Virus record (IMG/VR): IMGVR_UViG_2531839588_000017 | Location: 1 to 6,575 of that record | Source of the DNA: a virus | Lineage: Duplodnaviria > Heunggongvirae > Uroviricota > Caudoviricetes | Reading direction: 5' to 3' (one strand) | DNA length: 6,575 nucleotides | Shown: one piece after another, positions 1 through 6,575 of the stretch | How the letters are laid out: each line of letters opens with the position of its first letter | How positions within the stretch are numbered: position 1 is the first letter of the stretch | Notes under the pieces: model-generated | What the model was told of the DNA's origin: nothing | The model's input: the letters and a program-made list of their open reading frames with translations, nothing else | The model's database searches: none | Made by a program: the position numbers and the translations under genes

Positions 1-75
1 AGGGTATTGATCGTTTTAATCGATAGATAAATCAATATCTATCTGTTTAACAGATCGATTATTAGGGTAAACATG

Positions 76-99
76 AAAAAACACCCGTGAAGGGTGTTT
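76..99 (-). terminator. Rho-independent terminator downstream of parR
   Basis: Perfect 8-bp stem (plus 79-86 AAACACCC / 92-99 GGGTGTTT, loop GTGAA) which on the minus-strand transcript is followed by a U-run (plus 76-80 A-run). It lies within about 10 nt of the parR stop codon (105-107). Confidence 0.5.
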
Positions 100-104
100 G
101 TAGG

Positions 105-419
105 TTATTCTGGGAAAAACTCCTGAATGTTCCTTTTTAACTGGCTCTTACTGTGACTGTTTTCTGTTGCAGATGTGCCAGTATGCTTGTTTCGGATGTT
201 ATTTCTTGGTGGTATTGCTTCCTCTTCCTGCCATTCAGCCAGCCAGTAAGCAAAGGCGGGATCGCTTTTAATAAGCGCCAGTCCAGCCAGAAATGCCGCG
301 CGTTGCGCGCGGCTGCGTTCGGAGGCTGGCAGGCTGTCGAGATAATTACACGCTTCTCGTTCACTCTTGACGGCTGCTGGCTTCAGATAGAAACTTATCC
401 GTCTGGTTGGAGTCGTCAT
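105..419 (-). CDS. parR: ParR/StbB-like partition adaptor (centromere-binding protein), 104 aa
   Basis: Sub-ORF of the 105..554 track ORF, starting at the ATG at 417-419. An AAGGAG Shine-Dalgarno sits 7 nt upstream and the start is 4 nt after the parM stop. Translation MTTPTRRISFYLKP...LDSLPASERSRAQRAAFLAGLAL resembles the N-terminal DNA-binding region of plasmid R1 ParR as I recall it (LDSIPQGERSRLNRAALTAGLAL). The upstream part of the 149-aa track ORF overlaps parM and is not used. Confidence 0.75.
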   Translation of the reverse strand: MTTPTRRISFYLKPAAVKSEREACNYLDSLPASERSRAQRAAFLAGLALIKSDPAFAYWLAEWQEEEAIPPRNNIRNKHTGTSATENSHSKSQLKRNIQEFFPE

Positions 420-423
420 TGGT

Positions 424-1382
424 TTACTCCTTGTCCATTGCGTACAGCCCATTAACCAGAGCAAACTGTGGCACCCCGTCCGCGATGAAAGTCGCATTAA
501 CTCCGCAGGCTTCGCGGATAGCGGGTGCCACAATCTCCGCCCCGCCACCGACAACCATCACCCGCCCGTAACCCGAAAACCCCGCCAGCGCGCGGATCAC
601 TCGTTGTTTCAGTGTTTCTTCCTTTTCACGAATAACCGCCATCAGGCTGGCGTAATGCGCGTCATTGTGGATGTGCTGGCGCAACCAGGCTTCATCATGG
701 CGATGTTCGATAATGGTATTGGCGATGTGGTGACTGGTGCGCATACCGTTAGTGGCCATCACCGACAGTACGGCATCGGCCATCAGGGAAACGCCTACGT
801 GTGGATCGCAAAACACCTGGCTGATACCTGCCAGTTGTCCCTGAACCTTTGCCACATCCAGCGTGGTTCCGCCTAAATCCACAATCAGCAGGGATTCAAA
901 CGGACTCATGTCAGCCAGTGCTTTAAAACCAGCCGGAATGGATTCAGGCATAACCCGTACGTTACGGATAGTGAATGCTTTTCCGTTCTGGTACGCCACC
1001 GGGCGCATGACGTTGCTTTTTTGCGGTTGATGTTGGCCATGTCCGGCTGTGCGTTTGTGTCGAAATACTCGCTCAGTGGCAGGGTGACAACCACATCCAC
1101 TTCCTGTGGTGTGATGCCTGATTTGACCAGCGCGTGATGAATGGCAATTACATTCACATCGCTGTACTGGTATTGCGTGTCGGTCGTCTGGACAAAGCGA
1201 TCGCTGACCGGATCAAAACCATAGCGCACGCCATCAAGCATGTAGTTCGCGGGCTGCGTGCCACCGAACGGCGCAGACCATTCCGACTTGAAGCTGTTCG
1301 GGCTGATGGCGTTGCGGCGTTCGCCGTTCTCAGTCCATGCCAGCTTGATGTTGGTGGAGCCGTCGTCGATACAAATTTTCAT
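424..1382 (-). pseudogene. parM: ParM/StbA-like actin-type segregation ATPase interrupted by one frameshift (fragments 906..1382 and 424..1008)
   Basis: N-terminal fragment MKICIDDGSTNIKL... carries the phosphate-1 motif DDGST; C-terminal fragment carries phosphate-2 IVDLGGTTLDV and the adenosine motif VVGGGAEIV. Both fragments match R1 ParM from recall. The frame changes right after ...NINRKK at the plus-strand T6 run 1017-1022; one extra base there restores a single ORF of about 319 aa. AAGGA Shine-Dalgarno 9 nt upstream of the ATG at 1382. Confidence 0.75.
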
Positions 1383-1406
1383 GTCGCTTTTCCTTATGTT
1401 GATTAA

Positions 1407-2003
1407 TTAATCGGTTACAGGATTTTTAAATCCCGCTTTTGCCTGTTTTGTGCGCGCTTCATATATCGCGGCGCGTTTTTGCTCATTTACGGGATTTGTG
1501 AGTCCCGTTTCTGTCTGTTTTTTGTTTCCACTGGTCAGGCCACCCCGCAGCAGGTCTGCTTTGCGGTGGGCGCGTTCAGTGGTTTCACTGATTCTCTGTG
1601 CGTGCTCTGCGTCACGGATGGCGCGCAGCATGTCAGAAAGCACGGTAACGGGGGTTTTCATGGTGTTCTGGTCCTGCTGAAGTGTGGATGCCAGACGTGC
1701 GGCGGCTTCGGGGTCTGATGCCCCCAGTTGTTCCAGATAGCTGGCGACCGGGTTATGGCGGATCTCTGTGCTGCTTACGCCGTGATTACGGCTCAGGCGC
1801 TGCCAGAGCTGCGTGATTCGGCTGTCCGGGCGGGTATCCGGTTTGCGTACAATTTCAAATCCCTGCGGTGCAATGATGCTGCCGTCAACGTACAGGCTGC
1901 CGCCCCGTAACAGGTGCTGCATCTGCTGTTCACCGATATGCAGGCCGAGAGATTCAGCAGACTCCCGCCATTCTTTAGCGAGTAATTCGTGGTTATCAGG
2001 CAA
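1407..2003 (-). CDS. Hypothetical protein (198-aa ORF); may be the displaced C-terminus of the gpA-like gene and/or contain a separate small gene
   Basis: Open frame ending 24 nt upstream of parM. The track start is a TTG and the same frame has stops immediately upstream (2004-2144), so the true start is unclear. An internal ATG at 1659-1661 (MKTPVTVLSDMLRAIRDAEH...) could start an 84-aa product. The 3' end overlaps dyad repeats that may be parMR control sites. Confidence 0.4.
   Translation of the reverse strand: MPDNHELLAKEWRESAESLGLHIGEQQMQHLLRGGSLYVDGSIIAPQGFEIVRKPDTRPDSRITQLWQRLSRNHGVSSTEIRHNPVASYLEQLGASDPEAAARLASTLQQDQNTMKTPVTVLSDMLRAIRDAEHAQRISETTERAHRKADLLRGGLTSGNKKQTETGLTNPVNEQKRAAIYEARTKQAKAGFKNPVTD
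1420..1507 (-). promoter_or_regulatory. Candidate parMR promoter/operator or centromere-like sites (two dyad-symmetric 16-bp motifs)
   Basis: GGATTT-N5-TCCCG occurs twice (1420-1435 and 1492-1507), each internally dyad-symmetric (GGATTT/AAATCC; CGGGA/TCCCG), 40-125 bp upstream of the parM start. There is no conventional intergenic region upstream of parM to hold a parC-type site. Confidence 0.25.
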
Positions 2004-2533
2004 AGGCCGCTGCTGTTTGCGGCTCTGTGTCCAGTCTGCATTTCATCACTGCTGTTTTTTGCCTGTTTGTCACGAGCGAACGCATCAGCGCCCGGCGTTC
2101 GTGCCGTTTCAGTGAGCGCACCATTCGTTCACTCAACGCCGTCAGGAGCTGCGGCCACGGTGCTGGCCGTTCTTCCGGCTGTTCTGTCCCGTTGTTGTCG
2201 TTTCCTGTACACGGGGACAGTTATTGCCACGAGTCCAAGGGGCGGCAGGGCCGCCCTGAAGGTCAAAACCATTTTCGCGGGCGCTGTCTTCCGCTTCCGG
2301 TTTACGTCTTACCAGCTTCCAGTTATCCGGATGCGTGCACACCGGGAGATCCCCGATGAGGGCGACCAGATCCCGTAAATCTGTACGCTCTGTTCGCCGT
2401 AATCGTTCAGCCATCGCGAGGTCGTAGGCGGTGCGAATCAGGTAGTCTTGCGGGAACAAGTACGCCCCCTGTTTTCATGTAGGGGCAAAACACCGGCATC
2501 AGCGGCAGCGAGTACCGCATCCATTGCGTCTCT
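2001..2533 (-). pseudogene. C-terminal remnant of the gpA-like replication initiator, split over at least two frames
   Basis: Protein-like translation continues from the core ORF in another frame (2460-2535: ...WMRYSLPLMPVFCPYMKTGGVLVP), then in a third frame (2459 down to about 2240: QDYLIRTAYDLAMAERLRRTERTDLRDLVALIGDLPVCTHPDNWKLVRRKPEAEDSARENGFDL). In-frame stops at 2142-2144 and below interrupt that frame, while a different frame is open from 2238 to 2001. Confidence 0.35.
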
Positions 2534-3469
2534 TCAGCGTTGCGGGCCTTCCGGGTTGCGTGCCATCTGGCTGGCAAGGCGGCGCAGTTCACGCCACACC
2601 TGACGGGAGGGGATGCCAAAGAACTGGAACTGGCGGACCCGGTGAAGGCGCGCCCAGCCGATGGCGCGCTCCACGCTCTCGGCCATTGATTTTCCGGTTT
2701 CGTGGTCAACGCGTGGTTTGCCCGTTTTCGGGTCGATTCCATCCACGGCGCGGCTGTCCAGGTTTTTTCCGATGTAGGTGGCGATGTAGCTGGTTGGCGT
2801 GCCTTTGGAGCCGTCGACGTACTCCACCTTAAAGCGCGGAGTAATATCATTGCCCAGCTCGTGGCGGTCTTCCTGAATGGCAATATCGCGGGTGATGGCC
2901 ACGATGCTGTCGATTTCTTCCGGATGAGCAAAGACCATCATATGCCAGTGCACGGTGCCGTCATGGTGAGGCTCCACCGTGCGGATGCCATACCAGCGCA
3001 GGCCGTCGCGGTTCAGTTTTTTGCGGACCGCCGCAAAAAACGTGTTAACCAGGTAATCGCTGGAGTCGCGCATGGTGGCCCCGTTCCATTTGGGATTCGG
3101 ATGACCGTTCTCTGTTGTGGCGTGGTATTTTGACGGGCAGGTGACAGTCAGAAACACCGCTTTGTCGCCACGGGCTTCGGCCAGAAGTTCCAGTCCCTTC
3201 ATGGTGGCCATCATTTCTGCCTTACGGTGAACCGGGTTACTTACTCCCGCGTAATACACCGTCTCGAGATCAATCGTGAACCCGTCTTCATTTTCCAGCA
3301 TGAAACTTTTCAGGAAATCGCGTGTTTTCTCGCGCTGTGCGCGAAACTCGCTTAACGCGTCCTGGCTCAGATAGGGTGATGTTTTTCTGGAAACCAGACA
3401 GGCGGCGCGGAGTTGTTCTTCTCTCCACTCCAACGTAACAGCCACAGTTTGCGTTTCCACCATCCGCAC
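2534..3469 (-). CDS. Rolling-circle replication initiator, P2 gpA / phiX174 A family (HUH endonuclease core, 311-aa fragment)
   Basis: Contains ...TCPSKYH..., the HUH motif VEPHHDGTVHWHMMVF (about 2942-2950) and the paired catalytic tyrosines SYIATYIGKN (YxxxY, about 2774-2788), followed by ...QVWRELRRL. The track start is a GTG with an in-frame TGA directly upstream (3473-3475), so the ORF looks N-terminally truncated. Confidence 0.75.
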   Translation of the reverse strand: MRMVETQTVAVTLEWREEQLRAACLVSRKTSPYLSQDALSEFRAQREKTRDFLKSFMLENEDGFTIDLETVYYAGVSNPVHRKAEMMATMKGLELLAEARGDKAVFLTVTCPSKYHATTENGHPNPKWNGATMRDSSDYLVNTFFAAVRKKLNRDGLRWYGIRTVEPHHDGTVHWHMMVFAHPEEIDSIVAITRDIAIQEDRHELGNDITPRFKVEYVDGSKGTPTSYIATYIGKNLDSRAVDGIDPKTGKPRVDHETGKSMAESVERAIGWARLHRVRQFQFFGIPSRQVWRELRRLASQMARNPEGPQR

Positions 3470-3678
3470 AGGTCAGGCGAAGGATTGCGCCCGGCAGCAG
3501 TCCGTTCCGGTTCGCTCTTGTTCAGGCTCTAATGTGGGGCATGGTGCAGGGTAAGCATCGGCCAGCATCGTAGCCTTCACTTACATCCATGGTCAGTCGC
3601 CATCTGCCCAACCATCCAGAGTTCAAGGTGCTGCTGAACATGCCGCGTCATGGTGGCCAGCGTCTGTATCTGGTGTTG

Positions 3679-4215
3679 TTAGCTGCGGCAGGTAAAGCAA
3701 ATCGTCCAGGCGTTCGCGCCGGCAAGGGAGCGATAACCCGGTGTCAGCCAGGCGTCGTGCGTCCAGACGTTCGAATATTTTGCGCAGGGTTCCGGGCTAG
3801 CGTTCGCCTGCCAGCTCTTTTTGCCTTTCCGGCGATCGCTTCCTGTTTTTTGCGCAGGAAAGAGAGGTGGCGAATAAGCGGATCGCGCAGATAGGACAGG
3901 CAGTGCCTTTAGTGTGGCAAAGGCACGGGCTACTGGGTCTTGTTCTGTTGCCCGGCGCTTACTGATGATGCTCTGTGCCAGCTTTTCACGCTGTCCGGCT
4001 TCCTCAAGGGATGCCATGAGTTTTTTACCCATGGCGGATTGTGCGAAAAAGGCTTCTTCCTTCGCTTCCTGTTCTTCCTGTGCCCTTTTGTCTGCCTCAA
4101 GGTAGTAACGGATGGCGCGTTGCAGGTCGGTTTCAGTTTCCTGCCTGCGCTCCGTAAACCTGGCCGGATCAATGGCTGGCCGTGGTTCATTCCAGCTCCA
4201 TGCAAACTCGCTCAT
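3679..4215 (-). CDS. Probable N-terminal fragment of the gpA-like replication gene (hypothetical protein if independent)
   Basis: Sub-ORF of the 3679..4242 track ORF, starting at the ATG at 4213-4215, which overlaps the TGA stop of the upstream 129-aa ORF (ATGA). The first 100 or so residues are protein-like (MSEFAWSWNEPRPAIDPARFTERRQETETDLQRAIRYYLEADKRAQEEQEAKEEAFFAQS...); the distal part is low-complexity, suggesting frame loss before the stop at 3679. Assignment to gpA is by position and inference only. Confidence 0.4.
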   Translation of the reverse strand: MSEFAWSWNEPRPAIDPARFTERRQETETDLQRAIRYYLEADKRAQEEQEAKEEAFFAQSAMGKKLMASLEEAGQREKLAQSIISKRRATEQDPVARAFATLKALPVLSARSAYSPPLFPAQKTGSDRRKGKKSWQANASPEPCAKYSNVWTHDAWLTPGYRSLAGANAWTICFTCRS

Positions 4216-4601
4216 GGCTGGTATCCCGTCACGCGCTGCCACTCCTGCGAGAAGATGGCGGAAAGGCGGTTAAATTCAGCGGTGTATTCACTCAGCGAGG
4301 CACACCCGCCAGCAGTGCGATGCGCCAGCATTGCCGCGAATACGGAGGCCGGGGAGTCGTAATACGCCAGCAGTGATTCGCCGTGTGGTGTCAGGCAGTG
4401 CAACGCCAGCCCGTGTGGTGTGAAGTCCACGCGGTAGCAGTCGTCTACTGTGAAATAAAGGGTGTCCGCATTCTCCGGTTTTGTGGTGCGTGCTCTGTTG
4501 TCACGACCACGGATGTAGAGATCAAATAATCCCTGAAGAATGGGAGCCAGACGGGTGTCCTGTGTGCGCACCCATCTTGTGAAGTCATGAGCGTCAATCA
4601 T
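4212..4601 (-). CDS. Hypothetical protein, 129 aa
   Basis: ATG at 4599-4601 with a weak AAAGAG Shine-Dalgarno about 10 nt upstream; stop overlaps the next ORF's ATG (ATGA at 4212-4215). Protein-like composition (MIDAHDFTRWVRTQDTRLAPILQGLFDLYIRGRDN...). No family recognised. Confidence 0.55.
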   Translation of the reverse strand: MIDAHDFTRWVRTQDTRLAPILQGLFDLYIRGRDNRARTTKPENADTLYFTVDDCYRVDFTPHGLALHCLTPHGESLLAYYDSPASVFAAMLAHRTAGGCASLSEYTAEFNRLSAIFSQEWQRVTGYQP

Positions 4602-4673
4602 GCTGCAATTCTCTTTACTACAGATGTGCGAAGGCCTCCCGCCGCAAGGTGCAGGAAAGGCCTGGAACAGGAA

Positions 4674-4904
4674 TTAATGGAGTTTGTTTTGCTGCTGAAA
4701 GAGCTGCTGAAGCTCGCGCAGATCATCCGCCAGATAGCTGAAAACAGCGGATGAATAGAGGTTTGAAAGTTCGCAGCTACGCTCATGCAGCATATTGATG
4801 TGCATGATTTTAGCGACGCGGAATGCGCGGGAAAGTCTGCGGTTGATTTCAGTCTGGATGTGACGACGCTCCGCGATAGCGCGGTGCTGTTTGCGGTTTG
4901 CCAT
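4674..4904 (-). CDS. Small basic protein, 76 aa; first ORF downstream of the antisense-RNA locus (positional analogue of P1 icd / P4 epsilon, identity not established)
   Basis: ATG at 4902-4904 preceded by AGAGG about 9 nt upstream and a 6-bp hairpin (4925-4930 / 4939-4944). Translation MANRKQHRAIAERRHIQTEINRRLSRAFRVAKIMHINMLHERSCELSNLYSSAVFSYLADDLRELQQLFQQQNKLH. Confidence 0.55.
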   Translation of the reverse strand: MANRKQHRAIAERRHIQTEINRRLSRAFRVAKIMHINMLHERSCELSNLYSSAVFSYLADDLRELQQLFQQQNKLH

Positions 4905-4950
4905 GGTGTTTGGCCTCTTCGTTTGTGAGTTTTTGGATACTCACCAACCA

Positions 4951-4968
4951 GAGTTGAGAATCTCGGGG
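4951..4968 (-). promoter_or_regulatory. Sense target site C for the antisense RNA (transcript 5'-CCCCGAGAUUCUCAAC-3')
   Basis: Plus-strand GAGTTGAGAATCTCGGGG. Shares GTTGAGAATC(C/T)CGG with the copy at 5127-5143 and is complementary to the B element at 4981-4993. Lies about 50 nt upstream of the 76-aa ORF start. Confidence 0.4.
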
Positions 4969-4976
4969 TGGCGAGA

Positions 4977-5038
4977 CGTACGGGGTTCTCAACACCGGCA
5001 AACGAAGAAACCGGCCCGACCGAAGTCGGCCCCGTACG
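4977..5038 (-). ncRNA. Candidate c4/CI-like antisense immunity RNA (structured core)
   Basis: Minus-strand transcript has a 9-bp closing stem (CGUACGGGG at 5038-5030 pairing with CCCCGUACG at 4985-4977) enclosing a CCGAC-UUCG-GUCGG tetraloop hairpin, a short CCGG/CCGG hairpin, and the element GUUGAGAA, which is complementary to the two flanking AUUCUCAAC sites. No protein-like ORF in the segment. Confidence 0.45.
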
Positions 5039-5086
5039 CCCCACCATAATTCGTGTGCGAAAAAGACGTGGCAATACAGTACGCAC

Positions 5087-5107
5087 AAAAAAACCGCTGG
5101 CGCGGTT
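5087..5107 (-). terminator. Intrinsic terminator between sense site A and the RNA core
   Basis: Minus-strand hairpin AACCGC-GCCA-GCGGTT (plus 5092-5107) followed by a U-run (plus A-run 5087-5093), about 120 nt downstream of the predicted end of the 99-aa gene. Confidence 0.45.
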
Positions 5108-5126
5108 GTGCGCTTCGTTTGTCAGC

Positions 5127-5143
5127 AGGTTGAGAATCCCGGC
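5127..5143 (-). promoter_or_regulatory. Sense target site A for the antisense RNA (transcript 5'-CCGGGAUUCUCAACC-3')
   Basis: Plus-strand AGGTTGAGAATCCCGG; 12 of 13 positions complementary to the B element, same orientation as site C. Confidence 0.4.
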
Positions 5144-5229
5144 ACCCGTTTTATGAGGTGCAGCAGAAATGTAACCTGACTGATTGCGGCATGGCAAGCG
5201 GTTTTTTTGTGTGTGCATGCTCTGATTTC

Positions 5230-5530
5230 TTACTGGTTCAGAAAAAAAATCAAAAACCTTGTCAATGCGTTGCAACAGCTCTTGCTGTATTGCTTCCGGC
5301 GTTTCCGGTTCGCCTGGCGCCTCCAATGTCGCGCAGAAATCAGCGATTTCATGATGGAGCGTCAGGCGAATGGCAGGAGCCGTGGTTCTGGCGTGCTCCA
5401 GCTCATCCAGCAATGCCAGCACCGCAGACGGCGAGAGCATTGCGCGAAATGCCAGTAATTTTTGAGGTGTTGCCATTCGTTGCAGGGCAAATGCCAGTTC
5501 GCGTAGCTTCTGGTGGTTGATGGTGCTCAT
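5230..5530 (-). CDS. Hypothetical protein, about 99 aa (the literal ORF runs on to 4598 with no stop)
   Basis: ATG at 5528-5530 overlaps the TGA of the upstream wHTH gene (ATGA). The first 96 residues are protein-like (MSTINHQKLRELAFALQRMATPQKLLAFRAMLSPSAVLALLDELEHARTT...QQELLQRIDKVFDFF). After the plus-strand A8 run at 5242-5249 the translation turns low-complexity (S/T/R-rich) and crosses the RNA locus and the 76-aa gene. One base fewer in the run gives ...DFFLNQ-stop at 5230-5232. The end coordinate is inferred. Confidence 0.45.
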
Positions 5531-5793
5531 GTTCTGGCTTCCTTCAGTAGCTGGTTAAACATGTGAGTAAGTGGATTGCTACACCCGAACGGCATCGGGT
5601 TTACGTGGTAAGAAGCCTGGCCTCCAGTTTTGCGAGCGCGACCACCTGTGCTGCGGTTTGTTCTGATGACTAAGCCGCCGCGCCAAAGTTGGCGTAACTC
5701 AGCATTAATGGCTGTGGTTGGAGTATTCAGTGCTGCTGCGATTTCTCCGCCGCTACAACCCGGATGGGTAGCGATGTAGTCCAGAATGGTCAT
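5527..5793 (-). CDS. Winged helix-turn-helix DNA-binding protein, 88 aa
   Basis: ATG at 5791-5793 overlaps the stop of the upstream 67-aa ORF (ATGA). LDYIATHPGCSGGEIAAALNTPTTAINAELRQLWRGGLVIRT has the helix-turn-helix-wing pattern of MarR/ArsR-like wHTH proteins. Confidence 0.6.
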   Translation of the reverse strand: MTILDYIATHPGCSGGEIAAALNTPTTAINAELRQLWRGGLVIRTNRSTGGRARKTGGQASYHVNPMPFGCSNPLTHMFNQLLKEART

Positions 5794-5993
5794 CTGCGTG
5801 GCTCCTGTACCTGTCGGATAAGATTCACCCGCGCCACGTTGGTGGCGCAGAAATAAGTGCCGTCAGTGAGGTAGATGTGGTGTGCATCCTTTTCCGAACG
5901 ATGTTTGTCGATAGTGGTAATCAGTCGTTCGTCGACCTCGTATTCGCGCCCTCTGGAGGTAAAGCGAACGACGGGAAAATGCTTAATTGCCAT
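5790..5993 (-). CDS. Hypothetical small protein, 67 aa
   Basis: ATG at 5991-5993 with AAAGGGGG Shine-Dalgarno 5-6 nt upstream; stop overlaps the next ATG. Translation MAIKHFPVVRFTSRGREYEVDERLITTIDKHRSEKDAHHIYLTDGTYFCATNVARVNLIRQVQEPRR; no family recognised. Confidence 0.55.
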   Translation of the reverse strand: MAIKHFPVVRFTSRGREYEVDERLITTIDKHRSEKDAHHIYLTDGTYFCATNVARVNLIRQVQEPRR

Positions 5994-6016
5994 TGCGCCC
6001 CCTTTGTCCAGTAACC

Positions 6017-6427
6017 CTATGCGTTAAATACGGTGTGTCGGGCGTCATCAATGAATGCAACTTGAGAGCGCTCTATCAGGCGGAGATTTGTCAGAATTTC
6101 TGATTCCCTTATGGGGTGAGGAGTGATCAGGTATTTATCCTGTAACCCGGCGATAATGGTGTATCGCTGTAGCTCCGAGCCAATTGTGTAAATAAGGCGT
6201 CCGGTGTTAGACAAATCCAGTCCGGTGACTGGTTGTGTTCTGAGAACCGCCAGTTCAGCATCCTGTTTTGCGATAATTTCGGCTGCTTCTGCCGTGACTC
6301 TTGCGACTATCAGTGTGTGGGTTGCGACGTCCATATGATTATTTGCTAGGGCTTTTTTCGCTACTTCGTTTTCTGTCTTTGAAATTTCTTTCAGTGCTCT
6401 GATGATACCTTCTTCTTTTGCGTGCAT
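6017..6427 (-). CDS. Hypothetical protein, 136 aa (first gene of the leftward small-protein operon)
   Basis: ATG at 6425-6427 with GGAG about 9 nt upstream, directly downstream of an AT-rich intergenic region. Protein-like, helix-rich composition (MHAKEEGIIRALKEISKTENEVAKKALANNHMDVATHTLIVARVTAEAAEIIAKQDAELAVLRTQ...); no family recognised. Confidence 0.6.
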   Translation of the reverse strand: MHAKEEGIIRALKEISKTENEVAKKALANNHMDVATHTLIVARVTAEAAEIIAKQDAELAVLRTQPVTGLDLSNTGRLIYTIGSELQRYTIIAGLQDKYLITPHPIRESEILTNLRLIERSQVAFIDDARHTVFNA

Positions 6428-6575
6428 TTTTGTATCTCCGTTATTTGCGTGTGCGAATACCTCCGTTAATACGGATGGTTTTCACGTTTTCTTATTTAAT
6501 TTGATGTTTTATTTGTATCGTTATTCACCAGTGAAAAAACGTTCAATCTTTTTTACTGAATGAATAATTCGCATA
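6428..6575 (-). promoter_or_regulatory. AT-rich upstream control region, presumed promoter/operator for the leftward operon
   Basis: AT-rich non-coding stretch upstream of the first minus-strand gene. Contains a direct repeat CTCCGTTA (6436-6443 and 6461-6468) and a short dyad CCGT-TAAT-ACGG (6463-6474); several sigma70-like hexamers are possible but none is clearly best. Confidence 0.3.

Follow-up and report, generated by a model that had tools for sequence, protein, structure and literature searches.

A pair of direct repeats immediately upstream of parM as a candidate parC-like site of P88-type prophages

We found that the DNA immediately upstream of parM in P88-like prophages of E. coli carries two 38-nt direct repeats, which probably form the cis site of a type II (ParMRC) cassette: a compact, parC-like centromere or operator that is overlapped by the upstream ORF. 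In the loci compared, the repeats co-travel with parMR, and their position, their spacing and their outer GGG/CCC bases are conserved at the level of DNA. ParMRC is a textbook DNA-segregation machine, and its characterized centromeres are intergenic, multi-iteron arrays arranged around a promoter. By its proteins, the P88-type system is a clear member of the type II family; what appears to be new is a cis site of only two boxes, overlapped by an upstream ORF and possibly devoid of a promoter of its own. Such a site is not very surprising, as other partition types are known to have centromere-like sites within coding DNA. A literature search found no study of a P88/Xuanwuvirus par site.

The window, by which we mean the whole 6,575-nucleotide stretch that was analyzed, matches P88-like prophages and is a damaged version of one, with all of its genes on the minus strand. 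Such prophages (Xuanwuvirus, Peduoviridae, P2-like) match it in 1475 of 5426 complete E. coli genomes, and phage P88 matches it too. In annotated relatives, a gpA-type replication endonuclease (~940-946 aa) is followed by parM, parR and variable small genes, and the portal and terminase genes lie on the other strand relative to rep-parM-parR. Compared with every relative, the window carries ~90 single-base deletions, outside homopolymers as well as within them, which cluster at 2034-2540 and 3430-3840, with one more at 1014. These deletions split rep into several ORF pieces and frameshift parM, and they reflect either poor sequence quality or a decaying prophage copy. The rep remnant spans 1407-4242 (minus strand); its intact, 946-aa counterpart in a relative matches the Phage_GPA domain of P2-type gpA proteins (PF05840, E=1.7e-131). 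The ORF directly upstream of parM (1407-2003, minus strand) is the C-terminal extension of this replication protein and has no Pfam match of its own. Elsewhere in the window, two minus-strand segments match Rfam families above the gathering score: C4 antisense RNA at 4964-5051 (79 bits) and the Hfq-binding sRNA isrK at 5087-5161 (62 bits). Roughly this region (4981-5141) also has counterparts, at 78% identity and without annotation, on many E. coli plasmids.

The proteins encoded downstream of rep place the cassette in the type II family. The actin-like segregation ATPase gene parM (424-1382, minus strand) is interrupted in the window by the 1-nt deletion near 1014, which leaves ORFs at 906-1382 and 424-1008; its intact homologue matches both the StbA_N family (PF06406, E=3.7e-82) and the ParM C-terminal domain (PF21523, E=1.3e-68). 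The parR gene (105-419, minus strand) begins 5 nt past the parM stop, is intact in the window and encodes a 104-aa ribbon-helix-helix adaptor. The window's own ParR matches the pB171 ParR structure (PDB 2JD3, E=0.002), and a homologue that is 77% identical to it (locus L001) matches PF10784 (E=3.8e-25). Candidates for the third component expected of a type II system, repeated sites upstream of parM, are two 38-nt repeats with 16-bp boxes that are conserved across lineages; there are only two, and their centromere role is one that we infer. The closest plasmid ParM is ~52% identical to the P88-type protein, and single-protein scans of genome and viral contigs for closer intermediates gave only near-identical loci or nothing.

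Both par genes vary among relatives. Across loci L006-L085 and the window (105-419), parR is a mosaic: behind near-identical parM genes, the DNA-binding domain falls into two divergent classes (...PASERSRAQRA... and ...TPEARKSGQRV...), and the C-terminal tails are of several unrelated kinds. Owing to this mosaicism, alignments of DNA to the window begin at 109, 231 or 352. The N-terminal strand of ParR, MTTPTRRISFYLKP, is nearly invariant, with rare variants at residues 2-4 only. ParM variants shortened to 188-261 aa make up protein clusters P0006, P0010 and P0017, with hundreds of member sequences, and parM of TUM9812 is a pseudogene (L096, 7426-8385). These forms indicate that parM is often inactivated in E. 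coli lysogens, and the par system may therefore be decaying in many hosts.

A repeat search recovered the two direct repeats at 1415-1452 and 1487-1524, 79% identical and 72 nt apart. Read on the minus strand, repeat 1 of the putative parC (CAAAAAACAGACAGAAACGGGACTCACAAATCCCGTAA, 1487-1524) lies within the last rep codons, and its 5' end coincides with a homology boundary in locus L046 (see below). It contains box 1 (1491-1506), a 16-bp GGG-N10-CCC dyad that reads GGGACTCACAAATCCC on the minus strand of the window and GGGATTCACAAATCCC in most relatives, and that has equivalents in Hafnia and Plesiomonas. A 34-nt core (1453-1486, minus strand) follows; alignment with relatives and their translations place the usual rep stop, TGA, at 1461-1459 within it. 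Repeat 2 (CACAAAACAGGCAAAAGCGGGATTTAAAAATCCTGTAA, 1415-1452, minus strand) is intergenic in most relatives and contains box 2 (1419-1434), a 16-bp dyad that reads GGGATTTAAAAATCCT on the minus strand of the window and GGGATTTCAGAATCCC in many relatives. The parM leader (1383-1414, minus strand) then holds a conserved TTAATCAA (1399-1406), a ribosome-binding site, AAGGAAAA (1388-1395), and the TAA at 1409-1407. The putative site thus spans ~110 bp, with two repeats, one inverted-repeat box in each, and four half-sites. Motif and variant tables show that, within E. coli, both boxes vary at dyad positions.

The sequence-only reading of this DNA had pointed to two dyad-symmetric copies of GGATTT-N5-TCCCG (1420-1435 and 1492-1507), accompanied by GC(G)TTTT(T)GC motifs. 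Both copies are present, with 0.14 matches expected by chance and none of 200 shuffles reaching the observed count; each repeat indeed holds a dyad, and the GC(G)TTTT(T)GC motifs correspond to the A-rich arms of the two 38-nt repeats. Two further resemblances to plasmid parC were set aside. R1-like 11-bp iterons within the 38-nt repeats amount to a loose, by-eye resemblance, which we do not claim. Phasing of A-tracts at ~10.5 bp, as in the curved parC of R1, was significant against a naive shuffle, but not when the A-runs were kept intact (351/3000).

The same reading had noted that only 24 nt separate the upstream ORF from parM and had concluded that the cassette has no intergenic centromere. 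The gap itself was correctly read (TAA at 1409-1407, parM ATG at 1382-1380, minus strand), and it is a minority allele. Alignment with E. coli Z1323MEC0002 and P88 revealed that the window is one base short of an A6 run, GAGCAAAAAACG: the homopolymer at 1476-1480 is T5 on the plus strand and hence A5 on the coding strand, against six in relatives. It is because of this shorter run that the rep ORF extends to 1407. In relatives, rep ends with ...NEQKTRRDI and a TGA that corresponds to window positions 1461-1459, 76 nt ahead of parM; in the window, this TGA is out of frame. The A5 allele is real, rather than an artefact of the window, since locus L013 shares it in an otherwise intact rep that ends 24 nt ahead of parM.

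We drew on virus, genome and metagenome collections to survey the distance from the rep stop to the parM start in 137 loci of the P88 type. The gap was 76 nt in 120 loci, 24 nt in four (the window, L013, L152 and L142), 65 nt in four, 101 nt in three, 105 nt in two, 75 nt in two, and 153 and 251 nt in one locus each. The rep stop is thus displaced in 17 of the 137 loci, and many such exceptions come from length changes in the two A-runs. The 24-nt gap of L142 arose not from a short A-run but from the loss of one repeat: a 73-bp deletion (L142, 1420-1500), by recombination between the two direct repeats, fused rep to repeat 2 and left one repeat. In the usual layout, box 1 lies in the last ~15 rep codons, the stop falls in the 34-nt core, and box 2 lies in intergenic DNA. 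Accordingly, the absence of an intergenic centromere holds only for the minority allele; normally (120 of 137 loci), a 76-nt gap contains box 2.

These layouts bear on a reading in which the repeats are either a functionless duplication of 72-73 bp or a selected peptide repeat, TG(F/L)TNPV, at the end of the replication protein. The frame of the window does encode a repeated peptide (TGLTNPV / AGFKNPV), and a one-repeat deletion variant exists; however, the ORF stops ahead of repeat 2 in 120 of the 137 loci, so that no peptide repeat is made there. Codon-position diversity among 72 distinct sequences also speaks against it. For the upstream part of rep, diversity was 0.069 at third positions versus 0.010 and 0.024 at positions 1 and 2. 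Over the last ~40 codons, the values for positions 3, 1 and 2 were 0.043/0.054/0.036 and 0.037/0.064/0.020, with no third-position excess. The rep tail is therefore weakly constrained as protein. With the evidence from other lineages given below, we consider duplication or peptide selection very improbable.

Whether the repeats belong to rep or to the par cassette is indicated by loci in which the two are separated. In L046, a shorter rep is followed by an unrelated 155-aa ORF before parM, and the sequence shared with all other loci starts only with the opening bases of repeat 1; the 155-aa ORF consequently acquires the same tail, ...KQTKTGFTNPVNEQKTRSDI and a stop. This extra ORF (L046, 1957-2424) begins MIKYCRQCGRELHY... 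and ends in the same 20-residue tail that rep has elsewhere; its cysteine pairs suggest a zinc ribbon. Only 14 deposited phage records contain the 3' end of rep together with the repeats, and all of them also have this parM; in P2-like phages that lack parMR, the match to the rep C-terminal query was limited to an internal stretch (residues 3-156 of the 300 in the query). Together, these comparisons of deposited sequences show that the repeats travel with parMR and not with the replication gene. They also bear on a suggestion of the sequence-only reading, that the tail of the upstream ORF may not be truly coding. This proved right in part: the last ~40 codons have no third-position excess, the stop shifts in 17 of 137 loci, the tail is fused to the 155-aa ORF in L046, and the frame in which the boxes are read differs between lineages.

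To look beyond the P88 type, we turned to a protein search, which returned ParM relatives at 54-62% identity on contigs that are P2-like prophages with the order gpA-(orf)-parM-parR. At ~62% identity to the P88-type protein, the ParM proteins of a Hafnia prophage (L087) and a Plesiomonas prophage (L090) are preceded by the same two-box layout. In the P88 type, box 1 (GGGATTCACAAATCCC) and box 2 (GGGATTTCAGAATCCC) are spaced 72-73 bp apart, and box 2 starts 52 nt before parM. The Hafnia boxes (GGGATTGAGGAAACCC and GGGTTCATTAAATCCC) are spaced 73 bp apart, with box 2 starting 55 nt before parM; those of Plesiomonas (GGGACAACAAAAACCC and GGGACAACACTAACCC) are spaced 72 bp apart, with box 2 starting 59 nt before parM. 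All three lineages have TTAATCAA and a ribosome-binding site after box 2. A pair of GGG-N10-CCC motifs 68-76 bp apart occurred in no more than 0.4% of whole-locus shuffles, and in each lineage the sole such pair is the one just upstream of parM. The flanks of the boxes are otherwise unalignable between P88, Hafnia and Plesiomonas.

The coding context of the boxes differs among these lineages. The Hafnia upstream ORF encodes a different, 167-aa protein; it spans box 1 and stops within box 2. In Plesiomonas this place is taken by gpA itself, with its stop just past box 1. The reading frame of the boxes differs between lineages, and the tails that they encode are unrelated: peptides at this position are wholly different in Hafnia and Plesiomonas, whereas the boxes persist as DNA together with their spacing, further evidence against a selected peptide or an idle duplication. 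In all three lineages, the 3' end of the upstream ORF takes in box 1, and in the A5 allele and in Hafnia it takes in both boxes; the earlier proposal that the cis site overlaps the preceding ORF is thus supported. The comparison of DNA with protein conservation that had been proposed for the ORF tail gives the same picture, with the protein weakly constrained and the boxes conserved as DNA across lineages.

The dyads might instead act as RNA or DNA hairpins, either as sense stem-loops that process or stabilize the rep-parMR mRNA or as intrinsic terminators on the opposite strand that keep antisense transcription out of rep. In the P88 lineage, the majority-allele dyad, ACGGGATT-N4-AATCCCGT, folds at -10.7 kcal/mol (z about -3.8), and both boxes form 8-bp stems. 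A T-rich run follows each hairpin on the antisense strand, so that a terminator scan flags them as terminator-like, and a C-to-T variant of box 2 retains a G-U pair. In Hafnia and Plesiomonas, however, the inner dyad and the hairpin are lost: these boxes keep GGG/CCC and the 72-73 bp spacing, but shuffled sequences fold as well as they do (z -0.2 to -1.5). Stem pairs are also broken, with no compensating change, by the common alleles GGGACT (box 1) and CAGGATT (L046). The sense strand has no U-run after the hairpins; their likeness to terminators is confined to the antisense strand of the P88 lineage, and there is no obvious antisense transcription to terminate 3.6 kb past the end of the portal operon. 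A search of Rfam at the repeats gave no match. A hairpin function for the dyads seems improbable. What is conserved in the lineages compared is double-stranded DNA information, namely the outer GGG/CCC bases together with the length, spacing and position of the boxes; this is the pattern expected of a protein-binding site rather than of an RNA structure or a peptide.

If a protein binds the repeats, it need not be ParR: a phage regulator or host factor might do so, or the repeats might serve as an accessory replication or recombination site at the rep-par junction. The location at a module junction fits such a role, and GGG-N10-CCC is a low-information motif. The expectation that ParR alleles and boxes would covary also failed: both classes of ParR DNA-binding domain share the N-terminal strand and occur with the same mix of box variants, a lack of covariation that another binding protein would accommodate. 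Against this, the repeats accompany parMR and are not seen with other gpA genes, and they occupy the same position as the known (R1/R100) or apparent arrays in every other ParMR lineage that we examined. We therefore regard these alternatives as improbable. The cross-lineage pattern weakens each of these three alternatives.

A lineage comparison supports assignment of the repeats to ParR in another respect: the type of repeat upstream of parM tracks the N-terminal strand of ParR. ParR proteins with the strand TRR(I/V)SFYL (P88, Hafnia and Plesiomonas) go with the two-box layout. Those with NRKISFYL (Serratia and Enterobacter) go with a long inverted repeat starting AAAACGGGAAC; this clade has a different layout, with only AAAACGGGAAC in common. 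Those with RRKITFYL, RRKIQFYI or RRTIAFKL, in other lineages including R1, go with other iterons. Among ParMR lineages at 50-54% identity, some have clear 11-bp repeat arrays and others carry ATCTAT-type repeats. Two metagenome loci are examples of the iteron type. In L170, TAGTTCTCAAA iterons form two clusters around a near-consensus promoter, TTGTTA-16-TATAAT; in L183, ATTGCATGTAC is present in five or six tandem copies in one array. Like the P88 type, these loci have the same gene pair with a site upstream of parM, and in L170 two clusters flank a core; they differ in having about five to seven tandem 11-bp iterons, whereas the P88 type is without an 11-bp tandem array.

The best-studied relative is plasmid R1, whose parC consists of ten 11-bp, A/C-rich direct iterons within 159 bp, in two sets that flank a 39-bp core; in R1, the two iteron clusters are loaded with ParR separately, and the protein folds parC into a U (PMC2241845). 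As a control, we recovered the published R1/R100 parC layout just upstream of parM in R100. The P88-type system resembles R1/R100 in having a homologous ParM (~46% identity by tblastn to IncF-type plasmid stbA/parM), a ParR of the same Pfam family that is 32% identical overall and 43.5% identical over residues 1-62 (the ParM families, too, are the same), and repeated DNA immediately upstream of parM, in two sets around a short core (34 nt in the P88 type, 39 bp in R1). It differs in the make-up of the site: R1 has ten iterons, the par promoter within the core, and a true intergenic region, whereas the P88 type has two 38-nt repeats (~110 bp), no consensus promoter that we could detect, and the rep stop codon in the core. 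A search of the P88 type for two R1-type sets of five 11-bp iterons found no 11-bp tandem array, whereas the R100 control and L170 show them. The P88 site would thus keep the plan of two repeat sets around a core next to parM, apparently pared down to two units, with the upstream gene running into it.

Our favored reading, that the repeats are the cis site of the parMR cassette, predicts the following mechanism. By analogy with R1, dimers of the ribbon-helix-helix protein ParR would bind the half-sites CGGGA and TCCCG of each 16-bp box. The two loaded repeats would lie 72-73 bp, or about seven helical turns, apart and hence on one face of the DNA, where they could form an adaptor complex that captures the ends of ParM filaments, as the two iteron clusters of R1 parC do. 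As the cassette sits directly behind the phage replication gene, any upstream ORF would read into the site until it meets a stop; this read-through would normally end at the TGA in the core and, in the A5 allele of the window, at the TAA 24 nt before parM. Several findings count against this reading, namely the natural one-repeat variant L142, the different layout in Serratia/Enterobacter, the lack of covariation between ParR alleles and box variants, the variation at dyad positions and the truncation of parM. Moreover, with only two boxes (four half-sites), compared with ten iterons in R1 (PMC2241845) and about five to seven in the iteron-type relatives, the site may be an operator rather than a full centromere.

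As a different location for the centromere, the sequence-only reading had offered the dyad-rich segment at 1-60. This proposal did not hold up: the segment is present in only 4 of ~90 parMR loci and belongs to a variable cargo region downstream of the parR terminator, a terminator-like hairpin with a T-run that a terminator scan placed directly after parR (79-99, minus strand). The 1-60 region differs between otherwise near-identical prophages, and it more likely belongs to the neighboring cargo genes than forms the cognate centromere. The AT-rich DNA at 1-62 holds a perfect 8-bp inverted repeat, GATAGATA-N6-TATCTATC, and its ATCTAT motif resembles repeats upstream of a distant parMR locus (L099, 420-550); the resemblance may be a coincidence in AT-rich DNA.

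We also asked how parMR is transcribed. A scan of the upstream regions of P88, Hafnia and Plesiomonas found no sigma-70-like promoter between rep and parM; this negative is weak, because the same scan misses the known R100/R1 promoter, although it finds that of L170. No sense-strand terminator was found between rep and parM in the two-box lineages. In light of these two results, parMR may be co-transcribed with the early (replication) operon of the phage, a suggestion that the scans favor weakly.

Taken together, these features allow a more speculative proposal, which we put forward as unlikely on present evidence: P88-type phages might carry a minimal, promoterless type II centromere (two boxes, ~110 bp) in the end of the replication gene, make ParMR together with the replication proteins, and use it to position or segregate replicating or episomal circles. 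If true, this would imply a plasmid-like phase for a normally integrating phage, rather than mere plasmid baggage. A complete P88-like genome with integrase, cox, rep, parM, parR and structural genes has been deposited from an E. coli isolate as a 34.5-kb circular "plasmid" (NZ_CP148288.1, L101). The record may point to an extrachromosomal state, or to spontaneous induction while the isolate was being sequenced; it is compatible with a plasmid-like phase and does not prove one. The CGP3 prophage of Corynebacterium offers an analogy only: like the P88 type, it is an integrated prophage with an actin-like protein and a DNA-binding adaptor (AlpAC/alpS), and that system acts in the replication and transport of viral DNA rather than in plasmid inheritance (PMC4446434, PMC5539076). 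CGP3 differs in its protein families and its host phylum.

For annotation, our results suggest that the last ~20-40 codons of P88-type rep genes are best viewed as read-through into a cis element, and that the length of this coding tail varies with homopolymer slippage. A two-box site lying over a coding region would help to define the minimal DNA required by a ParR adaptor. Finally, as the prophage is found in 1475 of 5426 complete E. coli genomes, it would offer a practical way to study why a P2-like phage that integrates has retained a plasmid partition system.

Follow-up and report, generated by a model that had tools for sequence, protein, structure and literature searches.

The replication gene and its layout

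The window analysed here is a stretch of 6,575 nucleotides that makes up the entire contig APWZ01000690.1 of the draft assembly GCA_000358755.2, which comprises at least 690 contigs. A search of the window for letters other than A, C, G and T found none. On the minus strand, positions 1459–4215 are collinear with the 2,826-nt intact CDS of two relatives (L001 and L002) and with the 2,823-nt CDS of phage P88. By its similarity to these homologues, the gene is classed as an ordinary replication endonuclease of the P88 type (Xuanwuvirus, P2 gpA family), predicted to work as an HUH rolling-circle Rep. The same gene is present in Escherichia phage P88 (replication endonuclease YP_009113059.1; Xuanwuvirus, Peduoviridae) and in E. 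coli prophages (e.g., WP_478283478.1 and WP_113450213.1). Gene order is also the same as in the window (hypothetical gene, Rep, ParM, partition protein), with 93–98% nucleotide identity across it. In these relatives Rep is one continuous ORF of 940–941 codons, whereas in the window copy 70 bases are missing, at 62 sites, and one base is added. Relative to the intact homologues, the features of the locus are as follows.

1459–4215, minus strand: P88-type gpA-family replication endonuclease gene at its full, lesion-free extent (941 codons plus stop), collinear with intact homologues
4215–4213, minus strand: ATG start codon of the Rep gene
3894–4215, minus strand: N-terminal segment (CDS 1–320), in the true frame and with zero lesions in the alignment and block table
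3431–3893, minus strand: lesion cluster 2 (CDS about 320–831), with 39 deletion events and the sole insertion (at 3893)
2539–3430, minus strand: lesion-free core (CDS 832–1723), inside the 311-aa ORF at 2534–3469 and matching Phage_GPA profile positions 87–321
2930–2953, minus strand: HUH metal-binding motif VHWHMMVF (aa 437–444 of the repaired protein), aligned with HWHMMLF of P2 gpA
2765–2791, minus strand: paired-tyrosine motif SYIATYIGK (Y-x-x-x-Y; aa 491–499 of the repaired protein), aligned with GYIAKYISK of P2 gpA
2035–2538, minus strand: lesion cluster 1 (CDS 1724–2248), with 22 deletion events
2217–2246, minus strand: ori-like region inside the Rep gene, lesion-free (GCCGCCCCTTGGACTCGTGGCAATAACTGT, unique in the window)
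1481–2034, minus strand: C-terminal segment (CDS 2249–2803), lesion-free in the block table and forming the bulk of a 198-aa ORF
1476–1480, minus strand: homopolymer lesion (A5, against A6 in 79 relatives), after which the last 7 codons are shifted and the ORF runs on to 1407
1461–1459, minus strand: true TGA stop codon of the Rep gene
424–1382, minus strand: ParM gene, adjoining Rep and broken into two ORFs by one lost base at 1012–1014

A preliminary description of this DNA had singled out the 311-aa ORF as the core of a gpA-type Rep. The boundaries and motifs that it gave are correct: the ORF follows an in-frame stop (3473–3475), ends at a stop (2534–2536) and contains VHWHMMVF and SYIATYIGK at the positions listed above. 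We also confirmed the coupled start at 4215, where the ATG and the stop codon of the preceding ORF share bases in ATGA, and the continuation of homologous coding sequence in other frames on both sides of the core. The family assignment is likewise borne out by similarity searches. The Phage_GPA profile (PF05840; 321 positions, curated cut-off 31.4 bits) matched the 311-aa ORF with 346 bits (E = 1.9e-103), over profile positions 87–321; the intact Rep of L001 matched over positions 1–321 with 431 bits. Thus, the core described as intact does hold both motifs, but it covers only positions 87–321 of the 321, and the first 86 lie in the scrambled N-terminal cluster. The frame that opens at 4215 had been read correctly down to 3894; from there to its end at 3679, that 187-aa ORF is in the wrong frame. 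The 198-aa ORF does not mark the end of the gene at 1407, because the true stop lies at 1459–1461 and the last ~24 residues (after ...NEQK) are out-of-frame read-through.

We compared the P88-type protein with P2 gpA (NP_046795.1, 761 aa), the founding member of Phage_GPA and an HUH rolling-circle initiator that nicks an ori inside its own gene. The intact 941-aa homologue and P2 gpA are 31% identical over aa 98–745 (E = 9e-83), an alignment that extends well past the core on both sides. The gpA homology that the preliminary description had proposed to look for outside 2534–3469 is therefore present. Both motifs align (HWHMMVF with HWHMMLF, YIATYIGK with YIAKYISK). Compared with P2 gpA, the P88-type protein has about 180 aa more; it starts with ~97 additional residues and ends in a ~195-aa tail that has no Pfam match. 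Intact proteins of this clade have 913–941 aa, not the 700–760 aa assumed earlier for the family; P2 gpA itself has 761 aa. The C-terminal segment at 1481–2034 gave zero Pfam matches and is kept in all relatives compared.

Could the 311-aa ORF be a naturally short, stand-alone Rep-domain protein between unrelated genes? It has both catalytic motifs and a strong Phage_GPA match, as such a protein would. However, its flanks are collinear with the N-terminal and C-terminal portions of the intact 941-aa gene; gaps aside, nucleotide identity is about 97%. The homology to P2 gpA covers aa 98–745. In addition, the Pfam domain is represented in the ORF only from position 87 onward, and a form this short was seen in no relative. 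Flank collinearity and P2 gpA homology already refute this reading, and we give it practically no weight.

Gene A of P2 contains the annotated nick site of that phage. The window has, at the corresponding point of the protein, the 30-base string GCCGCCCCTTGGACTCGTGGCAATAACTGT, which matches the P2 nick-site string at 25 of 30 bases in a direct comparison, a likeness of sequence alone. This region (2217–2246, minus strand) is probably the homologue of the P2 ori, with the origin nick site in it.

Lesions and natural polymorphism

We scored the lesions of the Rep gene against intact relatives, placing gaps by pairwise alignment with equivalence sets; the MAFFT row had merged neighbouring 1-nt gaps. 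The preliminary description was right that the gene carries multiple lesions, but they are far more than a handful: 62 deletion events and 1 insertion, in two dense clusters that flank the lesion-free core, plus the homopolymer site at 1476–1480. The deletions remove 1 nt in 56 cases, 2 nt in 4 and 3 nt in 2 (70 nt in total). All four bases are about equally represented among those deleted (A19, G18, T18, C15). Where the codon phase of a deletion could be placed unambiguously, 30 of 36 events fell at third positions. About 5 events lie in runs of at least 3 identical bases, and homopolymer errors were rejected for all the others; Dam/Dcm methylation-motif errors were also rejected, as 1 of the 70 deleted bases is in GATC and 0 of 70 in CCWGG. 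The A5 lesion at 1476–1480 is the sole homopolymer-type lesion on an essentially monomorphic site. The only insertion, at 3893, falls where two allele types are offset.

Outside Rep, one further lesion was found in the neighbouring gene. ParM is an unbroken 960-nt CDS in relatives, and the base missing from the window at 1012–1014 varies among them, being T in L001 but C in L002 and L087. The ParM lesion is of the same kind as those in Rep. All other genes, at 3894–6575, are without lesions relative to L001. The products called on the deposited contig are fragments only, of 178, 309, 105, 42 and 198 aa.

The deletions follow the natural variation of the gene. Among 83 intact relatives, 59 of the 62 events fall on variable columns (null mean 28, maximum 41) and 54 of 62 on columns with a minor allele frequency (MAF) of at least 0.05 (null 15, maximum 28). 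The other 3 of 62 hit columns that are monomorphic in this sample, a point against an allele-based origin. The excess holds when the null is restricted to each region: 34 of 39 events on MAF ≥ 0.05 columns in cluster 2 (null 9.7, maximum 20) and 20 of 22 in cluster 1 (null 3.3, maximum 10). Substitutions relative to the nearest relatives show the reverse pattern, with 1 inside cluster 2 and 4 inside cluster 1 versus 7–17 per clean segment. Inside the clusters, SNPs have turned into gaps. Against the sample of relatives, the Rep gene has no window-private substitution and no nonsense codon. When the lost bases were put back in silico, the result was an ORF without an internal stop, encoding a 941-aa protein 98.7% identical to that of L001, the nearest relative.

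In three-way alignments, the gaps coincide with differences between L001 and L076 and between L001 and L004: the gaps of cluster 2 match L001-versus-L076 differences, and in CDS 1941–2248, 6 of 6 gaps are at L001-versus-L004 differences. We modelled the clusters as the intersection of two natural alleles from which discordant bases are dropped. Inside the clusters, this pair-intersection model reproduced the window to an edit distance of 17, compared with 69 for the best single allele and 64–77 for random-deletion controls. Against this model, no one pair of sampled alleles reproduced the window exactly (the residual distance of 17), and the best-fitting second allele differs block by block, so the actual second allele is absent from our sample. 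The alleles of this gene are naturally mosaic. A pair that agrees in some segments and differs in others is thus expected, as is the change of second allele from block to block. Among relatives, variability of the gene is highest in CDS 1–320, yet this part has zero dropped bases; two templates would have to be identical there, which also speaks against the model. Taken together, the lesions fall where natural alleles differ, all of the retained sequence is natural and the gene can be restored.

We then asked whether any other genome carries the lesions. Rep is a single intact ORF of 913–941 aa in about 1,335 complete E. coli genomes, in phage P88 and in 80 IMG/VR contigs. In E. coli, copies were found at 1,491 places in 1,339 genomes, with up to 3 per genome, and the whole window matched up to 4 times per genome in complete E. 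coli. The preliminary description had raised the possibility that lesions are conserved at the same locus in related genomes; none shares them. The lesions in 3430–3900 were absent from all of the about 1,335 E. coli matches, in which 467 bases of the window align with 513 bases of the record at 80–90% identity. An exact lesion-bearing 51-mer from cluster 2 had no match in GTDB representative genomes, IMG/VR or JGI metagenomes. A 61-mer from a clean region of ParM matched 8 IMG/VR contigs and had no match in GTDB. The sister contig L087 is 99.2% identical to the window over 1–1395 only, and its end coincides exactly with that of Rep on the 3′ side.

Origin of the fragmented reading frame

These results strongly favour a collapsed-repeat or mixed-allele consensus artefact of the draft assembly, and not a pseudogene, as the cause of the Rep fragmentation. 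In this reading, the prophage replication module would have been represented in the reads by two mosaic, closely related alleles, which were merged into one consensus. A mixed culture, or two prophages in the same host, may have supplied them. We infer two templates in the reads and, likewise, a coverage above single-copy. Where the alleles agree, the consensus would be correct; where they differ, it would have left the base out or, in one place, emitted both. The outcome would be a string that is the intersection of two natural alleles, with 1-nt “deletions” at SNP sites, mostly synonymous third positions. With 454/Newbler-type consensus calling in flow space, a 50:50 mix gives each of the alternative flows a mean of 0.5, which is rounded to zero. 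Such a consensus is one candidate for the base-dropping step, and the stripping of ambiguity codes is another. Our search of the literature found no description of a consensus routine that drops discordant bases.

The preliminary description had offered two readings, of which the evidence supports the second, in a refined form. The first was a multiply disrupted replication pseudogene, as in a domesticated element that no longer replicates; in this view, Rep gained about 63 small indels in vivo while the prophage decayed or was domesticated. The deposited contig does encode fragments only, the adjoining ParM is frameshifted too, and bacterial pseudogenes have an established bias toward deletions. 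However, neutral decay should yield far more substitutions than indels, whereas Rep has 62 deletions with neither private substitutions nor nonsense codons, and substitutions are depleted exactly in the deletion-dense stretches. Mutation cannot target polymorphic columns and third codon positions, where the lesions sit, nor does decay account for a sequence that fits the intersection of two natural alleles. No E. coli genome among the 1,339, no GTDB representative and no contig of IMG/VR or the JGI metagenomes shares the lesions, and the other genes at 3894–6575 are lesion-free relative to L001. There is no evidence that the prophage is domesticated. We consider a genuine pseudogene very unlikely. 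The other reading, an intact gene obscured by indel errors, is the one borne out, once the errors are specified: bases would have been dropped where two natural alleles differ, not at random. An intact single-copy gene hidden by random sequencing or consensus errors (low coverage, homopolymer miscalls, methylation-motif errors of long reads) would fit a fragmented draft assembly in which nearly all lesions are 1-nt deletions, and the change from A6 to A5 at 1476–1480 is a classic homopolymer undercall. Yet random errors would not fall on naturally polymorphic columns, as 59 of 62 events do against a null maximum of 41, and random-deletion controls fail the intersection model. Nor would they be restricted to two clusters, with the 892-nt core and 2.7 kb downstream clean. 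This explanation is also very unlikely, if slightly less so than decay.

The deletions might also be real in the DNA of the strain. A heteroduplex between two co-resident prophage alleles, formed for example by gene conversion, could have had its mismatched nucleotides excised with no refill. This would be the only biological way to target allele-discordant sites and, if true, it would leave a “mismatch footprint” of 1-nt deletions by an undescribed mutational mechanism. We regard such an event as a long shot, below both decay and random error. The consensus artefact is thus the explanation we retain.

Implications and comparison with known assembly artefacts

For biology, the impact is small: the gene is a P2/P88-type replication initiator of a well-populated and already annotated group. 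The case calls for caution, because a draft contig with ~60 frameshifts might be described as carrying a split Rep or a degraded prophage. An artefact of this type can be recognised from sequence alone. Gaps sit on population-polymorphic third-codon positions, substitutions vanish where gaps are dense, private changes are zero, and the retained sequence is the intersection of two natural alleles. Surveys of pseudogenes and defective prophages that use old draft assemblies could apply these criteria to flag collapsed-repeat contigs.

The window resembles known collapsed-repeat and mixed-haplotype artefacts in that it derives from a multi-copy mobile element, forms a short contig of its own and has errors only where the copies differ. 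It departs from them in the form of the errors: collapsed repeats usually lead to a chimeric choice of one allele or to ambiguity codes, whereas here the discordant base is left out.

Fragmentation of the replication endonuclease gene

The window constitutes the early module for replication and partition of a P2-family prophage of the P88-like type (Xuanwuvirus, Peduoviridae). It matched 1,475 of 5,426 complete E. coli genomes (at least 80% of the window covered in 851; 92–98% identity), and phage P88 and related phage records matched as well. The closest annotated relatives carry, in order, the genes for a partition protein, ParM, the 'replication endonuclease', a hypothetical protein of 129 aa, a derepression protein and MarR, among others. 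The replication endonuclease (Rep) of these relatives is a single continuous CDS of 2826 nt (941 aa) in the close relatives L001 and L002 and of 2823 nt in phage P88. The window is the entire contig APWZ01000690.1 (6,575 bp; L092) of NCBI draft assembly GCA_000358755.2, whose annotation splits the Rep region into five fragments of 178, 309, 105, 42 and 198 aa. At its left end the relatives diverge (their matches begin at 109, 231 or 352), so the contig edge lies inside a variable, moron-type region.

A preliminary description had reported a gpA-type Rep in scattered parts. We found its 311-aa ORF at 2534–3469 (-), preceded by an in-frame stop at 3473–3475 and ended by the stop at 2534–2536, as well as both Rep motifs (VHWHMMVF at 2930–2953 and SYIATYIGK at 2765–2791) and an ATG at 4215 that is coupled with the upstream ORF by overlap with its stop (ATGA). 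The assignment to the gpA family was also correct (core ORF versus Pfam Phage_GPA, E = 1.9e-103). The catalytic core had been called intact, yet the domain is incomplete in the 311-aa ORF, which covers only positions 87–321 of the 321 in this profile. The expected length of 700–760 aa was too short, the intact protein of the window's clade having 913–941 aa, and the gene does not end at 1407: the real stop is 1459–1461, and an A6-to-A5 change at 1476–1480 shifts the frame and prolongs the ORF to 1407.

We placed the lesions by base-level alignment of the window to L001 and L002. Rather than a handful, Rep contains about 63: 62 pure deletion events (56 of 1 nt, four of 2 nt and two of 3 nt; 70 nt in total) and one insertion.

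Lesions in Rep (CDS numbering follows the intact relative's coding sequence)
3431–3893 (-), cluster 2, CDS about 320–831: 39 deletions and the insertion
2035–2538 (-), cluster 1, CDS 1724–2248: 22 deletions
1476–1480 (-), isolated homopolymer lesion: A6 to A5

Where lesions are densest, one base is lost per 2–5 nt. No indels relative to L001 were found in the 892-nt core (2539–3430), in the first 320 nt or last 555 nt of Rep, or at 3894–6575. The sole insertion, at 3893, lies at a site where two allele types are mutually offset; it resembles their union, not their intersection. The ParM gene at 424–1382 (-) lacks a single base at 1012–1014, which yields two overlapping ORFs (424–1008 and 906–1382); where the base is missing, relatives vary between T and C, and this lesion carries the same artefact signature as those in Rep.

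Relative to L002, the window has one base more in an A-run at 5241 and one fewer in a C-run at 5997. Both differences are shared by L001, a complete genome, and thus represent natural lineage variation, not errors. Adjoining Rfam matches to C4 antisense RNA (79 bits) and isrK sRNA (62 bits) lie at 4964–5051 (-) and 5087–5161 (-). A 310-aa ORF at 4598–5530 (-), which the source assembly's annotation lists as a gene, spans both and also overlaps, in a different frame, the 76-aa 'derepression protein' ORF (4674–4904). Because L001 annotates the counterpart of 5243–5530 as a truncated ash pseudogene, probably only this Ash-like N-terminus is real.

Lesions and natural polymorphism

As a polymorphism reference we used an alignment of 83 intact relatives (L001–L003 and 80 IMG/VR loci), taking gap-placement ambiguity into account for each deletion event. 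Polymorphic columns held 59 of the 62 deletion events, whereas 2,000 trials of random placement averaged 28 and reached at most 41; columns with a minor-allele frequency of at least 0.05 held 54 (null mean 15, maximum 28). With the null restricted to each cluster, 34 of 39 events were observed in cluster 2 versus 9.7 (maximum 20), and 20 of 22 in cluster 1 versus 3.3 (maximum 10). Codon third positions accounted for 30 of the 36 unambiguously placed events. Substitutions relative to the nearest relatives numbered only 1 and 4 within the two clusters versus 7–17 per clean segment; SNPs are thus missing where the gaps are. Rep has no window-private substitutions. Restoring the L001 base at every gap gave a 941-aa ORF that is free of internal stops and 98.7% identical to the L001 protein.

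Judged by sequence comparison, the lesion clusters are the intersection of two natural alleles. All 14 deletion events in CDS 661–740 and all four in CDS 741–831 fell at differences between the L001-type and L076-type alleles, and all six in CDS 1941–2248 at differences between L001 and a further natural allele, L004. Multi-base gaps were also reproduced: removing the discordant columns from GGTGCCAGAG and GGCGCGACCG left exactly the window's GGGCAG. We then modeled the window from pairs of natural alleles over 11 blocks, removing all discordant columns and summing the edit distance to the window. The sum was 17, versus 69 for the best single allele; the same search with the same number of deletions placed at random gave 64–77 (mean 68).

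Origin of the lesions

The deposited sequence does contain Rep in scattered parts, which had been read either as a pseudogene or as an intact gene masked by errors. Several results contradict a true pseudogene: private substitutions and nonsense codons are lacking, the lesions target polymorphic sites and codon phase, substitutions are depleted within the clusters, and none of the other genomes and contigs searched has the lesions. No mutational process can target sites where other alleles of the population happen to differ. The second reading is supported and can be refined: the errors are allele-discordance drop-outs. Random sequencing indels would also obscure an intact gene, but the polymorphism and codon-phase statistics and the random-deletion control contradict them, and the lesions show no association with homopolymers or Dam/Dcm motifs. 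A naturally short Rep is excluded, because the window is collinear with the intact gene and homology to P2 gpA extends over aa 98–745.

Taken together, these results point to a consensus artefact that arose from a collapsed repeat or mixed strains; the fragmentation of Rep is no real feature of the organism, and its cause lies in the assembly. Lesions at allele-discordant sites are the automatic outcome of a consensus built from a two-allele mixture. As a contig, the window is short and stands alone in a draft assembly with at least 690 contigs; in complete genomes its module can be present in up to 3–4 copies. Because of the strong mosaicism of Rep alleles, a pair of copies can be identical in some segments and 5–20% divergent in others. 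We propose that two allelic copies of the module, from a collapsed repeat or mixed strains, would have been merged in one consensus and the discordant bases dropped. In a flow-space consensus (454/Newbler type), a 50:50 mix gives each alternative flow a value of ∼0.5, which is rounded down, and occasionally both are rounded up. Such a consensus is one candidate for the dropping step and would also fit the sole homopolymer undercall; alternatively, ambiguity codes may have been removed. A useful by-product is a sequence-only signature by which such artefact contigs can be recognized.

Positions 1–1396 of L087 (IMGVR_UViG_2534681761_000008), a contig of a sister draft genome, are 99.2% identical to window positions 1–1395, with all 10 mismatches within 787–1068. 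This contig breaks off precisely where Rep has its 3' end, so a second assembly likewise failed to get through the gene, a further pointer to an artefact.

Comparison with P2 and P88

By its Pfam domain, HUH motif, Y-x-x-x-Y tyrosines and collinear flanks, Rep belongs to the P2 gpA family. P88-like prophages have an annotated 'replication endonuclease' that is essentially identical to it, and the gene is nothing new. P88-type Rep is ∼180 aa longer than P2 gpA, with an N-terminal stretch of ∼97 aa (3925–4215 (-)) and a C-terminal tail of ∼195 aa (1459–2035 (-)) that have no P2 gpA counterpart; neither has a Pfam match, though both are conserved among relatives. The annotated nick-site region of the P2 ori resembles the window's GCCGCCCCTTGGACTCGTGGCAATAACTGT at 2217–2246 (-), with 25 of 30 bases alike at the equivalent protein position. 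This lesion-free stretch inside the Rep coding sequence is a probable origin-of-replication nick site.

Follow-up and report, generated by a model that had tools for sequence, protein, structure and literature searches.

The window, the whole stretch of 6,575 nt that was analysed, very probably holds on its minus strand a complete RNA-based module of secondary immunity or anti-repressor control, of the type known from P4 CI, P1 c4, N15 and Gifsy-1 IsrK. An isrK-type leader RNA is followed there by a C4-type antisense RNA. The family membership of both RNAs, the layout, the base-pairing potential between the antisense RNA and its flanking sites, the covariation of this pairing in related loci and the overlap of one target site with the ribosome-binding site of a 76-aa ORF are all observed (Table 1). 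The host element is a P88-like (Xuanwuvirus) E. coli prophage of the P2 family, and the module lies in its early operon. With its capsid, terminase, Cox, C and integrase genes, this is a complete P2-family phage. Because it carries the P2-type C/Cox switch, with a C-type helix-turn-helix repressor and a Cox gene, the RNA module should be a second regulatory layer and not the sole immunity system; for the same reason a biological need for the second layer is presumed. To our knowledge, P2-type phages are usually described with the C/Cox switch as their only one, and in the literature on P88-like or P2-like phages we found nothing specific on an RNA immunity module.

Table 1. Positions of the module features and neighbouring ORFs in the window
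Feature	Position	Strand	Remarks
Predicted sigma-70 promoter of the module	5168..5197	-	-35 TTGCCA (5197-5192), 18-nt spacer, -10 TACATT (5173-5168); consensus scan
isrK-type leader RNA, equivalent of P4 seqA / P1 a1b1	5087..5161	-	Rfam RF01394
a1, upstream target/decoy site	5129..5141	-	RNA CGGGAUUCUCAAC, complementary to a'; covaries with a' in relatives
b1, upstream target/decoy site	5113..5121	-	RNA CAAACGAAG, complementary to b'
Intrinsic terminator of the leader	5087..5107	-	Stem-loop AACCGCGCCAGCGGUU; its last two U open the run of seven U (5093-5087)
C4/CI-type antisense repressor RNA	4964..5051	-	Rfam RF01695; RNA of 88 nt
b', recognition element in hairpin loop of the C4 RNA	4999..5007	-	CUUCGUUUG; three-copy element and covariation
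a', recognition element of the C4 RNA	4981..4993	-	GUUGAGAACCCCG; three-copy element and covariation
a2, downstream target on the mRNA leader	4953..4965	-	CGAGAUUCUCAAC; covaries with a'
b2, downstream target	4915..4925	-	CAAACGAAGAG; overlaps Shine-Dalgarno AAGAGG (4919-4914); sequence read directly
76-aa ORF, first gene under the switch	4674..4904	-	Pfam PF25738; BLASTP against P4 epsilon
129-aa ORF, no assigned role	4212..4601	-	phrog_3237, unknown function
310-aa ORF	4598-5530	-	Spans the module in the window

Two RNAs and three copies of two recognition elements

An earlier note on this DNA had proposed an antisense RNA of the P1 c4 / P4 CI class and predicted a minus-strand match to the Rfam C4 model around 4975-5045. 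Such a match was found at 4964-5051, covering model positions 1-87 of 87 with 79.2 bits (gathering threshold 45, E = 7.7e-15). Its closing stem of 17 bp encloses two hairpins, one capped by UUCG and a second that exposes b' in its loop. The a' element is located in the junction strand, its 5' part single-stranded and its 3' part within the closing stem. The minimum-free-energy fold equals the family consensus (-48.6 kcal/mol, z = -4.67), and none of 200 shuffles was as stable. Across 35 relatives, pairing is complete (100%) in the closing stem and in the first hairpin, with compensatory changes; among all pairs tested, those of the leader hairpins included, 5 are changed on both sides. Conserved contexts, 5' AAUUA/UGG and 3' GCCACC, are visible at the flanks.

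The leader RNA matches the isrK model over its full length (model positions 1-77 of 77, 62.0 bits against a gathering threshold of 50, E = 7.5e-12), and it is composed of a 5' hairpin (5161-5142), a1, b1 and the intrinsic terminator in this order. A terminator scan of the minus strand gave a stem at 5107-5092 followed by U7, which is the 3' hairpin of the isrK model and is invariant in 35 relatives; it lies between the upstream and middle copies of the a element, where the earlier note had seen a terminator. The predicted promoter would direct initiation at about G5161, that is, position 1 of the isrK match, and its sequence hardly varies among 38 distinct relatives. Both features of the isrK class, an own upstream promoter and a 3' Rho-independent terminator, are predicted here by consensus. 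The isrK-like segment by itself folds no better than shuffles (z = -1.5). The other Rfam model for such leaders, RF03163 c4-a1b1, gave no match in 4800-5300 even at E <= 5, so that only the isrK model covers the leader, although the a1 and b1 sites are present and covarying. Elsewhere the RF03163 model scores 44.1 bits in P4, 42.4 in N15 and 56.2 in a P1-like phage (gathering threshold 46.7).

Two further signals near the leader were inspected. A promoter-like site at 5074-5046 (TTGCCA-17-AATTAT) is unlikely to be a dedicated C4 promoter because the implied start at about 5039 would fall within the C4 closing stem. A by-eye search of the spacer 5086-5052 for a LexA box (CTGT-N8-ACAG) gave the half-site TACTGTAT only, and therefore a link to the SOS response cannot be claimed. 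The P88 paper describes recovery of the phage after mitomycin C treatment, without an untreated control.

The three-copy element that gave rise to the proposal was borne out. With at most one mismatch, GTTGAGAAYCYCG has exactly three sites in the window, 4953-4965 (+), 4981-4993 (-) and 5129-5141 (+), where 0.04 copies are expected, and three copies were reached in 0/200 dinucleotide shuffles. The orientation reported earlier, two direct copies with an inverted one between them, is correct, and the coordinates reported then (4951-4968, 4981-4993 and 5127-5143) mark these very sites with 2-3 nt of padding. A second recognition element, which had been missed, accompanies the first: the b element CTTCGTTTG lies at 4917-4925 (+), 4999-5007 (-) and 5113-5121 (+), with 0.07 copies expected and again 0/200 shuffles reaching three. 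Of the two elements, only b reaches into the ribosome-binding site of the 76-aa ORF. The sense-antisense-sense layout of P1 and P4 proposed before is thus complete (promoter, a1b1, terminator, C4 with b' and a', a2b2 with the ribosome-binding site, ORF), with the correction that there are two recognition elements as in P1, not one.

Three copies could also arise by chance, or from a generic REP-like or IS-derived repeat that plays no part in regulation. The elements are indeed short (9-13 nt), and supporting evidence for such an origin was not found. Three copies were never reached in the shuffles for either element, both elements are confined within the window to one locus in the order +, -, +, the three copies change in concert among relatives, and they sit where the two covariance-model matches predict them. 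We rejected this explanation, whose probability is negligible. The generic repeat at unrelated loci, which the earlier note had named as an outcome that would refute its proposal, is excluded by the confinement to the locus and the concerted change.

The middle copy had been described as lying in a protein-free segment of strong secondary structure. The folding stands (see above for the C4 RNA), but the segment is crossed by the 310-aa ORF on the same strand, and in some RefSeq genomes an 'ash family protein' is annotated at the locus. A protein-coding origin, with the repeats as incidental features of the 310-aa ORF or of an Ash family protein, is nevertheless very improbable. Residues 120-191 of this ORF (4958-5173) show a weak match to Pfam Phage_ASH (PF10554, E = 0.002), its 18.8 bits being below the gathering threshold of 26, and most relatives retain a frame of about 215 codons without a stop. 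However, the ORF exists only because of one extra A in the homopolymer at 5242, which is absent from relatives, and elsewhere the upstream gene stops after 99 aa. Within the 76-aa gene, purifying selection is not seen on the long frame (N/S 2.68, against 0.73 in the 76-aa frame), and the hypervariable segments described below vary in RNA-complementary sets, not codon-wise. The 310-aa or 'Ash' protein was rejected on the window-specific extra A, the sub-threshold Pfam match and the lack of purifying selection. An ORF starting from an AUG inside C4 had no Pfam match. Moreover, the Phage_ASH model falls on the obsolete 'cI protein' ORF of P4 and on N15 gp32 exactly at the C4 RNA, and therefore the family probably reflects translation of an RNA gene; judging from these overlaps, this appears to hold for at least a part of it. 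This is also an annotation problem, as public genomes call the RNA locus 'hypothetical protein' or 'ash family protein'.

Covariation and hypervariable cassettes in relatives

In 35 distinct related loci the three copies covary strongly, which supports the claim that the middle element pairs with each of its flanking copies; pairing was compared with slid partners and both-sided changes with shuffles. For a1:a' and b1:b' together, 95.5% of cells are paired (27-56% with slid partners), 126 cells are changed on both sides (33 in shuffles), and the covariation score is 0.61 against 0.12. The downstream pairs a':a2 and b':b2 behave in the same manner, with 93.5% paired, 119 both-sided changes against 32.5 and a score of 0.56 against 0.13. 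In the b1:b' helix every cell is paired in the 35 sequences and both-sided changes are seen at 7 of the 9 pairs, while b2:b' is paired in 96% of cells across relatives. By the segment-wise duplex calculation, the a1:a' duplex has -15.0 kcal/mol and the b2:b' duplex -14.4 kcal/mol.

The recognition sequences of the related prophages are hypervariable, yet they vary in matched sets. In 81 loci we counted 5 a-types and 12 b-types in 14 combinations, and the three copies were always matched. Sequence diversity is 0.316 in these cassettes; the remainder of the module has 0.066, and the third codon positions of the neighbouring gene have 0.083. When the C4:target energies were calculated from segment-wise duplexes for a 14 x 14 matrix, the cognate pair was the best in every row, with means of -24.2 kcal/mol for cognate and -11.1 kcal/mol for non-cognate pairs. 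The a/b segments are thus predicted from the duplex energies to be interchangeable specificity cassettes, and therefore the RNA of one prophage would silence only phages of the same a/b type (heteroimmunity). Partial cross-talk would be expected between types that have one cassette in common, such as the window type and the L079 type. Heteroimmunity between P1 and P7 is defined by differences in a'/b' specificity. The matched hypervariable cassettes also make a natural set of predicted orthogonal RNA-RNA pairs, which may be used for studies of heteroimmunity evolution or as orthogonal translational repressors.

A wider reading of the cassettes can be offered only tentatively and is, in our opinion, rather unlikely. 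According to it, P2-family helper-type E. coli phages share the RNA-immunity-plus-epsilon module of their satellite P4, and the freely recombining cassettes form an RNA 'barcode' of combinatorial kind on which diversifying selection acts, the whole module being a weapon in conflicts among phages and between phages and satellites. The numbers that it builds on are observed within this one phage lineage: at least 5 a-types and 12 b-types, with a diversity some four to five times as high as in the backbone and at third codon positions. If true, mutual silencing of anti-repressor and replication genes between P2-like phages and P4-like satellites, whether resident in the same cell or newly arriving, would depend on the barcode, and the module might be the evolutionary source of the P4 immunity/derepression system and not simple housekeeping immunity.

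Proposed switch and its presumed target genes

The features fit a switch that would operate as follows. Transcription of the minus strand would begin at about 5161 from the promoter at 5197-5168, and most transcripts would end at the intrinsic terminator (5107-5087), giving an isrK-type RNA of about 75 nt that bears a1 and b1. The read-through transcript would include the 88-nt C4-type RNA (5051-4964), which is probably excised by RNase P and other nucleases; P1 and P4 are the precedents for RNase P processing of C4-type RNA (cited in PMC5499578). The exposed segments b' in the hairpin loop and a' in the junction strand would then pair with b2 and a2 in the leader of the next gene, and the b':b2 duplex would hide the Shine-Dalgarno sequence of the 76-aa ORF and block its translation. 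Since a1b1 holds the same target sequences, the short leader RNA may in addition capture C4, either in cis or in trans, and as such a decoy or anti-antisense set the threshold of the switch.

The predicted point of action on the 76-aa ORF can be read from the sequence: b2 (4925-4915) covers AAGAG of the AAGAGG located 9 nt upstream of the AUG (4904-4902). This coverage is found in all 12 b-types, in which the invariant 3' end of b2 is the Shine-Dalgarno sequence itself. The frame has a coding signature (N/S 0.73 against 2.2-2.7 in other frames). Sequence comparison shows distant homology of the 76-aa protein to epsilon, the anti-repressor of P4 (BLASTP, 29% identity over 66 aa, E = 1e-8); its Pfam match to the derepression protein family PF25738 is marginal (29.3 bits against a cut-off of 27), its RefSeq homologue is labelled 'derepression protein', and NCBIfam has no model that matches either this protein or P4 epsilon. 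It is likely, from this homology, that the product is an epsilon-like anti-repressor, and such a candidate would act on the P2-type C repressor.

The earlier note had extended the control to the 129-aa ORF and the replication gene. Its first target, the 76-aa ORF, is supported by the covered Shine-Dalgarno sequence. The 129-aa ORF and gpA are possibly controlled as well, via polarity by analogy with P1 and P4. Untranslated RNA of the 76-aa ORF would be prone to Rho-dependent termination, as in P1 icd-ant and P4 eta/kil, and expression of the 129-aa ORF and gpA would be lowered accordingly. The 76-aa mRNA is C-rich and G-poor (C/G 1.3-1.8), but this only slightly exceeds the operon background and is not enough to define a Rho site. 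In the RefSeq annotation of the close relative L001, the end of the 129-aa ORF overlaps the start of gpA by 4 nt (CDS 10052-10441 and 7230-10055). The 129-aa ORF itself has no match in Pfam or NCBIfam and no similarity to P4 orf151.

Termination could also be the main event, as in the classical view of P4, so that pairing of C4 with a1b1 and/or a2b2 raises termination at the leader terminator or downstream and silences gpA, the block of the 76-aa ORF being secondary. The intrinsic terminator directly 3' of b1 is consistent with this view, and so is the position of gpA downstream in the same operon, with no intrinsic terminator predicted in 4600-4960 of the minus strand. P4 CI RNA pairs with seqA and seqC to cause premature termination (PMC4825925, PMC3632133). 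On the other hand, the Shine-Dalgarno sequence is covered by b2 in all b-types, which suggests that the exclusion of ribosomes is the primary step. For P4, termination is itself reported to depend on blocked translation of the first ORFs. We regard a primary role of termination as possible but doubtful.

Another arrangement of the same parts, which we consider unlikely, though not to be dismissed lightly, puts activation at the centre as in Gifsy-1 IsrK. There, the short isrK-like RNA would open a read-through mRNA that is folded in cis, a1b1 with a'b', into an inactive form, and would allow translation of the anti-repressor; the C4-like segment would mainly be a structural part of the mRNA and not a free repressor in trans. 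The minimum-free-energy fold of the 276-nt read-through RNA (-111.3 kcal/mol) does pair the a1b1 and a'b' regions in cis, and C4 is bound slightly more strongly by a1b1 than by a2b2 (mean -26.9 versus -24.2 kcal/mol). In Gifsy-1, IsrK provided in trans raised anrP translation about 140-fold, and the cis mutations G28A and G31A gave higher basal translation (PMC4825925). In the same phage, IsrK was not counteracted when the C4-like RNA was expressed constitutively (PMC4825925), and therefore the simple picture of a C4 repressor with an IsrK decoy may be incomplete. However, covariation with a' and b' is no less tight for a2 and b2 than for a1 and b1, and a purely cis a1b1:a'b' model has no need of this; the processed RNA is established as a trans-acting immunity factor in P1, P4 and N15. 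The activation by a short leader and the repression by C4 that we favour are mutually compatible.

Relation to known immunity systems and distribution

The switch is textbook knowledge from P1 c4 and P4 CI and is contained in curated Rfam models, and therefore its presence is no discovery in kind. What is of interest is that a very common type of E. coli prophage has a P4-like RNA control layer before an epsilon-like anti-repressor candidate and the replication gene. The likeness to P4 is close. The isrK model matches P4 over seqA and its terminator with 60.8 bits and the C4 model over the CI RNA with 74.9 bits, in the same order and orientation as in the window; because P4 gives the same pair of Rfam matches, the comparison to P4 CI and P1 c4 is one of homology, not of analogy alone, and the class membership claimed at the outset is supported by this pair together with the C4 match in the window. 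Complementarity of both a-type and b-type is visible in the P4 alignments, and an epsilon-family gene followed by a replication gene lies downstream in the same operon.

The P4 immunity region is ordered PLE - seqA - CI RNA/seqB - seqC - ... - epsilon - orf151 - alpha, and several differences are evident. P4 is a satellite, whereas the host of our module is a complete helper-type phage of the P2 family with an additional protein repressor switch. The gap between C4 and the epsilon-like gene is 60 nt here and about 245 nt in P4, where it presumably holds the eta/kil ORFs. The replication protein of P4 is the alpha primase-helicase, while gpA is a rolling-circle endonuclease, and the 129-aa ORF is not similar to orf151.

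P1/P7 immI (P51 - a1b1 - c4 - a2b2 - icd - ant1/ant2) shares with the window the order a1b1 - c4 (b', a') - a2b2 with two recognition elements, as well as the placement of the ribosome-binding site of the first ORF under b2. The genes downstream are different: icd and ant are absent from the ORFs here, and Icd and Ant1 were found only in the P1-like comparison locus. Upstream of Icd-Ant1 in that P1-like phage, the C4 model scores 71.9 bits and c4-a1b1 56.2 bits. Its leader passes with c4-a1b1 and remains below the cut-off with isrK (44.7 against 50), the reverse of the window leader with 62 bits for isrK and no c4-a1b1 match.

Gifsy-1 of Salmonella (isrK - STnc1160/orf45 - anrP) resembles the window in an isrK-family leader with an own promoter and a leaky intrinsic terminator, both predicted here. 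It also has a downstream processed RNA of about 80 nt complementary to IsrK and a translationally controlled anti-repressor gene (PMC4825925), whose counterparts here would be the processed C4 RNA and the 76-aa ORF. The authors of that study noted IsrK as a structural homologue of P4 seqA (PMC4825925), and IsrK and STnc1160 are highly transcribed in lysogens under all conditions tested (PMC7067206). Gifsy-1 differs in that it is lambdoid while the phage of the window belongs to the P2 family, that AnrP is coupled to a 45-codon upstream ORF while here the target is the Shine-Dalgarno sequence of the epsilon-family candidate itself, and that the emphasis is on activation by the short IsrK.

The isrK model also matches the equivalent regions in N15 and an Stx2 phage, and in N15, Stx2 F039 and the P1-like phage the cargo downstream of the isrK-C4 tandem is of the Rha type or Icd-Ant. 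In its anti-immunity region the phage-plasmid N15 has the tandem (isrK 62.4 bits, C4 78.8 bits) upstream of gp32-gp30, and a small processed RNA is said to control its anti-repressor; the host phage and the cargo genes are different, and the annotated gp32, which matches Phage_ASH, overlaps the C4 RNA. In the lambdoid Stx2 record GenBank LC710660, a Rha-family regulator is preceded by two annotated RNAs, first 'isrK Hfq binding RNA' and then 'C4 antisense RNA', the cargo in this backbone being Rha or an anti-repressor and not epsilon-like. The tandem has been published as 'IsrK-C4 immunity system' (PMC3632133). E. coli EC556 (NZ_AP027440.1, 4427387-4427697) has the module with 100% identity, and in UTI89 (NC_007946.1, 941867-942177) the identity is 87.6%, probably because its a/b type is a different one. 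In our survey the module was present in 1184 of 5426 complete E. coli genomes (22%), and a distant DNA search found it in 161 phage records.

Two RNAs and their recognition elements

The window corresponds to the early (replication) region of an Escherichia coli prophage of the P2 family, and every gene in it lies on the minus strand. In a close relative annotated in RefSeq, integrase comes first, followed by a C-type HTH repressor, Cox, several small ORFs, a MarR-type regulator and a 99-aa ORF; a seemingly empty gap of ~325 nt then separates these from a 76-aa 'derepression protein', a 129-aa ORF, the gpA replication endonuclease and ParM/ParR-like genes. This gap is where the RNA module is located. 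The Rfam search at gathering thresholds gave exactly two matches in the window, C4 antisense RNA and isrK, and the former is where the earlier note had expected it (minus strand, around 4975-5045). The fold of the C4 segment agrees with the consensus of the family: its closing stem has 17 bp, one hairpin is capped by UUCG and the other has b' in its loop (folding energy -48.6 kcal/mol, z = -4.67).

Features of the RNA module in 5' to 3' order on the minus-strand RNA
Feature	Position	Strand	Remarks
Predicted sigma-70-like promoter	5197-5168	-	TTGCCA, 18 nt, TACATT; start G5161 is isrK model position 1
isrK (RF01394)	5161-5087	-	62.0 bits (cut-off 50), full length
a1	5141-5129	-	upstream copy of 'a'
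b1	5121-5113	-	upstream copy of 'b'
Intrinsic terminator	stem 5107-5092, then U7	-	3' end of isrK model
C4 antisense RNA (RF01695)	5051-4964	-	79.2 bits (cut-off 45), full length
b'	5007-4999	-	middle, inverted copy of 'b'
a'	4993-4981	-	middle, inverted copy of 'a'
a2	4965-4953	-	downstream copy of 'a'
b2	4925-4915	-	downstream copy of 'b'

Three copies of the 13-nt 'a' element (GTTGAGAAYCYCG), which the earlier note had correctly located and oriented, lie in the window at 4953-4965 (+), 4981-4993 (-) and 5129-5141 (+). A second, 'b' element (CTTCGTTTG) had been overlooked there; our repeat search found it at 4917-4925, 4999-5007 and 5113-5121, likewise in +/-/+ orientation. The chance expectation for 'a' is 0.04. 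A chance or generic repeat is excluded, because three copies of either element were reached in 0 of 200 shuffles and the three copies are matched across relatives. The order of the elements is the full a1b1 - c4(b'a') - a2b2 arrangement as in phage P1.

Some other structures were found around the elements. A hairpin GUGAGU...ACUCAC lies between a2 and b2 (4926-4952, minus strand) and is kept in relatives via G-U or compensatory changes, as judged by eye from the alignment; it may bring both targets of the C4 RNA into position. Another promoter-like site, TTGCCA-17-AATTAT (5046-5074, minus strand), adjoins the 5' side of the C4 RNA, overlaps its first bases and is also kept in relatives, though it may simply reflect a conserved processing context, since its implied start would be inside the C4 closing stem. 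A 21-nt inverted repeat of 90% complementarity (5081-5101 and 5194-5214; ACGCACAAAAAAACCGCTGGC / GCAAGCGGTTTTTTTGTGTGT) joins the leader terminator region to the stretch that covers and directly precedes the -35 box of the module promoter, and its second arm resembles a weak terminator tail on the plus strand.

Concerted variation of the cassettes

We collected 80 loci from IMG/VR, chosen for homologues of the 76-aa protein at 87-100% identity, and built alignment A1 from the 267-nt module in its 35 distinct versions. The backbone is almost invariant, whereas both kinds of cassette, a and b, are hypervariable (diversity 0.316, versus 0.066 in the rest of the module and 0.083 at the third positions of codons in the adjacent gene), and the three copies of each element vary in concert. 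For a1:a' and b1:b', standard pairs occupy 95.5% of cells versus 27-56% when the partners are slid by 1-3 columns, with both-sided changes in 126 cells versus 33 in shuffles (covariation score 0.61 versus 0.12). Similarly, a':a2 and b':b2 show standard pairs in 93.5% of cells and 119 both-sided changes versus 32.5 in shuffles (0.56 versus 0.13).

Among 81 loci, 5 a-specificities and 12 b-specificities occur in 14 combinations, always with three-way matching, and the same b-type is found with different a-types, indicating that the cassettes reassort. The mean segment-wise duplex energy of C4 RNA with its target is -24.2 kcal/mol for cognate pairs versus -11.1 kcal/mol for non-cognate ones, and the cognate pair ranks first in each row of the 14 x 14 matrix. 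Such matched variable cassettes are what an RNA-based heteroimmunity determinant should look like, and the difference between P1 and P7 is a heteroimmunity parallel. Their combinatorial specificity is among the more interesting aspects of the locus.

Possible control of the anti-repressor and replication genes

The b2 element (CAAACGAAGAG) overlaps the Shine-Dalgarno sequence AAGAGG (4919-4914) at five of its six bases, 9 nt 5' of the AUG at 4904, and the Shine-Dalgarno sequence itself is the invariant 3' end of b2 in all b-types. The 76-aa protein belongs to the Pfam derepression family PF25738 (29.3 bits versus 27), shares 29% identity with the P4 epsilon anti-repressor (E = 1e-8), and its frame is under purifying selection (N/S 0.73 versus 2.2-2.7 in other frames). 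The 129-aa ORF matched no known family, and no similarity to P4 orf151 was found.

Transcripts from the module promoter would mostly stop at the leader terminator, giving a short isrK-type RNA with a1b1, while read-through transcripts would supply the C4 RNA, presumably freed by RNase P as with P1 c4 and P4 CI (precedent cited in PMC5499578). Pairing of C4 RNA with a2b2 would shut off translation of the epsilon-like ORF and probably lower downstream transcription too. The translational block could spread to gpA by Rho-dependent polarity, as in P1 icd-ant and P4, because in the annotated relative the 129-aa ORF runs 4 nt into the start of gpA and no minus-strand intrinsic terminator was predicted within 4600-4960. 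The mRNA is rich in C and poor in G, a bias that barely exceeds the operon background. The leader may act as a decoy or anti-antisense against C4, since it shares the target sequences, binds C4 at least as well as a2b2 (mean -26.9 versus -24.2 kcal/mol) and, when the whole read-through RNA is folded to minimum free energy, pairs through its a1b1 region with that of a'b' in cis. Such a role agrees with activation by IsrK in trans in Gifsy-1, where anti-repressor translation increased ~140-fold (Hershko-Shalev et al., 2016; PMC4825925). The activator-centred (IsrK) and the termination-centred (classical P4) readings are variants of one system. Lysogens of Salmonella express IsrK and the processed C4-like STnc1160 RNA at high levels in every condition tested (PMC7067206), which supports constitutive activity of such promoters in the prophage state. 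As the phage also has a C/Cox switch, the module is best regarded as a second layer; this layer would silence the anti-repressor and replication genes in the lysogen and in homotypic superinfecting phages.

Annotation, relatives and genomic setting

The kind of system is already known: Rfam models detect it directly, equivalent loci are annotated in some phage records, including both ncRNAs in one GenBank record, and the 'IsrK-C4 immunity system' has been published (Barquist et al.; PMC3632133). P4 shows the same two matches in the same order, isrK over seqA and the terminator (60.8 bits) and C4 over the CI RNA (74.9 bits), and the tandem is also present in N15, an Stx2 phage and a P1-like phage. 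The reasoning of the earlier note, which had proposed an antisense-RNA immunity module of the P1 c4 / P4 CI layout without database searches, was accurate. The link between helper-type phages and satellite P4 via a common RNA-plus-epsilon module is another of the more interesting aspects. We found no paper on the module in P88-like or P2-family phages, and public annotations of these prophages give the locus as a protein or leave it blank.

A protein-coding reading was rejected: the 310-aa ORF of the window hinges on a single extra A in the A-run at 5242, its Phage_ASH match is under threshold, the long frame shows no coding selection, and the same Pfam model also falls on the RNA gene in P4 and N15. 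Compared with the annotated relative (L001), the extra A (5242-5249) shifts the frame of the 99-aa gene upstream, whose stop at 5232-5230 is thereby bypassed, creating an ORF (4598-5530) that spans the 76-aa gene and the RNA genes. The PF10554 Phage_ASH model matches translated isrK-C4 regions in P4 (8330-8521; 59.7 bits, the obsolete 'cI protein' ORF), N15 (2118-2213; 28 bits, gp32) and the window (4958-5173; 18.8 bits), and RefSeq 'Ash family protein' annotations coincide with this locus; for the most part, the family may represent translation of a non-coding RNA gene. Elsewhere, ~70 deletions of 1-3 nt in 1014-3895 (clusters at 2034-2540 and 3430-3840), seen against every related locus examined and shared by no relative, split gpA (and ParM at 1014) into many short ORFs. 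They suggest sequence of low quality, or possibly a pseudogene in heavy decay; no such indels occur in the RNA module.

Of 5426 complete E. coli genomes, 1475 match the whole window, mostly with an identity of 90-97%, and the best matches to the module region (4600-5550) among phage records are P88-like phages (genus Xuanwuvirus). The 311-nt module occurs in 1184 of the 5426 genomes, with up to four copies per genome. Copies at least 99% identical to that of the window are in only 16 genomes, while 1069 have copies in the 80-90% band, a spread in keeping with the coexistence of many specificity types. At ~4596 and ~5211-5219, similarity to different sets of related prophages ends, so that the RNA module and the 76-aa gene look like an exchangeable mosaic cassette inside the early operon. 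Directly 3' of gpA, this integrated prophage carries ParM and a ParR-like 'plasmid partitioning/stability' gene (105-1382; 5878-7153 in L001), which hints at a possible plasmid-like phase or stabilisation function.

Follow-up and report, generated by a model that had tools for sequence, protein, structure and literature searches.

The locus and its features

The window, i.e., the whole stretch of 6575 nt analysed here, comes from a P2-like prophage that is complete, its genes including those for capsid, portal, terminase, gpA, cox and integrase. Its minus strand carries a compact cassette composed of a promoter-like site, an IsrK-like leader RNA, a small structured RNA and a gene for a 76-aa protein (Table 1), followed by a gene whose 129-aa product has no known function, and then by gpA. 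This cassette is placed within the early operon, upstream of the replication gene A; P2 and 186 themselves are without the RNA.

Table 1. Features of the RNA cassette and its surroundings in the window
Feature	Position	Strand	Remarks
Promoter-like site for the leader	5168..5197	-	TTGCCA, 18-nt spacer, TACATT; consensus scan only
IsrK-like leader RNA	5087..5161	-	Rfam isrK RF01394, 62.0 bits vs 50, E = 7.5e-12
Upstream joiner site	5129..5136	-	UUCUCAAC; in the second hairpin of the leader; co-varies with the joiner across loci
Upstream loop site	5113..5121	-	CAAACGAAG; in the IsrK-like leader; co-varies with the loop element across loci
c4/CI-family antisense RNA gene	4964..5051	-	Rfam C4 RF01695, fold z = -4.67
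Predicted mature RNA	5045-4967	-	~79 nt, GGU... to ...CCACC
Closing helix P1, 5' strand	5030..5046	-	Partner 4985-4969; 17 bp
Hairpin P2	5016..5029	-	CCGAC-UUCG-GUCGG; 5 bp; UUCG tetraloop 5024-5021
Hairpin P3	4994..5015	-	GCCGG (5015-5011) / CCGGU (4998-4994); 5 bp, 12-nt loop
Recognition element 1, P3 loop	4999..5008	-	UCUUCGUUUG; perfect complements 4925-4916 (10 nt), 5121-5113 (9 nt)
Recognition element 2, unpaired joiner between P3 and P1	4986..4993	-	GUUGAGAA; 8-nt complements 4960-4953, 5136-5129
Closing helix P1, 3' strand	4969..4985	-	Followed by tail CCCCG (4968-4964)
Downstream joiner site	4953..4960	-	UUCUCAAC; starts 8 nt past the end of P1
Downstream loop site	4916..4925	-	CAAACGAAGA; overlaps Shine-Dalgarno AAGAGG (4919-4914), 9 nt before ATG 4904
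Presumed regulated gene, 76-aa 'derepression protein', P4 epsilon homologue	4674..4904	-	Pfam PF25738

A three-helix RNA of the C4 family

The minus-strand stretch 5051-4964 matches the Rfam C4 family (RF01695) with 79.2 bits against a threshold of 45 (E = 7.7e-15), and the match takes in the whole model, positions 1-87 of 87. An initial annotation, made from the letters only, had proposed a compact core closed by a 9-bp stem. The pairing is indeed perfect between CGUACGGGG (5038-5030) and CCCCGUACG (4985-4977), but it constitutes the inner part of a helix of 17 bp, and the element therefore extends over about 5051-4964. The two inner hairpins were also correctly recognized, the one with the UUCG loop exactly as P2 and the CCGG/CCGG one as the GCCGG/CCGGU helix of P3, and the so-called B element, GUUGAGAA, is unpaired and adjoins the 3' side of the closing stem. 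The minimum free energy fold of the 62-nt core is exactly this structure (-31.6 kcal/mol, z = -3.45, with none of 200 shuffles equally good), while the 88-nt version adopts the structure of the C4 family at -48.6 kcal/mol (z = -4.67). An 88-nt copy identical to that of the window is present in E. coli UMNF18. ARAGORN reported no tRNA-like gene, and a tRNA or tmRNA identity was rejected.

In a covariance-model alignment of 37 distinct homologues, standard pairs make up 97.6% of the pair cells and 20 of the 27 pairs present compensatory changes, values that are reached by none of 500 shuffles (slid controls, 34-49%). The covariation check proposed for closing stem and UUCG hairpin thus gives a strongly positive outcome. 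Helix P1 has changed on both sides in 15 of its 17 pairs, with 96.5% of cells paired; in P2, four of five pairs are compensatory and all cells are paired, the tetraloop itself being variable (GAAA in Gifsy-1, CUCC in P4). The P3 helix is nearly invariant and for that reason gives no covariation information, its single compensatory pair being a change from C-G to U-A in 2 sequences. The filter used to collect homologues demanded exact P2 pairing, which is a bias for that helix; the c4-like sequences failing it differ by G-U pairs only, and the covariance-model alignment, where P2 pairing is 100%, takes in those sequences together with the reference phages. A separate MAFFT alignment gave 95.7% paired cells; the MAFFT version including the reference phages, with misplaced P1-like and Gifsy-1 rows, was replaced by the covariance-model alignment. 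A scan of viral contigs with the pattern CTTCGGNNNNGCCGGTTTC was unspecific, a c4-like RNA being found in only 36 of 119 matching stretches, and the remainder consisted mostly of unrelated sequence whose fold is not that of c4.

The structured RNA is real, and there is nothing unusual about it as a representative of the c4/CI family, a long-known group of antisense RNAs in phage immunity. As such the finding is already known: the family has been described for P1/P7, P4 and N15, and has been in Rfam since 2010. The kinship first suggested, with compact, stem-closed RNAs of the c4/CI kind that expose an antisense element, is borne out by the C4 match and by P4 CI belonging to the same family.

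Recognition elements and their sites

Both exposed elements of the fold, the P3 loop and the joiner, have perfect complements on either side of the RNA. Each of the sequences TTCTCAAC and CAAACGAAG occurs exactly three times in the 6575-nt window, always at module positions, with 0.24 and 0.13 copies, respectively, expected by chance. The initial annotation had noticed a downstream complement of the joiner, its C site. This 8-nt complement exists, starting 16 nt past the 9-bp stem; the spacing of 12 nt that was given for it is correct only when counted from GAGA at 4964. The loop element and both upstream sites were absent from that description.

Across 31 loci, with 16 joiner variants and 18 loop variants, complementarity between the elements and the sites of the same locus averages 6.8 nt (joiner) and 8.5 nt (loop), as compared with 3.6 and 3.9 nt for non-self combinations. 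In these 31 loci the position of the downstream joiner site is conserved, 6-12 nt past the RNA, and its sequence co-varies with the joiner. Furthermore, nearly all differences between the window and its near-identical relatives L015 and L002 fall at the recognition and target sites, where all three places have changed together. Among 80 near-identical prophage loci, 14 specificity combinations are found, 12 of them with a perfect three-way match. The fusion of a loop complement with a Shine-Dalgarno sequence is also present in P1-like, N15, Gifsy-1, Stx2 F039, P88-like and P4 sequences. At the level of sequence, joiner, loop and their sites co-vary as is expected of an antisense RNA plus its targets.

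The short duplexes have calculated energies of -8.5, -11.7 and -9.8 kcal/mol. Co-folding predicted no intermolecular pairs, and duplex or co-folding runs with whole RNAs gave either none or a full unfolding, these nested methods being unable to represent the pairing of a loop or a multiloop strand to a target; among these calculations, only the energies of the short duplexes carry meaning.

Leader RNA and processing

The -10 element of the leader promoter-like site ends 7 nt ahead of the first base of the IsrK-like RNA, and the relatives L001, L002 and L015 show no difference in the stretch 5197-5168; it would presumably function as the promoter of the leader. An intrinsic terminator-like site (stem 5107-5092 plus a U run) sits between the upstream sites and the RNA. 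The Rfam model c4-a1b1 (RF03163) has no match in the window at E <= 1, though the complementary sites are present; elsewhere, it matches Gifsy-1 (48.1 bits), a P1-like phage (56.2 bits) and P4 (44.1 bits).

For the c4 RNA of P1/P7, an RNase P cut leaving a GGU start and a mature length of 77 +/- 1 nt are described (PMC5320573). In 26 of 27 distinct copies of the RNA, the 17-bp helix is combined with a U|GG start and is followed by (A/G)CC(C/A), resembling the RCCA tail of tRNAs. The mature ends predicted in Table 1 were deduced from these conserved end features together with the P1/P7 start and length (PMC5320573). Processing of the window RNA by RNase P is a reasonable expectation, given the conserved ends and the analogy with P1/P7.

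A second promoter-like match exists at 5074-5046. This match was set aside as the origin of the RNA because its start would fall inside the closing helix and because the small RNA of Gifsy-1 needs the isrK promoter; if real, this promoter conflicts with the RNase P route. No data on expression, processing or regulation, whether of this locus or of a P88-like phage, turned up in the literature searched.

The downstream gene and the host prophage

The 76-aa protein scores 29.3 bits with the Pfam family PF25738, barely above the cut-off of 27 (P4 epsilon reaches 170 bits), and shares 29% identity with P4 epsilon in BLASTP (E = 1e-8). A tblastn search with it returned P88-like phages only and did not recover P4, the kinship with epsilon having required the Pfam profile and the pairwise comparison. 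The marginal PF25738 match was counted against the explanation favored below, as was a downstream gene set unlike that of P1 (no icd or ant).

In all 80 viral loci carrying the 76-aa gene, the RNA lies about 50 nt upstream of it, and most likely keeps this small anti-repressor-type gene silent. The 129-aa reading frame shows no similarity to P4 orf151 or orf106, and for the neighbouring proteins NCBIfam gave no matches and PHROGs only families of 'unknown function'.

At least 80% of the window is present in 851 genomes, and related DNA in about 31% of complete E. coli genomes. Compared with its closest complete relative, the window shows 75 single-base deletions plus 5 insertions, the majority within gene A; poor sequencing of this copy is one possible cause, the decay of its prophage another.

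Related systems

The Rfam C4 model also matches P4 CI, N15, Gifsy-1 STnc1160/'orf45', P1-like c4 and the Stx2 phage F039, with a match to isrK or c4-a1b1 ahead of each.

In P4, the CI RNA (74.9 bits with Rfam C4) comes after isrK and c4-a1b1 matches. As in the window, it bears two recognition elements, each complemented on both sides of the RNA, and the loop complement is fused to a Shine-Dalgarno sequence; downstream lie epsilon, homologous to the 76-aa gene, and further on a replication gene. The two differ in that P4 has a short ORF between the RNA and epsilon, whereas in the window the epsilon-like gene comes first, and in the gap from leader terminator to RNA, about 100 nt in P4 and about 35 nt here. 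Moreover, P4 is a satellite with an alpha primase, while the host element of the window has the capsid, terminase and gpA genes of a complete P2-type phage. Cross-reaction with P4 itself is not to be expected, as the specificity sequences are different. The pairing of P4 seqB with seqA and seqC has been described as that of an antisense RNA on target sequences of the transcript (PMC4825925).

The P1-like phage RNA belongs to the same Rfam family (71.9 bits) and shares with the window the three-helix fold, the two exposed elements and the paired sites, upstream in c4-a1b1 and downstream at the ribosome binding site of the first gene. In P1/P7, c4 (immI operon, c4-icd-ant) controls an anti-repressor operon, as is presumed for the window. 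In contrast, the genes downstream are icd and ant instead of an epsilon-like gene, and the upstream region matches c4-a1b1 where that of the window matches isrK.

In Gifsy-1, a C4 match (69 bits) over 'orf45'/STnc1160 begins 25 nt after isrK (79.3 bits), and the RNA is likewise upstream of an anti-repressor-like gene. Unlike the window, Gifsy-1 is a lambdoid prophage, the regulated protein is AnrP and the P2 loop is GAAA. The 80-nt STnc1160 is processed from transcripts reading through the isrK terminator and is lost upon deletion of the isrK promoter; IsrK pairs with the STnc1160 region, activating translation, and experiments revealed two alternative folds (PMC4825925). The authors considered the region as a translated ORF of 45 codons coupled to anrP, and named P4 CI only as an analogy (PMC4825925).

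N15 presents the same order, isrK (62.4 bits) and then C4 (78.8 bits), and its joiner element is identical to GUUGAGAA; the loop element is different, and so are the downstream genes, which include a Bro-N protein. The anti-immunity locus of this phage-plasmid is one where a small processed RNA controls an anti-repressor operon.

Proposed mechanism and competing explanations

With a probability of roughly 0.8, we interpret the locus as a c4/CI-type immunity antisense RNA gene of a P2-like (P88/Xuanwuvirus-type) E. coli prophage, whose proposed role is to repress the epsilon-like gene. The promoter-like site would drive a leader ending at the intrinsic terminator, and transcripts reading through would contain the three-helix RNA with its 17-bp stem. 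As in P1/P7, RNase P would cut between U5046 and G5045, leaving a stable RNA of about 79 nt, whose exposed loop and joiner match the two downstream sites. Pairing over the Shine-Dalgarno sequence would stop translation of the 76-aa derepression gene and, in a manner comparable to P1 and P4, would probably also provoke premature termination, with a reduced output of the genes further down, replication gene A among them. The anti-repressor would thereby stay off in the lysogen and on an incoming phage of the same specificity type. In turn, following what is known in Gifsy-1, the leader RNA and an excess of target transcripts could titrate the antisense RNA and relieve repression.

The same RNA and pairings could instead have premature transcription termination as their main output, in the manner of P4 and N15, and chiefly gate replication. 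Transcription would then halt ahead of the epsilon-like gene and gene A, owing to pairing of the RNA with the nascent leader, the downstream site or both. The layout is that of P4, with a leader bearing site A and a terminator-like hairpin, the CI RNA, site C, epsilon and a later replication gene; in the window, the upstream sites are separated from the RNA by an intrinsic terminator, and the cassette is inside the early operon before gene A. For P4, the CI RNA is described as causing termination through seqA and seqC pairing (PMC4825925). Nevertheless, the loop site overlaps the Shine-Dalgarno sequence in every system examined, and translation is therefore indicated as the primary point of attack. 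Furthermore, when IsrK was supplied in Gifsy-1, translation rose about 140-fold and the transcript level about 8-fold (PMC4825925). Termination as the main output is thus possible, if clearly short of probable, and the two effects are not mutually exclusive, termination in P1 and P4 being regarded as a consequence of RNA left untranslated.

It could also be argued that the RNA gene is intact but resides in a defective prophage, where it would confer at most immunity to phages or satellites of the same specificity and have no lysis-lysogeny role of its own. The indels would fit, as 46 of them fall in 3500-4000 and 19 in 2000-2500, gene A is fragmented and ParM split. However, the module is intact, with one indel only in 4300-5600, and the scattered single-base deletions would resemble sequencing error more than decay. 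The 851 genomes also count against a defective remnant, and the related phage P88 is inducible and plaque-forming (PMC5285337). On balance, we regard this possibility as unlikely.

The initial annotation had suggested a structural switch between B and C, which can be read as a cis-acting device in which the GUUGAGAA strand is either free in the compact fold or paired with the site 8-16 nt downstream, the refolding of the transcript setting expression without any RNA acting in trans. The 8-nt complement and the conserved distance of 6-12 nt between helix and site are compatible with it, the unprocessed read-through transcript has two near-isoenergetic predicted folds (-109.1 vs -108.5 kcal/mol), and two conformers were observed experimentally for the Gifsy-1 homologue (PMC4825925). 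Nevertheless, the predicted bistability engages upstream leader sites in the unprocessed transcript and not the C site, and in the fold of 5045-4890 the compact structure is retained with C unpaired. The joiner complement occurs twice, upstream as well as downstream, and the loop element has a pair of sites of its own, the arrangement expected of an antisense RNA plus its targets; all of them co-vary accordingly. Homologues are described as separate small processed RNAs (PMC5320573, PMC4825925), and pairing in cis with the 17-bp helix intact would require a linker of 8 nt to span the whole helix. A switch acting purely in cis thus appears quite improbable, and the suggestion was not upheld in the form given.

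Finally, a protein-coding region with an incidental RNA fold, either the mechanical ORF of 310 aa running across the RNA (5530-4598) or the 'ash family protein' annotated over homologous DNA in some records, is rejected with next to no doubt, as that frame stays open only through a length difference in the T run 5249-5242, T8 in the window against T7 in relatives (where a 99-aa gene stops at ~5230), the weak Phage_ASH match (PF10554, residues 120-191 = 5173-4958) scores 18.8 bits, under the cut-off of 26, and substitutions keep base pairs rather than the reading frame. Phage_ASH itself looks like translated RNA genes, because its best-scoring P4 'cI gene product' ORF overlies the CI RNA match.

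Significance

The RNA genes of this family are mostly unannotated in RefSeq, or hidden under spurious 'Ash family', 'Icd-like' or hypothetical calls, and the recognition of the locus as an antisense RNA has, in this sense, a value for annotation. This also concerns the Gifsy-1 'orf45' region, which corresponds to the same RNA family.

Beyond annotation, the context is of some interest, as P2-like phages are seen to harbour an RNA/epsilon cassette of the P4 type in many specificity types. The satellite P4 uses its own RNA-plus-epsilon cassette both for immunity and for derepressing the P2 helper. A joint reading could be envisaged, combining a switch for the phage's own induction and anti-immunity, RNA cross-immunity between helpers and satellites, and module exchange with P4; in the literature searched, such a combination is not described for P2-like phages, and we put it forward as a tentative, rather doubtful proposal. 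If true, the RNA-gated anti-repressor would act on the P2-type C repressor of the phage, cross-immunity would operate between helper-type phages and P4-like satellites sharing a specificity type, and the modules of P4 and of the P88/Xuanwuvirus-like phages would have been swapped between helper and satellite. In this context, the cassette would provide a testable route to phage induction and to a possible mutual interference of helpers and satellites by way of RNA.

Structure and family of the RNA

The compact fold that the initial annotation had described on the minus strand is correct in its observation, since the stem, both hairpins and the unpaired strand (the B element, GUUGAGAA, adjoining the 3′ strand of the stem) are all present in the sequence. 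Indeed, the predicted minimum-free-energy structure of the noted 62-nt core is exactly the one proposed (-31.6 kcal/mol, z = -3.45), and none of 200 shuffles was equally stable. The annotated coordinates do not reach the ends of the element, because the 9-bp stem is the inner end of a closing helix (helix P1) that runs outward to 17 bp; the whole 88-nt element is predicted to fold at -48.6 kcal/mol (z = -4.67). The features of the module are collected in the table.

Homologues were obtained by a pattern scan of viral contigs, of which the c4-like ones were retained and reference phages added, and they were aligned in two ways. In the MAFFT alignment (26 sequences), 95.7% of pair cells hold standard pairs and both sides have changed in 13 of the 17 closing-helix pairs, while sliding the partner by 1-3 columns lowers pairing to 33-51%. 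The covariance-model alignment comprises 37 distinct sequences, among them P4, N15, Gifsy-1, a P1-like phage and an Stx2 phage; here 97.6% of cells are paired, sliding the partner gives 34-49%, and 0 of 500 shuffles match the observed values. Compensatory changes affect 20 of 27 pairs in total. The covariation by which the initial annotation had proposed to check the closing stem and the UUCG hairpin is present in both (15/17 and 4/5 pairs, respectively), helix P3 being nearly invariant and so uninformative. The first filter demanded exact pairing in the UUCG hairpin, and the c4-like sequences dropped in this way differ by G-U pairs only. The RNA structure is real.

Table. Features of the RNA module and its transcription signals
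Feature	Position	Strand	Details
Promoter-like site	5197-5168	minus	ends 7 nt ahead of leader
isrK leader (RF01394)	5161-5087	minus	Rfam 62.0 bits (threshold 50), E = 7.5e-12
Intrinsic terminator of leader	5107-5092 plus U run	minus	terminator-like match
Second promoter-like match	5074-5046	minus	TTGCCA, 17-nt spacer, AATTAT; ends at 5′ edge of closing helix
C4 antisense RNA (RF01695)	5051-4964	minus	Rfam 79.2 bits (threshold 45), E = 7.7e-15, full-length model
Helix P1	5046-5030 / 4985-4969	minus	17 bp; inner 9 bp CGUACGGGG (5038-5030) with CCCCGUACG (4985-4977)
Helix P2 (UUCG hairpin)	5029-5016	minus	CCGAC-UUCG-GUCGG
Helix P3	5015-5011 / 4998-4994	minus	GCCGG...CCGGU
Recognition element, P3 loop	5008-4999	minus	UCUUCGUUUG; complements: downstream 4925-4916 (10 nt), upstream 5121-5113 (9 nt)
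Recognition element, joiner (B)	4993-4986	minus	GUUGAGAA; complements: downstream 4960-4953 (the C site), upstream 5136-5129

An Rfam scan of the window returned two minus-strand matches, C4 and isrK. The 'c4 antisense RNA' family and its companion 'c4-a1b1' motif were catalogued in 2010 (PMC2864571); the latter has no match in the window at E <= 1, whereas P4, Gifsy-1 and a P1-like phage each have one. No tRNA or tmRNA was detected by ARAGORN. The element is an ordinary c4/CI family RNA and, by analogy, most likely acts in the manner of P1 c4 and P4 CI.

Recognition elements and their targets

Two single-stranded recognition elements, named here by position as the P3 loop and the joiner, have complementary sites on both sides of the RNA. 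Each site motif occurs three times in the window, solely at module positions, against chance expectations of 0.24 (joiner) and 0.13 (loop). Both upstream sites sit within the IsrK-like leader, and the downstream complement of the loop overlaps the Shine-Dalgarno sequence AAGAGG (4919-4914) of the gene starting at ATG 4904. This geometry is common to P1-like, N15, Gifsy-1, Stx2 F039, P88-like and P4 sequences, each having specificity sequences of its own.

Across 31 loci, carrying 16 joiner and 18 loop variants, the joiner is complementary to its own downstream site over 6.8 nt on average (at least 6 nt in 100% of loci) and to non-self sites over 3.6 nt; for the loop the means are 8.5 nt (at least 6 nt in 94% of loci) and 3.9 nt, and for either element about 6% of non-self pairs reach 6 nt. 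Furthermore, the differences between the window and two near-identical relatives (L015 and L002) are almost confined to these elements and sites, all three places having changed together. Read from the sequences, such matched changes are the signature of an antisense RNA with its targets, which argues against the pairing of B with C as a private structural switch, as the initial annotation had suggested.

A conformational choice in the precursor, involving the upstream site rather than the C site, is nevertheless plausible in the folding models, because two nearly isoenergetic folds are predicted for the unprocessed read-through transcript (5161-4880), mirroring the two conformers shown by experiment in Gifsy-1 (PMC4825925). 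In the optimum (-109.1 kcal/mol), both recognition elements of the RNA are paired to the mid-leader and the closing helix is disrupted; with the c4 fold enforced, the energy is -108.5 kcal/mol. In the predicted fold of 5045-4890 the compact structure is retained and the C site is unpaired.

Among 80 P88-like viral-contig loci, in which the 76-aa protein encoded downstream is 87-100% identical, 14 loop/joiner combinations occur (11 loops, 5 joiners), 12 of them with perfect three-way complementarity; those of loci L162 and L205 show weaker perfect-match complementarity for the loop. The type found in the window is present in six of the 80, and loop and joiner have apparently been reshuffled independently of each other. 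One viral contig (L104) carries, within 1000-2300, three complete tandem modules of leader, terminator, RNA, target sites and short ORF, each with a different specificity pair (c4 copies at 1193-1288, 1576-1674 and 1963-2058). Another (L074) has two c4 copies (260-355 and 8627-8722), one of them with the joiner GUUGAGAA. Such multiple modules may provide a multi-specificity RNA immunity.

Proposed processing and mechanism

The RNA would be carried on transcripts reading through the leader terminator and released by RNase P, with a cut between U5046 and G5045. We infer this because P1/P7 c4 is reportedly cut by RNase P to an RNA of 77 +/- 1 nt with GGU at its 5′ end (PMC5320573), because 26 of 27 distinct copies share the 17-bp helix, a U|GG junction and an (A/G)CC(C/A) tail resembling the RCCA end of tRNA, and because the homologous 80-nt STnc1160 of Gifsy-1 needs the isrK promoter and arises through processing (PMC4825925). 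The second promoter-like match would place the transcription start inside the helix. An AATTAT/GATAAT box ahead of the GG is kept in many homologues and, judging from its sequence, could be either a -10 element or a leader preference of RNase P.

Once released, the RNA would pair with both downstream sites and mask the Shine-Dalgarno sequence, blocking translation of the epsilon-like gene. P4 CI RNA has been described as causing premature termination via seqA and seqC (PMC4825925), and by analogy transcription into the following 129-aa gene and gene A may be curtailed. The leader bears both target sites and therefore could act as a decoy for the RNA. In Gifsy-1, IsrK provided in trans pairs with 'orf45', and anrP translation increases about 140-fold (PMC4825925).

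Prophage context and known systems

The window lies within a P88/Xuanwuvirus-type P2-like prophage (about 91% identity to P88-like phages across the module), which adjoins pheA/tyrA in the closest genome. Of 5426 complete E. coli genomes, 851 contain at least 80% of the window and 1672 contain related DNA, mostly unannotated, with up to six copies per genome. The early operon runs from cox through small genes, including a MarR-type gene, to a 99-aa gene, the leader and c4-type RNAs, the 76-aa 'derepression protein', the 129-aa protein and the replication endonuclease gpA. Against Pfam PF25738 the 76-aa protein scores near threshold (29.3 bits, cut-off 27), and it shares 29% identity with P4 epsilon (E = 1e-8); in 80/80 viral-contig loci encoding it, the c4-type RNA lies about 50 nt upstream of its gene (at 2501). 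P2 and 186 have no such RNA in their early regions, so the cassette characterizes this lineage rather than P2-like phages as a whole.

Comparison with the closest relative shows 75 single-base deletions and five insertions in the window, concentrated in gene A, with only one indel in 4300-5600; this load may point to sequencing of poor quality or to prophage decay. Within 1000-4000, chiefly at 2000-2500 and 3500-4000, the indels break gene A into several ORFs and split ParM in two. Beside gene A the prophage carries plasmid-type ParM together with partition/stability genes, and beyond them a ClpX-type zinc-finger gene (about 100-1400 (-); 5878-7153 in the relative L001); such a set is unusual in an integrated P2-like phage.

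The gene neighbourhood is closest to that of P4, whose layout is the same: isrK and c4-a1b1 matches precede CI RNA (8507-8420; 74.9 bits with Rfam C4), and epsilon follows (170 bits on PF25738). In Gifsy-1 (NC_010392), a full-length C4 match (34131-34214 (-), 69 bits) lies 25 nt downstream of isrK. The IsrK study, which regarded this region both as a translated ORF ('orf45') and as STnc1160, found its nucleotides but not its amino acids conserved and cited the P4 CI analogy alone, never c4 or RNase P (PMC4825925).

The Pfam family Phage_ASH (PF10554) seems to represent conceptually translated leader/c4-CI RNA loci. It scores 59.7 bits on the old P4 'cI gene product' ORF (8168-8584), 28 bits on N15 gp32 (2600-2890) and 18.8 bits on the read-through frame of the window (4958-5173 (-)), exactly over both RNA genes; 'ash family protein' is the RefSeq label on some copies. 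A 310-aa mechanical ORF (4598-5530 (-)) also spans the RNA genes, and is open solely because the T run at 5242-5249 is T8 in the window and T7 in relatives, where the 99-aa gene stops at a TAA near 5230.

The finding is already known in kind, because E. coli copies are widespread and the isrK/C4 pair is already annotated in at least one GenBank phage record; the literature searched holds no expression or genetic data on this locus or any P88-like phage. Unlike P1 c4 and P4 CI, this RNA is carried by a complete P2-type phage, and an epsilon-like gene comes first among the genes that it would regulate. The only, and modestly, new point is a P4-type cassette with many specificity types inside P2-like phages. 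P4 epsilon binds the P2 C repressor and inactivates it; if the 76-aa protein likewise inactivates the phage's own C-type repressor, the RNA would be a lock on the prophage's anti-repressor.

Follow-up and report, generated by a model that had tools for sequence, protein, structure and literature searches.

The stretch of DNA analysed here, the window, covers 6,575 nucleotides and carries on its minus strand four small genes packed head to tail: a gene of 136 codons (6017..6427), a gene of 67 codons (5790..5993), a gene of 88 codons for a minimal winged helix-turn-helix (wHTH) protein (5527..5793) and a gene whose family-typical extent is 99 codons (5230..5530; phrog_4144, E 3e-60). They are preceded by an AT-rich intercistronic leader of 93 nt with 33% GC (6428..6520), which itself follows the 3' end (the last 18 codons and the stop, 6521..6575) of a hydrophobic ORF of 37 aa, placed in the same operon by alignment with P88, 520873, phiSM and the E. 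coli locus L002. In tblastn, the 37-aa peptide finds its matches directly upstream of the block in related loci. Past the 99-aa gene, still on the minus strand, come an isrK-type sRNA gene (5087..5161; Rfam RF01394, 62 bits against a gathering score of 50), for which scans gave a promoter-like site at 5197-5168 and a terminator-like site at 5107-5092, a C4-type antisense RNA gene (4964..5051; RF01695, 79.2 bits against 45) and the gene of a 76-aa product named 'derepression protein' in RefSeq (4674..4904; phrog_3688), whose Shine-Dalgarno (SD) sequence overlaps a C4 target site in an alignment of such sites.

An early operon of P88-like prophages

The block sits between cox and the replication gene A, co-oriented with them, in P2-type prophages, understood here as those having int, C and cox together with capsid, terminase and tail genes of P2 type; two such E. 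coli prophages show it in their annotation. The order of the operon, on a single strand, is cox, DUF4761, a 92-aa ORF, DUF4754, the 37-aa ORF, the 136-aa gene where present, the 67-, 88- and 99-aa genes, variable cargo, the isrK/C4 RNAs, the 76-aa gene, a 129-aa ORF, gene A and parM. This order is seen in complete P2-type prophages adjoining pheA, in phages P88 and phiSM and in a P88-like ST131 phage, and the fragment of gene A that falls within the window is readily recognized (Pfam Phage_GPA, E 2e-103). The host element is probably a P88-like P2-family prophage of E. coli (genus Xuanwuvirus, Peduoviridae), with the block as a set of accessory genes in its early lytic operon. The four genes are the middle segment of this longer cox-to-gene-A operon, not a separate unit, and they are widespread, being found in 1282 of 5426 complete E. 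coli genomes, about one quarter. To be sure, they are real but ordinary genes that public records already annotate. A search of the literature on P88, phiSM, the protein accessions and the genus name found no functional data on any of the four. Both P88 and phiSM are cultivable, and phiSM lysogenises K-12 (PMC6456863).

An initial annotation, made from the letters of the sequence, had read the block as an operon of its own behind an 'AT-rich control region'. It is here that this reading gave way: the region consists of the intercistronic spacer plus the end of a co-oriented upstream ORF, and P88 and 520873, which both lack the 136-aa gene, have this same spacer ahead of their 67-aa gene. A consensus scan flagged no sigma-70-like site on the minus strand, either in the leader or over the span from cox to the RNA module. 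This silence is weak evidence, as the scan also missed the early promoter expected near cox. Among terminator-like sites from cox to the RNA module, isrK alone has one with an uninterrupted T-run behind it; two weaker matches, of which one falls within the 136-aa gene, were discounted, and the minus strand of the window shows no terminator-like site upstream of the leader. A 5-bp hairpin in the leader, at 6462-6475, is conserved, its inner pair being T-A in 29 loci and C-G in 11, a single compensatory change. That a promoter or operator within AT-rich positions 6428-6575 makes the block an independent transcription unit is quite improbable, even granting the low GC of the spacer, the conserved hairpin and the insensitivity of the scan. 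Against these stand the absence of any -35/-10 match in that scan and of an upstream terminator-like site in the window, the coding nature of the window's last 55 nt, and the presence of the same spacer where there is no 136-aa gene.

The same annotation had placed the block where P2-type elements keep such genes, upstream of an immunity RNA, and this is borne out by the cox-to-A slot, 5' of a C4-type antisense RNA. A functional tie between the two did not survive comparison: 520873, with the 67-aa and wHTH genes, and phage Chuche, with the 67-aa gene, both lack isrK and C4, so that the RNA module is separable from the protein block and no part of it. Likeness to the c4 immunity of P1/P7 (immI: c4, icd, ant) and to the CI RNA of P4 therefore concerns the module, not the proteins. 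As in those systems, the C4-family RNA has two loop sequences with matching target sites, two lying upstream and two downstream, the last one overlapping the SD of the next gene; the loops covary with these two pairs of sites in five phages, and complementary repeats are present in the window. Unlike in P1 and P4, the regulated gene codes for the 76-aa protein, with which tblastn (E up to 0.01) hit neither P4 nor P1.

Closer to the block itself are the accessory ORFs between cox/apl and gene A of P2 and 186, which we take to be, in P2, orf78 and orf80-83. They occupy the same slot in the same orientation, are short and tightly packed or overlapping, and are served by an early promoter ahead of gene A. 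By contrast, tblastn with the 88-, 67- and 136-aa products returned no P2 or 186 record among all matches, and the two sets would thus be different genes in one slot. The P88-like operon also differs in having the isrK/C4 module and parM, which classical P2, to our knowledge, does not.

Coding status, junctions and the smaller products

Of the four minus-strand ORFs initially reported, those of 136, 67 and 88 aa stand as described, while the fourth is 310 aa long in this window (4598-5530), not about 99. In most relatives it ends with ...DFFLNQ* after 99 codons. The window shares with loci L001 and L016 an extra T in a homopolymer (T8, against T7 elsewhere; A8 on the plus strand, 5242-5249), which shifts the TAA at 5230-5232 out of frame and so produces the read-through. 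Two outcomes had been named in advance as speaking against the block, lack of conservation as coding sequence and assignment to unrelated housekeeping families, and neither came about. The ORFs all evolve as coding sequence, with pairwise pN/pS below 1 (0.18 for 67 aa, 0.25 for 99 aa, 0.28 for 88 aa and 0.43 for 136 aa) and, for the 67-, 88- and 99-aa ORFs, variable sites that are mostly third codon positions; profile searches assigned no product to a housekeeping family.

The plus-strand TCAT at 5790-5793 and at 5527-5530 is ATGA on the minus strand, and the stop/start overlaps noticed from the start are kept, together with an SD-like motif before each start, in 85 of 85 related loci. To deduce 'fixed stoichiometry' from them is an over-reading, since four-base overlaps are the commonest junction type in phage operons, each downstream gene has its own SD, and the ATGA chain of P88 extends to unrelated cargo genes. 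Adjacency suggests that the 67-, 88- and 99-aa products may interact. The 67-aa gene and the wHTH family each occur apart from the other, which argues against an obligate complex. Only phrog_19053 points to a fusion, in that it covers both the 67- and the 88-aa product, and it could be a gene-calling artefact; the longer relatives of the 88-aa protein proved to be frameshifted or deletion products, with no natural 67-88 fusion among its homologues.

The 67-aa gene, coding for a small five-strand beta protein, is an ORFan restricted to the P88-like genus. An exhaustive HMMER search with its profile retrieved 17 clusters, all of small proteins of the same family, plus a 1016-aa repeat protein treated as spurious, only 35 of its residues being matched. 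A species-level genome scan for the family gave three loci, too few for co-occurrence statistics.

The 99-aa product carries a weak Ead/Ea22 motif. Against a cut-off of 27, Pfam Ead_Ea22 (PF13935) scores 22.8 bits for the 99-aa form, 20.5 for P88 gp10 and 18.6 for the 310-aa form of the window, over 24-27 of 139 model positions, and the protein is accordingly left out of that family. Sequence comparison with solved structures gave nothing under E 0.3. In Klebsiella phage RothD a wHTH homologue appears paired with a protein annotated as Ead/Ea22-like; homology of this pairing could not be demonstrated, as BLASTP failed to align that protein with the 99-aa product (E up to 100). More generally, genes next to the wHTH homologues in Stx1_499 and RothD showed no BLASTP similarity to the 99- or the 67-aa product, and an NCBIfam scan of the block products returned no informative match.

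The winged-helix protein and the 136-aa cassette

The initial annotation held that only the 88-aa product has a recognisable fold signature, and here it was right. Pfam MarR_2 (PF12802) reaches 29.1 bits, for a cut-off of 27, over residues 2-53 only; PF01047, with 17 bits, stays under its cut-off of 24.6; a sequence search of the profile against solved structures gave one weak wHTH match. The protein would bind DNA, as this domain match just over threshold suggests. It matches phrog_1687 (E 6.9e-32), made of small phage wHTH proteins labelled 'MarR family'. In relatives it is 79-88 aa long. The core alone aligns with the MarR model, the remainder being a wing insertion, basic and Gly-rich in the protein of the window, and a short conserved tail, PFGCxNPLTxMFNQLLKEAR, of which an alignment finds the motif P-x-G-x-x-NP-[LM]-[TS]-x-[ML]-FNQ common to the homologues of Stx1_499 and RothD. 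A homologue was present in 32 phage records (all 32 records matching in tblastn), for example after the replication gene P in RothD, after bet in Serratia phage Eta and between cI and xis-int in Stx1_499. These are all early-region positions.

Proteins of the MarR family have some 140-150 aa, with N- and C-terminal helices that form the dimer and ligand-binding interface. The 88-aa protein shares with them the DNA-binding core and lacks the rest, having instead a phage-specific conserved tail; it does not have the architecture of a full-length MarR protein. The possibility that it is nonetheless a genuine MarR-type regulator, which lysogens express and which controls host 'fitness' genes, would draw on the Pfam score, marginally above its cut-off, and on a table of the phiSM paper where the product appears as 'MarR family transcriptional regulator - Fitness' (PMC6456863). 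That label is annotation only, the match is confined to the wHTH core, the dimerisation helices are missing at both ends, and the operon is expected to be repressed in lysogens, all of which makes this reading highly improbable. We give still less credit to the idea of a type II toxin-antitoxin module made up of the 67- and 88-aa genes, in which a small toxin would be joined by its DNA-binding antitoxin, however suggestive two small overlapping genes, one with a DNA-binding domain, may look. Pfam, NCBIfam, PHROGs and PADLOC gave no match to a toxin or antitoxin family, and the scan, of low sensitivity, found no promoter belonging to the pair. Moreover, the two genes part company: Chuche and Salmonella L092 have the 67-aa gene and no wHTH gene, L091 has a truncated wHTH gene, and no 67-aa gene adjoins the wHTH homologues of Stx1 and Klebsiella phages.

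The 136-aa gene behaves as a swappable cassette. It belongs to phrog_9338 (E 1e-73), a PHROG of unknown function, and its product is modelled as a helical hairpin and a small beta domain (AF2, pLDDT 79), for which fold comparison gave no informative match. Present in 57 of 85 related loci, the gene is inserted precisely between the leader and the SD of the 67-aa gene. It has its own SD and apparently no room for a promoter of its own, since the leader is shared with phages lacking the gene. Alleles at this one site are 33-97% identical, for 81-96% in neighbouring genes, and the contrast runs both ways: in E. albertii an allele of 33% identity adjoins a 67-aa gene of 93%, and in phiSM an allele of 97% identity precedes 67- and 88-aa genes of 81% and 77%.

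With alleles that are swapped and that diverge far more quickly than the genes around them, this cassette would be the member likeliest to face other phages or host defences. One may go further and see in one or more of the genes, the cassette above all, a factor of anti-defence, superinfection exclusion or inter-phage conflict, and not one that regulates the development of the phage itself. We consider this unlikely. The presence or absence of the gene among close relatives and the spread of its alleles between steadier flanks fit such a role, as do its GC content (46%, below the 52-53% of its neighbours), a pN/pS climbing to 0.92 across residues 52-68, the lack of an informative fold match and a place in an early operon, which suits a counter-defence gene. 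On the other hand, the overall pN/pS of 0.43 is that of purifying selection, the low-sensitivity scan found no promoter for expression from the prophage, and PADLOC defence models gave no match: in a search of PADLOC-DB the 136-, 67- and 99-aa products matched nothing, and the 88-aa product had weak wHTH-level matches only (E 0.007 or worse). Furthermore, we know of no description of this site among the defence hotspots of P2-like phages.

Proposed accessory functions early in the lytic cycle

Members of the block come and go. P88 lacks the 136-aa gene, and 520873 lacks it as well as the 99-aa gene and the RNAs; Chuche and a Salmonella prophage have no wHTH gene, and of the 99-aa gene they retain just a C-terminal part. 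Chuche's record presents it as a phage isolate from an environmental sample. Judging from such comparisons of gene content, all four are most likely early accessory factors that the phage can do without. After infection or induction, the cox-side early promoter would drive the transcription of all of them, and in the lysogen the C repressor would keep them silent. The 88-aa protein would then be a small DNA-binding winged-helix factor, not a ligand-sensing MarR, whose task early in the lytic cycle is to modulate either transcription, of phage or host, or DNA transactions; the beta protein of 67 aa and the helical protein of 99 aa may be co-produced as its partners.

In this role the set would resemble the exo-xis and nin accessory genes of lambdoid phages, dispensable for plaque formation and tuning the lysis-lysogeny balance or host takeover. 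The exo-xis genes (ea22, orf60a, orf61, orf63, orf73 and ea8.5) are likewise small and transcribed early. According to two papers, they are non-essential and shift the lysis-lysogeny balance, Ea22 favouring lysogeny (PMC7093339, PMC10834534). The weak motif of the 99-aa product and the lambdoid early-region slots of the wHTH homologues add to the likeness; unlike a genuine Ead/Ea22 protein, the 99-aa product matches that family below threshold, over 27 of its 139 positions. A bolder joint proposal would make the 136-aa cassette a new, fast-exchanged phage conflict gene (for counter-defence or exclusion) and the coupled 67-, 88- and 99-aa products an undescribed complex, built on a minimal winged helix, that sets the lysis-lysogeny balance in a prophage lineage among the commonest of E. 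coli; taken as a whole, it strikes us as distinctly unlikely.

What is gained here is a correct description of annotated hypothetical genes, which opens no long-standing question. Were the hypervariable 136-aa cassette a conflict gene, it would be an addition to the catalogue of counter-defence or exclusion factors; and any tuning of induction or lysogeny by the winged-helix protein or the genes beside it would alter how a very common prophage behaves, in pathogenic and commensal E. coli alike.

Place in the cox-to-A early operon

Prophage synteny and genome counts place the four minus-strand ORFs of the block (136, 67, 88 and 99 aa) midway along the early operon that runs from cox to gene A in a very common lineage of prophages. 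By megablast, the window is matched in 1475 of 5426 complete E. coli genomes and the block alone in 1282, the latter being 100% identical to NZ_CM151354.1. In two E. coli genomes the annotated context is a complete P2-type prophage adjoining pheA. Its early region, on one strand, runs from integrase, a C-like repressor, Cox, DUF4761, a hypothetical ORF, DUF4754 and a 37-aa ORF to the block, and then, on the same strand, to a 'derepression protein', a 129-aa ORF, the replication endonuclease (gene A), ParM and a partition protein. Among deposited phages, the nearest relatives are members of the genus Xuanwuvirus (family Peduoviridae), including vB_EcoM-705R2 (95% identical), P88, Citrobacter phage phiSM, P884B11 and 520873. 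The initial annotation had recognized the right type of element; the independent operon and the control region it proposed are not supported. The block contains nothing of a new kind: its genes are already annotated in RefSeq, GenBank and PHROGs, the 88-aa ORF carrying a 'MarR family' label in annotated E. coli prophages. The literature yielded no functional data on them, the P88 and phiSM papers holding annotation only and searches by accession and genus name being empty or irrelevant. This enterobacterial prophage block is also present, at 95% protein identity, in a 226-kb contig labelled Vagococcus sp. (NZ_JBQPOM010000071.1), probably through assembly contamination or mislabelling.

The AT-rich region ahead of the 136-aa gene had been taken for the control region opening the operon. 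It is partly coding sequence: the final 55 nt of the window belong to the 37-aa ORF, on the same strand, and cover its 3' end. The true intergenic spacer (6428-6520; 93 nt, 33% GC) also occurs in P88 and 520873, two phages without the 136-aa gene, and there stands immediately ahead of the 67-aa gene. On the minus strand, consensus scans detected nothing resembling a promoter in this leader or between cox and the downstream RNA module (isrK and C4), which is weak evidence because the expected early promoter was also missed. In the same scans, the isrK terminator was the only terminator-like site with an unbroken T-run; two weaker matches, one of them inside the 136-aa gene, were discounted. The leader also holds a conserved hairpin (6462-6475; 5 bp, 4-nt loop, no U-tract after it), reading TCCGT-ATTA-ACGGA in 29 loci and TCCGC-ATT[AC]-GCGGA in 11, so that its inner pair switches from T-A to C-G.

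Coding status, junctions and the fourth frame

The first three ORFs lie on the minus strand at 6017-6427 (136 aa), 5790-5993 (67 aa) and 5527-5793 (88 aa), and TCAT on the plus strand at 5790-5793 and 5527-5530 marks two minus-strand ATGA stop/start overlaps, exactly as first described. The fourth (minus strand, start 5530, end 4598) is 310 aa long in the window, not about 99. The original observation of four ORFs holds in large part. All four are coding. Codon-by-codon comparison of each ORF across 85 related loci places most variable sites at third codon positions and gives pN/pS values of 0.18 for the 67-aa ORF, 0.28 for the 88-aa ORF and 0.25 for the 99-aa ORF; for the 136-aa ORF, where ungapped 136-codon alleles only were used, the value is 0.43 overall and 0.92 over residues 52-68.

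Both ATGA junctions are conserved, in 85 of the 85 related loci. Part of this conservation is imposed by the overlap of the two frames; each start has its own Shine-Dalgarno-like motif (GGAG, GGGGG, AGGAG, AAGGAAG), so that strictly coupled translation is not required; and in P88 the chain of four-base overlaps runs on into unrelated cargo genes. As a result, the fixed stoichiometry read from the overlaps is not established.

In most related loci the fourth gene encodes a 99-aa protein ending in DFFLNQ and a stop. Here a homopolymer (A8 on the plus strand at 5242-5249, T8 on the coding strand, T7 in most relatives) is longer by one T, which shifts the frame three codons ahead of that stop and creates the 310-aa ORF (4598-5530) across isrK and C4. 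The T8 run is common to the window, NZ_CM151354.1 and another related locus (L016), so it represents a genuine allele or else a homopolymer error that has recurred. At 1013-3894 the window shows 67 deletions of 1-2 bases against NZ_CM151354.1, its closest E. coli record, clustered in gene A and parM and breaking the former into 187-, 311- and 198-aa ORFs and the latter in two; over 5231-6427 the two records are 100% identical. The deletions look less like biology than like mistakes left in a long-read assembly that had not been polished; real pseudogenisation is a possible alternative.

Residues 120-191 of the 310-aa ORF match Pfam Phage_ASH weakly (18.8 bits, cut-off 26), precisely over the isrK and C4 genes (4958-5173). 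The RefSeq 'ash family protein' pseudogene of NZ_CM151354.1 extends from the 99-aa gene start towards the same readthrough, and the 'similar to ash family protein' feature of PV468777 lies where aligned relatives have isrK and C4. These 'ash family' calls look like translations of RNA genes.

Exchange and loss of block genes

The 136-aa gene is a cassette, made of a Shine-Dalgarno motif, the ORF and a 23-nt spacer, inserted between the leader and the Shine-Dalgarno motif of the 67-aa gene, since the leader directly precedes the latter in P88 and 520873. These parts leave no space in which the cassette could carry its own promoter. The gene is found in 57 of 85 related loci, with homologues only in Escherichia, Shigella and Citrobacter (97% down to 55% identity). 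In E. albertii the identity of this gene falls to 33%, against 93% for the 67-aa gene beside it; in phiSM it is 97%, against 81% and 77% for the 67- and 88-aa neighbours. The gene has therefore been exchanged independently of its neighbours. In the structural model (pLDDT 79), residues 3-64 of its product form a helical hairpin and residues 78-134 a small beta domain; fold searches were uninformative, and Pfam, NCBIfam and PADLOC gave no match.

Losses also occur. Phage 520873 has the 37-, 67- and 88-aa genes followed almost directly by gene A, without the 99-aa gene or the RNA genes; phage Chuche and a Salmonella prophage have lost the winged-helix (wHTH) gene but not the 67-aa gene, and of the 99-aa protein only the C-terminal half survives, in a hybrid; in one locus the wHTH gene is truncated. 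These variants indicate that the block genes are individually dispensable, and they argue against both an obligate toxin-antitoxin pair and an obligate three-protein complex. The proposed tie to the RNA module fails as well, 520873 having the 67- and 88-aa genes without it. A second cargo site lies between the 99-aa gene and isrK (P88 locus, 4691-5721; phiSM locus, 4644-5195), holding a membrane protein and an SPFH/lipoprotein gene in P88, a 183-aa 'DNA binding protein' in phiSM and nothing in the window.

The RNA module and a role for the block

The RNA module is a separate unit, separable from the block. On the minus strand, isrK (5087-5161, 62 bits) and C4 (4964-5051, 79 bits) both score above their Rfam gathering scores. 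In an alignment of five phages (including P88, phiSM and loci L002, from E. coli, and L093), changes in two loop sequences of C4 are matched by changes at two sites within isrK and at two more downstream of C4 (window 4910-5145), as in TCTCAAC / GTTGAGA / TCTCAAC of the window and TTCCAC / GTGGAA / TTCCAC of P88; the second downstream site overlaps the Shine-Dalgarno motif of the 76-aa 'derepression protein' gene. Such three-way covariation is what immunity-specificity determinants of the P1 c4 / P4 CI type would be expected to show, and the module shares their design of loops and flanking targets, so that the label 'immunity RNA' was correct. A 21-nt inverted repeat (5081-5101 and 5194-5214, 90% complementary) flanks isrK, its upstream arm overlapping the isrK -35 element and being nearly invariant (one substitution in five phages). 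In early-operon transcripts this arm could base-pair with the isrK terminator, over its 3' half and U-tract; early transcripts would then read through to gene A, and those from the isrK promoter would terminate. The five-phage alignment offers no covariation for this repeat.

The wHTH call for the 88-aa product was right: Pfam MarR_2 matches at 29.1 bits (cut-off 27), over residues 2-53 only, so that it is not a full MarR, and phrog_1687 matches at E 7e-32. Beyond the core lie a basic, Gly-rich wing that varies in length and a near-invariant tail, PFGCxNPLTxMFNQLLKEAR. Homologues with the same core and tail occur in Stx1 phages (42% identical, between cI and xis-int), Klebsiella RothD (after replication gene P) and Serratia Eta (after bet), always in early regions. 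The family is one of minimal winged-helix phage proteins. The 99-aa product matches phrog_4144 and, below the cut-off (22.8 bits against 27), Pfam Ead_Ea22 over 27 of 139 positions; a search of solved structures found none for any relative.

We infer that the early promoter would drive the block genes, and only once infection or induction has occurred. The 88-aa protein would bind DNA and modulate transcription of the phage or host at an early stage, or DNA transactions; the 67- and 99-aa proteins may be produced together with it as partners. Of the four genes, the 136-aa cassette would be the likeliest to act between phages or against host defences. A model is offered by the lambdoid exo-xis region, where Ea22 is described as favouring lysogeny (PMC7093339): by analogy with its genes, the set would be a dispensable tuner of the lytic-lysogenic outcome.
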